Shown: one piece after another, positions 1-64,000 of the stretch
How the letters are laid out: each line of letters opens with the position of its first letter
Position numbering within the stretch: the first letter of the stretch is position 1
Assembly: GCF_030013205.1 (NCBI RefSeq)
Contig: NZ_CP122648.1
From: Escherichia coli
GTDB taxonomy: Bacteria; Pseudomonadota; Gammaproteobacteria; Enterobacterales; Enterobacteriaceae
Reading direction: 5' to 3' (one strand)
Length of the DNA: 64,000 nt
Made by a program: the position numbers and the translations under genes
The notes under the pieces: generated by a model
What the model was told of the DNA's origin: nothing
Databases searched by the model: none
Seen by the model: only the letters and a program-made list of their open reading frames with translations

Positions 1-264
1 CAGGAAGCCAGCTTCGACGGGCAAACGCTGGAGTTAACCGGTACTGAGTTTACCCTGCTCTATTTGCTGGCACAGCATCTGGGTCAGGTGGTTTCCCGTG
101 AACATTTAAGCCAGGAAGTGCTGGGCAAACGCCTGACGCCTTTCGACCGCGCTATCGATATGCACATTTCCAACCTGCGTCGTAAACTGCCGGATCGTAA
201 AGATGGTCACCCGTGGTTTAAAACCTTGCGTGGTCGCGGCTATCTGATGGTTTCTGCTTCATGA
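1..264 (+). CDS. cpxR: Response regulator CpxR, C-terminal part (5' end lies outside the window)
   Basis: In-frame ORF from base 1; C-terminal peptide ...LGKRLTPFDRAIDMHISNLRRKL...RGYLMVSAS matches the OmpR-family winged-helix end of CpxR; stop overlaps the cpxA start (ATGA). Confidence 0.85.
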   Translation, partial: QEASFDGQTLELTGTEFTLLYLLAQHLGQVVSREHLSQEVLGKRLTPFDRAIDMHISNLRRKLPDRKDGHPWFKTLRGRGYLMVSAS

Positions 265-1634
265 TAGGCAGCTTAACCGCGCGCATCTTCGCCATCTTCT
301 GGCTGACGCTGGCGCTGGTGTTGATGTTGGTTTTGATGTTACCCAAGCTCGATTCACGCCAGATGACCGAGCTTCTGGATAGCGAACAGCGTCAGGGTCT
401 GATGATTGAGCAGCATGTCGAAGCGGAGCTGGCGAACGATCCGCCCAACGATTTAATGTGGTGGCGGCGTCTGTTCCGGGCGATTGATAAGTGGGCACCG
501 CCAGGACAGCGTTTGTTATTGGTGACCACCGAAGGCCGCGTGATCGGCGCTGAACGCAGCGAAATGCAGATCATTCGTAACTTTATTGGTCAGGCCGATA
601 ACGCCGATCATCCGCAGAAGAAAAAGTATGGGCGCGTGGAACTGGTCGGTCCGTTCTCCGTGCGTGATGGCGAAGATAATTACCAACTTTATCTGATTCG
701 TCCGGCCAGCAGTTCTCAATCCGATTTCATTAACTTACTGTTTGACCGCCCGCTATTACTGCTGATTGTCACCATGTTGGTCAGTACGCCGCTGCTGTTG
801 TGGTTGGCCTGGAGTCTGGCAAAACCGGCGCGTAAGCTGAAAAACGCTGCCGATGAAGTTGCCCAGGGAAACTTACGCCAGCACCCGGAACTGGAAGCGG
901 GGCCACAGGAATTCCTTGCCGCCGGTGCCAGTTTTAACCAGATGGTCACCGCGCTGGAGCGCATGATGACCTCTCAGCAGCGTCTACTTTCTGATATCTC
1001 TCACGAGCTGCGCACCCCGCTGACGCGTCTGCAACTGGGTACGGCGTTACTGCGCCGTCGTAGCGGTGAAAGCAAGGAACTGGAGCGTATTGAAACCGAA
1101 GCGCAACGTCTGGACAGCATGATCAACGATCTGTTGGTGATGTCACGTAATCAGCAGAAAAATGCGCTGGTTAGCGAGACCATCAAAGCCAACCAGTTGT
1201 GGAGTGAAGTGCTGGATAACGCGGCGTTCGAAGCCGAGCAGATGGGCAAGTCGTTGACGGTTAACTTCCCGCCTGGGCCGTGGCCGCTGTACGGCAACCC
1301 GAACGCCCTGGAGAGTGCGCTGGAAAACATTGTTCGTAATGCCCTGCGTTATTCCCATACGAAGATTGAAGTGGGCTTTGCGGTAGATAAAGACGGTATC
1401 ACCATTACGGTGGACGACGATGGTCCTGGCGTTAGCCCGGAAGATCGCGAACAGATTTTCCGTCCGTTCTATCGGACCGATGAAGCACGCGATCGTGAAT
1501 CTGGCGGTACAGGTTTGGGGCTGGCGATTGTTGAAACCGCCATTCAGCAGCATCGTGGCTGGGTTAAAGCGGAAGACAGCCCGCTGGGCGGTTTACGGCT
1601 GGTGATTTGGTTGCCGCTGTATAAGCGGAGTTAA
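261..1634 (+). CDS. cpxA: Envelope-stress sensor histidine kinase CpxA (457 aa)
   Basis: 457-aa ORF with two TM segments, a HAMP region, the H-box SDISHELRTPLTRL and an ATPase domain (GGTGLGLAIV); start overlaps the cpxR stop. Confidence 0.95.
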   Translation: MIGSLTARIFAIFWLTLALVLMLVLMLPKLDSRQMTELLDSEQRQGLMIEQHVEAELANDPPNDLMWWRRLFRAIDKWAPPGQRLLLVTTEGRVIGAERSEMQIIRNFIGQADNADHPQKKKYGRVELVGPFSVRDGEDNYQLYLIRPASSSQSDFINLLFDRPLLLLIVTMLVSTPLLLWLAWSLAKPARKLKNAADEVAQGNLRQHPELEAGPQEFLAAGASFNQMVTALERMMTSQQRLLSDISHELRTPLTRLQLGTALLRRRSGESKELERIETEAQRLDSMINDLLVMSRNQQKNALVSETIKANQLWSEVLDNAAFEAEQMGKSLTVNFPPGPWPLYGNPNALESALENIVRNALRYSHTKIEVGFAVDKDGITITVDDDGPGVSPEDREQIFRPFYRTDEARDRESGGTGLGLAIVETAIQQHRGWVKAEDSPLGGLRLVIWLPLYKRS

Positions 1635-1639
1635 ACTCC

Positions 1640-1730
1640 GCATTTGTAGGCAGGATAAGGCGTTTACGCCGCATCCGGCATTTGAGCAGGATGCCTGATG
1701 CGACGCTGATAGCGTCTTATCAGGCCTACA
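1640..1730. repeat. REP/BIME palindromic elements downstream of cpxA
   Basis: gtaggcaggataaggcgtttacgccgcatccggca and gcctgatgcgacgctgatagcgtcttatcaggcctac are typical enterobacterial REP units. Confidence 0.6.
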
Positions 1731-1739
1731 CTCCGGGGA

Positions 1740-2414
1740 TTATTTTCCCCACAACCGGCGGGAAAAATCTTCGATCTTGCCGCTCAGTCGGCGCTTTTGC
1801 ATCGTCCGCGTCCAGCTTTTCGATAACCCGGCGGCGGAGAGTAAACGGTGATACTGCTCGTCATCAAACGGCATATGCCATGCGATGGCGGCAGCCTCCT
1901 GCACGGTCACATCACTGACACGGGAAACCAACTCCAGTGGCGCATCAGCAGATACCAACCCTGGCGCAATCACGCTATACAACCACCCCACTTTACCCGT
2001 GTTTTGCATCAACTGCGCTATATCGCTGATATCAAAATGGTAATTGAGTTTATAGCAAGGTGAGCGTGGCTGGCTGACCTGAATTAATGCCTCTCCCCAG
2101 CGGAAAATATCGCCAATATAAACATTACTTTCCGTCAGACCGTCGGTTGAGAGATTTTCGCCAAACGCAGGCGCAACAAACAACTCCGCCTGTTCCGGAA
2201 ATTCCCGCGCCCAGTAAAGATAATGCTCACGAGGATAATGACACAGCGCTCTGTCTGGCCCGCCGTGAACCTTTTTCTCCGCCTGCTCGTCACCTTCCAG
2301 CCCCAGCTCCGTCAGCATCAACTCACCATCAACCTGGATTTTGGCAATTGCGCTGGGTTTGCCTTCGGGATAAGCCTGAATCTTGCCTGTGTATACATCA
2401 ACCGGATATCGCAT
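1740..2414 (-). CDS. yiiM: MOSC-domain protein YiiM (224 aa)
   Basis: ORF translation from MRYPVDVYTGKIQAY... recognised as YiiM; ATG at 2414 preceded by GGAG; the longer track ORF is an N-terminal extension. Confidence 0.85.
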   Translation of the reverse strand: MRYPVDVYTGKIQAYPEGKPSAIAKIQVDGELMLTELGLEGDEQAEKKVHGGPDRALCHYPREHYLYWAREFPEQAELFVAPAFGENLSTDGLTESNVYIGDIFRWGEALIQVSQPRSPCYKLNYHFDISDIAQLMQNTGKVGWLYSVIAPGLVSADAPLELVSRVSDVTVQEAAAIAWHMPFDDEQYHRLLSAAGLSKSWTRTMQKRRLSGKIEDFSRRLWGK

Positions 2415-2562
2415 CTGTTCCCTCTCCACGAGAAATTTCCCCATTAGACCATATTTATTTTATGTCAGGCGTGCTGTTTTCGCGGTAAGTATCCAGGCAG
2501 GAACTCAATAGCAAACCGGACGAACGTTAGTTCATCCGGCTGTGGGGATTAAGGAAGCAGGT

Positions 2563-3546
2563 TTATTTCACCGTACCTAAAATTTCGATTTTCGCTGCTC
2601 TGGCTTTGACTTTACGTGACCAGATAGAGGTAAGAATTGGCACCAGAATCGAAGTCACAATGACCGCCGTCGCGACCAGCGAAGTTGCTGCCGGAGCCAT
2701 CGGTTTAAACGCAGGCACCATTTCTGCAATCAGCACAGGTGTCGCTACCGCGGCCCCTGCGGAACTGGAAGCGGCAATTCCGGCAGTGCCATCGCCACCG
2801 CCAATCAATTTATCAGCGATAATCAACGGAATACCGGTCACGATAATTACTGCCACACCCAACAGGATCCCCAGCAAACCTGTCTGGGCAATTACCGTCA
2901 AATCAATGGTATTACCCAGTGCGAAGGCAAAGAATGGAATCAGCGTCTGCACCGCTTTGCTGAAAAATTCTCGTAATTCAGGGTCAAGGTTCCCAAGGGC
3001 AAAGCCCACCAGGAACGGTAATACTGCGCCGACGAAAACATGCGGTTCAAACGAGGCAATCCCGGCAGTGCCCAGAATAATCATCGTCATGAGCGGCCCG
3101 GACTCCAATGACATCAACACAAATGCCCCAGCTTCTTCTTTTGTGCCGTACTGCTGCATGATGGAAGCGTAAAGTCCGCCGTTGGTCATATCCATCGCCG
3201 CCACCAGCGCCAGCGTTGAAAGTCCGGCAAAGAATCCAACTTCAACACCATGTTCCGGAATAATGCGCGAGGCAATTGCCGCAACCACCCACGCGACGGC
3301 AATTTTTGTTACCACCAGCGTACCGGATTTACGCAATACCGTTCCCGTCGCGCTTAATTTTATTGACGCCCCCATGCAAAAAAACCACACCGCCAGAATG
3401 GGCACCGTACCGGTAATCATCCCGTTGGTGAATGATCCAAAATATTTCCCCGCCTCCGGCGAGAAGGTGTGGCACAGTGCGCCAAGGAATAACGGGACGA
3501 GCATCATCCCCCCCGGGATTTTCTCAATCGAGCGTTTTATCTGCAT
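2563..3546 (-). CDS. kdgT: 2-keto-3-deoxygluconate permease KdgT (327 aa)
   Basis: Polytopic membrane ORF beginning [25 protein letters not shown]; start chosen at the ATG giving the 327-aa length I recall for KdgT. Confidence 0.85.
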
Positions 3547-3726
3547 TTCCATCACCTGTCGGCATATTTTTAAGGGCTGATGCGTCATTCCTCAATGGAG
3601 CATCAGTGTTGATGGAAACGAAGATAGACATTCATTTAATCAATAAAAGTGATCAAAACCACATCAATTGAAACACTGTTTTATTTTTATCGGATCATTG
3701 TTTTTATTTTGAAATTGATCACAAAA

Positions 3727-3760
3727 AAACCACCGCCGTTGGCGATGGTTCATTTTTTAA
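3727..3760 (-). terminator. Rho-independent terminator downstream of sodA
   Basis: Hairpin accaccgcc-gtt-ggcgatggt flanked by an A-run and a T-run, just 3' of the sodA stop on the minus strand. Confidence 0.5.
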
Positions 3761-3805
3761 GCTGATATGCGGCGTAAACGCCTCATTGCAGCAGGCGGCA
3801 AATGA

Positions 3806-4426
3806 TTATTTTTTCGCCGCGAAACGTGCCGCTGCTTCGTCCCAGTTCACCACGTTCCAGAACTCTTTGATGTAGTCAGGACGGCGGTTCTGGAATTTCA
3901 GGTAGTAAGCATGTTCCCACACATCCAGGCCCAGAATCGGGAAGCCGGAAGCGCCAGAAATAGCTTCACCCATCAGCGGGGAATCCTGGTTAGCAGTAGA
4001 AACCACCGCCAGTTTATCGCCTTTCAGCACCAGCCATGCCCAGCCGGAACCAAAGCGGGAAGCTGCCGCTTTCTCAAATTCTGCTTTGAAGTTATCAACG
4101 GAGCCGAAGTCACGTTCGATAGCCGCTTTCAGGTCACCCTGCAGGGTGGTGCCTTTTTTCAGACCTTTCCAGAACAGGCTGTGGTTAGCGTGACCGCCAG
4201 CGTTGTTGCGCAGTACGGTTTTCTTGTCTGCTGGCAGCTGGTCCAGTTTGGTGATCAGCTCTTCAACCGGCAGGTTGGCAAATTCTGGCAGGCTTTCCAG
4301 CGCCGCGTTGGCGTTGTTGACGTAGGTCTGATGGTGTTTGGTGTGGTGGATTTCCATGGTCTGCTTATCGAAGTGCGGTTCCAGGGCATCGTAAGCATAC
4401 GGCAGGGATGGCAGGGTATAACTCAT
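3806..4426 (-). CDS. sodA: Manganese superoxide dismutase SodA (206 aa)
   Basis: [38 protein letters not shown]... is the classic Fe/Mn-SOD sequence; ATG at 4426 with GGAGA Shine-Dalgarno. Confidence 0.95.
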
Positions 4427-4710
4427 ATTCATCTCCAGTGTTGTCGGGCGGCCGATTGTTAATGCCGCGTAAGCAGTTGGTTCATTATAGTTAATTAAAT
4501 GATATTGAAAATGATTATCAATGCCGTACTTTTCGTAAGGGTATGGTTTTGCAGGAAAATGCCCGAGATGTGAAGCAAATCACCCACTTAATGCCGTGAT
4601 TGCCAGTAAATCGACAACGGCGGCAACAGGCGAAAGGTTAATCGACAGCACGATTTTTACACTCATCTCGTCGGAGATGTGACGCGACGAAAAATGATGA
4701 GGATAAGAAG

Positions 4711-5745
4711 ATGAGTAACGCGATTACGATGGGGATATTTTGGCATTTGATCGGCGCGGCCAGTGCAGCCTGTTTTTACGCTCCGTTCAAAAAAGTAAAA
4801 AAATGGTCATGGGAAACCATGTGGTCAGTTGGTGGGATTGTTTCGTGGATTATTCTGCCGTGGGCCATCAGCGCCCTGTTACTACCGAATTTCTGGGCGT
4901 ATTACAGCTCGTTTAGTCTCTCTACGCTGCTGCCTGTTTTTCTGTTCGGCGCAATGTGGGGGATTGGTAATATCAACTACGGCCTGACCATGCGTTATCT
5001 CGGCATGTCGATGGGGATTGGTATCGCCATTGGTATCACGTTGATTGTTGGTACGCTGATGACGCCAATTATCAACGGCAATTTCGATGTGTTGATCAAT
5101 ACCGAAGGTGGACGCATGACATTGCTCGGCGTTCTGGTGGCGCTGATTGGTGTAGGGATTGTGACTCGCGCCGGGCAGTTGAAAGAGCGCAAGATGGGCA
5201 TTAAAGCCGAAGAGTTCAACCTGAAAAAAGGGCTGGTGCTGGCGGTGATGTGCGGCATTTTCTCTGCCGGAATGTCCTTTGCGATGAACGCCGCAAAACC
5301 GATGCATGAAGCCGCTGCCGCACTGGGCGTCGATCCACTGTATGTCGCTCTGCCAAGCTATGTTGTCATCATGGGCGGCGGCGCGATCATTAACCTCGGT
5401 TTCTGCTTCATTCGTCTGGCAAAAGTGAAGGATTTGTCGCTAAAAGCCGACTTCTCGCTGGCAAAACCGCTGATCATTCACAATGTGTTACTCTCAGCAC
5501 TGGGCGGGTTGATGTGGTATCTGCAATTCTTTTTCTATGCCTGGGGCCACGCGCGTATTCCGGCGCAGTATGACTACATCAGCTGGATGCTGCATATGAG
5601 CTTCTATGTATTGTGCGGCGGTATCGTCGGGCTGGTGCTGAAAGAGTGGAACAATGCAGGTCGCCGTCCGGTAACGGTGTTGAGCCTCGGTTGTGTGGTG
5701 ATTATTGTTGCCGCCAACATCGTCGGCATGGGCATGGCGAATTAA
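4711..5745 (+). CDS. rhaT: L-rhamnose:H+ symporter RhaT (344 aa)
   Basis: 344-aa polytopic membrane ORF; position convergent with rhaR and divergent from sodA as expected for this locus. Confidence 0.9.
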
Positions 5746-6590
5746 TCTTTCTGCGAATTGAGATGACGCCACTGGCTGGGCGTCATCCCGGTTTCCCGGG
5801 TAAACACCACCGAAAAATAGTTACTATCTTCAAAGCCACATTCGGTTGAAATATCACTGATTAACAGGCGGCTATGCTGGAGAAGATATTGCGCATGACA
5901 CACTCTGACCTGCCGCAGATATTGATTGATGGTCATTCCAGTCTGCTGGCGAAATTGCTGACGCAAAACGCGCTCACTGCACGATGCCTCATCACAAAAT
6001 TTATCCAGCGCAAAGGGACTTTTCAGGCTGGTCGCCAGCCGGGTAATCAGCTTATCCAGCAACGTTTCGCTGGATGTTGGCGGCAACGAATCGCTGGTGT
6101 AACGATGGCGATTCAGCAACACCACCAACTGCCCGAACAGCAACTCTGCCATTTCGTTAGCAAACGGCACATGCTGACTACTTTCATGCTCAAGTTGACC
6201 GATAACCTGCCGCGCCTGCGCCATCCCCATGCTACCTAAGCGCCAGTGTGGTTGCCCTGCGCTGGCGCTAAATCCCGGAATCGCCCCCTGCCAGTCAAGA
6301 TTCAGCTTCAGCCGCTCCGGGCAATAAATAATATTCTGCAAAACCAGATCGTTAACGGAAGCGTAGGAGTGTTTATCGTCAGCATGAATGTAAAAGAGAT
6401 CGCCACGGGTAATGCGATAAGGGCGATCGTTGAGTACATGCAGACCATTACCGCGCCAGACAATTACCAGCTCACAAAAATCATGTGTATGTTCGGCAAA
6501 GACATCTTGCGGATAACGATCAGCCACAGCGACTGCCTGCTGGTCGCTGGCAAAAAAATCATCTTTGAGAAGTTTTAACTGATGCGCCAC
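5742..6590 (-). CDS. rhaR: AraC-family activator RhaR (282 aa, GTG start)
   Basis: C-terminal AraC HTH (..[21 protein letters not shown]..); the GTG at 6590 gives the 282-aa form beginning (M)[12 protein letters not shown]; the track ORF extends further 5'. Confidence 0.8.
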
Positions 6591-6663
6591 CGTGGCTACC
6601 TCGGCCAGAGAACGAAGTTGATTATTCGCAATATGGCGTACAAATACGTTGAGTAGATTCGCG

Positions 6664-7500
6664 TTATTGCAGAAAGCCATCCCGTCCCTGGCGAATATCA
6701 CGCGGTGACCAGTTAAACTCTCGGCGAAAAAGCGTCGAAAAGTGGTTACTGTCGCTGAATCCGCAGCGATAGGCGATGTCAGTAACGCTGGCCTCGCTGT
6801 GGCGTAGCAGATGTCGGGCTTTCATCAGTCGCAGGCGGTTCAGGTAACGCTGAGGCGTCAGTCCCGTTTTCTGCTTAAGCTGCCGATGTAGCGTACGCAG
6901 CGAAAGAGAAAATTGATCCGCCACGGCATCCCAATTCACCTCATCGGCAAAATGGTCCTCCAGCCAGGCCAGAAGCAAGTTGAGACGTGACGCGCTGTTT
7001 TCCAGGTTCTCCTGCAAACTGCTTTTACGCAGCAAGAGCAGTAATTGCATAAACAAGATCTCGCGACTGGCGGTCGAGGGTAAATCATTTTCCTCTTCCT
7101 GCTGTTCCATCTGTGCAACCAGCTGTCGCACCTGCTGCAACACGCTGTGGTTAACGCGCCAGTGAGACGGATACTGCCCATCCTGCTCTTGTGGCAGCAA
7201 CTGATTCAGCCCGGCGAGAAACTGAAATCGATCCGGCGAGCGATACAGCACATTGGTCAGACACAGATTATCGGTATGTTCATACAGATGCCGATCATGA
7301 TCGCGTACGAAACAGACCGTGCCACCGGTGATGGTATAGGGCTGCCCATTAAACACATGAATACCCGTGCCATGTTCGACAATCACAATTTCATGAAAAT
7401 CATGATGATGTTCAGGAAAATCCGCCTGCGGGAGCCGGGGTTCTATCGCCACGGACGCGTTACCAGACGGAAAAAAATCCACACTATGTAATACGGTCAT
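6664..7500 (-). CDS. rhaS: AraC-family activator RhaS (278 aa)
   Basis: 278-aa [44 protein letters not shown]... with a C-terminal AraC HTH; lies immediately upstream of rhaR. Confidence 0.9.
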
Positions 7501-7599
7501 ACTGGCCTCCTGATGTCGTCAACACGGCGAAATAGTAATCACGAGGTCAGGTTCTTACCTTAAATTTTCGACGGAAAACCACGTAAAAAACGTCGATTT

Positions 7600-10513
<2,914 letters not shown>

Positions 10514-10518
10514 ACACT

Positions 10519-10570
10519 GCCGGATGCGGCGCGAGCGCCTTATTCGGCCTACGGGTCGTGCATCCGACAA
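10519..10570. repeat. REP element in the rhaA-rhaD intergenic region
   Basis: gccggatgcggcgcgagcgccttattcggcctac. Confidence 0.6.
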
Positions 10571-10595
10571 CACCGAATTTACAGGAACACAGAAC

Positions 10596-11420
10596 ATGCA
10601 AAACATTACCCAGTCCTGGTTTGTCCAGGGAATGATCAAAGCCACCACCGACGCCTGGCTGAAAGGCTGGGACGAGCGCAATGGTGGTAACCTGACACTG
10701 CGCCTGGATGACGCCGATATCGCACCGTATCACGACAACTTCCACCAACAACCGCGCTATATCCCGCTCAGCCAGCCCATGCCTTTACTGGCAAATACAC
10801 CGTTTATTGTCACCGGCTCCGGCAAATTCTTCCGCAACGTCCAGCTTGATCCTGCGGCTAACTTAGGCGTCGTAAAAGTCGACAGCGACGGCGCGGGCTA
10901 CCACATTCTCTGGGGGCTAACTCACGAAGCCGTTCCAACCTCTGAACTCCCGGCGCACTTCCTCTCCCACTGCGAACGCATTAAAGCCACCAACGGTAAA
11001 GATCGGGTGATCATGCACTGCCATGCCACCAACCTGATCGCCCTTACCTACGTACTGGAAAACGACACCGCGGTCTTCACTCGCCAACTGTGGGAAGGCA
11101 GCACCGAATGTCTGGTAGTGTTCCCGGATGGCGTCGGCATTTTGCCGTGGATGGTGCCCGGCACCGACGAAATCGGCCAGGCGACCGCACAGGAAATGCA
11201 AAAACATTCGCTGGTGTTGTGGCCCTTCCACGGCGTCTTCGGCAGCGGTCCGACACTGGATGAAACATTCGGTTTAATCGACACCGCAGAAAAATCAGCA
11301 CAAGTATTAGTGAAGGTTTATTCGATGGGCGGCATGAAACAGACCATCAGTCGTGAAGAGCTGATAGCGCTCGGCCAGCGTTTCGGCGTTACACCACTCG
11401 CCAGTGCGCTGGCGCTGTAA
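10596..11420 (+). CDS. rhaD: Rhamnulose-1-phosphate aldolase RhaD (274 aa)
   Basis: [37 protein letters not shown]..., a class II aldolase; ATG at 10596 with Shine-Dalgarno. Confidence 0.9.
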
Positions 11421-11429
11421 GGAGCAAAC

Positions 11430-11744
11430 ATGATCCGCAAAGCCTTTGTCATGCAGGTTAACCCCGACGCCCACGAAGAGTATCAGCGTCGGCATAATCC
11501 AATCTGGCCGGAACTGGAAGCAGTGTTGAAATCTCACGGTGCGCATAACTACGCCATTTACCTCGACAAAGCGCGTAATCTGCTGTTTGCCACGGTAGAG
11601 ATTGAATCTGAAGAACGGTGGAATGCGGTTGCCAGCACTGAAATCTGCCAACGTTGGTGGAAATATATGACCGACGTTATGCCAGCTAACCCGGATAACA
11701 GCCCAGTCAGTAGCGAGCTGCAAGAAGTGTTTTACCTGCCTTAA
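11430..11744 (+). CDS. rhaM: L-rhamnose mutarotase RhaM (104 aa)
   Basis: 104-aa [48 protein letters not shown]... immediately after rhaD. Confidence 0.9.
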
Positions 11745-11784
11745 TGAGTTGCGGTGCCGGAAAATATCCAGCACCGCGCCTTCA

Positions 11785-13179
11785 TCAGAAGAAGTATTTA
11801 AAGCGAACGCGTGCGCCGTAACGGTCATCAGTATCATCACCGTGTTTTTTATCACCGTCGCTATCCAGAATGGAGTAATACGTCCCGAGGTAAATATTAA
11901 AGTTCTCCATATCCATCACATTAGCGAACTGATAAGACGCATGAATGGTGTGAATGGTGTACGTCCCTTCATCATCAATCCAGCAGTCGTTATCACAAAC
12001 TACACCGCTGAATTCATCAATCTTATTGTGCGCGTAGATATAACCGAGCTCGAAACGTTTCCACAGCGCGTTAATCCCGGCAGTGAAATCTTTCTCATTA
12101 TTAGCATCTAAATAGGCGGTATTAAGATTAACCACGACGCCATTTTCCGGATCCGTTTTCAGGCCATTCCAGGTCATGCTCATACCATAGCCGGTACGAT
12201 CGGACTGATCGACAAAATTACCCTTGCTATCGGTATAACCATAAGCATTATTTACCACGTTCGCTTCCATCGCTGCGGAAACGGTGAATTCTTCCGTCGG
12301 CGACCAGGCAATTACTGGACGCAGATAAGCAACATTTTTCTGCTGCTCCATATCGCGTCCATGATAATTACTGTCATTATATAAAGATGTTCCGTCTTCA
12401 AGTAACGTGTTTAATTCAAAATACCAGTTATCGAGTTGTTTGCTGACGAGGAAATTACCGCCAGCGTTAGAGCGCCCGCGGCCCTCTTTCATCATATAGA
12501 TATAACCGCTGCCATCGTCATAAAGATCGTTCGCAGTATTACCGGAATGTTCAACAAAGGTATCCTGATTCAGCGGGAACATATCATAGGCTTCGAAACG
12601 ACCGACTTTGACCTTCCAGTCATTCTCTTTCCCAAAGAAGAATACCGCGTCATCAATATTCACTGAACCGTGCATATCCCCCAGCGGTTGTGCGGAGAAC
12701 CCGGCGAAATAACCATTATCCAGTTTTCGCATACCGTCAAAACCTAACAGAATACGACCATTGAGATTCCACTGTTCATTAGTGGGATCGCTATTCACAT
12801 CAGCGTTGGTCATTGCCAGCAGGCCATGATTACTTTCTGCATCCATATTAAATTCTACGTCGCCGTAGATTTTTAAATCGCCATAACCTGAGAGCAAAAG
12901 ATTAGGTGAGGTGGAATTTTTCTTTGCAGATTCCGCCGTTGCCTGTCCATTTACCGGCGTATTGCCCTGGGCAGCCTTAATTTCGCGGATCTCAGCGGCT
13001 TGTTGTGTCTGCAGCTGTTTAACCTGGCTCTCTGCTTTTGCTGCCCGCATTTCTGCCGCTTCCAGGCGTTCTTCCAGCAATGCCATGCGTTGTTCCAGCG
13101 TTAAATGCTGTGTTTTTGCCATTCCGGTACTACATGCCAATAATAAACCGATGGCTAAAGATAATGTCGATTTTTTCAT
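11785..13179 (-). CDS. Putative carbohydrate-selective outer-membrane porin (LamB/ScrY-like) with N-terminal coiled-coil extension (464 aa)
   Basis: Signal peptide MKKSTLSLAIGLLLACSTGMA; heptad-like coiled coil LEQRMALLEERLEAAEMRAAKAESQVKQLQTQQAAEIREIKAAQ; aromatic-rich beta-strand body ending in terminal Phe (..RFKYFF); AT-rich coding sequence. Confidence 0.65.
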   Translation of the reverse strand: MKKSTLSLAIGLLLACSTGMAKTQHLTLEQRMALLEERLEAAEMRAAKAESQVKQLQTQQAAEIREIKAAQGNTPVNGQATAESAKKNSTSPNLLLSGYGDLKIYGDVEFNMDAESNHGLLAMTNADVNSDPTNEQWNLNGRILLGFDGMRKLDNGYFAGFSAQPLGDMHGSVNIDDAVFFFGKENDWKVKVGRFEAYDMFPLNQDTFVEHSGNTANDLYDDGSGYIYMMKEGRGRSNAGGNFLVSKQLDNWYFELNTLLEDGTSLYNDSNYHGRDMEQQKNVAYLRPVIAWSPTEEFTVSAAMEANVVNNAYGYTDSKGNFVDQSDRTGYGMSMTWNGLKTDPENGVVVNLNTAYLDANNEKDFTAGINALWKRFELGYIYAHNKIDEFSGVVCDNDCWIDDEGTYTIHTIHASYQFANVMDMENFNIYLGTYYSILDSDGDKKHGDDTDDRYGARVRFKYFF

Positions 13180-13655
13180 TATTTACGTTCCCTGAAATAA
13201 AAGAGACCCTACGCTTTCCAAAAGGAATACGTATATAGAGAAATATAAGGTGTGCACTTTCGAATTTTTAATCCAACTTCAGCAGGCCGATGGATAGTAT
13301 CCCGCTGCATAATATGAGTAAATCCGCTGATTTCCTGGAACGTGAGGAATATAACAATAGTGCCGTTTTTAACCAAATATCGTAAAAAATATTAGATATA
13401 ATTCACGCTGACTCATAAGCCACAAATATAAATAACCTTGCTGCAAAACATGTGCGGCAGTTAAACATTCACAACATCATTAAATAATGATTTTTTATTC
13501 ACTGCATTTATTTTGCCCATCAATATGTGCCTTACACCGCAAAATTTATCCTTCACTCTGCCTTATATTGTCACGACTTCACGACATATCCGCGCTCATC
13601 ACAAAACCGCCCCGCCGTTACAATTAACAATAATATTTTTTCATGGAGTCCAATA

Positions 13656-14102
13656 ATGGCAGCACTTACTGCAAGCTGTATTGACCTGAATATTCAGGGC
13701 AATGGCACTTATTCCATTCTGAAGCAGTTGGCGACAATGGCGTTACAAAACGGTTTTATCACCGACTCACACCAGTTCCTGCAAACTCTGCTGCTGCGCG
13801 AAAAAATGCACTCCACCGGTTTTGGTTCCGGCATCGCCGTGCCGCACGGTAAAAGCGCCTGCGTTAAACAACCGTTCGTGTTATTCGCCCGCAAAGCGCA
13901 GGCCATTGACTGGAAAGCCAGCGACGGCGAAGACGTCAATTGCTGGATCTGCCTCGGCGTGCCGCAAAGTGGCGAAGAGGATCAGGTCAAAATCATCGGC
14001 ACACTGTGTCGCAAAATTATCCACCAGGATTTTATCAACCAACTGCGACAGGGCGACGCCGACCAGGTGCTTGCTTTGTTAAATCAAACCCTCAGCTCAT
14101 AA
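13656..14102 (+). CDS. frvA: PTS fructose-like EIIA component FrvA (148 aa)
   Basis: MAALTASCIDLNIQGNGTYSILKQ... PTS EIIA(Fru/Mtl-type) with GIAVPHGK around the phospho-His; ATG at 13656 preceded by GGAG. Confidence 0.85.
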   Translation: MAALTASCIDLNIQGNGTYSILKQLATMALQNGFITDSHQFLQTLLLREKMHSTGFGSGIAVPHGKSACVKQPFVLFARKAQAIDWKASDGEDVNCWICLGVPQSGEEDQVKIIGTLCRKIIHQDFINQLRQGDADQVLALLNQTLSS

Positions 14103-14112
14103 GGAAGTGGCG

Positions 14113-15564
14113 ATGGAGTCATCCTTACGTATTGTCGCGATCACCAACTGCCCCGCCGGGATCGCTCACACCTACATGGTGGCGGAAGCCCTGGAACAGA
14201 AAGCCCGTTCTCTCGGCCATACCATAAAAGTGGAAACTCAAGGATCCAGTGGCGTTGAAAACCGCTTATCCAGCGAAGAGATTGCCGCTGCCGATTACGT
14301 GATTCTCGCCACCGGGCGTGGCCTGAGCGGTGACGATCGCGCGCGGTTTGCCGGGAAAATGGTTTATGAGATTGCCATCTCCCAGGCGCTGAAAAATATC
14401 GACCAGATTTTCAGTGAATTACCGACAAATTCGCAGCTTTTTGCCGCAGATAGCGGCGTGAAGCTCGGCAAACAGGAAGTACAAAGCGGCAGCGTGATGA
14501 GCCACCTGATGGCGGGTGTCTCTGCGGCGCTGCCGTTTGTCATCGGTGGCGGTATCCTGGTGGCGCTTGCCAACATGCTGGTGCAGTTCGGTTTGCCGTA
14601 TACCGATATGTCGAAAGGCGCGCCGTCGTTTACCTGGGTGGTTGAATCCATCGGTTATCTCGGCTTCACCTTTATGATCCCCATCATGGGCGCTTATATT
14701 GCCTCGTCGATTGCCGATAAACCCGCTTTCGCTCCGGCGTTTCTGGTTTGCTATCTGGCGAATGACAAAGCCCTGCTCGGCACCCAGTCTGGCGCGGGCT
14801 TCCTCGGCGCGGTGGTGCTGGGGCTGGCGATTGGCTATTTCGTCTTCTGGTTCCGTAAAGTGCGCCTGGGCAAAGCATTACAACCGCTGCTCGGTTCCAT
14901 GCTGATCCCGTTCGTCACTCTGCTGGTTTTCGGCGTACTGACTTACTACGTTATCGGACCGGTGATGTCCGACCTCATGGGCGGGTTGCTGCACTTCCTG
15001 AACACCATTCCTCCGTCAATGAAGTTTGCGGCAGCGTTTTTGGTCGGTGCGATGCTGGCGTTCGATATGGGCGGCCCTATCAATAAAACCGCCTGGTTCT
15101 TCTGCTTCTCACTGCTGGAAAAACACATTTATGACTGGTACGCCATCGTCGGCGTTGTCGCGCTGATGCCGCCCGTCGCGGCGGGTCTTGCGACGTTCAT
15201 TGCGCCCAAACTGTTTACTCAACAGGAAAAAGAAGCCGCCAGTAGCGCCATTGTGGTCGGTGCCACGGTCGCGACCGAACCGGCTATTCCTTACGCTCTG
15301 GCGGCACCACTGCCAATGATTACCGCCAATACGCTGGCGGGCGGCATTACCGGCGTGCTGGTGATCGCTTTCGGAATCAAACGACTGGCACCTGGTTTGG
15401 GTATCTTTGACCCGCTGATCGGCCTGATGTCGCCGGTGGGTTCGTTTTATCTGGTGCTGGCGATTGGCCTCGCGCTGAACATTTCATTCATTATCGTCCT
15501 GAAAGGATTATGGTTACGCCGCAAAGCGAAAGCCGCGCAACAGGAGCTTGTCCATGAACATTGA
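14113..15564 (+). CDS. frvB: PTS fructose-like EIIBC component FrvB (483 aa)
   Basis: N-terminal EIIB (..VAITNCPAGIAHTYM..) followed by a polytopic EIIC; ATG at 14113 with AAGGAAG Shine-Dalgarno. Confidence 0.85.
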   Translation: MESSLRIVAITNCPAGIAHTYMVAEALEQKARSLGHTIKVETQGSSGVENRLSSEEIAAADYVILATGRGLSGDDRARFAGKMVYEIAISQALKNIDQIFSELPTNSQLFAADSGVKLGKQEVQSGSVMSHLMAGVSAALPFVIGGGILVALANMLVQFGLPYTDMSKGAPSFTWVVESIGYLGFTFMIPIMGAYIASSIADKPAFAPAFLVCYLANDKALLGTQSGAGFLGAVVLGLAIGYFVFWFRKVRLGKALQPLLGSMLIPFVTLLVFGVLTYYVIGPVMSDLMGGLLHFLNTIPPSMKFAAAFLVGAMLAFDMGGPINKTAWFFCFSLLEKHIYDWYAIVGVVALMPPVAAGLATFIAPKLFTQQEKEAASSAIVVGATVATEPAIPYALAAPLPMITANTLAGGITGVLVIAFGIKRLAPGLGIFDPLIGLMSPVGSFYLVLAIGLALNISFIIVLKGLWLRRKAKAAQQELVHEH

Positions 15565-16624
15565 GTTACTGCAACAGTTGTGCGAAGCCAGCGCCGTTAG
15601 CGGCGATGAACAGGAGGTTCGCGACATTCTGATAAACACGCTGAAATCCTGCGTGAATGAAATCACCTTTGATGGGCTGGGCAGCTTTGTCGCCCGTAAG
15701 GGGAATAAAGGGCCGAAAGTTGCCGTTGTCGGCCATATGGATGAAGTCGGCTTTATGGTCACCCACATCGACGAGAGCGGTTTTCTGCGTTTTACCACCA
15801 TTGGCGGCTGGTGGAATCAGTCGATGCTCAACCACCGGGTAACCATACGCACACACAAGGGATTTAAAATCCCTGGTGTGATTGGTTCCGTCGCGCCTCA
15901 TGCGTTAACGGAAAAGCAAAAGCAACAACCGCTGTCATTTGATGAGATGTTCATTGATATTGGCGCGAACAGTCGCGAAGAAGCAGAAAAACGCGGCGTG
16001 GAAATTGGCAATTTTATTAGCCCGGAAGCCAATTTTGCCTGCTGGGGCGAAGATAAAGTGGTCGGCAAGGCGCTGGATAATCGCATCGGCTGCGCAATGA
16101 TGGCTGAGCTATTGCAGACGGTGAATAACCCCGAAATTACGCTGTATGGCGTTGGCAGTGTGGAAGAAGAAGTTGGGCTACGCGGGGCGCAAACCTCGGC
16201 TGAACACATTAAACCGGATGTGGTGATCGTGCTGGATACCGCTGTCGCAGGTGATGTTCCAGGCATTGATAACATTAAATATCCGCTGAAACTGGGCAAC
16301 GGGCCGGGGCTGATGCTGTTTGACAAGCGCTACTTCCCCAACCAGAAACTGGTAGCAGCGTTAAAAAGCTGTGCCACGCAGAATGATTTACCGCTGCAAT
16401 TTTCCACTATGAAAACCGGTGCGACGGATGGCGGGCGCTACAACGTGATGGGTGGCGGTCGCCCGGTTGTTGCGCTGTGCCTGCCAACGCGTTATCTGCA
16501 CGCCAACAGCGGCATGATTTCAAAAGCCGATTACGATGCTCTGCTCACGTTGATACGGGATTTTCTGACCACCTTAACCGCGGAGAAAGTCAACGCGTTT
16601 AGCCAGTTCCGTCAGGTGGATTAA
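15554..16624 (+). CDS. frvX: M42-family aminopeptidase/endoglucanase-like protein FrvX (356 aa)
   Basis: Peptidase M42 motifs (HMDEVGF, metal ligands); ATG at 15554 preceded by AGGAG; overlaps the frvB end. Confidence 0.85.
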   Translation: MNIELLQQLCEASAVSGDEQEVRDILINTLKSCVNEITFDGLGSFVARKGNKGPKVAVVGHMDEVGFMVTHIDESGFLRFTTIGGWWNQSMLNHRVTIRTHKGFKIPGVIGSVAPHALTEKQKQQPLSFDEMFIDIGANSREEAEKRGVEIGNFISPEANFACWGEDKVVGKALDNRIGCAMMAELLQTVNNPEITLYGVGSVEEEVGLRGAQTSAEHIKPDVVIVLDTAVAGDVPGIDNIKYPLKLGNGPGLMLFDKRYFPNQKLVAALKSCATQNDLPLQFSTMKTGATDGGRYNVMGGGRPVVALCLPTRYLHANSGMISKADYDALLTLIRDFLTTLTAEKVNAFSQFRQVD

Positions 16625-18372
16625 TGCTAAACGAACGCCAGTTAAAGATTGTCGATCTGCTGGAGCAACAGCCACGCACGCCTGGCGAGCTGGCGCAACA
16701 GACTGGCGTTTCTGGTAGGACCATTCTGCGTGATATTGACTATCTCAACTTTACCCTTAACGGCAAAGCCCGCATTTCCGCCAGTGGCAACGCGGGCTAT
16801 CAGCTGGAAATCTTCGAGCGCCGCAGCTTTTTTCAGTTGCTGCAAAAGCACGATAACGACGATCGGCTGCTGGCGCTGCTATTACTGAATACCTTCACTC
16901 CCCGTGCGCAACTCGCCTCGGCGCTTAATTTGCCAGAAACGTGGGTAGCAGAGCGCCTGCCCCGCCTGAAACAGCGCTATGAACGCGGTTTTTGTCTCGC
17001 TAGTCGCCCTGGTTTGGGCCATTTCATTGATGAGACAGAAGAGAAACGCATTATTTTGCTGGCGAATCTTTTACGCAAAGATCCGTTTTTAATTCCTCTG
17101 GCGGGCGTAACACGAGACAACCTTCAGCAATTATCCACGGTCTGCGACAACCAACACCGCTGGCCGCTGATGCAGGGTGATTATCTCTCCAGCCTGATTC
17201 TGGCGATTTACGCCCTGCGTAATCAACTGACCGATGAGTGGCCGCAATATCCCGGTGACGAGATAAAACAAATCGTTGAACAAAGCGGCCTGTTTCTTGG
17301 TGATAACGCTGTAAGAACCCTGACGGGGTTGATAGAGAAACAGCATCAACAGGCGCAGGTTATTTGTGTCGATAATGTGCTGGCATTGCTGCAAAGGGTG
17401 CCGGGCATTGCGTCATTGAATATTATTGATACGCAACTGGTTGAGAATATTACCGGGCATTTATTACGTTGCCTTGCCGCGCCGGTGTGGATAGGTGAGC
17501 ACCGCCAAAGCAGCATGAATAACCTGAAAGCCGCCTGGCCTGCGGCCTTTGATATGAGTCTGCACTTTATTACGCTACTGCGTGAACAACTCGATATTCC
17601 CCTTTTCGACAGCGATCTGATCGGTTTGTATTTTGCCTGTGCGCTGGAACGGCATCAAAACGAACGCCAGCCGATCATTTTGCTCTCGGACCAGAACGCG
17701 ATTGCCACCATTAATCAGCTCGCCATTGAGCGCGATGTTTTACATTGTCGGGTGATTATTGCCCGTAGCTTAAGCGAACTTGTTGCCATTCGCGAAGAGA
17801 TTGAGCCGTTATTGATCATTAATAACAGCCATTATTTACTGGATGATGCGGTCAATAATTGCATCATCGTAAAAAATATCATTACGGCTGCCGGTATCGA
17901 ACAAATAAAACATTTTCTGGCGACGGCATTTATTCGCCAGCAACCGGAGCGTTTTTTTTCTGCCCCCGGAAGTTTTCATTATTCGAATGTACGTGGTGAA
18001 AGCTGGCAACATATTACCCGGCAAATTTGTGCGCAATTAGTGACGCAACACCACATTACCGCCGATGAAGTACAACGGATCATCGCCCGCGAAAGCGAAG
18101 GCGAAAACCTGATTGTTAATCGTCTCGCCATCCCACATTGCTGGAGCGAACAGGAACGCCGTTTTCGTGGATTTTTTATTACCCTCGCCCAACCGGTTGA
18201 GGTGAATAACGAAGTAGTTAACCATGTGCTGATCGCCTGTGCCGCCGCCGATGCGCGTCATGAGCTAAAAATATTCAGCTATCTGGCAAGCGTATTGTGT
18301 CAGCATCCGGCAGAGGTTATTGCCGGGTTAACAGGATATGAGGCATTTATGGAGTTACTTCACAAGGGGTGA
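16624..18372 (+). CDS. frvR: Putative frv operon regulator FrvR (582 aa)
   Basis: 582-aa ORF with N-terminal HTH and a C-terminal PTS-EIIA-like domain; start overlaps the frvX stop. Confidence 0.85.
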   Translation: MLNERQLKIVDLLEQQPRTPGELAQQTGVSGRTILRDIDYLNFTLNGKARISASGNAGYQLEIFERRSFFQLLQKHDNDDRLLALLLLNTFTPRAQLASALNLPETWVAERLPRLKQRYERGFCLASRPGLGHFIDETEEKRIILLANLLRKDPFLIPLAGVTRDNLQQLSTVCDNQHRWPLMQGDYLSSLILAIYALRNQLTDEWPQYPGDEIKQIVEQSGLFLGDNAVRTLTGLIEKQHQQAQVICVDNVLALLQRVPGIASLNIIDTQLVENITGHLLRCLAAPVWIGEHRQSSMNNLKAAWPAAFDMSLHFITLLREQLDIPLFDSDLIGLYFACALERHQNERQPIILLSDQNAIATINQLAIERDVLHCRVIIARSLSELVAIREEIEPLLIINNSHYLLDDAVNNCIIVKNIITAAGIEQIKHFLATAFIRQQPERFFSAPGSFHYSNVRGESWQHITRQICAQLVTQHHITADEVQRIIARESEGENLIVNRLAIPHCWSEQERRFRGFFITLAQPVEVNNEVVNHVLIACAAADARHELKIFSYLASVLCQHPAEVIAGLTGYEAFMELLHKG

Positions 18373-18375
18373 ACT

Positions 18376-18400
18376 GTGTCGGATGCGCCGCATCCGACAC
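18376..18400. terminator. Palindromic REP-like hairpin between convergent frvR and yiiG
   Basis: gtgtcggatgcg-c-cgcatccgacac, perfect 12-bp arms. Confidence 0.55.
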
Positions 18401-18427
18401 TGCATTTATCACCAAAATCAAAAACGT

Positions 18428-19108
18428 TTAACGCAGGCTATTATAGTCATCGACCATTTCGTTGTACTCGCGTAACGCTCGCGGAAATGAGTCGTCGACC
18501 ATCCAGCTTGTGTTTGCATCCTGAAGTTGCTCTTTATCCCAGTCAGAGTACGGAACTTTATCTCTGACGCGGCGAACATATTTTTTAGCCTCGAGTTGAT
18601 ACTGGTCTGCCGAATTAATGAACGAGAAATTCATACCGCCTTTATCCGCTTCTTTGGCCTGCGCCACCAGCGTTTCCAGTTCAGAGACTTTCTTCATTGC
18701 CGCATCAACATCAAACTTCTCTTGCGAAATCAGGTTATTAATTTGTTTCGCTGAAATCATGACTGCCAGAGAGTAGTAGTGGAATGTTTTCCCTTCTCTT
18801 TGTTCAATATTTTTCAGTTCCGCAAGCTGGCGCTTATCGTTAATTTCCTGAATCGCCGCATGATAAGATTCTGCTACAGGTTCAAAGGCTTCAAGATTTT
18901 TTAAGAATGTCTGGTGCAGCGTTTTCCCTTTCGCAAACGCATCGTCTTTATAATTTTCCTGGGTGTAATATTTATCCATTTCGTTAATGGTATTACCCAA
19001 CGCCACGGCAGTATCAATATAACTTACCGCCACGCCATCAATAGGTTGCAGCGCAGGCGTTAACGCCACTACACGCGCTTTGTTTATAAATAAAATAATA
19101 AAATTCAC
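18428..19108 (-). CDS. yiiG: YiiG-like protein (DUF3829-type), at most 226 codons here with a GTG as the only upstream start; possibly a 5'-truncated remnant
   Basis: ORF translation recognised as the C-terminal portion of YiiG; the reading frame is closed by a stop 7 codons upstream, inside the fdhD terminator hairpin; no signal peptide or lipobox. Confidence 0.5.
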   Translation of the reverse strand: MNFIILFINKARVVALTPALQPIDGVAVSYIDTAVALGNTINEMDKYYTQENYKDDAFAKGKTLHQTFLKNLEAFEPVAESYHAAIQEINDKRQLAELKNIEQREGKTFHYYSLAVMISAKQINNLISQEKFDVDAAMKKVSELETLVAQAKEADKGGMNFSFINSADQYQLEAKKYVRRVRDKVPYSDWDKEQLQDANTSWMVDDSFPRALREYNEMVDDYNSLR

Positions 19109-19114
19109 GAAATG

Positions 19115-19153
19115 AATAAGTCCTGCAATTTAATATATATCGCAGGACTTATT
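19115..19153 (-). terminator. Hairpin terminator downstream of fdhD, abutting the yiiG ORF
   Basis: aataagtcctgc-(15 nt AT-rich loop)-gcaggacttatt, perfect 12-bp arms, 4 bp after the fdhD stop. Confidence 0.55.
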
Positions 19154-19157
19154 TTAA

Positions 19158-19991
19158 TTAATTGCTCAAACGCTGCGGATGGGTATAAACCGTTGCCCGA
19201 CCCGGTTTACAAAAACCTACCAGTGTCAGATTACAGCGCTCAGCCACTTCTACAGCAAGCGTGGTCGCGGCAGACACCGCAAACAAAATCTCTACGCCGC
19301 ACATCGCCGACTTTTGCACCATTTCATAACTGGCACGGCTGGAAACCAGTACCGCACCTTGCTGCCAGCTTTCCCCTTCTTGTGACCGGCGGCCTAACAG
19401 TTTGTCCAGCGCCACATGGCGACCCACGTCTTCATGCCCGCCGACCAGTTCGCCAGATGGCAACATCCATGCAGCGGCGTGAGTACAACCAGTCAGTTGC
19501 CCCACTGGCTGGAAATCATTGAGATGACGTAATGCATCATCCAGTTTGTTGAGATCAAACGTCTGGGTGAACGGCAGCGGCTGCACCGGTTTACCGATAT
19601 CGTTAAGCTGTTCTACACCGCATACGCCACAGCCCGTACGTCCCGCCAGCGCCCGGCGGCGCTCCTTCAACCCCATAAAGCGGCGGCTGGAAAGCTCAAT
19701 TTGCACTTCCAGACCATTACAGGAAGGAACGACATCCATACCGAAGATATCGCGCGGACTTTCGATAATCCCCTCGGAAAGCGAAAAACCGAGCGCAAAG
19801 TACTCAAGGTCTTTGGGCGACGCCATCATCACCACATGCGAAATGCCGTTGTAGACCAGCGCAACGGGAACTTCTTCCGCGACCTCATCTAACCGTGGGT
19901 GTTGTAAATCATCACGCCGCCATAACTCAATTTGACGAACACCTGTGACATTTGTCACATTTTCGATTTCTTTTTGCTGTGTTTTTTTCAC
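19158..19991 (-). CDS. fdhD: Formate dehydrogenase accessory sulfurtransferase FdhD (277 aa)
   Basis: 277-aa [31 protein letters not shown]...; divergent from fdoG. Confidence 0.9.
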
Positions 19992-20184
19992 TTTCTCTTA
20001 ACCAGATAAGAACACACACACCAACATTATGGTATTCTGTTACAAACCCTTCCTGGATGGAGGGAAATTGAGCCAATTCTGGACCTTTGCGGCCCCTTCC
20101 GCAAAGAAAAATAACTCCCACTCCCTGCACACGCAGCAAGCGAATGTAAATGGGACGTGACAATGTCGAAACAAGGAGCAATCC

Positions 20185-23100
20185 ATGCAGGTCAGCAGAA
20201 GGCAGTTCTTTAAGATCTGCGCTGGCGGTATGGCAGGCACCACGGCAGCGGCACTGGGTTTTGCACCCAGCGTAGCACTCGCGGAAACCCGGCAGTATAA
20301 ACTGCTGCGCACCCGCGAAACCCGTAATACCTGCACCTATTGTTCCGTAGGCTGTGGGCTGTTGATGTACAGCCTCGGTGACGGAGCAAAAAACGCCAAA
20401 GCATCTATCTTCCATATCGAAGGCGATCCGGATCACCCGGTCAACCGCGGTGCACTTTGTCCGAAAGGCGCTGGCCTGGTGGATTTCATCCACTCCGAAA
20501 GCCGTCTGAAGTTTCCGGAATACCGTGCGCCAGGTTCTGATAAATGGCAGCAAATCAGTTGGGAAGAGGCGTTTGATCGCATCGCCAAACTGATGAAAGA
20601 AGACCGCGATGCTAACTACATTGCGCAAAACGCCGAAGGCGTGACCGTTAACCGCTGGCTCTCCACCGGGATGCTGTGTGCTTCCGCGTCGAGTAACGAA
20701 ACCGGCTATTTAACGCAAAAATTCTCCCGCGCGCTGGGTATGCTCGCGGTCGACAACCAGGCGCGTGTCTGACACGGACCAACGGTAGCAAGTCTTGCTC
20801 CAACATTTGGTCGCGGTGCGATGACCAACCACTGGGTCGACATCAAGAACGCCAACCTCGTCGTGGTGATGGGCGGTAACGCCGCTGAAGCTCACCCGGT
20901 CGGGTTCCGCTGGGCGATGGAAGCCAAAATTCACAACGGCGCGAAGCTGATTGTGATCGATCCTCGCTTTACGCGTACGGCGGCGGTGGCTGACTACTAT
21001 GCCCCTATTCGTTCCGGTACTGACATTGCTTTCCTGTCAGGCGTATTGCTGTACCTGCTGAACAATGAAAAATTCAACCGCGAATACACCGAAGCCTATA
21101 CCAACGCCAGCCTGATCGTGCGTGAGGATTACGGCTTTGAAGATGGCCTGTTCACCGGCTATGACGCGGAAAAACGCAAGTACGATAAATCCTCCTGGAC
21201 TTACGAACTGGACGAAAACGGCTTCGCCAAACGCGATACCACGCTGCAACATCCGCGCTGCGTGTGGAACTTGCTGAAACAGCACGTTTCCCGCTACACG
21301 CCAGATGTGGTTGAAAACATCTGCGGTACGCCAAAAGACGCGTTCCTGAAAGTCTGCGAATACATCGCCGAAACCAGTGCTCACGATAAAACAGCGTCGT
21401 TCCTCTACGCCCTCGGCTGGACGCAACACTCCATTGGTGCGCAAAACATTCGTACGATGGCGATGATCCAGCTGCTGCTCGGCAATATGGGGATGGCTGG
21501 CGGCGGCGTTAACGCCCTGCGCGGTCACTCCAATATTCAGGGGCTGACCGACCTGGGGCTGCTGTCGCAGAGCCTGCCAGGTTACATGACGCTGCCAAGC
21601 GAGAAGCAGACCGATCTGCAAACCTACCTTGCCGCCAACACGCCGAAACCGCTGCTGGAAGGCCAGGTTAACTACTGGGGCAATTACCCGAAATTCTTCG
21701 TCTCCATGATGAAGGCCTTCTTTGGTGATAAAGCGACGGCAGAAAACAGCTGGGGCTTTGACTGGTTGCCGAAGTGGGATAAAGGCTACGACGTCCTGCA
21801 ATACTTCGAGATGATGAAAGAGGGCAAAGTCAATGGCTATATCTGCCAGGGCTTTAACCCGGTTGCCTCATTCCCGAACAAAAACAAAGTGATCGGCTGT
21901 CTGTCGAAACTGAAGTTCCTCGTGACCATCGACCCGCTGAACACTGAAACCTCTAACTTCTGGCAGAACCACGGTGAACTGAACGAAGTTGACTCGTCGA
22001 AGATCCAGACCGAAGTGTTCCGTCTGCCATCGACCTGCTTCGCGGAAGAGAACGGTTCAATCGTCAACTCTGGTCGCTGGTTGCAGTGGCACTGGAAAGG
22101 TGCGGACGCCCCGGGGATTGCGCTGACTGACGGCGAGATCCTCTCCGGTATCTTCCTGCGCTTGCGCAAGATGTATGCCGAACAGGGTGGCGCGAACCCG
22201 GACCAGGTGCTGAACATGACCTGGAACTACGCCATTCCGCATGAGCCATCTTCAGAAGAAGTGGCGATGGAGAGTAACGGTAAGGCGCTGGCCGATATTA
22301 CCGATCCGGCAACCGGTGCGGTTATCGTCAAGAAAGGCCAACAACTTAGCTCGTTCGCCCAACTGCGCGATGACGGTACAACCTCCTGTGGCTGCTGGAT
22401 TTTCGCCGGTAGCTGGACGCCAGAGGGCAACCAGATGGCACGCCGTGATAACGCCGATCCGTCTGGCCTCGGTAACACGCTGGGCTGGGCATGGGCATGG
22501 CCGCTTAACCGCCGTATTCTGTATAACCGCGCCTCCGCAGATCCGCAGGGTAACCCGTGGGATCCGAAGCGTCAGTTGCTGAAATGGGACGGCACTAAGT
22601 GGACCGGCTGGGATATTCCGGACTACAGCGCAGCGCCTCCGGGCAGCGGTGTTGGGCCGTTTATCATGCAGCAGGAAGGCATGGGGCGTCTGTTTGCCCT
22701 CGATAAGATGGCGGAAGGTCCGTTCCCGGAACACTACGAGCCGTTTGAAACGCCGCTGGGAACTAACCCGCTGCATCCAAACGTTATCTCGAACCCGGCT
22801 GCACGTATCTTTAAAGACGACGCCGAAGCGTTGGGTAAAGCCGATAAGTTCCCGTATGTCGGAACCACCTATCGTCTGACCGAGCACTTCCACTACTGGA
22901 CCAAACACGCGCTGTTGAACGCGATTTTGCAACCAGAGCAGTTTGTGGAAATCGGTGAGTCGCTGGCGAATAAACTTGGCATTGCCCAGGGCGATACCGT
23001 GAAAGTCTCCTCCAACCGTGGCTATATCAAAGCCAAAGCGGTGGTGACCAAACGTATTCGCACGCTGAAAGCGAACGGCAAAGATATCGATACCATCGGT

Positions 23101-23235
23101 ATTCCGATTCACTGGGGCTATGAAGGTGTTGCGAAAAAAGGCTTTATTGCCAACACGTTAACGCCATTCGTCGGTGATGCGAACACGCAGACGCCAGAGT
23201 TTAAGTCCTTCCTTGTGAATGTGGAAAAGGTGTAA
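20185..23235 (+). CDS. fdoG: Formate dehydrogenase-O major subunit FdoG (1016 aa) with in-frame UGA selenocysteine at codon 196
   Basis: Tat signal MQVSRRQFFKICAGG; two track ORFs (20185..20772 and 20821..23235) share one frame and are joined by TGA at 20770-20772; molybdopterin oxidoreductase motifs throughout. Confidence 0.9.
20770..20815 (+). other. Selenocysteine UGA codon and adjacent SECIS stem-loop of fdoG
   Basis: UGA followed at once by cacggaccaacggtagcaagtcttgctcc, which can fold as a hairpin in the position expected for a bacterial SECIS. Confidence 0.7.
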
Positions 23236-23247
23236 CGGAGACGACAT

Positions 23248-24150
23248 ATGGCTTATCAATCGCAAGATATCATTCGTCGTTCCGCGACTAACGGTCTGAC
23301 CCCCGCGCCTCAGGCGCGGGACTTCCAGGAAGAAGTGGCGAAACTCATCGACGTCACCACCTGTATCGGCTGTAAAGCCTGTCAGGTGGCGTGTTCAGAG
23401 TGGAACGACATTCGCGATACCGTCGGCAATAACATTGGGGTGTACGACAACCCCAATGATTTAAGCGCCAAATCGTGGACGGTAATGCGCTTCTCGGAAG
23501 TGGAACAGAACGACAAACTGGAATGGCTGATCCGCAAAGACGGCTGTATGCACTGTTCCGATCCAGGCTGCCTGAAAGCGTGCCCGGCGGAAGGAGCAAT
23601 TATTCAGTATGCCAACGGTATCGTCGACTTCCAGTCCGAGCAGTGCATCGGCTGCGGTTATTGCATTGCGGGCTGTCCGTTCGACATTCCGCGCCTCAAC
23701 CCGGAAGACAACCGCGTCTACAAATGTACGCTGTGCGTTGACCGCGTGGTGGTTGGGCAAGAACCAGCCTGCGTGAAGACCTGCCCAACGGGCGCGATTC
23801 ACTTCGGTACGAAAGAGTCGATGAAAACGCTGGCGAGCGAGCGCGTGGCGGAGCTGAAAACTCGCGGTTACGACAATGCGGGTCTGTACGATCCGGCAGG
23901 CGTTGGTGGTACACACGTTATGTACGTGCTGCACCATGCTGACAAGCCAAATCTGTATCATGGCTTGCCGGAGAACCCGGAAATCAGCGAAACCGTGAAA
24001 TTCTGGAAAGGCATCTGGAAACCGCTCGCAGCTGTTGGCTTTGCGGCTACCTTCGCAGCCAGTATCTTCCACTACGTGGGTGTCGGTCCGAACCGTGCGG
24101 ATGAGGAAGAGAATAATCTGCACGAAGAGAAAGACGAGGAGCGCAAATGA
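23248..24150 (+). CDS. fdoH: Formate dehydrogenase-O iron-sulfur subunit FdoH (300 aa)
   Basis: Multiple CxxCxxCxxxCP ferredoxin motifs and a C-terminal TM anchor. Confidence 0.9.
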
Positions 24151-24782
24151 AACGACGTGACACCATCGTGCGCTACACCGCGCCGGAACGTATCAACCAC
24201 TGGATCACCGCCTTCTGCTTCATCCTGGCGGCGGTGAGCGGGCTGGGCTTTTTGTTCCCGTCCTTCAACTGGTTGATGCAAATCATGGGCACACCGCAGC
24301 TGGCGCGAATTCTGCACCCGTTTGTCGGCGTGGTTATGTTTGCCTCGTTCATCATCATGTTTTTCCGTTACTGGCATCACAACCTAATCAATCGGGATGA
24401 TATCTTTTGGGCGAAGAATATTCGTAAGATCGTCGTCAACGAGGAAGTAGGTGACACCGGGCGTTATAACTTCGGTCAGAAATGCGTTTTCTGGGCGGCG
24501 ATTATTTTCCTGGTTCTGCTGCTGGTGAGCGGCGTGATTATCTGGCGTCCTTATTTTGCGCCTGCTTTCTCAATCCCGGTGATCCGATTCGCGTTAATGC
24601 TGCATTCATTTGCCGCAGTGGCGTTAATTGTGGTTATCATGGTGCATATCTACGCCGCCCTTTGGGTGAAAGGCACGATTACCGCCATGGTGGAAGGATG
24701 GGTTACCAGCGCCTGGGCGAAGAAACATCACCCGCGCTGGTACCGTGAGGTCCGCAAGACAACGGAAAAGAAAGCTGAATGA
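24147..24782 (+). CDS. fdoI: Formate dehydrogenase-O cytochrome b556 subunit FdoI (211 aa)
   Basis: Four-TM b-type cytochrome ORF overlapping the fdoH stop. Confidence 0.9.
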
Positions 24783-25708
24783 GTATTCGCATAATCCCGC
24801 AAGATGAGCTGGGTTCGAGCGAGAAACGTACGGCGGATATGATTCCGCCGTTATTGTTCCCTCGGCTCAAGAATTTATACAACCGCCGCGCCGAGCGTCT
24901 GCGCGAGCTGGCAGAAAATAATCCGCTGGGTGATTACCTGCGCTTTGCTGCGCTTATCGCCCACGCCCAGGAAGTGGTGCTGTACGACCATCCGCTGGAG
25001 ATGGATCTGACTGCACGCATTAAAGAAGCCAGCGCACAGGGCAAGCCCCCGCTGGATATTCACGTTCTGCCGCGTGATAAGCACTGGCAAAAGCTGCTGA
25101 TGGCGCTAATTGCTGAGCTGAAACCTGAAATGAGCGGCCCGGCGCTGGCAGTGATTGAGAATCTGGAGAAGGCATCGACTCAGGAGCTGGAAGATATGGC
25201 CAGCGCACTGTTTGCCTCTGATTTCTCATCCGTCAGTAGCGATAAAGCGCCGTTTATCTGGGCTGCACTGTCGCTCTACTGGGCGCAGATGGCCAATCTG
25301 ATCCCCGGCAAAGCCCGCGCTGAATACGGCGAACAACGTCAATATTGCCCGGTATGTGGCTCTATGCCTGTTTCCAGCATGGTGCAAATTGGCACCACTC
25401 AGGGTCTGCGTTACCTGCACTGCAACCTGTGTGAAACCGAATGGCACGTAGTGCGCGTAAAATGCAGCAACTGCGAGCAGAGCGGCAAACTGCATTACTG
25501 GTCGCTGGATGACGAACAGGCCGCGATTAAAGCCGAAAGCTGCGATGACTGCGGCACTTACCTGAAGATTCTTTATCAGGAAAAAGAACCGAAAGTTGAA
25601 GCCGTGGCAGATGACCTCGCCTCTCTGGTACTGGACGCGCGAATGGAGCAAGAAGGCTATGCTCGTAGTTCCATCAACCCGTTCCTGTTTCCGGGTGAAG
25701 GGGAGTAA
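24779..25708 (+). CDS. fdhE: Formate dehydrogenase formation protein FdhE (309 aa)
   Basis: [28 protein letters not shown]... with the CxxC pairs typical of FdhE. Confidence 0.9.
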
Positions 25709-25889
25709 TCTCTGACGTTTTCCGGGTGGCGCAGGTCGCCCGGATTACAGTTCATAGGGTGTGACGACACCATCTCTCTTATTCCGCGTTACCACCTCAA
25801 GCTATGCTGCCAGTGCCTGTTTTGCCTCAATTTTCACACTGAACAAATCGATAACAATATCGATATCAAATAGCCAAATCTTTTTGCCA

Positions 25890-34054: not shown

Positions 34055-34647
34055 AACACCTTCGCGAAATAGCCCGGGATGGTGGTTTTATCTTTCACCA
34101 GAATGCTGGTAATGCCTAGCTGATTAGCTCCTTCTATATTATCGGCGTTATCGTCGAAAAAGACCGTATCGCTGGGTGAAAAACCTTCCGCCTGCAAAAC
34201 ATGCTGGTAAATTCGTGCTTCAGGTTTGCGCATCCCCAGATCTTGCGACAGATAGATATGGTCAGCAGCATCACGAATTTCCGGGTATTCTTCCGGCCAG
34301 AAGGTGGTATGCAGGCGGTTGGTATTGGAAAGCACCACCACGCGATGCCCCTGCTCACGCAGTTTATGCATGATGGCGATCACTTCCGGGCGCAGCGCAA
34401 CAAACACCGCCTGCCAGCCGTGAGAGAACTGCTCATAGCTTAGCGGTAGAGCCATCTCATGACACAGCGCCTCTGCGAACGCTTCGTCGCTAATTTCCCC
34501 ACGCTCATGCTGATGAAACGCCTCGCCCATGTGGAAACTCTTCTTAAGCGTAGCCAGTGGAACACGCGTTAAATCGCTCCAGGCACCCAGCACACGGTTA
34601 AAGTCGATATCGACAATCACATTACCTAAATCAAAGATATAGAGCAT
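34048..34647 (-). CDS. yihX: HAD-family alpha-D-glucose-1-phosphate phosphatase YihX (199 aa)
   Basis: [16 protein letters not shown]... with the HAD DxG motif; ATG at 34647 preceded by a strong GGAGG. Confidence 0.85.
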
Positions 34648-34745
34648 TTTTGCCTCCTTTCGCGCCACAAGAAATTAACTGTAGCGGGAAAGGATAGGTT
34701 TGGCTATGTGGTCAGGTATGAAGCAAGGTCAACGGTCACAAAATT

Positions 34746-35531
34746 CTACGCGTCTTCCTGGGGAAGGATGATTTCAATTTGGCTGTCTTGTAAGCGTGAT
34801 TTTAGCGCAGCGGGCGGCAGCTCGTCGGTAAAGAGCGCAGTGACCTGTGCCACGTTACCAATTTCAACCGCCGCCGAAGCATGATACTTAGTGTGATCGG
34901 CGACCAGCAGAATATTTCTCGCGTGCGCCATCATCGTTTTCACCACGTTAGCTTCGTTAACATCAAACTCCATCAACGCGCCATCGCTCTCAATCGCCCC
35001 AACGCTTGTTACCAGATAATCAGCACGAAAATCAGCCACAAAGGACGCCGCTGAAGGGCCAATGATCCCGCTATTATGAGAGCGCAACGTACCGCCGGGC
35101 ACCATCACTTCAAAGCGCGGGTTGTGGTAAAGAATATGCGCCACACGCAGGCTGTTGGTGATTATCCGCAAATGATTGTGGTTAAGTAACGCCCGGGCAA
35201 CATGTTCAACAGTCGTACCGATGGTGATAAATATTGTCGATCCATCAGGAATATAGTCTGCCACCGCTTCGGCAATCGCTTTTTTCTCTTCAGTTTGCGA
35301 AACCTCACGCTGCTCAAACGCCGTATTAACGACGCTGGAGGCCCGACCCGCGCCACCGTGATGGCGCGTGATCAGCCCTTGCTCGCTTAATTTACGAATA
35401 TCCCGGCGGACCGTCTGCGTGGAGACATCCAGCAGATTTGCCAGCTCATCAATATTCATATACCCACGCTCGGCGATCAGCATGAGGAGTTGGTCGTGCC
35501 GCGGGTTACCGGTTAGTTCGGTAAGGCTCAT
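34746..35531 (-). CDS. yihW: DeoR-family repressor of the sulfoquinovose cluster YihW/CsqR (261 aa)
   Basis: N-terminal DeoR HTH (..IDELANLLDVSTQTVRRDIRKL..) plus C-terminal sugar-phosphate sensor domain. Confidence 0.85.
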   Translation of the reverse strand: MSLTELTGNPRHDQLLMLIAERGYMNIDELANLLDVSTQTVRRDIRKLSEQGLITRHHGGAGRASSVVNTAFEQREVSQTEEKKAIAEAVADYIPDGSTIFITIGTTVEHVARALLNHNHLRIITNSLRVAHILYHNPRFEVMVPGGTLRSHNSGIIGPSAASFVADFRADYLVTSVGAIESDGALMEFDVNEANVVKTMMAHARNILLVADHTKYHASAAVEIGNVAQVTALFTDELPPAALKSRLQDSQIEIILPQEDA

Positions 35532-35564
35532 GAAAATTCCTCGAAAAACCATCACCCTGACATT

Positions 35565-36461
35565 TTATACAAAAAGTGACAAAAAAGATCGGGTTTGATC
35601 ACAGTCAGGGATCCCGGCTCGTCCACCGGGACGCGTGCATTTCAACGCCGCTACACCGCTGGCGAAGCGGACTGACTCCGCTAAATCCCCATCTGTTGCC
35701 AGCGCCACCGCCAATGCGCCGTGAAAAACATCACCCGCACCGGTGGTATCTACCACATCAACTTTGAAGGCCGGTTGATGTTGACGCCCGCCATTTTCCA
35801 GCCAGTCACAGCCTGCGCTGCCCTGGGTCACATAGACATGACCATTTGTGAGCGTTTGTGCCTGTTTTAGCGCACTGGCCATCTCTTTCACGCCCGTTAA
35901 GCGTGCCAGACCCGGTTCTGAAAAGGCCGCGTGATCGCTTAATGCCACCAGCTCGCTGATGTCCTGCGGCGTAATGTCCCCGTCCAGAACGGTCATCACG
36001 CCCGCCTGCCGGGCCAGAGTGAAGGCTTTTTTAGCACCGTCGTGCCAGCGTACATCTGCCAGCACAACATCCCACTGAGAGAAATCAATTTCCTCCAACC
36101 ACTCTGCGTCAGGCAGCAGGTCCGGGCTGGGGTAGTTAATGATTATCCGCTCGCCTTTGGCATCCACCATGATGGCGGATTGCGAAGATTTCGCCTGGTT
36201 ATACCGTTTGGTGTAACGGGTGTTAACGCCCCAGGATTCCAGCTCTGCCAGCAGGCTGTTGCCCGTGTCGTCATCACCTACGCGACCAATAAAATCAACC
36301 TGCGCCCCCAGCCTTGCCGCCGCAACCGCTGCCGTCGCCGCTGGCCCGCCACCAACTTCCGTATAATTTCTCGCCACGTATTTACCGCTCTCCGTCGGTA
36401 ATCCTTCCACGTAATAAATACGATCCATCACGGTAATACCTACACAAGCAACACGAATCAT
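35565..36461 (-). CDS. yihV: 6-deoxy-6-sulfofructose kinase YihV (298 aa)
   Basis: PfkB/ribokinase-family ORF (GxGD near the C-terminus: DTTGAGDVFHGAL). Confidence 0.85.
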   Translation of the reverse strand: MIRVACVGITVMDRIYYVEGLPTESGKYVARNYTEVGGGPAATAAVAAARLGAQVDFIGRVGDDDTGNSLLAELESWGVNTRYTKRYNQAKSSQSAIMVDAKGERIIINYPSPDLLPDAEWLEEIDFSQWDVVLADVRWHDGAKKAFTLARQAGVMTVLDGDITPQDISELVALSDHAAFSEPGLARLTGVKEMASALKQAQTLTNGHVYVTQGSAGCDWLENGGRQHQPAFKVDVVDTTGAGDVFHGALAVALATDGDLAESVRFASGVAALKCTRPGGRAGIPDCDQTRSFLSLFV

Positions 36462-36628
36462 GGTCATTCCTTAAGCATTTTGGGATGCGTTCATTTTAAT
36501 TTCACCAATTGTTTAAAAAGTGACGGCTGTCAATTTTTTGACGATAACTTACAAATACGATCAAAAACAGACAAGCAAAGCATGTCATAAATGACAAAAA
36601 GTGACATTACTGTATTCAGGAGAGGGTT

Positions 36629-37525
36629 ATGGCAGCAATCGCGTTTATCGGTTTAGGACAAATGGGTTCGCCAATGGCGAGCAATTTATTGCAGCAAGGG
36701 CATCAACTTCGCGTCTTTGATGTGAACGCCGAAGCTGTGCGGCATCTGGTAGACAAAGGTGCGACTCCCGCCGCCAACCCGGCGCAGGCCGCTAAAGATG
36801 CCGAATTTATCATTACCATGTTGCCGAATGGCGATCTGGTGCGCAGCGTGTTGTTCGGTGAAAACGGCGTTTGCGAAAGCTTATCTACCGATGCGCTGGT
36901 CATCGATATGTCGACCATCCATCCGCTGCAAACCGATAAATTGATTGCCGATATGCAAGCCAAAGGCTTCAGCATGATGGATGTTCCGGTAGGCCGTACT
37001 TCTGCAAATGCCATTACCGGTACTCTGTTACTGCTGGCTGGCGGCACCGCTGAACAAGTTGAACGCGCCACACCGATCCTGATGGCGATGGGCAGTGAGT
37101 TGATCAACGCGGGCGGCCCGGGCATGGGGATCCGCGTTAAGCTCATCAACAACTACATGAGCATCGCGCTCAATGCGCTTTCGGCAGAAGCCGCCGTTTT
37201 GTGCGAAGCCCTGAATCTTCCCTTCGATGTTGCCGTCAAGGTGATGAGCGGCACCGCCGCCGGTAAAGGCCACTTCACCACTTCCTGGCCAAACAAAGTC
37301 CTCAGCGGGGATCTTTCTCCCGCCTTCATGATCGATCTTGCCCATAAGGATCTTGGTATCGCCCTTGATGTCGCCAACCAGCTGCATGTGCCAATGCCGC
37401 TGGGGGCCGCCTCACGGGAGGTTTATAGCCAGGCGCGCGCAGCGGGTCGCGGTCGCCAGGACTGGTCCGCCATTCTGGAACAGGTCCGTGTCAGTGCCGG
37501 GATGACTGCCAAAGTAAAAATGTAA
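36629..37525 (+). CDS. yihU: 3-sulfolactaldehyde reductase YihU (298 aa)
   Basis: N-terminal Rossmann GLGQMG motif of beta-hydroxyacid dehydrogenases. Confidence 0.85.
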
Positions 37526-37548
37526 CGACTGGATAAAGGAATAAATGA

Positions 37549-38427
37549 ATGAATAAGTACACCATCAACGACATTACACGCGCATCGGGCGGTTTTGCCA
37601 TGCTGGCGGTCGATCAACGCGAAGCCATGCGCATGATGTTTGCCGCGGCTGGGGCACCCGCTCCAGTAGCCGATAGCGTTTTAACTGATTTCAAAGTTAA
37701 CGCTGCAAAGGCCCTCTCGCCTTATGCCTCGGCGATTCTGGTGGATCAGCAATTCTGTTACCGCCAGGTGGTTGAGCAAAACGCGATTGCCAAAAGTTGC
37801 GCCATGATTGTCGCCGCCGATGAGTTCATTCCTGGCAACGGTATTCCGGTAGATAGCGTGGTCATTGACCGCAGAATCAATCCGCTACAAATCAAACAAG
37901 ACGGTGGCAAAGCCTTAAAACTGCTGGTGCTGTGGCGTAGTGATGAAGATGCGCAGCAACGTCTGGATATGGTGAAAGAGTTTAACGAACTGTGCCACTC
38001 ACACGGCCTGGTAAGCATTATTGAGCCAGTCGTCCGCCCACCACGTCGTGGCGATAAATTCGATCGCGAACAAGCGATCATTGATGCCGCCAAAGAACTG
38101 GGCGACAGTGGCGCTGACCTCTACAAAGTTGAAATGCCGCTTTACGGTAAAGGTCCGCAACAAGAGCTTCTCAGTGCTTCACAACGTCTGAATGACCATA
38201 TCAATATGCCGTGGGTGATACTTTCTTCCGGTGTCGACGAAAAACTGTTCCCGCGTGCCGTACGCGTGGCAATGACAGCGGGTGCATCGGGCTTCCTGGC
38301 TGGTCGTGCCGTCTGGGCATCGGTTGTCGGTTTACCAGACAACGAGCTGATGCTGCGTGACGTTTGCGCACCGAAATTACAACAACTTGGCGATATCGTC
38401 GACGAAATGATGGCTAAACGCCGTTAA
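37549..38427 (+). CDS. yihT: 6-deoxy-6-sulfofructose-1-phosphate aldolase YihT (292 aa)
   Basis: Class I aldolase-like ORF in conserved position between yihU and yihS. Confidence 0.85.
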
Positions 38428-38442
38428 GATGGGGATACAAAA

Positions 38443-39684
38443 ATGAAATGGTTTAACACCTTAAGTCACAACCGTTGGCTGGAACAGGAAACCGACCGCA
38501 TCTTTGATTTTGGTAAAAATTCCGTAGTACCGACCGGATTTGGCTGGTTAGGCAATAAAGGGCAAATCAAAGAAGAGATGGGCACCCATCTGTGGATCAC
38601 CGCTCGTATGTTGCACGTTTATTCCGTTGCTGCGGCGATGGGTCGACCTGGCGCTTACTCGTTGGTTGATCACGGTATCAAAGCCATGAACGGCGCACTG
38701 CGCGATAAAAAATATGGCGGTTGGTATGCCTGCGTGAATGACGAGGGCGTGGTGGATGCCTCCAAACAGGGCTATCAACACTTCTTTGCTCTGCTGGGTG
38801 CTGCCAGCGCCGTCACTACCGGTCACCCGGAAGCCCGTAAACTTCTCGATTACGCCATTGAAATTATTGAGAAATACTTCTGGAGCGAAGAAGAGCAGAT
38901 GTGCCTGGAGTCCTGGGACGAAGCCTTCAGCAAAACCGAAGAGTACCGCGGCGGCAATGCCAACATGCACGCGGTGGAAGCCTTCCTGATTGTCTATGAC
39001 GTCACCCATGACAAAAAATGGCTGGATCGCGCGATTCGCGTGGCTTCCGTGATTATCCACGACGTCGCCAGAAATAATCATTATCGCGTTAACGAGCACT
39101 TCGATACCCAGTGGAATCCGCTGCCGGATTACAACAAAGATAACCCGGCGCACCGCTTCCGCGCATTCGGTGGCACGCCGGGCCACTGGATCGAATGGGG
39201 CCGTTTAATGCTGCACATCCACGCGGCCCTGGAAGCCCGTTGTGAACAGCCGCCTGCCTGGCTGCTAGAAGATGCCAAAGGTCTATTTAACGCCACCGTG
39301 CGCGATGCCTGGGCACCCGATGGCGCGGACGGGATTGTTTATACCGTTGACTGGGAAGGCAAACCGGTGGTTCGCGAACGTGTGCGTTGGCCTATCGTCG
39401 AAGCGATGGGTACGGCTTACGCGCTCTACACCGTCACCGGCGATCGCCAGTATGAAACCTGGTATCAGACATGGTGGGACTACTGCATTAAGTACCTGAT
39501 GGACTATGAAAATGGTTCCTGGTGGCAGGAGCTGGATGCGGACAATAAAGTCACCACGAAAGTCTGGGACGGCAAACAGGATATTTATCACCTGCTGCAT
39601 TGCCTGGTGATCCCGCGTATCCCGTTAGCGCCAGGCCTGGCTCCGGCGGTTGCAGCGGGCCTGCTGGACATTAACGCGAAATAA
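38443..39684 (+). CDS. yihS: Sulfoquinovose isomerase YihS (413 aa)
   Basis: 413-aa AGE/epimerase-family (alpha6/alpha6 barrel) ORF. Confidence 0.85.
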
Positions 39685-39751
39685 CTGAGCTGAAATAACG
39701 GCATATCAGGCTACATGCCGGGTATGTCGTTATTCAATAAAGGTGCCTCGT

Positions 39752-40654
39752 ATGCAAATCACCAACATGCATTGCAGTGGACAAACCGTTTCACTTGCCG
39801 CGGGGGATTATCACGCGACTATCGTGACGGTTGGTGCTGGTCTGGCTGAATTAACTTTTCAGGGTTGTCATTTAGTCATCCCACACAAACCCGAAGAGAT
39901 GCCGCTGGCGCATCTGGGTAAAGTGCTTATTCCGTGGCCGAACCGGATCGCCAACGGCTGTTATCGCTATCAGGGGCAGGACTATCAGTTACCCATTAAT
40001 GAACATAGTTCAAAAGCCGCTATTCACGGGCTGCTTGCCTGGCGTGACTGGCAAATTAGCGAATTAACCGCCACCAGCGTTACCCTGACAGCTTTTCTGC
40101 CGCCCAGTTACGGCTATCCGTTTATGCTGGCTTCACAAGTTGTTTATTCGCTCAATGCACGCACGGGTCTTTCCGTTGAGATCGCAAGCCAGAATATTGG
40201 TACTGTGACCGCACCTTATGGTGTGGGTATTCATCCTTATTTAACCTGCAACTTAACATCTGTTGATGACTATCTTTTCCAGCTTCCGGCAGAACAGGTT
40301 TATGCCGTCGATGAGCACGCAAATCCGACAACGCTTCACCACGTTGATGAGTTGGATTTAAATTTCACGCAGGCGAAAAAAATAGCCGCGACAAAAATCG
40401 ACCACACCTTTAAAACCGCTAATGATCTGTGGGAAATGACCATTACCCATCCACAGCATTTGCTTTCGGTGAGCCTCTGTTCCGATCAACCCTGGGTGCA
40501 GGTTTATAGCGGTGAAAAATTACAGCGTCAGGGACTGGCAGTTGAACCTATGAGTTGCCCGCCTGATGCGTTTAATTCCGGCACCGATTTAATATTACTG
40601 CAACCCGGAAAAACACACCGCCTGTTTTTTAATATTTACGGACAGAGAAAATAA
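39752..40654 (+). CDS. yihR: Aldose-1-epimerase-like sulfoquinovose mutarotase YihR (about 300 aa)
   Basis: Mutarotase-family ORF; ATG at 39752 preceded by AAAGGTG; start not certain. Confidence 0.8.
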   Translation: MQITNMHCSGQTVSLAAGDYHATIVTVGAGLAELTFQGCHLVIPHKPEEMPLAHLGKVLIPWPNRIANGCYRYQGQDYQLPINEHSSKAAIHGLLAWRDWQISELTATSVTLTAFLPPSYGYPFMLASQVVYSLNARTGLSVEIASQNIGTVTAPYGVGIHPYLTCNLTSVDDYLFQLPAEQVYAVDEHANPTTLHHVDELDLNFTQAKKIAATKIDHTFKTANDLWEMTITHPQHLLSVSLCSDQPWVQVYSGEKLQRQGLAVEPMSCPPDAFNSGTDLILLQPGKTHRLFFNIYGQRK

Positions 40655-40858
40655 CTTGTATTGATTAGCAGTCAAAATCATTGAAGAACATTTCACTCGC
40701 TAAAGGCAACGTTATGTATCATCAATTTATTAAGTTAAAAACAGCTCAGCTTCTTTAAAGTTTATATATATCAGTTTTATGAGAATCATTTTACATAAGC
40801 CTGTAATAACAATAACAGGAAGGAAACAACCTCGTTCTCAACTCTATGGAGATTATTT

Positions 40859-42895
40859 ATGGATACGCCACGCCCACAGTTATTAGATTTTCAATTTCAT
40901 CAGAATAACGACAGTCTTACCCTACGTTTTCAGGGCCGTCTTATTTTAACCCATAGTAAAGATAATCCTTGTTTATGGATTGGCTCAGGTATAGCGGATA
41001 TCGATATGTTCCGCGGTAATTTCAGCATTAAAGATAAATTGCAGGAGAAGATTGCGCTCACCGACGCTACCGTCAGCCAGTCACCGGATGGCTGGTTAAT
41101 CCATTTCAGCCGTGGTTCTGACATTAGCGCCACGCTGCGTATCTCTGCCGACGAACAGGGCCGTTTATTGCTGGAACTACAAAACGACAACCTTAACCAC
41201 AACCGTATCTGGCTGCGCCTTGCCGCTCAACCAGAGGACCATATCTACGGCTGCGGTGAACAATTCTCCTACTTTGATCTGCGCGGCAAACCGTTCCCGC
41301 TATGGACCAGTGAACAAGGCGTTGGTCGCAACAAGCAAACCTATGTCACCTGGCAGGCCGACTGCAAAGAGAACGCGGGCGGCGACTATTACTGGACTTT
41401 CTTCCCACAGCCTACGTTTGTCAGCACGCAGAAGTATTACTGCCATGTTGATAACAGTTGCTACATGAACTTCGACTTTAGCGCCCCGGAATACCATGAA
41501 CTGGCGCTGTGGGAAGACAAAGCAACGCTGCGTTTTGAATGTGCTGATACATACATCTCCCTGCTGGAAAAATTAACTGCCCTGCTGGGACGCCAGCCAG
41601 AACTGCCCGACTGGATTTATGACGGGGTAACGCTCGGCATTCAGGGCGGGACGGAAGTGTGTCAGAAGAAACTGGACACCATGCGTAACGCGGGTGTGAA
41701 GGTTAACGGCATCTGGGCGCAGGACTGGTCCGGGATCCGTATGACCTCTTTTGGCAAACGCGTAATGTGGAACTGGAAGTGGAACAGCGAAAACTATCCG
41801 CAACTGGACTCACGTATTAAGCAGTGGAACAAAGAGGGCGTGCAGTTCCTGGCCTATATCAACCCGTATGTAGCCAGCGATAAAGATCTCTGCGAAGAGG
41901 CGGCAAAGCGCGGTTATCTGGCAAAAGATGCCTCTGGCGGCGACTATCTGGTGGAGTTTGGCGAGTTCTATGGCGGCGTTGTCGATCTCACCAATCCAGA
42001 AGCCTACGCCTGGTTCAAGGAAGTGATCAAAAAGAACATGATTGAACTTGGCTGCGGCGGCTGGATGGCTGACTTCGGCGAGTATCTGCCCACCGACACG
42101 TACCTGCATAACGGCGTCAGCGCGGAAATTATGCATAACGCCTGGCCCGCGCTGTGGGCGAAATGTAACTACGAAGCCCTTGAAGAAACGGGCAAGCTCG
42201 GCGAGATCCTCTTCTTTATGCGCGCCGGTTCTACCGGTAGCCAGAAATACTCCACCATGATGTGGGCGGGCGACCAGAACGTCGACTGGAGTCTCGACGA
42301 TGGCCTGGCGTCGGTTGTCCCGGCGGCGCTGTCGCTGGCAATGACCGGACATGGCCTGCATCACAGCGACATTGGCGGTTACACCACCCTGTTTGAGATG
42401 AAGCGCAGCAAAGAGCTGCTGCTGCGCTGGTGCGATTTCAGCGCCTTCACGCCGATGATGCGCACCCACGAAGGTAACCGTCCTGGCGACAACTGGCAGT
42501 TTGACGGCGACGCGGAAACCATCGCCCATTTCGCCCGTATGACCACCGTCTTCACCACCCTGAAACCTTATCTGAAAGAGGCCGTCGCGCTGAATGCGAA
42601 GTCCGGTCTGCCGGTCATGCGCCCGCTGTTCCTGCATTACGAAGACGATGCGCACACTTACACCCTGAAATATCAGTACCTGTTAGGTCGCGACATTCTG
42701 GTCGCTCCGGTGCATGAAGAAGGCCGTAGCGACTGGACGCTCTATCTGCCGGAGGATAACTGGGTTCACGTCTGGACGGGTGAAGCGTTCCGGGGCGGGG
42801 AAGTTACCGTTAATGCGCCCATCGGCAAGCCGCCGGTCTTTTATCGCGCCGATAGCGAATGGGCGGCACTGTTCGCGTCGTTAAAAAGCATCTAA
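40859..42895 (+). CDS. yihQ: Sulfoquinovosidase YihQ (GH31 family, 678 aa)
   Basis: 678-aa glycoside hydrolase family 31 ORF (catalytic region ..GIWAQDWSG.. / ..WMADFGEYLP..). Confidence 0.9.
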   Translation: MDTPRPQLLDFQFHQNNDSLTLRFQGRLILTHSKDNPCLWIGSGIADIDMFRGNFSIKDKLQEKIALTDATVSQSPDGWLIHFSRGSDISATLRISADEQGRLLLELQNDNLNHNRIWLRLAAQPEDHIYGCGEQFSYFDLRGKPFPLWTSEQGVGRNKQTYVTWQADCKENAGGDYYWTFFPQPTFVSTQKYYCHVDNSCYMNFDFSAPEYHELALWEDKATLRFECADTYISLLEKLTALLGRQPELPDWIYDGVTLGIQGGTEVCQKKLDTMRNAGVKVNGIWAQDWSGIRMTSFGKRVMWNWKWNSENYPQLDSRIKQWNKEGVQFLAYINPYVASDKDLCEEAAKRGYLAKDASGGDYLVEFGEFYGGVVDLTNPEAYAWFKEVIKKNMIELGCGGWMADFGEYLPTDTYLHNGVSAEIMHNAWPALWAKCNYEALEETGKLGEILFFMRAGSTGSQKYSTMMWAGDQNVDWSLDDGLASVVPAALSLAMTGHGLHHSDIGGYTTLFEMKRSKELLLRWCDFSAFTPMMRTHEGNRPGDNWQFDGDAETIAHFARMTTVFTTLKPYLKEAVALNAKSGLPVMRPLFLHYEDDAHTYTLKYQYLLGRDILVAPVHEEGRSDWTLYLPEDNWVHVWTGEAFRGGEVTVNAPIGKPPVFYRADSEWAALFASLKSI

Positions 42896-42940
42896 TCACA
42901 TCCGCCCGTGGGGAAACTCATGGGCAAAGGGAGAACATCG

Positions 42941-44326
42941 ATGAGTCACATCACAACGGAAGATCCAGCAACTTTACGCCTGCCCTTTAAAGAGAAACTC
43001 TCTTACGGTATCGGCGATCTGGCCTCTAACATCCTGCTGGATATTGGTACGCTTTATCTTTTGAAGTTTTATACCGACGTTCTGGGGCTACCTGGTACCT
43101 ATGGCGGCATTATCTTTTTGATCTCGAAATTCTTTACCGCCTTTACCGATATGGGAACCGGCATCATGTTGGATTCCCGACGCAAGATCGGTCCAAAAGG
43201 TAAGTTCCGTCCTTTTATTCTGTATGCGTCATTCCCGGTCACCTTACTGGCGATCGCCAACTTTGTCGGCACACCGTTTGATGTCACCGGTAAAACGGTG
43301 ATGGCCACTATTCTGTTTATGCTTTACGGACTGTTTTTCAGCATGATGAACTGCTCCTACGGCGCAATGGTCCCCGCTATCACCAAAAACCCCAACGAAC
43401 GCGCCTCACTGGCGGCATGGCGTCAGGGCGGCGCTACGCTGGGCCTGCTGCTGTGCACGGTGGGATTCGTGCCGGTTATGAATCTTATCGAGGGGAATCA
43501 GCAACTTGGCTATATCTTCGCCGCCACGCTGTTTTCACTGTTCGGCCTGCTGTTTATGTGGATCTGCTACTCGGGCGTGAAAGAGCGTTATGTCGAAACC
43601 CAACCTGCTAATCCGGCGCAAAAGCCTGGCCTGTTGCAATCTTTCCGCGCAATTGCCGGTAACCGCCCGCTGTTCATTCTGTGTATTGCTAACCTCTGCA
43701 CCTTAGGGGCGTTTAACGTCAAGCTCGCCATTCAGGTTTATTACACCCAGTACGTGCTTAACGATCCCATCCTGTTGTCATATATGGGATTTTTCAGCAT
43801 GGGCTGTATTTTCATCGGCGTGTTCCTGATGCCTGGCGCAGTCAGACGTTTTGGTAAGAAGAAGGTCTATATCGGCGGCCTGCTGATTTGGGTGCTTGGC
43901 GATCTGCTCAACTATTTCTTTGGCGGCGGTTCGGTCAGCTTCGTGACGTTCTCCTGCCTGGCATTCTTCGGCTCAGCGTTTGTTAACAGCCTGAACTGGG
44001 CGCTGGTTTCCGACACCGTGGAATATGGCGAATGGCGCACCGGCGTGCGTTCGGAAGGGACGGTCTACACCGGTTTCACCTTCTTTCGCAAAGTTTCTCA
44101 GGCGCTGGCTGGTTTCTTCCCCGGCTGGATGCTGACGCAAATCGGCTATGTGCCGAACGTCGCACAGGCTGACCACACCATTGAAGGGTTGCGCCAGCTG
44201 ATCTTCATCTACCCAAGCGCACTGGCAGTAGTCACCATTGTGGCGATGGGTTGCTTCTACAGTCTGAACGAGAAGATGTACGTCCGCATTGTTGAAGAGA
44301 TAGAAGCCCGTAAACGCACGGCGTAA
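42941..44326 (+). CDS. yihP: GPH-family sodium:solute symporter YihP (461 aa)
   Basis: Polytopic glycoside-pentoside-hexuronide-type transporter; ATG at 42941 with AAGGGAGAA Shine-Dalgarno. Confidence 0.85.
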   Translation: MSHITTEDPATLRLPFKEKLSYGIGDLASNILLDIGTLYLLKFYTDVLGLPGTYGGIIFLISKFFTAFTDMGTGIMLDSRRKIGPKGKFRPFILYASFPVTLLAIANFVGTPFDVTGKTVMATILFMLYGLFFSMMNCSYGAMVPAITKNPNERASLAAWRQGGATLGLLLCTVGFVPVMNLIEGNQQLGYIFAATLFSLFGLLFMWICYSGVKERYVETQPANPAQKPGLLQSFRAIAGNRPLFILCIANLCTLGAFNVKLAIQVYYTQYVLNDPILLSYMGFFSMGCIFIGVFLMPGAVRRFGKKKVYIGGLLIWVLGDLLNYFFGGGSVSFVTFSCLAFFGSAFVNSLNWALVSDTVEYGEWRTGVRSEGTVYTGFTFFRKVSQALAGFFPGWMLTQIGYVPNVAQADHTIEGLRQLIFIYPSALAVVTIVAMGCFYSLNEKMYVRIVEEIEARKRTA

Positions 44327-44368
44327 TTATAATAAACAACGCCCTGCGGGGCGTTATAAGGAGTGATT

Positions 44369-45772
44369 ATGTCTGACCATAATCCACTGACATTAAGACT
44401 GAATCTGCGGGAAAAAATCACCTATGGTATGGGCGACGTCGGTTCGAATTTAATGCTCTGCATCGGTACTCTGTATCTCCTCAAATTTTATACCGATGAA
44501 TTAGGGATGCCTGCTTACTATGGCGGGATTATCTTTCTGGTGGCGAAGTTTTTTACCGCGTTTACCGATATGCTCACCGGATTTTTACTCGACTCGCGGA
44601 AAAATATTGGGCCTAAAGGCAAATTTCGTCCCTTTATTTTATATGCAGCGGTTCCGGCGGCGTTAATTGCAACGCTCCAGTTTATCGCCACCACCTTTAG
44701 TTTGCCGGTTAAAACGACGATTGCCACCGCACTGTTTATGATGTTTGGACTTTCATACAGTCTGATGAACTGCTCGTATGGTGCGATGATCCCGGCAATT
44801 ACCAAAAACCCGAATGAGCGCGCGCAGCTCGCGGCTTACCGCCAGGGTGGTGCAACCATAGGGCTATTGATTTGTACCGTGGCGTTTATTCCGTTGCAGT
44901 CGCTTTTTTCTGACTCCACCGTCGGTTATGCCTGCGCGGCACTGATGTTCTCCATTGGTGGCTTTATTTTTATGATGCTGTGCTACAGAGGCGTCAAAGA
45001 GCATTATGTGGACACGACGCCAACCGGACATAAAGCCAGTATTCTCAAATCTTTTTGCGCGATATTTCGTAATCCGCCATTGCTGGTTTTGTGCATTGCT
45101 AACCTGTGTACCCTGGCGGCATTTAATATCAAACTGGCGATTCAGGTCTATTACACCCAGTATGTGCTGAATGATATTAATTTATTGTCGTGGATGGGAT
45201 TTTTCAGTATGGGATGTATCCTCGTCGGCGTATTACTGGTGCCATTAACTGTAAAATGTTTTGGTAAAAAACAGGTTTATTTAGCTGGCATGGTGCTATG
45301 GGCGGTTGGTGATATCCTGAATTATTTCTGGGGAAGTAACTCTTTCACTTTCGTCATGTTCTCTTGTGTCGCCTTTTTTGGCACGGCCTTTGTAAACAGC
45401 CTGAACTGGGCACTGGTGCCAGATACCGTAGATTACGGTGAATGGAAAACCGGTATTCGTGCCGAAGGTTCTGTTTATACCGGTTATACCTTCTTTCGTA
45501 AAATTTCTGCCGCACTTGCTGGCTTCTTGCCAGGCATTATGCTGACGCAAATCGGTTATGTTCCCAACATCGCGCAAAGTGATGCGACATTACAGGGTTT
45601 GCGTCAGCTCATTTTTATCTGGCCTTGTGCACTGGCAATTATTGCTGCATTGACGATGGGATTCTTTTACACACTCAATGAAAAACGGTTTGCATTGATT
45701 ATTGAGGAAATCAACCAACGCAAAAATAAAGAGATGGCGACAGAAGAAAAAACGGCTTCCGTAACGTTATAA
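44369..45772 (+). CDS. yihO: GPH-family sulfoquinovose transporter YihO (467 aa)
   Basis: Paralog of yihP; ATG at 44369 preceded by AAGGAG. Confidence 0.85.
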   Translation: MSDHNPLTLRLNLREKITYGMGDVGSNLMLCIGTLYLLKFYTDELGMPAYYGGIIFLVAKFFTAFTDMLTGFLLDSRKNIGPKGKFRPFILYAAVPAALIATLQFIATTFSLPVKTTIATALFMMFGLSYSLMNCSYGAMIPAITKNPNERAQLAAYRQGGATIGLLICTVAFIPLQSLFSDSTVGYACAALMFSIGGFIFMMLCYRGVKEHYVDTTPTGHKASILKSFCAIFRNPPLLVLCIANLCTLAAFNIKLAIQVYYTQYVLNDINLLSWMGFFSMGCILVGVLLVPLTVKCFGKKQVYLAGMVLWAVGDILNYFWGSNSFTFVMFSCVAFFGTAFVNSLNWALVPDTVDYGEWKTGIRAEGSVYTGYTFFRKISAALAGFLPGIMLTQIGYVPNIAQSDATLQGLRQLIFIWPCALAIIAALTMGFFYTLNEKRFALIIEEINQRKNKEMATEEKTASVTL

Positions 45773-45839
45773 ATGTCAATAGCCGCTATTTCCATCCTGG
45801 TGGGTGGCGGCCTCCCTACGTTTAAAAAATGGACTTATT

Positions 45840-46532
45840 ATGAAAAAGATTCATGCAATAATTTTATTATCTTCTCTGACCTCTGCCTCGGTATTTGCTG
45901 GCGCATACGTCGAAAACAGGGAGGCATATAATCTCGCCTCCGATCAGGGCGAGGTTATGCTACGTGTGGGTTATAACTTCGATATGGGCGCGGGTATTAT
46001 GTTAACCAATACCTATAACTATCAGCGAGAAGATGAACTAAAACATGGATATAACGAAATCGAAGGTTGGTATCCTTTATTTAAACCAACCGATAAATTA
46101 ACCATCCAGCCCGGTGGCTTAATTAATGATAAGAGTATCGGTTCGGGTGGTGCTGTTTATCTGGATGTTAACTACAAATTTACTCCGTGGTTTAACCTGA
46201 CAGTGCGTAATCGCTATAACCATAATAATTACAGTTCTACAGATTTGAGCGGGGAACTGGATAATAATGACACCTATGAAGTTGGCACCTACTGGAATTT
46301 TAAAATCACCGAGAAATTCTCCTATACATTTGAACCACATTACTTCATGCGAGTAAATGACTTTAATAGCAGCAATGGAAAAGATCATCACTGGGAAATC
46401 ACTAACACCTTCCGTTATCGCATTAATGAACACTGGCTGCCTTATTTCGAATTACGCTGGTTAGATCGTAATGTCGAACCGTACCACCGCGAGCAAAACC
46501 AGATTCGTATCGGGACGAAGTATTTCTTCTGA
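45840..46532 (+). CDS. ompL: Outer-membrane porin OmpL (230 aa)
   Basis: Signal peptide MKKIHAIILLSSLTSASVFA; beta-strand-rich ORF ending in terminal Phe (..RIGTKYFF). Confidence 0.85.
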   Translation: MKKIHAIILLSSLTSASVFAGAYVENREAYNLASDQGEVMLRVGYNFDMGAGIMLTNTYNYQREDELKHGYNEIEGWYPLFKPTDKLTIQPGGLINDKSIGSGGAVYLDVNYKFTPWFNLTVRNRYNHNNYSSTDLSGELDNNDTYEVGTYWNFKITEKFSYTFEPHYFMRVNDFNSSNGKDHHWEITNTFRYRINEHWLPYFELRWLDRNVEPYHREQNQIRIGTKYFF

Positions 46533-46541
46533 TGTGAAACT

Positions 46542-46619
<78 letters not shown>

Positions 46620-47303
46620 TTAATTGTGCACAGAAAACCCCCAGCTAGGCTGGGGGTTCCGGAAAGCTTTCAGCTTTGAGCCAGTTATTAAAACCCCTTT
46701 TGATTTGTTAAAACACCTTGCGGTCTGGCAACTGCAAGTGTCAAACAAGAAATCAAAAGGGGGTCCCAATGGGGAACGAAAAGAGCTTAGCGCACACCCG
46801 ATGGAACTGTAAATATCACATGGTTTTTGCGCCAAAATACCGAAGACAGGTGTTCTACAGAGAGAAGCGTAGAGCAATAGGCAGTATTTTGAGAAAGCTG
46901 TGTGAGTGGAAAAGCGTACGGATTCTGGAAGCTGAATGCTGTGCAGATCATATCCATATGCTTGTGGAGATCCCGCCTAAAATGAGCGTATCCGGGTTTA
47001 TGGGATATCTGAAAGGGAAAAGCAGTCTGATGCTTTACGAGCAGTTTGGTGATTTGAAATTCAAATACAGGAACAGGGAGTTCTGGTGCAGAGGGTACTA
47101 CGTCGATACAGTGGGTAAGAACACGGCGAAGATACAGGATTACATAAAGCACCAGCTTGAAGAGGATAAAATGGGAGAGCAGTTATCGATTCCCTATCCG
47201 GGCAGCCCGTTTACGGGCCGTAAGTAACGAAGTTGGATGCAAATGTCAGATCGTGTGCGCCTGTTAGGGCGCGGCTGGTAAGAGAGCCTTATAGGCGCAT
47301 TTG
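46620..47303 (+). mobile_element. IS200 (IS200/IS605 family) insertion sequence; boundaries approximate
   Basis: Y1 transposase gene flanked 5' by the characteristic structured leader: perfect hairpin acccccagc-tag-gctgggggt (46637..46657) and a 13-bp inverted repeat ccccttttgattt / aaatcaaaagggg (46694..46762) that sequesters the Shine-Dalgarno. Confidence 0.75.
46769..47227 (+). CDS. tnpA: IS200 transposase TnpA (HUH/Y1 family, 152 aa)
   Basis: MGNEKSLAHTRWNCKYHMVFAPKYRRQVFY...HIHMLVEIPPKMSVSGFMGYLKGKSS... is near-identical to IS200 TnpA as I recall it. Confidence 0.9.
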   Translation: MGNEKSLAHTRWNCKYHMVFAPKYRRQVFYREKRRAIGSILRKLCEWKSVRILEAECCADHIHMLVEIPPKMSVSGFMGYLKGKSSLMLYEQFGDLKFKYRNREFWCRGYYVDTVGKNTAKIQDYIKHQLEEDKMGEQLSIPYPGSPFTGRK

Positions 47304-47327
47304 AAAAACCTCCGGCTATGCCGGAGG
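47304..47327 (-). terminator. Rho-independent terminator of yihN
   Basis: cctccgg-ctatg-ccggagg followed on the minus strand by a T-run. Confidence 0.55.
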
Positions 47328-47334
47328 ATATTTA

Positions 47335-48600
47335 TTAAGCTTCAGCCGCCAGCATCTCTTTCTTACGTTGGCTAATACGCTTAACCAGCATTACGGAAAC
47401 CACCGCACCACAGAATGCGAAGCAGGCCATAATGCCAAACACGATTTTGTAGCCAATAATCCCCGGATTTAAATCCAGAATGTAGCCATACAGACTGAAG
47501 CAGAACATCGCCGGGGCGTAACCAATAAAGCTACCCAACGCCATCGCCGCGCCTGTTTTATTTTCAGCAATTTTTGCTTCGCCGATAGGTGCAAAAAATA
47601 CGGCTCGCTGTGTAAAGACTATCGCGCCAAAGCCCAGCGTACATGCCATCCCTAAATATACCGGCATACTTTCGTGCGGCAGCATAATCAACAGTACGAG
47701 CGCAGCGGTACTGATGATAAAGGTGTAGCATAGATATTTACTCGGCGATTTCAGGATCTTATCTGAAATCATGCCACCAATCGGTCCACCAATCATTTTC
47801 AGACAGTATTGGTTAATGATGCCGTAAGCCCCCACCAGCGCAACGGGCAATAGATAGATGTTTTTCAGGAATGGAATGAAGAATGTCAGGCCACAGTAAA
47901 CCGCGTAAACGAAGAAGACGTTGAAAGCGATAAGCCAGATAGTTTTGTCTTTCAGCACCGAGGTCATACTGGTGTTTTTCGATGCTCCGTCTTCTTTTTT
48001 CACCTCAACGGACGGTGCCTCTTCTTTGTCATTCAGAACAAAGAAAATGATAATGCCTACGGCAATCACAATAAGGGAATAGAACCAGATGCCTGCTTTA
48101 AAACCCAATAAGCCACTGCCAAACCAGGTAAATACTGCCAACGCAGAAAATGCCACCACGGTATCGACAATGCCACGCCCTGTTTCGAAGAAGCCAAACA
48201 ACCGACCTTGTTGTTCGCTATTGCCCAATCGACTTACCGACTTGAGCAAGACCGGCCAGTTCATCATGTCGCAAGTAACGCCAAATAGCGCCCAGACAAA
48301 GAGGATGCCCCAATACCCCGGCATTGTCGTCAAATAAACACCCAGTAATCCTGTCGCAATGAGTGAGAATGACATGGTGTATCTGCGCGGTAGTTTATCG
48401 GCAAAATAAATAGACAGAAAAAAGCCCACTGTCGTGACAAATGAGTTTACCGACATAGCATTACCAATTTGACCATTGGTCAAATGGAAATATTCCTGCA
48501 TCGGGATATAAAACGCATCTTTCAGCGACGGTAATTTATAAATTGTACCGCCACACAATGTTAATAGACTAAATAACGCCCATTTCTTTTTCGTGAGCAT
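47335..48600 (-). CDS. yihN: MFS transporter YihN (421 aa)
   Basis: 421-aa 12-TM major-facilitator ORF. Confidence 0.85.
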   Translation of the reverse strand: MLTKKKWALFSLLTLCGGTIYKLPSLKDAFYIPMQEYFHLTNGQIGNAMSVNSFVTTVGFFLSIYFADKLPRRYTMSFSLIATGLLGVYLTTMPGYWGILFVWALFGVTCDMMNWPVLLKSVSRLGNSEQQGRLFGFFETGRGIVDTVVAFSALAVFTWFGSGLLGFKAGIWFYSLIVIAVGIIIFFVLNDKEEAPSVEVKKEDGASKNTSMTSVLKDKTIWLIAFNVFFVYAVYCGLTFFIPFLKNIYLLPVALVGAYGIINQYCLKMIGGPIGGMISDKILKSPSKYLCYTFIISTAALVLLIMLPHESMPVYLGMACTLGFGAIVFTQRAVFFAPIGEAKIAENKTGAAMALGSFIGYAPAMFCFSLYGYILDLNPGIIGYKIVFGIMACFAFCGAVVSVMLVKRISQRKKEMLAAEA

Positions 48601-48701
48601 AACATCCCCTAAGCGATTTTTAAAATCACTGTTTTAAAGGCAATAAGATACCGACCATTCATATCGAATGGTTTTATTAACTGCGTATGAGTTAAAACTT
48701 A

Positions 48702-49682
48702 TTAGTGGTTCAGAAGATGGTTTGCCTCTTGTTTGATTTGTTGTAGTACGTTACGCACATGATTTATCTGATTAATTGCATCTTCTTTTTCTTTACGTAA
48801 CCGCGCATCCAGTAAATGATTTTCTGGCAATGGTGTTTCACTCATCTGGCGATAAGGGATCCACGGATTATCATCTTCGTCTTCAAAGCGGAACGCCGGC
48901 GCATAGTAATCAACCTCTTCTTCCAGGCCATATGCCGTCACCTGCGGCTCATCATCACCCAGGCATATAAGGTGCGTTAATAACGCTTTGAACGGCATAT
49001 CACCCTGACCTGAAATACAGGCTTTATGACCCAGGCCACCCTCTTCTTTAACGATCAAGGCATCTTTGATATGGACCTGGGTAATATGCGGTGCCATCGT
49101 TTTTAAAGCGTCGATGGGATGCTCATTTGCATTGATCATGTTCGCAAAATCAAACAGTAAGGAAAGAGATTCCATCTCACTTTCTTTGACCAGCGACACC
49201 AGCTCATGGCTTTTTAAATCTTCATGCTGTTCGATCGTAAAAGTCAGGCCGCTGTCCTGATACGTTTCCCGTACATAGGCAATGTCGTTAGCGATGATCG
49301 ATAATACGTCGCGCAAATTACCTTCATAACGTGGATAAAAACGTACGGACGATGCCCCAGTTTTCAACGCAATGGCGACGGCTTCGTCAATAGATGCCTT
49401 ATCTGAAGCGCTGGTTTCAATATGAATATCAAGGTTCAGACGGCGGGCTTTATCCCCAAAGGCAGAGAGTTCTTTATCGTCCATATTACCAAGAGAAAAA
49501 CGCTCGCCATCCAGAACATGGATTTTGACGCCACGTAGATTATTTTCACTTGCGATATCAAGTAAATCAGCAGGCAACACTCTTTCCAGCCGCATATTTA
49601 AATGAAAGGCATAAGCATGTAAATAAAGAGGAAGAGTGTCGACACGTTGTAGAATCTTTCTTGCGTTATTTATTGTCACCAT
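48702..49682 (-). CDS. yihM: Sugar-phosphate isomerase/epimerase-like (xylose-isomerase TIM barrel) protein YihM (326 aa)
   Basis: 326-aa ORF in conserved position between yihN and yihL. Confidence 0.8.
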   Translation of the reverse strand: MVTINNARKILQRVDTLPLYLHAYAFHLNMRLERVLPADLLDIASENNLRGVKIHVLDGERFSLGNMDDKELSAFGDKARRLNLDIHIETSASDKASIDEAVAIALKTGASSVRFYPRYEGNLRDVLSIIANDIAYVRETYQDSGLTFTIEQHEDLKSHELVSLVKESEMESLSLLFDFANMINANEHPIDALKTMAPHITQVHIKDALIVKEEGGLGHKACISGQGDMPFKALLTHLICLGDDEPQVTAYGLEEEVDYYAPAFRFEDEDDNPWIPYRQMSETPLPENHLLDARLRKEKEDAINQINHVRNVLQQIKQEANHLLNH

Positions 49683-49689
49683 AAAACAC

Positions 49690-50400
49690 CTACAGATTAA
49701 TGATGAGGTCTACGGCCTCAAATCGCCAATATTCAATATCTATCTGGACAATATTGCCTTGCTGGTCGGCGCGATGCTTTTCAATTAAGATCGCTGGCAT
49801 ACCCACAGAACCGCCAAGATACTTGCTGATATCGCCCGGCATTCTGACGGGTTTGAAAATCAATTTTTTTACTACCGTCTCTTTTTGGTAGCACTTTTCC
49901 CAGACTGCAGAAAATGAGTGGTTTTCAAGTTGTTCAATAAAACCCGGAGCAACTTCAGGATTAATATATGTTTCGTGATAGAAAACTTTATGTCCTTCCA
50001 GCGCCCCCCAGCCGGTGATGCGATAGAGTTCAGTTGATGGTGTCACTGCAATCAGTGGCGCGAGCGTCTCGGGAATATCGCTGGTACGGTTTTTCTCGGT
50101 AAACCCCCAGGAAGGCTCTCGTCCTTGCTCAATTGCGGCCCGCTGAAAGCTCGCTGACAGCTCCGGACTGTAATTAAATCGCGGCTGGGTCACGAACCAC
50201 CCCTTACGATCCTTACGGAAGATTTTGGATTCTGCCTCGAGGTTCAACAACGCCTGGCGCAGCGTCATACGTTTAATGCCCAGCAGTTCTCCCAGCTCTC
50301 TTTCTGAAGGGAGTTTTCCACCCGGCGTGGTGATGCCATCTTTCAACCACCGATCCAGTTTCTCTTTTGCATTTTCTACGGTGGATTGATTCTCCGCCAT
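49690..50400 (-). CDS. yihL: GntR-family transcriptional regulator YihL (236 aa)
   Basis: N-terminal GntR winged HTH (..LPSERELGELLGIKRMTLRQAL..) with a UTRA-like C-terminal domain. Confidence 0.85.
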   Translation of the reverse strand: MAENQSTVENAKEKLDRWLKDGITTPGGKLPSERELGELLGIKRMTLRQALLNLEAESKIFRKDRKGWFVTQPRFNYSPELSASFQRAAIEQGREPSWGFTEKNRTSDIPETLAPLIAVTPSTELYRITGWGALEGHKVFYHETYINPEVAPGFIEQLENHSFSAVWEKCYQKETVVKKLIFKPVRMPGDISKYLGGSVGMPAILIEKHRADQQGNIVQIDIEYWRFEAVDLIINL

Positions 50401-50564
50401 TGTTTAATCCTTTTGGTTTAAACCAGACGAAGCATCTTACGCTTACGCCAAAAAAGAAAGCAATTAACGGTGTATGACTTTGCAGATAATTGTGACAAAG
50501 CTCTCTATTGACGTAATCACAGACTTATAAGGGAGATACTCGCATTGGTGTGCGCTCACGACAG

Positions 50565-50598
50565 GTAAAAAAAACCTGCCAGCAATGGCAGGTTTTTT
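50565..50598 (-). terminator. Rho-independent terminator of typA
   Basis: aacctgcca-gcaa-tggcaggtt flanked by A and T runs, just 3' of the typA stop. Confidence 0.6.
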
Positions 50599-50615
50599 AT
50601 GACTGAAAAACGAAA

Positions 50616-52439
50616 TTAATCGTCTTTCGGTGCGCGGTTGGCGCGGCGACGATCGTTTTCCGTCAGGTGACGTTTACGAATACGGATAGAGGTTGGAGTC
50701 ACTTCTACCAGTTCGTCATCATCGATGAACTCCAGAGCTTGTTCCAGAGTCATGCGGATAGGCGGAACCAGAACAACGGCTTCGTCAGTACCGGAAGCAC
50801 GCATGTTGGTCAGTTTCTTACCGGTCAGGCAGTTTACAGTCAGGTCGTTAGAGCGGCTGTGAATACCGATAATCTGACCTTCGTAAACTTCTGCACCGTG
50901 ACCGAGGAACAGCTTACCGCGATCCTGCAGACCGAACAGCGCGAACGCTACCGCTTTACCCTGACCGTTAGAGATCAGTACGCCGTTCTGACGCTGACCC
51001 ACTTCACCCGGACGTACGTCGTCGTAGTGGCTGAAGGTGGAGTACAGCAGACCAGTACCGGAAGTCATGGTCATGAACTCAGAACGGAAGCCAATCAGAC
51101 CACGGCTTGGGATCACGTAGTCGAGACGTACGCGGCCTTTACCGTCTGGATTCATGTTTTTCAGGTCGCCTTTACGTTCGCCCAGCGCCTGCATCACAGA
51201 ACCCTGATGCTGTTCTTCAACGTCCAGCGTCACGTTTTCATACGGCTCTTGTTTACGACCGTCGATTTCACGGAAGATTACTTTCGGACGGGATACCGCC
51301 AGTTCGAAACCTTCACGACGCATGTTTTCGATCAGAACAGACAGGTGCAGTTCGCCACGACCAGAAACGCGGAACGCATCGGCGTCTTCGGTTTCTTCTA
51401 CGCGCAGCGCAACGTTGTGTACCAGTTCTTTGTTCAGACGATCCAGGATCTGACGAGACGTTACGAACTTACCTTCTTTACCGCAGAACGGCGAGGTGTT
51501 AACGCAGAAGAACATAGAAACGGTCGGCTCATCAACGGAGAGTGCCGGCAGCGCTTCAACGTTTTGCGTGTCGCAAACGGTGTCAGAAATGTTCAGTTCG
51601 CCCAGGCCCGTGATCGCCACGATATCGCCAGCTTCCGCCAGATCGGTTTCGATACGTTCCAGACCGAGGTGGCCCAGCACTTTACCGACTTTCGCGTTGC
51701 GGGTTTTGCCTTCGCTATCGATGATAGTAACCTGCTGGTTCGGCTTCACTTTACCGCGCTTGATGCGGCCAATGCCGATAACGCCAACATAGCTGTTGTA
51801 ATCGAGCTGAGAAATCTGCATCTGGAACGGACCGTCAAGGTCAACGTCCGGCGCAGGAACGTGGTCAACAATCGCCTGATACAGCGGGGTCATGTCTTCC
51901 GCCATATCTTCGTGGTCCAGACCCGCGATACCGTTCAGCGCAGAAGCGTAAACGATCGGGAAGTCCAGCTGCTCGTCGGTCGCGTCGAGGTTAACGAACA
52001 GATCGAATACCTGATCCACAACCCAATCAGGACGCGCGCCAGGGCGGTCAACTTTGTTGATAACAACAATCGGCTTCAGGCCGTAAGCAAACGCTTTTTT
52101 GGTTACGAAGCGCGTTTGCGGCATCGGGCCGTCAAATGCGTCAACCACCAGCAGCACTGAGTCTACCATGGACATTACACGTTCAACTTCACCACCGAAG
52201 TCGGCGTGCCCCGGGGTATCAACGATGTTGATACGGTAATCATTCCATTTGATAGCGGTGTTTTTCGCGAGGATGGTAATCCCACGCTCTTTCTCCAAAT
52301 CGTTGGAGTCCATCACGCGCTCTTGGGTTTCGGCACGAGAGTCGAACGTACCGGATTGTTGGAGCAGCTTGTCTACCAGGGTGGTTTTACCATGGTCTAC
52401 GTGCGCGATGATGGCGATATTACGCAATTTTTCGATCAC
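50616..52439 (-). CDS. typA: Ribosome-associated translational GTPase TypA/BipA (607 aa)
   Basis: [26 protein letters not shown]... G1-G4 motifs of the EF-G-like GTPase family; 607 aa. Confidence 0.95.
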
Positions 52440-52590
52440 AACTTTGCCTCAGGCATTAGAAATAGCGCGTTATTGTACACGGATTAATCGCACTACAAAA
52501 CAGGATCACAAACATCCTCCGCAAACAAGTATTGCAGAGTCCCTTTGTGATCGCTTTCACGGAGCATAAAAAGGGTTATCCAAAGGTCAT

Positions 52591-52728
52591 TGCACCAATA
52601 TGGTGCTTAATGTTTCCATTGAAGCACTATATTGGTGCAACATTCACATCGTGGTGCAGCCCTGTTGCACGATGGTGCGCATGATAACGCCTTTTAGGGG
52701 CAATTTAAAAGTTGGCACAGATTTCGCT
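52591..52728 (+). promoter_or_regulatory. glnA control region: NtrC enhancer sites and sigma-54 promoter glnAp2
   Basis: TGCACCAatatGGTGCT (52591..52607) and GCACTATattGGTGCAA (52624..52640) match the NtrC consensus; TGGCAC-N5-TCGCT (52713..52728) matches the -24/-12 sigma-54 element. Confidence 0.75.
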
Positions 52729-52811
52729 TTATCTTTTTTACGGCGACACGGCCAAAATAATTGCAGATTTCGTTACCACGACGACCATGACCAATCCAGG
52801 AGAGTTAAAGT

Positions 52812-54221
52812 ATGTCCGCTGAACACGTACTGACGATGCTGAACGAGCACGAAGTGAAGTTTGTTGATTTGCGCTTCACCGATACCAAAGGTAAAGAACA
52901 GCACGTCACTATCCCTGCTCATCAGGTGAATGCTGAATTCTTCGAAGAAGGCAAAATGTTTGACGGCTCCTCGATTGGCGGCTGGAAAGGCATTAACGAA
53001 TCCGACATGGTGCTGATGCCAGACGCATCCACCGCAGTGATTGATCCGTTCTTCGCCGATTCTACCCTGATTATCCGTTGCGACATCCTTGAACCTGGTA
53101 CCCTGCAAGGCTATGACCGTGACCCGCGCTCCATCGCGAAGCGCGCTGAAGATTACCTGCGTTCCACTGGCATTGCCGACACCGTACTGTTCGGGCCAGA
53201 ACCTGAATTCTTCCTGTTCGATGACATCCGTTTCGGATCTTCTATCTCCGGTTCCCACGTTGCTATCGACGATATCGAAGGCGCATGGAACTCCTCCACC
53301 CAATATGAAGGTGGTAACAAAGGTCACCGTCCGGCAGTGAAAGGCGGTTACTTCCCGGTTCCGCCGGTAGACTCTGCTCAGGATATTCGTTCTGAAATGT
53401 GTCTGGTGATGGAACAGATGGGTCTGGTGGTTGAAGCCCATCACCACGAAGTAGCGACTGCTGGTCAGAACGAAGTGGCTACCCGCTTCAATACCATGAC
53501 CAAAAAAGCTGACGAAATTCAGATCTACAAATATGTTGTGCACAACGTAGCGCACCGCTTCGGTAAAACCGCGACCTTTATGCCAAAACCGATGTTCGGT
53601 GATAACGGCTCCGGTATGCACTGCCACATGTCGCTGTCTAAAAACGGCGTCAACCTGTTCGCAGGCGACAAATACGCAGGTCTGTCTGAGCAGGCGCTGT
53701 ACTATATTGGCGGCGTAATCAAACACGCGAAAGCGATTAATGCCCTGGCAAACCCGACCACCAACTCTTACAAGCGTCTGGTCCCGGGCTACGAAGCACC
53801 GGTAATGCTGGCTTACTCTGCACGCAACCGTTCTGCGTCTATCCGTATTCCGGTGGTTTCTTCTCCGAAAGCACGTCGTATCGAAGTACGTTTCCCGGAT
53901 CCGGCGGCTAACCCGTACCTGTGCTTTGCTGCCCTGCTGATGGCCGGTCTTGATGGTATCAAGAACAAGATCCATCCGGGCGAAGCCATGGACAAAAACC
54001 TGTATGACCTGCCGCCGGAAGAAGCGAAAGAGATCCCACAGGTTGCTGGTTCTCTGGAAGAAGCACTGAACGAACTGGATCTGGACCGCGAGTTCCTGAA
54101 AGCCGGTGGCGTGTTCACTGATGAAGCGATCGATGCGTACATCGCTCTGCGTCGCGAAGAAGATGACCGCGTGCGTATGACTCCGCATCCGGTAGAGTTT
54201 GAGCTGTACTACAGCGTCTAA
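52812..54221 (+). CDS. glnA: Glutamine synthetase GlnA (469 aa)
   Basis: [39 protein letters not shown]... is the canonical GSI sequence, including the adenylylation-site region. Confidence 0.95.
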
Positions 54222-54281
54222 TAGTTGAAGTTGTACTACCCGGCGCAACAACGCCGGGATTTAGTTGCCGTGGAAACTTTC

Positions 54282-54307
54282 AGCCCATCTCTGCATGGGC
54301 TTTTTTC
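54282..54307 (+). terminator. Rho-independent terminator of glnA
   Basis: agcccat-ctctgc-atgggct followed by TTTTTT. Confidence 0.65.
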
Positions 54308-54394
54308 TCCGTCAATTCTCTGATGCTTCGCGCTTTTTATCCGTAAAAAGCTATAATGCACTAAAATGGTGCAACCTGTTCAGGAGACTGCTTT

Positions 54395-55444
54395 ATGGCA
54401 ACAGGCACGCAGCCCGATGCTGGGCAGATCCTCAACTCGCTGATTAACAGTATTTTGTTAATCGATGACAACCTGGCGATCCATTACGCCAACCCCGCCG
54501 CGCAACAACTGCTCGCCCAAAGCTCCCGCAAATTGTTTGGTACACCGTTACCGGAACTGTTGAGCTACTTCTCATTAAATATCGAGCTGATGCAAGAAAG
54601 TCTGGAGGCGGGGCAAGGTTTTACTGATAACGAAGTGACGCTGGTCATCGACGGGCGTTCGCATATCCTTTCTGTGACGGCCCAGCGTATGCCGGACGGC
54701 ATGATCCTGCTGGAGATGGCACCGATGGATAACCAGCGCCGCTTAAGTCAGGAACAGCTACAGCACGCCCAGCAGGTTGCTGCCCGTGATTTAGTGCGCG
54801 GCCTGGCACATGAGATTAAAAATCCGCTTGGCGGTTTACGTGGCGCGGCGCAGCTGCTCAGCAAAGCATTACCTGACCCGTCACTACTCGAATATACCAA
54901 AGTGATTATCGAACAGGCGGACCGGCTGCGAAATCTGGTCGACCGTCTGTTGGGACCGCAACTGCCCGGTACGCGCGTTACCGAAAGTATTCATAAAGTG
55001 GCTGAACGCGTGGTGACGCTGGTGTCGATGGAACTGCCGGACAACGTGCGGTTGATTCGTGATTACGACCCCAGCCTGCCGGAACTGGCGCACGACCCGG
55101 ATCAAATTGAGCAAGTGCTCCTGAATATTGTGCGCAATGCGCTACAGGCGCTGGGGCCAGAGGGTGGTGAAATCATTCTGCGTACCCGCACAGCTTTTCA
55201 ACTGACCTTACACGGCGAGCGTTATCGGCTGGCGGCGCGAATTGATGTGGAAGATAACGGGCCAGGTATTCCGCTTCATTTGCAGGATACACTGTTTTAC
55301 CCGATGGTCAGCGGCCGCGAAGGTGGCACCGGGCTTGGCTTATCCATCGCCCGTAATTTGATTGATCAGCATTCAGGCAAAATTGAATTTACCAGTTGGC
55401 CAGGTCATACCGAGTTCTCGGTTTACCTGCCTATCAGGAAATAA
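54395..55444 (+). CDS. glnL: Nitrogen-regulation sensor kinase GlnL/NtrB (349 aa)
   Basis: PAS region, H-box (..[11 protein letters not shown]..) and ATPase G-boxes; 349 aa. Confidence 0.95.
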
Positions 55445-55455
55445 AGGTGACGTTT

Positions 55456-56865
55456 ATGCAACGAGGGATAGTCTGGGTAGTCGATGACGATAGTTCCATC
55501 CGTTGGGTGCTTGAACGTGCGCTCGCTGGAGCGGGTTTAACCTGTACAACATTTGAGAACGGCGCGGAGGTACTGGAGGCGCTGGCGAGCAAAACGCCGG
55601 ATGTGCTGCTTTCAGATATCCGTATGCCGGGAATGGACGGGCTGGCGCTGCTCAAGCAGATTAAACAGCGCCATCCGATGCTTCCGGTCATCATTATGAC
55701 CGCACATTCCGATCTGGATGCTGCCGTCAGCGCCTATCAACAAGGGGCGTTTGATTATCTGCCCAAACCGTTTGATATCGACGAAGCCGTGGCGCTGGTT
55801 GAGCGCGCCATCAGCCATTATCAGGAACAGCAGCAGCCGCGTAATGTTCAGCTTAACGGCCCAACGACCGATATCATCGGCGAAGCGCCAGCCATGCAGG
55901 ACGTGTTCCGTATTATCGGTCGGCTTTCGCGTTCTTCTATTAGCGTGCTGATTAACGGCGAATCCGGCACCGGTAAAGAACTGGTCGCTCATGCCCTGCA
56001 TCGCCACAGTCCGCGAGCCAAAGCGCCATTTATCGCGCTGAATATGGCGGCTATCCCGAAGGATTTGATCGAATCAGAACTGTTTGGTCACGAGAAAGGC
56101 GCGTTTACCGGCGCGAATACCATTCGTCAGGGGCGTTTTGAACAGGCCGATGGTGGCACATTATTCCTCGATGAAATTGGCGATATGCCGCTGGATGTGC
56201 AGACCCGTTTGCTGCGCGTGCTGGCAGACGGTCAGTTTTATCGCGTTGGCGGCTATGCGCCGGTGAAAGTGGATGTGCGGATTATCGCTGCCACTCACCA
56301 GAATCTTGAACAGCGGGTGCAGGAAGGCAAGTTCCGTGAGGATCTGTTCCACCGCCTGAACGTCATCCGCGTTCATCTGCCGCCGCTGCGCGAACGTCGG
56401 GAAGATATTCCCCGTCTGGCACGCCATTTTTTACAGGTTGCCGCGCGCGAACTGGGAGTAGAAGCGAAGTTACTGCATCCGGAAACCGAAGCCGCGCTGA
56501 CGCGTCTGGCTTGGCCAGGCAACGTGCGCCAGCTGGAAAACACCTGCCGCTGGCTAACGGTAATGGCTGCCGGACAGGAAGTGTTGATTCAGGATTTGCC
56601 TGGCGAACTGTTTGAATCAACGGTTGCGGAGAGTACTTCGCAAATGCAACCGGACAGTTGGGCGACGCTGTTAGCGCAGTGGGCAGACAGGGCGCTGCGT
56701 TCCGGTCATCAAAATCTGCTTTCCGAAGCGCAGCCTGAGCTGGAGCGGACGTTACTGACGACCGCGTTGCGACATACGCAAGGGCATAAACAGGAAGCGG
56801 CGCGGCTACTCGGCTGGGGGCGTAACACTCTGACGCGGAAGTTAAAAGAGCTGGGGATGGAGTGA
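55456..56865 (+). CDS. glnG: Sigma-54-dependent response regulator GlnG/NtrC (469 aa)
   Basis: Receiver domain (VWVVDDD), AAA+ sigma-54 activator domain ([14 protein letters not shown]) and C-terminal HTH; ATG at 55456 with Shine-Dalgarno. Confidence 0.95.
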
Positions 56866-56976
56866 TTCACGGCTTGTGTGTAAAGATTGATTATTGAGCG
56901 CAAATTGCTGGTATTTTGCGCTTTACTGTTCCGATAAGTTCAGTATGATCTTGCCCGGAAAACGGGGAGAGTCATT

Positions 56977-57087
56977 ATGCTGGAATCAATAATTAATCTG
57001 GTATCGAGTGGCGCAGTTGACAGCCACACACCGCAAACTGCTGTTGCTGCCGTGCTGTGTGCCGCGATGATTGGTCTGTTTAGTTGA
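56977..57087 (+). CDS. yshB: Small protein YshB (36 aa)
   Basis: ATG at 56977 through TGA at 57085-57087 translates to MLESIINLVSSGAVDSHTPQTAVAAVLCAAMIGLFS; not in the supplied ORF track (too short). Confidence 0.6.
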   Translation: MLESIINLVSSGAVDSHTPQTAVAAVLCAAMIGLFS

Positions 57088-57120
57088 GTTTCAGATTGCT
57101 GATGAAATGCTCTTTGTTCA

Positions 57121-57210
57121 TGCCGGATGCGGCGTGAACGCCTTATCCGGTCTACAAAAGCAATATTTTCAACAGGTTTTGTAGGCCTGATAAGCGTAGC
57201 GCATCAGGCA
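57121..57210. repeat. REP/BIME elements between yshB and hemN
   Basis: gccggatgcggcgtgaacgccttatccggtctac ... taggcctgataagcgtagcgcatcaggc. Confidence 0.6.
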
Positions 57211-57276
57211 ATCTTGTTCTCAGCACATTGATGGCGCTTTCGTTTTCTACTTTGTAAACGAAGCGCCATTCACTAT

Positions 57277-64000: not shown

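Follow-up and report, generated by a model that had tools for sequence, protein, structure and literature searches.

The last codons of rhaR, the gene that converges on rhaT, which encodes the L-rhamnose transporter, in Escherichia coli, appear to carry a second message: the pattern of synonymous changes among related species indicates that they hold a stem-loop which is selected as a structure and not for the protein, and this conserved hairpin of the rhaR tail probably stands in for the terminator that rhaT is missing. We think that the presence of such a conserved hairpin within a coding sequence, together with its turnover among genera, would be a modest new point. The overlap of the two genes adds little in itself: it is annotated in RefSeq, its class has been known since 2007, and a published list of overlapping transcription includes this pair. 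The rha junction may be seen as a small and clean example of how a 3'-end signal can be kept where two genes leave no room, and there is a practical side to it (anyone who recodes or truncates rhaR, or reuses rhaSR/rhaT parts in rhamnose-inducible systems, could unknowingly delete the signal). The DNA analysed here is a stretch of 64,000 nucleotides of an E. coli genome (RefSeq assembly GCF_030013205.1, contig NZ_CP122648.1), hereafter the window, and all positions are those of this window.

The gene rhaT (4711-5745, plus strand) encodes the L-rhamnose/H+ symporter of 344 amino acids and ends with a TAA at 5743-5745, and rhaR (5742-6590, minus strand) encodes an activator of the AraC family, 282 amino acids long as annotated, with a stop TAA that is the reverse complement of 5742-5744 and is read as TTA on the plus strand. 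Delimited mechanically, the open reading frame of rhaR is longer on its upstream side and reaches a GTG at 6701. The identities of the two genes are secure. RhaT matches the NCBIfam equivalog NF010021 with 767 bits (cut-off 509) and RhaR matches NF010025 with 572 bits (cut-off 525, over residues 39-318 of the long frame); both appear in the ORF list and in the RefSeq annotation of a near-identical strain, so both genes are real, and they lie on opposite strands with their tails together. According to NCBIfam matches the pair is flanked by rhaS and sodA (Mn-superoxide dismutase); a further open reading frame of the list lies on the minus strand at 6664-7500 (NF010028, 548 bits, and annotated in RefSeq).

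Both stops lie inside the tetramer TTAA at 5742-5745, which makes a convergent overlap of 4 nt (5740-5747 reads AATTAATC, and the context on the plus strand is ...GGC ATG GCG AAT TAA TCT TTC...). The original prediction, which had placed shared TTAA stops at these very positions, is borne out here by the sequence, by the ORF list and by the RefSeq annotation, where the identical 4-nt overlap is found in the near-identical strain K_EC180 and in one K-12-like strain (rhaT locus 1769-2803, rhaR 2800-3648). The arrangement is nearly universal in the species: a query of 600 nt, 100% identical to K_EC180, is covered to at least 80% in 5407 of 5426 complete E. coli genomes. For the 60 nt around the junction the same coverage is reached in 5413 of the 5426, and 5160 of 5414 genomes have these letters unchanged. 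Some 250 genomes depart from the window here, and the two variant genomes that were read both have a G-to-A change in the loop of the hairpin described below, with the stem intact. Within the first 50 kb of the window, as annotated in the near-identical strain, there are seven convergent pairs, and rhaT/rhaR is the only one to overlap, the other six having gaps of 40-181 nt.

[quoted passage not shown] With its TTAA, rhaT/rhaR is an ordinary and already annotated member of this class, from which it differs in nothing, and its orthologues additionally show all four tetramers. The logic of the tetramer is simple: the central TA is fixed because it is part of both stops, and the outer bases can vary, since either change leaves one gene with a stop and is synonymous in the partner, where its codon can be read; among species they do vary freely. 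In the window each outer base is the third base of the last sense codon of the partner, and its change is silent (AAT/AAC, Asn, for rhaT; GAT/GAC, Asp, for rhaR).

In order to see how old this geometry is, we can turn to the other Enterobacteriaceae, with one genome per GTDB species. The set comprises 80 of 354 rhaT loci, those among the matches listed, and a convergent rhaR lies downstream in 75 loci, namely 72 of these 80 plus three E. coli sequences including the window (the compared species are related, so that all such counts are of non-independent events). Among these listed loci, a distance of -4 from stop to stop is shared by Escherichia, Citrobacter, Salmonella, Atlantibacter, Trabulsiella and Intestinirhabdus, and TTAA, CTAA, TTAG and CTAG all occur at this distance (24 species-level loci in at least six genera). 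Enterobacter, Kosakonia, Lelliottia, Leclercia, Pseudocitrobacter and others have a distance of 0, most loci of Klebsiella, Raoultella and Kluyvera one of +4 to +10, and two loci one of -8. Spacers of 26-95 nt are found, again among the matches listed, in Mangrovibacter, Shimwellia, Tenebrionibacter and some Buttiauxella, and three of the 75 loci carry insertions of 1.1-2.1 kb between the two genes. Since close stop distances recur across genera, the tight end-to-end geometry should be considered old and conserved.

It had further been claimed that no terminator intervenes between the two genes. This stands in the narrow sense: there is no intergenic space, and a scan for consensus terminators at the junction found no hairpin followed by a U-tract. 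In the wider sense it does not stand, because a perfect and constrained 9-bp stem-loop begins 16 nt past the stop of rhaT, at 5762-5787. Its arms are GATGACGCC (5762-5770) and GGCGTCATC (5779-5787), separated by a loop of 8 nt (as found with a repeat finder and by folding). The whole hairpin lies inside the last 15 codons of rhaR, which read M-T-P/W-R-H at this place, 17 nt upstream of the rhaR stop at 5742-5744. It folds at -20 kcal/mol (z = -3.95, with none of 200 shuffles as stable); the stem, a perfect palindrome, can form by Watson-Crick pairing in the RNA of either strand (-16 and -18 kcal/mol, the fold on the minus strand being slightly more stable). The junction thus does have a terminator-like element, hidden within the coding sequence of rhaR.

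What the hairpin shares with an intrinsic terminator is a GC-rich stem-loop soon after a stop codon; what it lacks is the U-rich tract 3' of the stem, of which there is none on either side (CCGGUUUCCCGGG follows the stem in the plus-strand RNA, UCAAUUCGCAGAAAG in the minus-strand RNA, and the sequence after the stem, CCGGUUUCCC, has no U-tract). True intrinsic terminators are present after rhaT in those orthologous loci that have a spacer (see below). The region has no match to an Rfam family at E <= 1, and the palindrome occurs only once in the window, so it is not a repeated element such as REP. It must be said that stable hairpins are no rarity in these GC-rich genes: typically 0-3 of 42 background intervals equal the energy of the junction hairpin.

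The case for selection comes from elsewhere. The amino-acid motif encoded at the hairpin is conserved (in a RhaR C-terminal tail that is variable in sequence and length), and for this reason the conservation of the DNA alone is uninformative and it is the synonymous sites that carry the information. Among the matches listed, nearly every species whose gap is -4 or 0 has nine of nine stem pairs, and in the 43 such species the synonymous sites of the stem read GGG in 40 of 42, ACG in 43 of 43, CGT in 42 of 43 and CAT in 43 of 43. The proline of the loop uses all four of its codons in these same listed species, with a codon entropy of 1.48 bits. Elsewhere in rhaT and rhaR, CGT encodes only a minority of the Arg residues. 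The Gly and Arg sites of the hairpin are the least variable of the 48 Gly and 25 Arg conserved columns of the two genes; columns as invariant make up 7.8% of the 461 informative ones, and five of them fall in the interval over the hairpin, the highest number reached anywhere in rhaT or rhaR. When synonymous constraint is scanned with a sliding interval, the hairpin comes first of 205 intervals in rhaR and is lower than all 330 in rhaT, and this same scan detected no synonymous constraint at the 3' end of rhaT. Finally, the ten codons concerned were redrawn with the codon usage of each species: the synonymous recodings come to -8 +/- 3 kcal/mol and the native stem to -18 to -19, and, among the matches listed, 41 of the 51 loci whose gap is -4 or 0 have no more than 0.5% of recodings as stable as the native sequence.

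The hairpin is not the same everywhere. Among the matches listed, the stem of the E. coli type is reduced to 5-6 pairs in Klebsiella, Raoultella and Kluyvera, where it is indistinguishable from recodings. These three genera have an alternative stem, GCGGCAACGC/GCGTTGCCGC, of 10-11 bp, formed by the codons for W-R-Q-R and R-V-A-A, which abuts the rhaR stop, lies 4-10 nt from the stop of rhaT and folds at -16 to -26 kcal/mol. The share of recodings as stable as this stem is at most 0.03 in 11 of the 12 loci among the matches listed, and 0.058 in the remaining one (L054). At one pair of this stem, three sequences have a compensatory change from AU to GC, and G.U wobbles occur as well; this covariation is weak and should be taken as supporting only (13 sequences, a single compensatory pair, and a score as high as the observed one in 10 of 500 shuffles). 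The wobbles of the Klebsiella clade are G.U in 8 cells on the plus strand versus 4 on the minus strand; for the hairpin of the E. coli type, the pairs that are wobbles on one strand only number 14 on the plus strand versus 18 on the minus strand. Atlantibacter, Buttiauxella and Mangrovibacter have yet another form, a hairpin shifted in register with a loop of 4 nt.

The loci in which the two genes have moved apart are instructive in this respect. In Shimwellia (L064), Tenebrionibacter (L075), one Buttiauxella (L079) and K. spallanzanii (L026), which have a spacer or an insertion, a canonical hairpin followed by a T-run lies right after rhaT and is oriented with it (in Shimwellia this terminator is ACGCCCATGCCCCGCATGGGCGTTTTTT). 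K. spallanzanii has an insertion of 2.1 kb, rhaR is intact, and the hairpin of the rhaR tail is at -9.4 kcal/mol, no better than recodings; it thus appears to decay in this one genome of the Klebsiella type in which rhaT has moved away. The hairpin of Enterobacter quasihormaechei (L030), the one such case of the E. coli type, is intact despite an insertion of 1.1 kb between the genes.

We propose the following model, which we hold, taken as a whole, to be somewhat on the probable side: the 3'-end signal of rhaT would be written into the tail of rhaR, and Rho would stop the rhaSR transcripts. As there is no intergenic DNA, the signal of rhaT would have to be placed in the last codons of rhaR. 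Transcripts of rhaT would run past their stop codon, transcribe the hairpin, and either end at its base or be trimmed to it, so that the hairpin most likely forms or protects the 3' end of the rhaT mRNA. It could act on the rhaT RNA as a weak or assisted terminator; alternatively, it could block 3' exonucleases after Rho has halted the untranslated RNA, antisense to rhaR, further on. The overlap, the hairpin and selection on it as a structure are shown by the comparison above; as to which strand the hairpin serves and how the ends are made, we infer both and favour rhaT, on these grounds: the hairpin is 3' of the rhaT stop yet 5' of the rhaR stop; the terminators of the species with spacers are oriented with rhaT and the hairpin of K. 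spallanzanii has decayed; wobbles possible on the plus strand only are in modest excess in the Klebsiella clade (the 8 versus 4 given above); and the rhaT side of the junction has neither a conserved hairpin nor synonymous constraint.

The same hairpin cannot terminate the rhaSR transcripts, because ribosomes translate through it. These transcripts would proceed into a C-rich untranslated RNA, antisense to the 3' end of rhaT, where Rho most likely stops them. On the minus strand, the 200 nt beyond the rhaR stop (5542-5741) have 69 C and 44 G by base counts, and the GC skew of the plus strand rises to +0.33 here; we consider 5542-5741 of the minus-strand RNA as a candidate loading region for Rho. 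No unusually stable or conserved hairpin was found on the minus strand downstream of the rhaR stop, the best ones matching the gene-wide background in most species. On the RNA of rhaT sense, the 50 nt that follow the hairpin (5788-5837, CCGGTTTCCCGGGTAAACACC..., plus strand) have 15 C and 8 G with at most three consecutive U, and the consensus scan found no terminator-like match in them; C and G are about even over 100-200 nt, and the strongest excess of C over G is at 6100-6350, about 300-600 nt past the hairpin. The 3' ends of the two mRNAs would then be complementary, on the rhaR side for some 45 nt or more.

Among known systems, the one that we infer by analogy to be the best fit for the rhaT hairpin is that of Dar & Sorek (PMC6061677), who described E. 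coli steady-state 3' ends that depend on Rho and lie right after stable stem-loops without a U-tract, where the stem shields the RNA from 3' exonucleases; such ends also occur inside downstream coding regions, and a bias of C over G follows them. The rha hairpin is likewise a stable stem-loop without a U-tract, with an energy like that of a terminator. A difference is that the downstream gene lies here on the opposite strand and overlaps. The supplements on 3' ends and transcription units of Adams (2021, eLife) and of Yan (2018, SMRT-Cappable-seq) contain no rhaT, rhaR or rhaS, probably as the rha operons are uninduced in standard media. A search of the literature for a rhaT terminator, an antisense RNA or Rho dependence returned nothing specific to the rhaT/rhaR junction and no mapped 3' end of rhaT or rhaSR.

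An alternative that we take seriously, while thinking it unlikely, is that the hairpin works as a bidirectional terminator of the collision type: it would pause the polymerases arriving from both genes until head-on and trailing collisions set them free, and the resulting 3' ends would be precise and would overlap, with neither Rho nor a U-tract needed. In Wang et al. (bioRxiv 10.1101/2022.10.23.513370), citing Ju et al. (2019), bidirectional terminators at convergent pairs are explained by such a model of RNA-polymerase collision. These elements share with the rha junction a convergent pair and a hairpin that forms from either direction, without the signature of an intrinsic terminator or of Rho, and the same source invokes E. 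coli bidirectional elements and the need for a hairpin that fixes the site of collision, which fits the rha case. The two rha genes are indeed convergent and co-induced by rhamnose, and the perfect palindrome, which has no features of an intrinsic terminator, folds in both RNAs by computation with the two energies reported above. The elements described there, however, sit between the boundaries of the genes, and the rha hairpin is found within rhaR, 5' of its stop, so that it offers a clean end-point for rhaT only. An rhaSR RNA released at the hairpin would be a non-stop mRNA, six codons short at its end and with no stop; moreover, translating ribosomes should melt the hairpin on the rhaSR strand.

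The original prediction had also argued that each mRNA must cover a part of the other gene, and this follows from the shared stops; overlapping transcription of rhaR and rhaT has in fact been published. ExcludonFinder (2025, PMC12288877) places rhaR-rhaT among 165 convergent excludons, whose RNA-seq coverage overlaps in 50% or more of the 58 MG1655 transcriptomes surveyed. One could then suppose that the overlap has been selected for mutual antisense, with interference, or cleavage of the duplex by RNase III, coupling the levels of the transporter and of the regulator. This listing speaks for it, as does the tight geometry kept across many genera, and yet we find it improbable. The listing is based on coverage thresholds and not on a measured regulatory effect, and the defining traits of the excludon concept are mutual exclusion and processing by RNase III, whereas rhamnose turns on rhaT and rhaSR together (RhaR activates rhaSR and RhaS activates rhaT; PMC9429829). 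Because rhamnose, acting by way of RhaR and RhaS, induces the two promoters alike, the classical logic of mutually exclusive expression is not obviously applicable. The genera in which 26-95 nt, or an insertion of 1-2 kb, separate the two genes and canonical terminators are present indicate that the overlap is dispensable, and a hairpin kept by selection just past rhaT should limit read-through rather than promote it. Antisense interference between rhaT and rhaR, which had been suggested on the basis of the overlap, may be possible in itself; no data on a regulatory effect were found in the literature searched.

We also considered that the overlap could be the product of neutral compaction, 4-nt convergent overlaps being common and arising readily by mutation of a stop codon (PMC2174442), with the hairpin serving rhaSR, either as a site of RNase processing or stability or by pausing ribosomes near the C-terminus of RhaR. 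The variability of the RhaR tail in sequence and length is compatible with this, and so are the slightly stabler fold of the E. coli-type stem on the minus strand and its wobbles, which favour neither strand. Three observations make this distinctly improbable in our opinion: trimming to a hairpin that is 5' of the stop would destroy the frame of rhaR, the hairpin has decayed in K. spallanzanii, where rhaT has moved off and rhaR is intact, and the terminators of the loci with spacers face rhaT.

A more ambitious reading, in which the conserved geometry of the two stops and the palindromic hairpin would jointly make up a programmed module of convergent transcription, strikes us as a long shot. 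Under induction by rhamnose, the polymerases from PrhaT and PrhaSR would meet at the hairpin, or the two 3' ends would pair, and rhaT transcription would thereby feed back on the completion or stability of the rhaSR mRNA, or the reverse. If true, this would add a feedback acting after initiation to the RhaR/RhaS cascade, one kept across the Enterobacteriaceae through the turnover of the hairpin.

The last reading, in which the inverted repeat would be bound as DNA by a dimeric protein (for instance a regulator or a roadblock) and would not be an RNA structure, has in its favour a perfect 9-bp repeat with a spacer of 8 bp, invariant in many genera, and we regard it as very improbable and have rejected it: the Klebsiella clade has an unrelated palindrome at this place, with a compensatory pair and G.U wobbles that are sensible only for RNA, Atlantibacter and Buttiauxella shift the register of the stem and the size of the loop, the site occurs once in the window, and two unrelated hairpin sequences at one and the same place argue that it is the structure which is selected and not a site for the binding of a protein.

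In the clade formed by Klebsiella, Raoultella and Kluyvera, the last codons of rhaR contain a distinct hairpin of 10-11 bp (GCGGCAACGC/GCGTTGCCGC) that replaces the E. coli-type stem. It is found at L050:4040-4075 in Raoultella ornithinolytica (L-numbers designate the compared rhaT-rhaR loci from other genomes), with equivalents in L016, L020, L043, L046, L052-L055, L058, L059 and L080. Several G.U wobbles occur in this hairpin, and at one of its pairs AU has been exchanged for GC by compensatory change.

In several genomes the two genes are no longer adjacent. In Klebsiella spallanzanii (L026:4036-6175), rhaT and rhaR are split by a 2.1-kb insertion; here a canonical hairpin followed by a T-run is present 3' of rhaT, and the hairpin of the rhaR tail has decayed (the tail reads R-I-I-A, and the folding energy is -9.4 kcal/mol). 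Insertions containing small ORFs also separate the two genes in Buttiauxella sp. A111 (1.6 kb, L079:3174-4820), where a canonical terminator follows rhaT, and in Enterobacter quasihormaechei (1.1 kb, L030:4036-5181), which has retained an intact 9-bp hairpin despite the insertion. Within the window, a strong canonical terminator (an 11-bp stem, then TTTTTTT) is located on the minus strand at 3727-3751, just 3' of sodA, which shows that nearby genes rely on ordinary intrinsic terminators where there is intergenic space.

E. coli G3/10 (L086:1511-1592, NZ_CP060075.1) is a natural rhaR deletion: RhaS and RhaT are present, RhaR is absent, and rhaS comes about 80 nt after rhaT. The match to the window breaks off within the 3' arm of the hairpin. 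The record of locus L068 (CACSKA010000012.1) is titled Chryseobacterium sp. 18061 but has an Enterobacter-like rhaT-rhaR arrangement with 88% RhaT identity; this assembly is probably mislabelled or contaminated.

At the other end of rhaR, the mechanically defined ORF (minus strand) extends 37 codons beyond the annotated ATG, up to a GTG at 6701 (window 6591-6701), and thereby overlaps the end of rhaS (6664). The shorter annotation of 282 aa is supported by the NCBIfam match to the long ORF, which begins at residue 39.

The strongest synonymous constraint in rhaT across 43 species falls on its first ~25 codons (window 4711-4790, plus strand), where the constraint windows lie at -0.4 to -0.55, as is usual close to the start of translation. 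As annotated in the near-identical strain, rhaB and rhaA point in the same direction and overlap by 4 nt, stop on start (window 9254-9257); among co-directional genes this common arrangement corresponds to the convergent overlap of rhaT and rhaR.

Finally, a position-by-position comparison of the window with K_EC180, an otherwise near-identical E. coli strain, is out of register before ~3450 and again at 25-27.5 kb. The kdgT ORF (2563-3588, minus strand) is intact in the window and is frameshifted according to the K_EC180 annotation; yiiE, within the 25-27.5 kb out-of-register stretch, is likewise marked as frameshifted.

Follow-up and report, generated by a model that had tools for sequence, protein, structure and literature searches.

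The window analysed here, a 64,000-nucleotide stretch of Escherichia coli DNA (contig NZ_CP122648.1), contains between rhaM and frvA a complete coding sequence of 464 codons plus stop on the minus strand (11785..13179). This 464-aa open reading frame, reported in the original prediction, is called identically in the RefSeq annotation of a genome that is 100% identical to the window, where the product (WP_025210072.1) is labelled 'carbohydrate porin'. The ORF list, Pfam, RefSeq and the identity to a plasmid porin identify it as the coding sequence of a chromosomal RafY-family glycoporin ('rafY2'). The name rafY2 comes from a study of O157:H7, which describes the gene without rafRABD genes (PMC4809568); literature searches by guessed locus tags and RefSeq protein accessions returned nothing relevant. 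The gene is an ordinary accessory porin gene, already annotated and already described.

The porin gene and rhaM are convergent, and RNAfold places a GC-rich hairpin (11751..11777) between their stop codons. The junction, 11741-11790, folds with -20.9 kcal/mol on the plus strand and -28.1 kcal/mol on the minus strand. The hairpin carries no T-run and a terminator scan of the junction found none; it is thus not a canonical intrinsic terminator. An Rfam search of 11000-14500 at E<=1 returned no RNA family.

The encoded protein starts with a signal peptide, residues 1-21 (MKKSTLSLAIGLLLACSTGMA, followed by KT; 13117..13179, minus strand), which has a model helix at residues 4-16 and a signal-peptidase I type motif kept in orthologues, and which ends at TGMA, before KT, after residue 21. 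A lipoprotein, suggested by the lipobox LLAC with Cys16, was ruled out because the orthologues have LVAN and Cys16 is not conserved. A periplasmic N-terminal coiled-coil module similar to Sugarporin_N (residues 26-70; 12970..13104, minus strand) is indicated by AlphaFold, a heptad test and PF11471. The AlphaFold model contains a 43-residue N-terminal helix at residues 28-70, with block-mean pLDDT of 83-88 over residues 31-70. Hydrophobic residues or Ala occupy 11 of the 13 a/d heptad positions, a level matched by 82 of 10,000 shuffles. The Sugarporin_N profile (PF11471) matches the porin itself weakly (E=0.06); among 44 relatives it reaches E<=0.001 in 5 and E<=0.1 in 17, with a best value of 5.9e-07, and this module would be the only part in common with ScrY-type porins.

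Residues 71-99 (12883..12969, minus strand) form a low-complexity linker, predicted to be disordered (AlphaFold pLDDT <50 at residues 72-97), which is the part of the protein that varies most between orthologues. The remainder, residues 100-464 (11788..12882, minus strand), is a 16-strand beta-barrel: the AlphaFold model shows 16 long strands and a barrel at residues 100-463 (mean pLDDT 81), and the C-terminus reads ...RFKYFF. The best Foldseek matches are 16-strand porins, namely OprB (4gey), VhChiP, OmpU, PorB, Omp32, OprP and OmpF; LamB and ScrY are not among the top 50. The signal peptide, the heptad-like coiled coil and the barrel body with terminal Phe, all of which had been proposed from the sequence, were confirmed.

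In the Pfam search the protein matches Porin_8 (PF16966, RafY glycoporin) at E=2.2e-154 over the whole model (1-372 of 372; residues 104-464), and all 44 aligned relatives match this profile too. The profiles of LamB (PF02264) and OprB (PF04966) found no match, NCBIfam gave no family match, and PDB sequence searches with the whole protein and with its N-terminal 90 residues gave chance matches only (none at E<0.7). The earlier description as a sugar porin with a coiled coil of the ScrY type was therefore correct in part: the protein is an outer-membrane porin of the sugar type with a coiled-coil extension, but its body is not that of ScrY. It belongs neither to the LamB/ScrY family nor to the OprB family, but to that of RafY, with 16 and not 18 strands. 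RafY-family proteins are described as oligosaccharide porins with 16 predicted strands (PMC4827864). The window gene thus encodes a chromosomal RafY-family glycoporin (Porin_8, TC 1.B.15), the closest kin of the RafY of plasmid raffinose operons, and is very probably not a partner of the frv PTS.

The plasmid porin used for comparison was that of p10A_p1, not of pRSD2 itself. The p10A_p1 raf cluster consists of a LacI regulator, an alpha-galactosidase, an MFS permease and GH32, with the porin last, and this porin of 464 aa is 79% identical to the window protein over 450 aa. A neighbour-joining tree places plasmid RafY as the sister of the chromosomal copies of Escherichia, inside the clade of rhaM-flank orthologues. 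In addition to length and identity, plasmid RafY (pRSD2 type) has the same order of signal peptide, coiled coil, linker and barrel. It differs in that the window gene is chromosomal, lies at the rhaM flank, is not preceded by rafRABD and carries a CRP-like promoter motif of its own that is missing upstream of the plasmid copy. Divergence between the two is greatest in the N-terminal module and linker (dN 0.35 vs 0.08 in the barrel). RafY, according to what Ulmke and colleagues reportedly observed in 1997, complements lamB and scrY mutants and increases the uptake of raffinose, sucrose and maltose; it is also said, from work of Andersen and colleagues in 1998, to be a general diffusion pore without a sugar-binding site, which would set it apart from ScrY and LamB. 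Among 45 rafY-carrying E. coli isolates, the full rafABD operon was found in only 23 (PMC12987596).

Other porins are more distant. ScrY and LamB (PF02264, TC 1.B.3) would share with the window porin the periplasmic Sugarporin_N coiled coil, as a family-level match, and oligosaccharide entry as a physiological role, but the window porin has no sequence match to the LamB family, and their barrel has 18 strands where 16 are predicted here. In structure the closest match is OprB of Pseudomonas (4gey; PF04966), with a Foldseek E=2e-12, TM 0.48/0.52 and 16 strands, but it has 11% sequence identity, no match through its own profile and no N-terminal coiled coil. In Klebsiella pneumoniae, the RafY-family porin GlyP alone suffices for a nutrient-dependent fitness gain; the gain on its upregulation was seen in a strain without its major porins, and its operon comprises the LacI regulator GlyR, a permease, a hydrolase and the porin (bioRxiv 10.64898/2026.03.29.715108). 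GlyP is similarly an accessory wide porin of the RafY family, whose expression alone shifts nutrient competition, and differs by an adjacent LacI-type repressor that is missing beside the E. coli gene. Judged by the operon description alone, it appears to fall in a paralogous clade (MFS+GH32-linked loci, about 60% identity to the window protein).

Synteny was compared in 34 species-level loci of the orthologous clade. Across the Enterobacteriaceae the constant neighbour of the porin is rhaM, with which it is convergent within 700 bp in 24 of the 34 loci, and the same rhaM-flanking site is occupied in Citrobacter, Kluyvera, Klebsiella, Trabulsiella and others. The genes rafR-rafA-rafB are found within 10 kb in 9/34 loci, upstream of the porin in 7 and downstream in 2, and in every case they have the same orientation as the porin. 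Raf genes flank the orthologues in 9 other species, and at locus L009, in Klebsiella, Raoultella and some Enterobacter; neither the window nor B2 E. coli has any in the vicinity of the porin. Such linkage, although typical of the RafY family, does not enter into its definition as a protein family. Klebsiella, Raoultella and Enterobacter have rafR-rafA-rafB-porin clusters whose porin is an orthologue (73-76% identity) and takes the same convergent place by rhaM, where rhaM is within range. The same upstream motif is present in 7 of 10 raf-linked loci (Klebsiella sp. B345, Enterobacter sp. JUb54, kpr-6, ENT03, both Superficieibacter and UBA5654) and absent in those of K. spallanzanii, K. grimontii and Raoultella terrigena. 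These clusters differ from the E. coli locus in their regulator, alpha-galactosidase and permease genes, which were lost from E. coli or never present in it. Porin paralogues close other glycan operons, with MFS+GH32 or with ABC+GH13+GH130.

Within E. coli, the gene belongs to a presence/absence segment of 1,775 bp (11746..13520), delimited by blastn breakpoints against the K-12-type locus L003, that comprises the porin gene, the hairpin and 341 bp upstream. K-12-type genomes contain in its place an unrelated 164 bp without porin remnants, and homology to them restarts at 13521, near the GTG at 13527 by coincidence. On the map of K-12 MG1655, rhaM is directly followed by frvA and there is no porin, in agreement with the earlier suggestion that the gene is missing at that position. 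Junction types were counted in 5,426 complete E. coli genomes. The porin is found in about 47% of them and is absent from 51%; B2, O157 and many animal strains have it, K-12-type strains do not, and frameshift-split copies occur. Absence from about half of the genomes, together with the frameshifted copies, implies that the porin is dispensable.

Where present, the porin evolves under strong purifying selection, whether frv is there or not. The frv-positive allele of the window and the frv-negative allele of B2 strains give a dN/dS of 0.042 at dS 0.27, and values of 0.04-0.06 were obtained against the Citrobacter and Klebsiella orthologues. Both alleles encode 464 aa, as does the representative of the 98%-identical cluster (3,990 member sequences). 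The coding sequence, described earlier as AT-rich, is indeed below the window mean in GC, but only modestly (45.0% vs 50.5%), and 13% of same-length windows have an equal or lower value. Horizontal acquisition had also been proposed from composition, and a recent acquisition was not supported: other genera use the same rhaM-flank site, synonymous divergence between E. coli lineages is equal for the porin (dS 0.27) and the rha genes (rhaA 0.20, rhaD 0.29), and GC is low everywhere, 6-12 points under rhaA/rhaD in each of the eight genera checked, rising with host GC. The low GC of the gene is no sign of recent transfer.

These data bear on the view that the porin is a functionless relic of a lost chromosomal raf cluster, silent (for example H-NS-silenced) and heading for deletion. 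The gene is an orphan, with no rafA or rafB in E. coli; it is absent from half of the complete genomes, has frameshift-split copies and has an upstream region of 36% GC, which could be silenced. A relic, however, would fit poorly with the low dN/dS in E. coli and against Citrobacter and Klebsiella, with the full length kept in both alleles and the cluster representative, or with promoter motifs that are kept across genera. We regard this view as unlikely.

The spacer between the porin and the annotated start of frvA (ATG at 13656, 148 aa) covers 476 bp (13180..13655) with 36% GC. The divergence from frvA and the AT-richness of the spacer agree with the original prediction, whereas its length of about 350 bp does not; frvA does not begin at the GTG at 13527. 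A putative sigma-70 promoter of the porin gene (13294..13323, minus strand) was located by cross-genus conserved blocks in the upstream alignment, with -35 TTTACT (13318-13323), a 17-nt spacer and -10 TACTAT (13294-13299); the blocks 'TTTAC' and 'TAnnAT' are kept across genera. Transcription would start near 13287, leaving a 5' UTR of about 108 nt. A consensus promoter scan missed 13294..13323 and gave a weaker site at 13271-13242, and promoter-like sites were fewer than in shuffles.

A CRP-like site, TGTTATATTCCTCACG (13341..13356, minus strand), is centred at about -62.5 from the putative transcription start and matches TGTGA-N6-TCACA in 8 of 10 positions, with a weak left half-site. It recurs in 30 of the 34 rhaM-flank orthologue loci scanned (32 of 36 when the window and the B2 copy are included), between -160 and -242 relative to the ATG and in spacers that are otherwise unalignable, and the upstream scan found it missing upstream of the paralogues and plasmid rafY. 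This suggests that CRP may bind at 13341..13356 and control the porin. The CRP-like site and the -35/-10 elements lie inside the presence/absence segment that is missing from K-12. The frvA-proximal 135 bp (13521..13655, plus strand), presumably the frvA control region, is common to K-12-type genomes by blastn against L003 and persists in genomes without the porin segment; the two control regions are therefore separable. A search of the spacer for repeats linking the porin and frvA promoters gave nothing convincing, with no operator repeated in both halves.

The original prediction had suggested that the porin and the divergent frvABXR PTS jointly take up an unidentified sugar, under co-regulation from the common spacer. 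Porin/PTS pairs have precedent in ScrY with the sucrose PTS and BglH with the bgl PTS. The two are divergent neighbours in the window, and the frvRXBA/porin arrangement recurs in 13/34 species-level loci, among them Kluyvera, Citrobacter braakii, C. amalonaticus, Trabulsiella and several Enterobacter, where porin and frv may share control. However, among the 5,426 E. coli genomes, 1,377 have both porin and frv; in 1,167 frvABXR has been deleted and the porin remains at intact length, and 2,790 have frv without the porin (frvB was found in 4,191); on the B2-type map, the porin is followed by a yiiG remnant. The purifying selection on the porin in frv-less B2 strains, the different upstream neighbours in Citrobacter (an HTH-cupin regulator and azlCD) and in Klebsiella/Raoultella (rafR-rafA-rafB), the position of the porin promoter elements within the porin-specific indel and the lack of a common operator also argue against a pair, and the conserved order of the rha...frv backbone accounts for the adjacency. 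At the population level the porin comes and goes independently of the frv genes and would not be half of a new uptake pair; a common system of this kind is quite improbable.

A function with the rhamnose genes, as a channel for rhamnose-containing oligosaccharides, is favoured by the frequent convergence with rhaM and by the LacI regulator, MFS_2 carrier and beta-helix protein found between porin and rhaM in K. grimontii, but is the least credible of these readings, as the convergent orientation precludes co-transcription with rhaM, comparison of the porin upstream region with the rha regulatory regions gave only chance 8-12-mers, raffinose is the sugar served by the nearest characterised relative, and K-12-type strains use rhamnose without the porin.

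As a chromosomal RafY-type glycoporin, the protein would be exported through its cleavable signal peptide and sit in the outer membrane as a barrel of 16 strands with the general-porin/OprB fold, its Sugarporin_N-type coiled-coil stalk lying in the periplasm. Its channel properties are taken from its homologue RafY: it would form a wide, poorly selective diffusion channel that passes di- to oligosaccharides such as raffinose, stachyose, melibiose, sucrose and maltodextrins faster than OmpF/OmpC, and uptake would then fall to carriers of the inner membrane such as LacY or MelB. In E. coli it is an orphan, which would be transcribed as a separate unit from its own conserved promoter and is probably activated by CRP. 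The most likely function would thus be that of a catabolite-controlled wide channel for oligosaccharides. The gene is probably an old resident downstream of rhaM that was lost from K-12-type lineages, with frvABXR lost independently from B2-type lineages.

A more specific reading, which we offer only tentatively and consider possible rather than probable, is that the porin serves as a conditional 'spare' wide channel. It would persist as a long-lived polymorphism and be induced by cAMP-CRP under carbon limitation, and would aid the scavenging of dietary alpha-galactosides and further oligosaccharides via LacY/MelB at the cost of a higher permeability to antibiotics, colicins or phage. This parallels GlyP of K. 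pneumoniae and its nutrient-dependent fitness gain.

The practical value of this work lies mostly in annotation repair: the gene should be read as a chromosomal orthologue of rafY and not as part of the frv system. An accessory wide porin that about half of E. coli strains have and the others lack could influence how oligosaccharides are scavenged in the gut. By analogy with Klebsiella GlyP, outer-membrane permeability after the loss of major porins could also shift.

Between rhaM (11430..11744, plus strand) and frvA, an open reading frame of 464 codons occupies 11785..13179 on the minus strand. The same frame is annotated by RefSeq as a carbohydrate porin (WP_025210072.1) in the complete genome of the swine isolate E. 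coli CFSAN018748, which is 100% identical to the window across this stretch, so the 464-aa porin of the original prediction is borne out. Because frvA is annotated there from the equivalent of position 13656, the porin-frvA spacer measures 476 bp (13180..13655; 36% GC); the earlier value of about 350 bp (347 bp) was derived from an upstream GTG and is wrong. In Pfam searches, residues 104-464 matched the entire model of Porin_8 (PF16966, 'porin-like glycoporin RafY'; E=2.2e-154) and residues 27-54 weakly matched Sugarporin_N (PF11471; E=0.06). Neither LamB nor OprB profiles matched, and by profile search the porin belongs to neither the LamB/ScrY nor the OprB families; searches of NCBIfam and of PDB sequences also gave no match. 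Porin_8 is small and mostly enterobacterial: at 50% identity it makes up 234 clusters out of 1.84 billion representatives.

An E. coli plasmid porin of equal length shares 79% identity with the window porin and is the last gene after a LacI regulator, an alpha-galactosidase, an MFS permease and a GH32 enzyme. This cluster is the raf operon with rafY. Roughly 190 plasmids, the majority of them conjugative plasmids of E. coli, have such a copy of the porin. The chromosomal gene was named rafY2 in a comparative study of O157:H7, where rafRABD was noted as absent (PMC4809568), and the full rafABD operon was reported in only 23 of 45 rafY-positive E. coli isolates in a 2026 study (PMC12987596). The porin is a real gene, already annotated and already named, belonging to a characterised porin family.

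An AlphaFold model built with 44 diverse relatives as input (mean pLDDT 81, pTM 0.71) contains an N-terminal signal-peptide helix, a single long helix (residues 28-70), a low-confidence linker (residues 72-97) and a barrel of 16 long strands (residues 100 to 463). In the long helix, 11 of 13 heptad a/d positions are hydrophobic or Ala, a count reached by 82 of 10,000 shuffles, and the motif LEQRLxxLExRLxxAExRA is kept in enterobacterial family members. The N-terminal extension is missing entirely in more distant members, which are about 350-390 aa long. Because individual scans match Sugarporin_N in 5 of 44 relatives at E<=0.001 and in 17 of 44 at E<=0.1, the ScrY-like N-terminal module is, as judged from sequence, real at the family level. 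Among solved structures, Foldseek ranked OprB, Vibrio chitoporin, OmpU, PorB, Omp32, OprP and OmpF highest, all of them 16-strand porins, and neither LamB nor ScrY appeared among the top 50. The RafY family had been predicted to have 16 strands, in agreement with the model (PMC4827864). The ScrY-like coiled-coil module first noted stands, but the modelled barrel is OprB/OmpF-like and not ScrY-like. A lipoprotein reading was rejected: Cys16 lies in a lipobox-like LLAC, but orthologues do not conserve the residue.

Look-ups of genomic context, together with a scan that took a single genome from each species, yielded 80 loci, with 34 species-level loci in the orthologous clade (at least 67% identity). 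In 24 of these 34 loci the porin and rhaM converge within 700 bp of each other, and in another 6 they do so within 10 kb. This adjacency is the only basis for a rhamnose-linked role, and sequence comparison found no operators shared with the rha genes. The divergent upstream neighbour is frvRXBA in 13 loci (Kluyvera, some Citrobacter, Trabulsiella and several Enterobacter). Co-oriented rafR-rafA-rafB lies within 10 kb in nine loci and also in Klebsiella sp. B345; the raf genes precede the porin in B345 and in seven of the nine, and lie downstream of it in two; these raf-linked loci include Klebsiella, Raoultella, Enterobacter sp. JUb54 and Superficieibacter. In other Citrobacter, an HTH-cupin regulator and azlCD take the upstream place instead. 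All rhaM-flank porins form one clade in an unbootstrapped neighbour-joining tree, with plasmid RafY sister to the Escherichia chromosomal copies. Paralogues of about 60% identity end other glycan operons, namely ABC+GH13+GH130 in Buttiauxella and MFS+GH32 in 12 loci; of the 12, 11 have both genes in range and the remaining locus is on a truncated contig. On the simplest reading, rha...frv forms a conserved backbone in which the porin is a long-standing resident, with raf and other catabolic modules gained and lost alongside.

Porin_8 has expanded in Klebsiella spallanzanii (loci L024, L046, L049, L074) and K. grimontii (L030, L056, L088), with three or four paralogues per genome in different sugar operons; in E. 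coli the chromosome carries no more than one copy. A contig labelled Chryseobacterium sp. 18061 (L035) carries the enterobacterial frvRXBA-porin-rhaM order at 70-88% identity to E. coli proteins, and is probably mislabelled or contaminated.

The absence of the gene at the K-12 position was confirmed, as MG1655 has frvA directly after rhaM. The K-12-type site has an unrelated 164 bp where the window has 11746..13520 (1,775 bp), and homology restarts at 13521, 135 bp before frvA. Therefore, the porin brings with it 341 bp of upstream sequence, and genomes without the porin still keep the frvA-proximal region. The porin coding sequence has 45.0% GC (GC3 46.7%), against a window mean of 50.5% and 56% in rhaA, rhaD and frvB. 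Since 13% of windows of that length have an equal or lower GC content, the predicted AT-richness is real, but only modest. Porin GC lies 6-12 points below rhaA/rhaD of the same locus in eight other genera and is higher in hosts of higher GC (45% in E. coli, 54% in Raoultella); the low GC thus belongs to the gene family as such. Synonymous divergence between the window and a B2 strain is 0.27 for the porin and 0.20, 0.29 and 0.21 for rhaA, rhaD and rhaM. Horizontal acquisition, previously deduced from composition, is not supported, given this agreement with the rha genes and the low GC elsewhere: the porin has co-diverged with its flanks, and its composition is no evidence of recent acquisition. 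Its absence from K-12-type genomes is best read as loss.

The rha genes of the window strain are unusually diverged from both a B2-type (L001) and a K-12-type genome (L003), with dS of 0.17-0.29 and 94-96% nucleotide identity (9254..13179), and the rhaM-porin stretch is matched at >=99% by only 38 of 5,597 records. These values suggest that the rha-porin region as a whole is a deep or recombinant allele. The rhaA-rhaD spacer (10514..10595) is 82 bp in the window, 176 bp in L003, 276 bp in L001 and 450 bp in K-12, probably reflecting variable repeat (REP-type) content; a 298-aa frame called from 10524 over-extends rhaD.

Recurrent adjacency across loci would favour the porin and frv as one uptake pair, the arrangement first proposed. 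Junction-specific searches over 5,426 complete E. coli genomes found the porin-frvA junction in 1,377, the porin followed by truncated yiiG with frvABXR deleted in 1,167 (B2-type, such as ATCC 11775, ST131 and 536), and rhaM-frvA without the porin in 2,790 (K-12 type). Added together, the two porin-positive counts give the 2,543 genomes in which rhaM and the porin both occur. As frvB was detected in 4,191 genomes, always as a single copy, frv is missing altogether from the B2-type genomes. Porin without frv and frv without porin are both common in these counts, which contradict the pairing and make it very improbable.

In the K-12-type genome L003, frvR is annotated as frameshifted (6584..), and IS1 lies between rhaM and frvA in the K-12-type genome AR_0128 (H42), consistent with a cryptic frv operon decaying in some lineages. 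The window yiiG (18428..19108, minus strand) is shortened to 226 aa (K-12 YiiG, 351 aa) and is annotated by RefSeq in the identical genome as a partial pseudogene missing its N-terminus; yiiG beside the porin in B2-type genomes is truncated differently. Some B2-type genomes carry a frameshift-split porin, with an N-terminal fragment of 113-122 aa and a 342-aa frame from Met123 (L095, 2673-4029; L096, 2636-4029); the truncated product is the representative of a cluster with 496 members.

Between the frv-positive window allele and the frv-negative B2 allele, porin dN/dS is 0.042 at dS 0.27 (barrel 0.023), indicating strong purifying selection. The 400 bp upstream of 23 porin orthologues were mostly unalignable except for a few blocks. 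These include, on the minus strand, a CRP-like site TGTTA-N6-TCACG (13341..13356; 8/10 match to the CRP core), a candidate -35 TTTAC(T) 19 nt past it (13318..13323) and a candidate -10 TAnnAT 17 nt further (13294..13299); the ribosome-binding region is also conserved. With transcription starting near 13287, the CRP-like site would have its centre at about -62.5, as in class I CRP promoters. Of 34 orthologous loci scanned, 30 have the motif between -160 and -242 relative to the ATG (32 of 36 including the window and B2 copies), among them loci with rafB, frvA or an unrelated gene upstream; a motif scan did not find it in paralogues or plasmid rafY. That the porin is a silent relic, as its frameshifted copies might suggest, is contradicted by the low dN/dS and the conserved promoter motifs.

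A simple consensus promoter scan did not list the proposed -35/-10, and no Rfam family matched the porin region. The convergent rhaM and porin genes have a GC-rich hairpin between them (11751..11777; -21 kcal/mol on one strand, -28 kcal/mol on the other). Within the spacer, on its porin-specific side and some 30 bp away from the indel boundary, is a near-perfect palindrome of 16 bp, ATCATTAAATAATGAT (13476..13491), which the B2 allele shares and which is not conserved in other genera.

The porin may be transcribed separately, under catabolite control, as a wide RafY-type outer-membrane channel. By analogy, such a channel would speed the entry of di- to oligosaccharides, which existing inner-membrane carriers would then handle. 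Experimental support for this role comes from relatives only, plasmid RafY and GlyP; the former was reportedly studied by Ulmke (1997) and Andersen (1998), and is reported in the latter to be a general diffusion pore that lacks a site for sugar binding. GlyP of K. pneumoniae, a member of the same RafY family as the window porin, gives a nutrient-dependent fitness gain by up-regulation alone (bioRxiv 10.64898/2026.03.29.715108). The pairing of the porin with a PTS and the inference of horizontal transfer do not hold; the observation of the gene itself is sound.

Follow-up and report, generated by a model that had tools for sequence, protein, structure and literature searches.

The window analysed here is a 64,000-nucleotide stretch of the Escherichia coli chromosome (assembly GCF_030013205.1, contig NZ_CP122648.1) that carries, in order, rhaM, a RafY-like glycoporin gene, frvA, frvB, frvX, frvR, an open reading frame (ORF) of 226 codons, fdhD and fdoG (fdoGHI). 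An initial annotation, made from the sequence alone, had described the 226-codon ORF as a 5'-truncated yiiG and a probable pseudogene. The features discussed below are as follows.

11785..13179, minus strand: RafY-like glycoporin gene (Pfam Porin_8, E = 1.9e-154), between rhaM and frvA
16624..18372, plus strand: frvR, the intact convergent neighbour downstream of the yiiG remnant (ORF list and PGAP annotation)
18428..19108, minus strand: the 226-codon ORF (226 aa), with a GTG start at 19108
18428..19069, minus strand: the yiiG remnant, K-12 codons 139-351 (213 codons plus TAA, 642 nt), frame intact
19062..19069, no strand assigned: deletion junction, the single surviving copy of AACGCCAC; the same junction in all 10 deletion alleles sampled
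19070..19108, minus strand: 13 non-YiiG codons (VNFIILFINKARV), the 5' end of the mechanical ORF and formerly intergenic DNA upstream of yiiG
19070..19157, no strand assigned: retained distal fdhD-yiiG intergenic DNA, 88 bp, 96-98% identical to K-12, O157 and 55989
19115..19153, minus strand: fdhD terminator-like hairpin, an inverted repeat with the ORF-bounding stop in its loop
19158..19991, minus strand: fdhD, an intact 277-aa ORF, the upstream same-strand neighbour of the remnant (ORF list and PGAP)
20185..23235, plus strand: fdoG, a single CDS of 3051 nt in PGAP

In the mechanical ORF list fdoG is split by an in-frame TGA (20770..20772, after codon 195), which we take to be the selenocysteine codon known from the alpha subunits of formate dehydrogenases, not a disruption. 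The 1-kb segment around the 226-codon ORF is 100% identical to that of E. coli strain 7/2, and at least 60 complete genomes share an identical 785-bp interval between frvR and fdhD (268 match it at 99% or more). Strains WCHEC96200 and WCHEC4533, both among the genomes identical over 785 bp, are described as ST405 (see also PMC9037040); one report assigns its isolates, which include WCHEC96200, to phylogenetic group D (PMC5762679).

The 5' end of the ORF

Upstream of the GTG the in-frame translation reads '*IAGLIHF-V...', with the stop (19130..19132) 7 codons before the GTG and inside the inverted repeat at 19115..19153, precisely as had first been described; within the repeat, the stop falls in the loop. 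Folded as RNA on the fdhD strand, this repeat forms a 15-bp stem (-19.9 kcal/mol, z = -5.1, with none of 200 shuffles as stable) that starts 5 nt past the stop codon of fdhD and has a U-rich stretch after it, and its reading as the fdhD terminator is a reasonable one. A terminator scan of the window region did not call the hairpin, likely owing to a loop of 9 nt (the limit of the scan is 8) and a tail without a clean T run, and a search of the hairpin against Rfam returned a single chance match to a miRNA model (E = 0.67).

The GTG is not preceded by a Shine-Dalgarno sequence at a usable distance, in agreement with the earlier description: the sole upstream AGGA, at a distance of 12 nt, is base-paired as part of the 3' hairpin arm. 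Likewise, the reported lack of a signal peptide and lipobox, judged by direct reading of the N-terminus, holds for VNFIILFINKARV, which contains no Cys. A scan for sigma-70-like promoters over positions 18300..19300 found no site.

Extent and boundaries of the deletion

The window was aligned to the yiiG locus of K-12 (L002, strain C600) and to an allele coding for 346 aa. Relative to K-12, alignment followed by exact comparison revealed one clean gap of 478 bp. Two 8-bp direct repeats, AACGCCAC (L002 2257-2264 and 2735-2742), border the deleted segment in K-12, one of them at yiiG codons 139-141 and the other 57-64 nt upstream of the ATG. The segment missing between the repeats comprises 470 nt, and the window retains a single copy, at 19062..19069; both repeats thus flank the segment in the intact allele, and one is kept at the junction. 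The deletion took yiiG codons 1-138, the start codon, the ribosome binding site (Shine-Dalgarno sequence) and a further 56-64 nt upstream, a figure given as a range because the repeat makes the junction ambiguous. The N-terminal loss that had been proposed is therefore real, with 138 codons missing by alignment to K-12 in place of the roughly 125 first estimated from a length of about 350 aa for YiiG elsewhere, which agrees well with the 351 aa of the K-12 protein.

On one side of the junction, the remnant is collinear with K-12 yiiG (30 mismatches in 642 nt, 95% nucleotide identity) and differs from the C-terminal 213 residues of the K-12 protein by 9 substitutions. This high nucleotide identity, together with the conserved position between frvR and fdhD, identifies it as the orthologue of yiiG. 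On the other side, the first 13 codons of the frame that had been called yiiG-like as a whole (19070..19108) are not YiiG; they align to K-12 intergenic DNA at least 65 nt upstream of the yiiG ATG, and are open and in frame by chance. The fdhD-yiiG intergenic region, comparison of which with reference genomes had been recommended at the outset, is affected in one part: the 88 bp that adjoin fdhD and contain the hairpin are intact, and the 56-64 nt before the ATG are lost.

Short direct repeats at both ends of a deletion, with one copy kept, are the classic scar of illegitimate recombination. An ancestral yiiG of about 350 codons would have lost 478 bp by such recombination between the 8-bp repeats AACGCCAC, and the pattern, a scar from which the mechanism must be read, suggests replication slippage (slipped-strand) or RecA-independent deletion. 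Codon 139 was fused in frame to upstream intergenic DNA that is open for 20 codons back to the stop in the fdhD terminator loop, which gives rise to the misleading 226-codon ORF. Consensus promoter and terminator scans of the region upstream of K-12 yiiG returned nothing. The native promoter, which these scans could not locate, was probably removed by the deletion as well.

Some E. coli carry a 2-gene island between the hairpin upstream of yiiG and fdhD, at a site equivalent to window ~19154-19157, which encodes a ~611-aa ATP-binding protein and a 768-aa TPR/hypothetical protein (L007 4087-7269; L017 2915-5470; L018 2915-5467; L008 1-3488). The island could be a defence system and its site looks like an integration hotspot; it is present in an EPEC O127:H6 strain that has no yiiG, and absent from the window. 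We considered insertion or excision of this island as the source of the deletion and rejected it: relative to the hairpin, the island is on the side of fdhD, away from the junction. In the spacer between frvR and yiiG, the window differs from K-12 by a 6-bp indel at ~18411-18416 (window CACCAAAATCAAAAACG, K-12 CATCAAAAACG), also found in the island-bearing intact alleles L017 and L018.

Consequences for the protein

K-12 YiiG (351 aa) begins with MKRNLLSSAIIVAIMSLGLTGC, which includes a lipobox Cys, and its residues 73-349 match positions 2-285 of the Pfam family DUF3829 (PF12889). The window ORF matches the same profile strongly (E = 2.6e-74, 250.8 bits), covering only positions 64-285 of 285, and thus lacks a complete DUF3829 domain, whereas the proteins of both K-12 and BRG214 match positions 2-285. 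It also lacks a lipoprotein signal, as well as a start codon and ribosome binding site of its own, since the K-12 ATG and Shine-Dalgarno sequence lie inside the deleted 478 bp. NCBIfam had no model for the remnant; for K-12 YiiG it gave only a sub-threshold lipoprotein match.

In an alignment of 34 family sequences, 14 of the 28 invariant columns fall within the deleted residues 1-138 (K77, Y81, C84, N86, R98, Y99, W102, G109, P110, G112, E114, Y118, G119 and C131). The AF2 model of K-12 YiiG (mean pLDDT 83, above 90 for most of residues 68-350) places a disordered segment at residues 1-67 (signal peptide, lipobox and Pro/Ala-rich tether) ahead of an all-alpha domain of nine helices, and helices 70-102 and 125-139, along with the conserved loop between them, are within the deletion. 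The deletion removed the signal peptide, lipobox Cys, Pro/Ala-rich linker and, according to this model, the first two of the nine domain helices. Even if translated, the remnant could not be exported or lipidated, and a fifth of the domain, with half of the conserved positions, would be missing from it.

Polarity of the change

Full-length homologues of YiiG are found both in close relatives and in outgroups: the proteins of E. marmotae, E. albertii and E. fergusonii have 351 aa, those of Salmonella enterica 355-377 aa, and those of Betaproteobacteria (Ottowia, Undibacterium) 346-354 aa. Orthologue lengths in the comparison suggested by the initial annotation are 340-377 aa, and not about 226 aa with the same start. 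Intact YiiG alleles vary in length (330, 337, 346, 349 and 351 aa), and K-12 differs from the 346-aa allele (L003) by a 15-nt indel in the Pro/Ala-rich tether (L002 ~2530-2545).

These data bear on the opposite polarity, in which the short form would be ancestral and K-12-type strains would have gained the 5' part by insertion. We found nothing in its favour. Other Escherichia species, Salmonella and Betaproteobacteria have proteins of about 350 aa that share these N-terminal domain residues, the Pfam model itself covers the 63 positions that are missing, and the short form lacks a start codon or signal peptide of its own. The outgroup lengths and the alignment of invariant residues refute a gain of the 5' part, the chance of which we regard as negligible.

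Distribution and decay of deletion alleles

An 80-nt probe across the junction matched at full length in 1359 of 5426 complete E. coli genomes (25%), and the deleted 470 nt were present at 80% coverage or more in 3882 of the 5426 (72%). These counts sum to less than the total, consistent with mutually exclusive states; the remaining ~185 genomes are in other states, including an IS1 insertion (H21) and absence of yiiG (EPEC O127:H6). Of 2841 matches to the junction probe, 2 were on records classed as plasmids, perhaps because pieces of chromosome were picked up by plasmids or because the replicons were wrongly assigned. The junction is carried by ST405 (phylogroup D) and by the type strain ATCC 11775, presumably a B2 strain, among others.

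Mis-assembly can, in principle, leave short direct repeats at a junction as well, and a collapsed repeat or mis-join, that is, a sequencing or assembly artefact, would then account for the short form; nothing specific points this way. The junction is present in 1359 independently sequenced complete genomes spanning many laboratories, hosts and sequencing platforms, and at least 60 of the sequences are 100% identical over 785 bp. This count refutes an artefact, to which we attach next to no probability.

The deletion alleles sampled occur in two settings. In the window, 7/2, 3059, U1 and 18KM2445 the frv operon is present; ATCC 11775, MS15052, CB209, Ecol_542, E302 and DS566-1 lack it, and in these genomes the glycoporin gene abuts the remnant, with the breakpoint replacing the last six yiiG codons (loci L004-L006 and L012-L014). 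Lineages with the same lesion carry more disabling mutations: a 1-bp frameshift is common to ATCC 11775, MS15052, CB209 and 18KM2445, and a further internal deletion of 135 bp is found in Ecol_542, E302 and DS566-1. The alleles of ATCC 11775 and MS15052 show 5 non-synonymous and 3 synonymous derived changes, counted as absent from the six intact alleles sampled. Such decay is typical of a gene released from selection. The allele of the window itself carries no further disabling mutation and four derived substitutions absent from the sampled intact alleles (3 synonymous, 1 non-synonymous), and with so few changes and an intact frame, relaxed selection cannot be shown for this allele itself.

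Annotation and coding status of the remnant

In strain 7/2 (NZ_CP023820.1), PGAP annotates the locus as a pseudogene, CRT46_RS21740, of identical extent (window 18428..19069), with the note 'YiiG family protein; incomplete; partial in the middle of a contig; missing N-terminus', and does the same for strains 3059 and U1. The truncated yiiG is thus already annotated as a pseudogene in RefSeq, and is a real but ordinary feature, not a new one. Public collections, on the other hand, also hold called proteins of 219-227 aa from the remnant (P0039 and P0053). P0053, a 'YiiG family protein' of 227 aa that represents a cluster of 335 member sequences, starts at the codon after the hairpin-loop stop, an isoleucine codon in the window, and its C-terminal tail is frameshifted. 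Both called proteins are likely annotation artefacts.

Calls of this kind by some depositors or gene callers could be taken to mean that the ORF is a genuine shorter gene, transcribed by read-through of the fdhD terminator and translated from the GTG at 19108 or from an internal start, in which case a DUF3829 fragment whose function is new or residual would be made in the cytoplasm. The frame is indeed open for 226 codons and identical in at least 60 genomes, and on its strand fdhD ends 49 nt upstream, from where a read-through transcript could extend over the remnant. However, the ORF lacks a Shine-Dalgarno sequence at a usable distance and a promoter-like site in the scan, it is separated from fdhD by a strong hairpin, and its product would be without signal peptide, lipobox, 14 of 28 invariant family residues and two of nine helices. 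Moreover, sister lineages with the same junction have frameshifts and further deletions, which a selected gene would not tolerate, and PGAP rejects the ORF as a CDS. Taken together, these observations make a genuine short gene highly improbable. The ORF is almost certainly a non-functional 5'-truncated pseudogene of the lipoprotein gene yiiG (DUF3829/YiiG family), as first suspected on the evidence of sequence and here backed by the 478-bp gap, the PGAP pseudogene call and full-length orthologues, and the remnant is probably not expressed. Gene callers should not report the 226-codon ORF as a protein.

Single or repeated origin

The deletion allele is old and common, and several features suggest that it probably arose once and was then moved by homologous recombination. 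The junction is identical in every deletion allele sampled, and all of them carry a SNP ~45 nt inside the junction that among intact alleles is seen in one only. Recombination at the locus is apparent in 18KM2445, in which the half nearer the junction, with the frameshift, is of the ATCC 11775 type and the distal half resembles the window. By their 3' halves, the deletion alleles divide into two deep haplotypes, both of which are also found among intact alleles; had the deletion recurred independently, these haplotypes would be explained equally well. A deletion that happened repeatedly at the AACGCCAC repeats is accordingly a possibility to be kept in mind, if clearly the less favoured one. 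In a neighbour-joining tree of the remnant the deletion alleles are not monophyletic, but the site pattern is visibly mosaic, and such a tree can therefore not separate single from recurrent origins.

Discussion

The gene that was truncated is termed an 'uncharacterized lipoprotein' in the literature. A sequence search of the PDB with YiiG gave no match, and a Foldseek search with the AF2 model gave only weak matches (E ~0.05) to Bacteroides DUF3829 structures (3iee, 3rh3 and 4yjw), which are themselves uncharacterised and offer no functional lead. Several reports nevertheless touch on the gene or its surroundings: in E. coli, the yiiG promoter and start codon (ATG to ATT) were mutated under antibiotic selection (PMC11742677); frameshifts in a YiiG-family gene arose in populations of Stenotrophomonas maltophilia during experimental evolution with ciprofloxacin, tobramycin and SXT (PMC11047544); clinical isolates have an insertion hotspot for mobile elements close to yiiG (bioRxiv 10.1101/527788); and a MarA ChIP peak falls inside yiiG in ETEC (PMC5684230).

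Occurrence of the same scar in ST405 and in the type-strain lineage, the mutations in yiiG and in the S. maltophilia YiiG-family gene under antibiotics and the insertion hotspot make it conceivable that loss of yiiG has been adaptive and not neutral decay, the 478-bp deletion having spread between phylogroups by recombination because silencing of the periplasmic lipoprotein was advantageous. Any such advantage could conceivably lie in envelope or antibiotic tolerance, or in extraintestinal lineages. These hints concern other yiiG mutations or loci, or the spread of the scar, and not the effect of the natural allele, and we consider positive selection for the loss unlikely. As a genome feature, the remnant is of little weight, being a correctly annotated pseudogene of an uncharacterised lipoprotein. 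The scar is nonetheless a handy lineage marker, with one exact junction in ~25% of E. coli genomes; and as yiiG is repeatedly hit in experimental evolution, a natural null fixed in major clinical lineages such as ST405 is a resource on the role of YiiG.

The deletion resembles other short-direct-repeat (microhomology) deletions of E. coli in its two flanking 8-bp repeats, one of which is kept; here the scar alone is known, and the scar does not tell the pathway. With yiiG of K-12 (b3896), an uncharacterised lipoprotein gene, the remnant shares its site between frvR and fdhD, and differs in lacking codons 1-138, the start and the ribosome binding site. Remnants in frv-less genomes (ATCC 11775, MS15052, Ecol_542, E302 and DS566-1) have the same junction and retained intergenic stretch as the window; unlike the window, they carry the frameshift or the 135-bp deletion, have a 1-bp deletion in the formerly intergenic DNA and have lost the last 6 codons. 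The closest counterpart is CRT46_RS21740 of strain 7/2, which is the same allele as that of the window, with no difference between the two.

Follow-up and report, generated by a model that had tools for sequence, protein, structure and literature searches.

A predicted selenocysteine UGA codon and its SECIS hairpin in fdoG of Escherichia coli

The TGA at positions 20770–20772 of the window (the whole 64,000-nucleotide stretch of E. coli DNA that was analysed) and the hairpin that follows it are almost certainly the selenocysteine (Sec) recoding site of fdoG, the gene for the alpha subunit of formate dehydrogenase-O (FDH-O); within this reading, SelB binding and selenium incorporation are the steps that we infer. 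The locus is one continuous gene in which a UGA occupies the Sec position; a SECIS that is conserved and covaries lies immediately 3' of that codon, inside the coding sequence (CDS). The fdoG site is already known, a textbook case of programmed UGA recoding that does not depart from the established picture. Indeed, fdnG, fdoG and fdhF are the three selenopolypeptide genes of E. coli (PMC4009273). The genes of the locus and the recoded codon are as follows.

19158–19991, minus strand: fdhD, accessory sulfurtransferase gene, upstream of fdoG and divergent from it (TIGR00129, 340 bits; RefSeq)
20185–23235, plus strand: fdoG CDS, FDH-O alpha subunit, 1016 codons including Sec196 (translation, RefSeq, K-12 identity, TIGR01553)
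20770–20772, plus strand: UGA codon 196, predicted to be read as Sec (sequence; aligns to X196 of 1kqf_A)
23248–24150, plus strand: fdoH, FDH-O beta Fe-S subunit (TIGR01582, 478.7 bits; RefSeq fdoH)
24147–24782, plus strand: fdoI, FDH-O cytochrome b556 gamma subunit (NF007924, 453.3 bits, cut-off 341)
24779–25708, plus strand: fdhE, accessory gene (NF002925, 604 bits)

Translation of the 1016-codon frame at 20185–23235 yields a product with a twin-arginine motif (SRRQFFK) at its N-terminus and a single internal stop, at codon 196. A mechanical ORF list breaks the frame (frame 1) at this codon into ORFs at 20185–20772 (195 aa) and 20821–23235 (804 aa), which bears out the description in the earlier note of two same-frame ORFs split by the TGA. 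The sequence around the break reads CAG GCG CGT GTC TGA CAC GGA CCA ACG GTA GCA AGT CTT GCT CCA ACA TTT GGT CGC GGT GCG ATG. The products of both ORFs match TIGR01553 (formate dehydrogenase alpha subunit), the N-terminal one at profile positions 1–194 and the C-terminal one at positions 196–1009 (1278.7 bits for the C-terminal part, cut-off 814). Thus, exactly one profile position is missing between the two halves, that of Sec.

The earlier note also called the gene fdoG, and this name holds. The window's gene shares 98.4% nucleotide identity with curated K-12 fdoG (b3894), with two amino acid differences between the products. The two genes are identical throughout 20740–20850, the stretch that contains the Sec codon and SECIS, and have the same neighbourhood; they differ by 50 nucleotides scattered over the rest of the CDS, which give rise to V417I and T483A. 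Furthermore, with fdhD upstream and fdoH, fdoI and fdhE downstream, the gene order is that of K-12 b3891–b3895 (fdhD / fdoGHI-fdhE / yiiF). Of 5426 complete E. coli genomes, 5425 contain the 3.3 kb surrounding fdoG, with 100% identity in several porcine strains, and by BLAST strain K_EC180 (NZ_CP062203) matches the first 32 kb of the window at 99.99% identity.

RefSeq/PGAP annotates one intact 3051-nt CDS across the TGA, with the coordinates given above, under the label 'fdnG, formate dehydrogenase-N subunit alpha'. Taken at its word, this label would make the gene fdnG rather than fdoG. The name is the one that PGAP gives to the locus among the E. coli records listed, and the best NCBIfam model for the gene, TIGR01553, itself bears the formate dehydrogenase-N name; the SECIS, moreover, does not differ between fdnG and fdoG. 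However, identity with K-12 fdnG is merely 75% at the nucleotide and 77% at the amino acid level, as against the 98.4% and shared neighbourhood of K-12 fdoG, and E. coli genomes carry the true fdnG at a second place. The gamma subunit gene next door also separates FDH-O from FDH-N, as its product passes the FdoI-specific model and scores 243.6 bits with the FdnI model NF007558, below the cut-off of 339. An fdnG identity is therefore extremely improbable. Judged by orthology and synteny, the choice between fdnG and fdoG is a naming question that appears settled, and the RefSeq name, inherited from the profile, is incorrect at the fdoG locus.

The reading of the UGA as a Sec codon, likewise claimed in the earlier note, agrees with the contiguous halves of TIGR01553 and with the homologous protein structure. 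The stop codon of fdoG aligns with X (SeCys196) of chain 1kqf_A in the solved structure of FdnG (1KQF; alignment score 904.7 bits across the first 460 residues), within a motif identical in both proteins (DNQARV-X-HGPTVASLAPTFGRGAMTNHW) and flanked by near-identical residues. The predicted Sec-containing peptide spanning residue 196 is NQARV-U-HGPTVASLAPTFGR. In the homologous FdnG structure, Sec196 is a molybdenum ligand in the active site. A pattern scan with one genome per species recovered 120 homologous loci; the pattern fixes part of 20761–20786, and conservation within that stretch is partly a product of the selection. TGA occupies codon 196 in 116 of these loci, from Proteobacteria, Acidobacteria and others, and a cysteine codon (TGT or TGC) takes its place in the remaining four. 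Of 5433 E. coli records, 5321 show at least 99% identity over the 76 nt that surround the UGA. [quoted passage not shown]

A genuine stop at this TGA would instead leave a split or pseudogenised fdoG, with a 195-aa fragment and an 804-aa protein made by re-initiation at ATG 20821. The mechanical ORF list reads the locus in this way, both fragments are recorded as called proteins, each from at least 1000 public contigs, and termination at the UGA is what established knowledge leads one to expect when selenium or SelB is lacking. However, the 16 codons (48 nt) from the TGA to the next ATG (20821) encode HGPTVASLAPTFGRGA, which is the same in FdnG and belongs to its active-site segment. The TGA is retained not only in 116 of the 120 homologous loci but also in virtually every one of the 5425 E. 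coli genomes. RefSeq, for its part, has a single intact CDS that is not marked as a pseudogene, and a SECIS is present. We consequently give hardly any credence to a genuine stop and favor recoding of the UGA, with the following RNA elements at the site.

20767–20825, plus strand: full SECIS element, Rfam SECIS_3 (RF01989) (cmscan, 84.3 bits, model positions 1–59 of 59)
20773–20815, plus strand: SECIS hairpin, lower and upper helix (Rfam consensus structure; minimum free energy (MFE) hairpin at 20775–20815)
20773–20783, plus strand: 11-nt spacer from the UGA to the upper stem-loop (nt 4–14, counted from the sequence)
20784–20801, plus strand: minimal upper stem-loop, predicted to bind SelB (fold GG-U-AGCAA-GUC-UUGCU-CC)

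The match to SECIS_3 covers the whole model with E=1e-19 and exceeds the gathering score of 63, and it is the only SECIS match in the 64-kb window. Its consensus structure spans 20773–20815, exactly the range in which the earlier note had placed a stem-loop 3' of the UGA, and the RNA of 20770–20815 folds in ViennaRNA into the MFE hairpin with an energy of -12.7 kcal/mol. The further claim that this hairpin is the SECIS is upheld by the above-threshold score, by identity with the element of K-12 fdnG and by the presence of both the conserved bulged U and the conserved loop GU.

In the numbering that takes the U of the UGA as nt 1, the upper stem-loop (20784–20801, ((.(((((...)))))))) occupies nt 15–32. 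Its 5' side runs from G15 (20784) and G16 through a bulged U17 (20786) to A18, G19, C20, A21 and A22; the apical loop is G23, U24 and C25 (20792–20794); and the 3' side consists of U26, U27, G28, C29 and U30, followed by C31 and C32, which ends at 20801. U17 is unpaired in both the MFE structure and the Rfam consensus and is invariant in the 72 sequences of the covariation set described below, where the same base is the second position of a Val codon. Both G23 (20792) and U24 (20793) lie within the loop GUC and are conserved across these sequences, the former in at least 90% and the latter in all. The stem-loop is 18 nt long with one extra potential pair, A22-U26, and the loop measures 3 nt or, if this pair is open, 5 nt. 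The stem has 7 bp and one bulge, and the distance from the UGA to the loop is 19 nt (20773–20791).

Most of these features agree with published descriptions of bacterial SECIS elements. In E. coli, the SECIS carries a bulged U and, in the loop, an adjacent unpaired G and U (PMC8704476), and its 17-nt upper stem-loop is separated from the UGA by 11 nt, with U17, G23 and U24 as the SelB contacts (PMC8659212). The fdoG element follows the E. coli minimal-SECIS rules in its 11-nt spacer, its stem start at G15, its bulged U17 and its loop G23/U24, and its stem-loop is 1 nt longer than the 17 nt given there. These rules reportedly originate with Liu et al. 1998. The general bacterial model is broader and asks for a loop of 3–9 nt, an upper stem of 4–16 bp, a G as the first or second base of the loop (PMC13188914, Fig. 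2A legend), 16–37 nt from the UGA to the loop and an MFE of -7.5 or lower (PMC13188914). The fdoG hairpin falls within these limits, with the loop GUC (G first, then U), a 7-bp stem, a 19-nt distance and -12.7 kcal/mol.

Next to the site in K-12 fdoG itself, a close known relative of the element is the SECIS of K-12 fdnG (RF01989), identical at 59 of 59 nt and with the same covariance-model score of 84.3 bits. The two genes also share the Sec position (196), the active-site peptide and the 18-nt stem-loop architecture, although fdnG is a paralogue in another operon, the nitrate-inducible fdnGHI, and is only 75% identical at the nucleotide level overall. The SECIS of fdhF (RF01988, SECIS_2) is the experimentally dissected reference SECIS. 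Like it, the fdoG element has an 11-nt spacer, a GG opening of the stem, a U17 bulge, the loop bases G23 and U24, and CACGG after the UGA. In contrast, the fdhF stem-loop is 17 nt long with a 4-nt loop (UGCA-GGUC-UGCA), compared with 18 nt in fdoG (AGCAA-GUC-UUGCU), its lower-stem sequence is different, and its host protein is FdhF, with Sec140. In the comparison with the fdnG and fdhF elements that the earlier note proposed, the element falls within the fdnG class and shares the SelB-contact features of fdhF, but its SECIS_2 score is below threshold. By its covariance-model scores, the element is assigned to SECIS_3, the fdnG/fdoG class. The 18-nt length of its stem-loop appears to be a variant of the fdhF geometry and not a failure, and by analogy the element would work like the fdhF SECIS. 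Membership in the fdhF class itself was tried and rejected (28.1 bits against a SECIS_2 gathering score of 70, with 87.1 bits for the K-12 fdhF control).

Covariation in other bacteria supports the upper helix. From the 116 UGA-bearing loci we obtained 72 distinct 59-mers, in which 97.8% of the upper-helix cells are paired and compensatory changes occur in four of the seven pairs. For example, alignment columns 21 and 33 hold GC in 50 sequences, AU in nine, CG in six and GU in five, and columns 24 and 30 hold AU in 41, CG in 27 and GC in two. The pair 22-32 alternates between GC (59) and UG (11), and the pair 18-35 between GC (70) and UA (1). The covariation score was reached by none of 500 shuffles, and sliding the 3' partners to other registers lowered pairing to 28–57%. 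Columns U20, G26 and U27 either do not vary or are conserved in at least 90% of the sequences. The compensatory changes fall mostly at synonymous sites: columns 21, 24, 30 and 33 each correspond to the third base of a codon (for Val, Ala/Ser, Leu and Ala/Gly, respectively), so that constraint on the protein does not explain the covariation. The lower helix is 84–85% paired across the 72 sequences and has two alternative registers, that of Rfam (84.0%) and that of the MFE structure (85.1%), neither of which is clearly better. Unpaired cells of the upper helix come mostly from two Desulfovibrio/Mailhella loci with a different downstream sequence.

Identity between the paralogues peaks at the same place. 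The longest perfect run between fdoG and fdnG anywhere in the gene measures 71 nt (20767–20837), the next being 36 nt, and it holds 20 consecutive identical codons capable of synonymous change, for which the chance expectation is about 0.008. Across 27 Enterobacterales fdoG/fdnG loci, synonymous codons are 85–100% identical from 20767 to about 20832, compared with about 0.55 in the flanks. Expressed by blocks, the frequency of identical codons is 0.96–0.99 in 20770–20829 against 0.35–0.64 in the flanking 10-codon blocks of these loci. The profile is partly circular at 20773–20802, where the selection of loci partly fixes the bases, and free of this effect in the codons from 20803 on.

Folding energy carries much less information. 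When the 46-nt RNA was compared with dinucleotide shuffles, 21 of 200 folded at least as well (z=-1.37), which is not significant, and in longer contexts the MFE was indistinguishable from that of shuffled sequence (z=-0.77 for 59 nt and -0.07 for 91 nt). Stability alone thus neither confirms nor refutes a SECIS; the evidence for one comes from the match to the covariance model and from covariation. The earlier note had proposed that the lack of a stable hairpin with conserved apical-loop bases would speak against a SECIS. A hairpin with the loop GU was found, but with an energy no better than that of shuffles this proved a weak test. A rule-based scan of the window supports the site weakly, with a single TGA of 2268 on both strands (the one at 20770) satisfying the E. 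coli minimal-SECIS rules and a mean of 0.2 matches in shuffled windows.

These results also bear on whether the hairpin is an accident of the conserved peptide HGPTVASLAPTFGRG, with no role for the RNA and with the UGA recoded or suppressed independently of it. Such an accident would fit a folding energy equal to that of shuffles, the many invariant columns that coincide with the first or second base of a conserved residue's codon, and a single simple-rule match, about five times the shuffled expectation. It does not fit the compensatory changes in the third bases of codons (columns 21-33 and 24-30), the synonymous identity over 20767–20832 in the Enterobacterales loci, the 71-nt run shared by the paralogues or the E-value of the covariance-model match. 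Furthermore, the four Cys-codon homologues encode a similar peptide, and no comparable hairpin was obtained on folding them. An accidental hairpin is accordingly most implausible, and we retain the SECIS as a functional RNA element.

The recoding site could operate as follows. The selC product, tRNA(Sec), is charged via SerRS, SelA and SelD. By analogy with the established E. coli sel system, SelB with GTP and Sec-tRNA(Sec) would bind the stem-loop at 20784–20801 through the bulged U17 and the loop bases G23 and U24, and the approaching ribosome would melt the lower helix. As only an 11-nt spacer separates the UGA from the stem-loop, SelB would be tethered at the ribosome as the UGA moves into the A site. 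SelB could then deliver its Sec-tRNA(Sec), competing with release factor 2, and selenocysteine would be inserted. In the Tat-exported catalytic subunit, Sec196 would thereby coordinate molybdenum at the active site. If selenium or SelB were absent, translation would be expected to terminate at the UGA and leave the 195-aa fragment.

The synonymous constraint seems to reach to about 20832, 17 nt past the 3' end of the hairpin (20815), and may have an explanation in codon preference or in gene conversion between the paralogues. It is conceivable, if rather unlikely, that the constrained RNA element extends beyond the canonical hairpin; a longer lower helix that takes in the UGA, or sequence-specific contacts made within the mRNA channel, might then be a requirement that has gone unrecognised. 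Gene conversion that recurs locally between the paralogues fdoG and fdnG may produce the same pattern. So may the use of preferred codons (GGU, GCG, ACC, AAC and CAC), the mundane alternative.

The significance of the site is confined to annotation. When the UGA is taken for a stop, a respiratory enzyme subunit of 1016 residues is split into products of 195 and 804 aa, which pollute protein databases. The statement in the earlier note that gene callers routinely split or truncate the gene is accurate for the exact fragments, each of which occurs on at least 1000 contigs, but not for RefSeq/PGAP, which calls a single CDS. The 195-aa and 804-aa products sit in public protein clusters of 3382 and 6687 members, respectively. 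Some of the split fragments are even labelled 'sulfate ABC transporter substrate-binding protein'.

The 71 nucleotides from 20767 to 20837, which begin just upstream of the in-frame TGA codon (20770–20772), are perfectly conserved between fdoG and the fdnG gene of K-12, two genes that share 75% identity over their whole length. Across the 27 fdoG/fdnG loci of Enterobacterales used for the synonymous-codon profile, synonymous codons are 85–100% identical up to approximately position 20832. The frozen synonymous stretch in these loci reaches 17 nt beyond the 3′ end of the SECIS hairpin (20815). In the K-12 genome, SECIS matches above threshold were identified in fdnG and fdhF (context in PMC10945757). 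Furthermore, the 59-mer of K-12 fdoG is identical to the window's above-threshold SECIS match (context in PMC10945757).

Two formate dehydrogenase homologues, from Candidatus Desulfovibrio gallistercoris (L032) and Mailhella sp. (L066), retain both the UGA and the peptide motif that flanks it. The sequence downstream of the UGA in these two loci (GGUACCGGCUCUGGCAGAG) does not fit the upper helix of SECIS_3, the Rfam model (RF01989) of the fdnG/fdoG type. Presumably, both loci carry a different SECIS class.

The locus at 20185–23235 lies within the fdoGHI-fdhE operon and is the fdoG orthologue. Among the listed E. coli records, RefSeq/PGAP names it "fdnG: formate dehydrogenase-N subunit alpha", a systematic naming quirk whose source is TIGR01553. 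The split products of fdoG on either side of the TGA (20185–20769 and 20821–23232) are widespread in public protein sets, where they form clusters of 3382 and 6687 members, respectively. Among the 195-aa N-terminal fragments, some entries from Cronobacter malonaticus and Hafnia alvei bear the name "sulfate ABC transporter substrate-binding protein".

The 5′ untranslated region of fdoG also gave a sub-threshold match (20016–20214, plus strand; 32 bits, E = 2.9e-5) to the FdoG1_thermometer family (RF02778), which has a gathering score of 50. The alignment is confident for the 3′ half only, which contains the Shine-Dalgarno sequence and the AUG.

Beside fdhD, the window carries a remnant of yiiG:

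18428–19069, minus strand, 5′-truncated yiiG remnant (partial pseudogene in RefSeq)

Compared to K-12, approximately 470 bp are absent, comprising the fdhD-yiiG intergenic region and the first ~414 nt of yiiG. The junction maps to 19062–19069, where two K-12 alignment blocks overlap by 8 nt.

Five further features of the window, all known small RNAs or repeats, scored above the Rfam gathering threshold:

1649–1726, plus strand, naRNA4 element of the REP type (one copy)
46636–46759, plus strand, STnc490
52521–52628, minus strand, ES222
59406–59659, minus strand, CsrC small RNA
60688–60806, minus strand, Spot 42 small RNA

The annotation of a near-identical RefSeq strain lists yiiE, in the stretch at window positions ~26350–31350, and kdgT (2564–3546) as frameshifted pseudogenes. 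In the same stretch of this strain, the block 3′ of yiiE contains hypothetical genes, a NadS-family gene and an alpha/beta hydrolase, as well as a transposase that adjoins a truncated gene.

Follow-up and report, generated by a model that had tools for sequence, protein, structure and literature searches.

An intact IS200C element in the ompL-yihN spacer of Escherichia coli lies directly 3' of a REP-like hairpin

The stretch of Escherichia coli DNA analysed here, 64 kb in its full length and referred to as the window, contains the convergent genes ompL and yihN, and the 90-bp spacer between them, near yihO, yihP and yihQ, carries a mobile element. This location, which had been given in a preliminary description of the same DNA, agreed with the annotation of the occupied genomes and with the synteny of K-12. 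The ompL gene ends at 46532, well away from the element, and the right end of the element reaches into the stop codon of yihN. The evidence given below makes it very probable that the plus-strand segment between 46626 and 47336 is an intact and ordinary copy of IS200C, a member of the IS200 group of the IS200/IS605 family. IS200C is a named element, already known, and is annotated in RefSeq at this site. The features of the locus, from left to right, are as follows.

46541-46572, no strand assigned: canonical REP palindrome in the flanking DNA, downstream of the ompL stop codon.
46594-46625, plus strand: REP-like hairpin TGGCCGGAT-taagccac-ATCCGGCCA followed by TTAATT; it is the flanking target and not a part of the element, which starts directly after it.
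46626-47336, plus strand: complete IS200C element of 711 bp, delimited by empty-site comparison and end-to-end alignments.
46633-46637, plus strand: GAAAA, a candidate guide directly 5' of the left-end hairpin.
46636-46658, plus strand: left-end perfect palindrome AACCCCCAGC-TAG-GCTGGGGGTT (DNA fold of -11.7 kcal/mol, z -4.0), corresponding to columns 1-23 of the Rfam model STnc490.
About 46688-46777, minus strand: antisense RNA art200, expected from homology to the Salmonella map.
46694-46762, plus strand: stem-loop masking the Shine-Dalgarno (SD) sequence, which buries AAGGGGGT at 46757-46764, from the Rfam structure line.
46769-47227, plus strand: tnpA, starting with ATG at 46769 and encoding a Y1 HUH transposase of 152 aa, with the stop codon at 47225-47227.
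47303-47336, plus strand: right end, consisting of GAAAAA, the hairpin CCTCCGGC-TAT-GCCGGAGG (47309-47327) and the tail ATATTTATT.
47335-47337, minus strand: yihN stop codon TAA, of which two of the three bases are the last two of the element; its sequence is unchanged.

The longest open reading frame inside the insert (46718-47227) is that of tnpA, read from its ATG. The 152-aa product matched the Pfam family Y1_Tnp (PF01797) with 129 bits (E-value 9.7e-38, cutoff 23) and the NCBIfam equivalog model transpos_IS200 with 147 bits (cutoff 55). On comparison with the solved structures of the TnpA proteins of Sulfolobus, IS608 and ISDra2, E-values from 4e-23 to 1e-15 were obtained. The protein contains the HUH motif (H61-I62-H63) and Tyr125, and the Y125F form is the catalytically dead TnpA mutant of Salmonella IS200 (Ellis 2015, PMC4513863). 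The label given to tnpA by PGAP/RefSeq at this site is IS200C family transposase, and the element was found to be 98-100% identical over positions 1-711 to E. coli copies labelled IS200C; the name used here rests on that label and on the identity to copies so labelled. The element has no tnpB, tnpA being its sole gene, and its length of about 0.7 kb is that of the IS200 group. Further open reading frames of up to 121 aa lie on the opposite strand of the insert and are unannotated in RefSeq, and no second copy of IS200C was found in the 64-kb window. The earlier description of the element as a complete IS200-type copy was borne out by the full 1-711 alignment and by the presence of a Y1 transposase, of a terminator hairpin at the left end and of the stem-loop masking the SD sequence. 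No observation spoke against this identification. Truncation of the transposase or of the ends was ruled out by the same alignment to other IS200C copies, and a place in a different subgroup of the IS200/IS605 family was ruled out by the PGAP label together with the close alignment of the copies that share it.

The left part of the element (46636-46759) matched the Rfam family STnc490 (RF01405) with 146 bits (gathering score 56, E-value 3e-31), covering positions 1-124 of the 124 positions of the model. The RNA fold of 46665-46790 had an MFE of -41.4 kcal/mol (z -3.35), and the folds of the left-end region agreed with the published map of Salmonella IS200, in which a palindrome at nt 12-34 of the left end acts as a bidirectional terminator blocking incoming transcription and the SD-masking stem-loop is placed at nt 69-138 (Ellis 2015, PMC4513863). 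In Salmonella, IS200 is held almost silent by the weakness of its promoter, by the terminator hairpin at the left end and the stem-loop burying the SD sequence, and by the antisense sRNA art200 together with Hfq (PMC4513863). The left-end palindrome of the window copy is also presumed to be the left-end hairpin bound by TnpA. At the other end, the right-end hairpin had a DNA fold of -10 kcal/mol (z about -3.4), and this end was identical in 12 other E. coli copies. A separate observation concerns the Rfam model itself. It matched the plus strand, which is the tnpA-sense strand, with the left-end terminator hairpin included, and STnc490/art200 has been described as antisense to the 5'UTR (Ellis 2015, PMC4513863); the model as built seems to describe the sense-strand structure.

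The ends of the element were read from a comparison of occupied and empty sites. A query consisting of both flanks returned many genomes in which ompL and yihN lie about 90 bp apart, and the sites were read in strain 135, KE55 and K-12 MG1655. In these strains the empty site is ...CATCCGGCCATTAATT/AAGCTTCAGCC..., where the slash marks the insertion point, and the occupied site is ...GGCCATTAATT followed by the element, GTGCACAG...GGAGGATATTTATT, and then by AAGCTT.... On the strength of these two sequences the insert is 711 bp long and spans 46626-47336; owing to a 3-bp ATT ambiguity at the boundary, 46623-47333 is equally possible. The preliminary description had placed the element at 46620-47303, which started 6 bp too early and ended 33 bp too short, and the comparison with empty sites that it proposed, run on the three strains, fixed the ends to within 3 bp. 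The 711-bp query aligned from 1 to 711 with copies elsewhere in E. coli; the 12 copies at 10 other E. coli loci start with GTGCACAG and end with GGAGGATATTTATT in unrelated flanks. Furthermore, the alignment with IS1541 of Yersinia pestis ran from end to end with 87% identity and stopped exactly at 47336. Terminal inverted repeats are absent, as the beginning, GTGCACAG..., does not recur in inverted form at the end, ...ATATTTATT. A target-site duplication is also absent, the only overlap being the 3-bp ATT at the empty site, which was not repeated at the 10 other sites with their differing right flanks.

The right end of the element bears directly on yihN. The terminal TT of the element replaces the two bases that were displaced and rebuilds the yihN stop codon, and the YihN accession (WP_000956312.1) is the same in strains with and without the element, in keeping with the earlier statement that no gene is disrupted. 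On the minus strand, the right-end hairpin follows the yihN stop codon directly and is itself followed by TTTTTC, which gives it the form of a canonical intrinsic terminator; the hairpin (47327-47309) was scored as terminator-like on both strands. It had been read as the native yihN terminator, with the element ending near 47303 and the hairpin at 47305-47328 belonging to the gene, and its position immediately past the yihN stop codon together with the TTTTTC gives that reading its plausible look. This assignment is refuted by the empty sites of K-12, strain 135 and KE55, in which the hairpin is missing and the 90 bp of the spacer consist entirely of REP sequence; moreover, an identical hairpin and tail end IS200C copies at unrelated loci as well as IS1541 of Y. 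pestis. The hairpin thus lies inside the insert and is the right end of the element, absent from the empty sites and present at the end of every other copy examined. The case calls for caution, since a hairpin adjoining the stop codon of a gene was that of a mobile element and not that of the gene.

The native spacer has only REP hairpins, which lack a T-tract on the minus strand, and from its form the right-end hairpin probably now terminates yihN on that strand. The local consequences of the insertion are small. That the host has co-opted the element, either as a stronger yihN terminator or through its regulatory RNAs (5'tnpA and art200) acting in trans, is very unlikely in our estimate. The canonical terminator formed by the right-end hairpin and TTTTTC, in place of a native REP hairpin without a T-tract on that strand, speaks for such a role, and a precedent for action in trans is provided by 5'tnpA of Salmonella, which regulates invF and virulence regulons (PMC5435999; bioRxiv 10.1101/2024.06.26.600842). 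Against co-option, there was no sign of selection, and no more than 17 of the 5,426 complete E. coli genomes have the element at this site; the same sRNAs would be supplied by other IS200C copies in the same genome; and the geometry in which the element abuts a convergent gene recurs elsewhere simply through the target rule described below.

To the left of the element, the flank consists of REP-type sequence. REP elements had been noted there from the sequence, and their palindromes are visible directly; the REP-derived Rfam family naRNA4 gave matches of 40.6 and 25.7 bits over 46536-46608, both of which are sub-threshold (gathering score 59.5). The REP-like hairpin next to the element (46594-46619) had a DNA fold of -10 kcal/mol (z -3.9), was flagged as terminator-like and is also present in the empty sites. 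In three pig strains from Japan, IS1397 is annotated between ompL and IS200C (EC556, stretch L137, 1121-2469; EC571 and EC581, with the same query start). The homology of these strains to the window begins at 46556 (query start 157), about where IS1397 lies, and all three carry the I18 form of tnpA described below. As IS1397 is annotated beside IS200C, the 90-bp spacer has taken two different elements.

The 17 genomes in which the site is occupied, with the element annotated there in RefSeq, are all pig-derived (ETEC or O139:H1; South Korea, Japan and other sources), and IS200C-like sequence was found in 3,095 of the 5,426 complete E. coli genomes, at up to 35 places per genome. The element had been regarded as strain-specific mobile DNA, and the empty site in K-12 MG1655 and the small number of occupied genomes uphold this. 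The insertion took place in an ancestor of a pig ETEC/O139:H1 lineage, and the occupied site is usable as a lineage marker for such strains. A single base, at 46822 (element nt 197), separates the window copy from the commonest variant; the window copy has G there, where 11 of the 12 compared copies have A, and this gives M18 in place of I18 in TnpA. K_EC180 and CFSAN018748 also have the M18 form, which on this sequence comparison seems to mark a sublineage of IS200C in pig strains.

Whether the element still moves can be judged from the same copies. IS200 is notoriously inactive and nearly immobile in the laboratory (PMC4513863). The window copy is identical in 711 of 711 positions to the copy beside ymgL in CFSAN018748, a pig strain with 31 matching places, and because this identical copy lies at another locus, the exact sequence has moved recently. 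It was therefore considered rather unlikely that the element is a structurally intact but silent passenger, that is, one old insertion inherited vertically with no further transposition and no effect on the host. The very low transposition rate of IS200 and its several layers of repression (PMC4513863) are consistent with such a passenger, as are the fixation of the insertion within one pig-associated lineage and the M18 substitution, a conservative change in a beta-strand of TnpA. The recent movement indicated by the identical copy in a strain with 31 places, and the intact state of the catalytic residues and of both ends, argue against it.

The sites chosen by other copies were compared with that in the window. 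The 12 copies at 10 sites were taken from an evenly spaced sample of the E. coli matches, and at all 10 sites the element begins, to the exact nucleotide, directly after a GC hairpin and a T-run, with the flank ending in TT at the junction. The upstream hairpin is mostly the terminator of a co-directional gene (secF, yfeX, htpX, emrB, ydgA and potE), and the right end of the element frequently adjoins a convergent gene at its stop codon. Such abutting or overlapping of a convergent stop codon, as with yihN, was seen at pbp4b (stretch L130, 863), yebQ (L132, 860) and uidC (L134, 863), and in the case of yebQ two bases of a TAA stop codon once more come from the terminal TT of the element. The survey was extended across taxa with one genome per species, using the exact 20-mer of the left-end hairpin, and at least 120 stretches were obtained. 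The matches came from assemblies of Enterobacterales, Vibrio, Oxalobacter, Mailhella/Desulfovibrio, Bacillota, Saccharibacteria and Elusimicrobia, and those in distant phyla, which frequently lie at the ends of contigs, imply either wide horizontal spread or binning artefacts of metagenome-assembled genomes. A strict terminator test was passed by 86 of 113 unique left flanks across taxa, as compared with 0-1 of 113 controls, for which the sequence 100-200 nt upstream was used. The mean MFE was -19.1 kcal/mol for the left flanks and -8.8 kcal/mol for the controls (P about 1e-30), and the left flank ends in TT in 89 of the 113 cases; in the window it ends in ...TTAATT.

Two other accounts of these sites were rejected. 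T-runs alone do not explain them, as such a hairpin was found at only 21 of the 260 runs of five or more T in the window (8%) as against 76% of the junctions. Targeting specific to REP sequences had been suggested by best matches sharing 15-30 bp of REP-like left flank, and it was set aside because the 12 copies at 10 sites were all at ordinary terminators. The target in the window is atypical in being a REP-like hairpin with the tail ATTAATT and no T-tract, and it fails the strict terminator test. The element lies directly 3' of this hairpin and its AT-rich tail, the site reading ...GGCCGGATtaagccacATCCGGCC-ATTAATT up to the junction. The window target is thus the kind of site that the element uses elsewhere, namely a hairpin followed by a T-rich tail.

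The target also resembles the right end of the element itself, in which a hairpin is followed by ATATTTATT up to the junction. In addition, each end hairpin of the window copy is immediately preceded on its 5' side by GAAAA(A) (46633-46637 and 47303-47308). Of 127 distinct copies from the various taxa, 112 have xGAAAAC ahead of the core of the left-end hairpin, whereas nt 1-6 of the element vary. By analogy with the IS608 model, GAAAA may be a guide that pairs with the T-rich cleavage and target sites. We suggest tentatively, and at somewhat less than an even chance, that TnpA would choose its targets by structure, reading a single-stranded hairpin with a T-rich tail as a mimic of the right end, with GAAAA pairing to the T-tract. 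The preference for hairpins could also come about through the better survival of harmless insertions rather than through recognition by TnpA. REP hairpins are substrates of the related RAYT enzymes. Statistical enrichment of IS200-group insertions at terminators has been reported in a preprint of 2025-26 (bioRxiv 10.1101/2025.07.22.666184); apart from it, full-text searches returned no explicit account of the target rule in the literature that they covered.

Two further arrangements of the element's sequences were noticed in other species. In Y. pestis NCTC5923 (stretches L080 at about 350, L081 and L083), copies of IS1541 stand in head-to-tail tandem, with the right end ...GGAGGATATTTATT directly abutting the next GTGCCCAG; such tandems would be expected if the right end of the element were itself a preferred target. 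In Dickeya undicola (stretch L073), a stand-alone perfect palindrome of 43 nt, GTCTATAGAAAACCCCCAGC-TAG-GCTGGGGGTTTTCTATAGAC, was found without the usual element sequence after it. In it the element's first 20 bases and their reverse complement flank a TAG loop, and it could be either a remnant or some small derivative.

On the basis of its homology to the TnpA proteins of IS608 and ISDra2, TnpA of IS200C would move the element as single-stranded DNA by a peel-and-paste pathway. The protein would bind single-stranded DNA at the hairpins close to the two ends and cut the tnpA-sense strand, by which a single-stranded circle would be released, and the circle would then be pasted 3' of a short T-rich site without duplication of the target. 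The strand on which the element lies is of interest for such a pathway, as IS608 and ISDra2 have been reported to prefer the lagging-strand template. In the window the tnpA-sense strand is the C-rich strand (GC skew over the 64 kb of -0.016), and by synteny with K-12 MG1655 (4062247-4064295) it is the leading-strand template. The orientation here, as read from skew and synteny, is the minority one under a replication-coupled model, and one insertion is no test of a preference. Of 83 insertions, 70 had a positive local GC skew in the sequence upstream, a count confounded by coding-strand composition since that sequence mostly belongs to a co-directional gene, and by this local measure the window copy would also be positive, against the 64-kb skew and the K-12 synteny. 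The inference of replication orientation from the 70 of 83 was set aside for that confounding.

When compared with known systems, the element agreed closely with IS200C and IS200 of E. coli and Salmonella, which have a 152-aa tnpA alone with the HUH motif and Y125, a length of about 707-711 bp, a left-end terminator hairpin at nt 11-33, the SD-masking stem-loop and the right-end hairpin, and neither inverted repeats nor a target duplication. It differs from other IS200C copies in the conservative I18M change, which is common to other pig strains, and in a target made of a REP-like hairpin and an AT-rich tail instead of a terminator with a T-tract. IS1541 (IS200G) of Y. pestis, with its 87% identity from end to end, shares the left-end hairpin and the right end and sits at sites of the same kind, after a hairpin and a T-run; it is separately named and begins with GTGCCCAG where the window copy begins with GTGCACAG. 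In one Y. pestis assembly it occupies at least 40 distinct insertion sites, some of them as head-to-tail tandems. The resemblance to IS608 of Helicobacter pylori and ISDra2 of Deinococcus radiodurans is more distant. They share with the window copy a homologous Y1 HUH TnpA (E-values of 1e-18 and 2e-16, respectively), hairpins at the ends, insertion 3' of a short specific sequence and a possible guide 5' of the foot of each hairpin. Unlike the window IS200C, they carry tnpB and use the targets TTAC or TTGAT, for which no need of a hairpin is known, whereas IS200C has no tnpB and takes T-rich tails after hairpins as its targets, and the orientation of the window copy is opposite to the preference for the lagging-strand template. 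The use of extragenic palindromes or terminators as landing sites is shared with IS1397 and other REP-targeting IS and with the class C group II introns, the latter of which insert after intrinsic terminators. The enzymes concerned are unrelated to TnpA, as IS1397, a REP-specific element, has a DDE transposase of the IS3 family and the introns move by a retro-homing ribozyme. Furthermore, IS1397 inserts inside the REP palindrome, whereas IS200C lands 3' of the hairpin.

If the targeting of IS200C were guided by structure, only the mechanism and the rule at the level of nucleotides would be new. Such a mechanism would explain why the element lands precisely at the ends of intrinsic terminators and occasionally after REP hairpins, as in the window, and the association with terminators would then be built-in targeting and not only the survival of harmless insertions. 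The position of IS200-group elements directly after terminator-like hairpins, to the single nucleotide and in many phyla, bears in a modest way on the general question of how single-strand transposons find places where insertion is safe.
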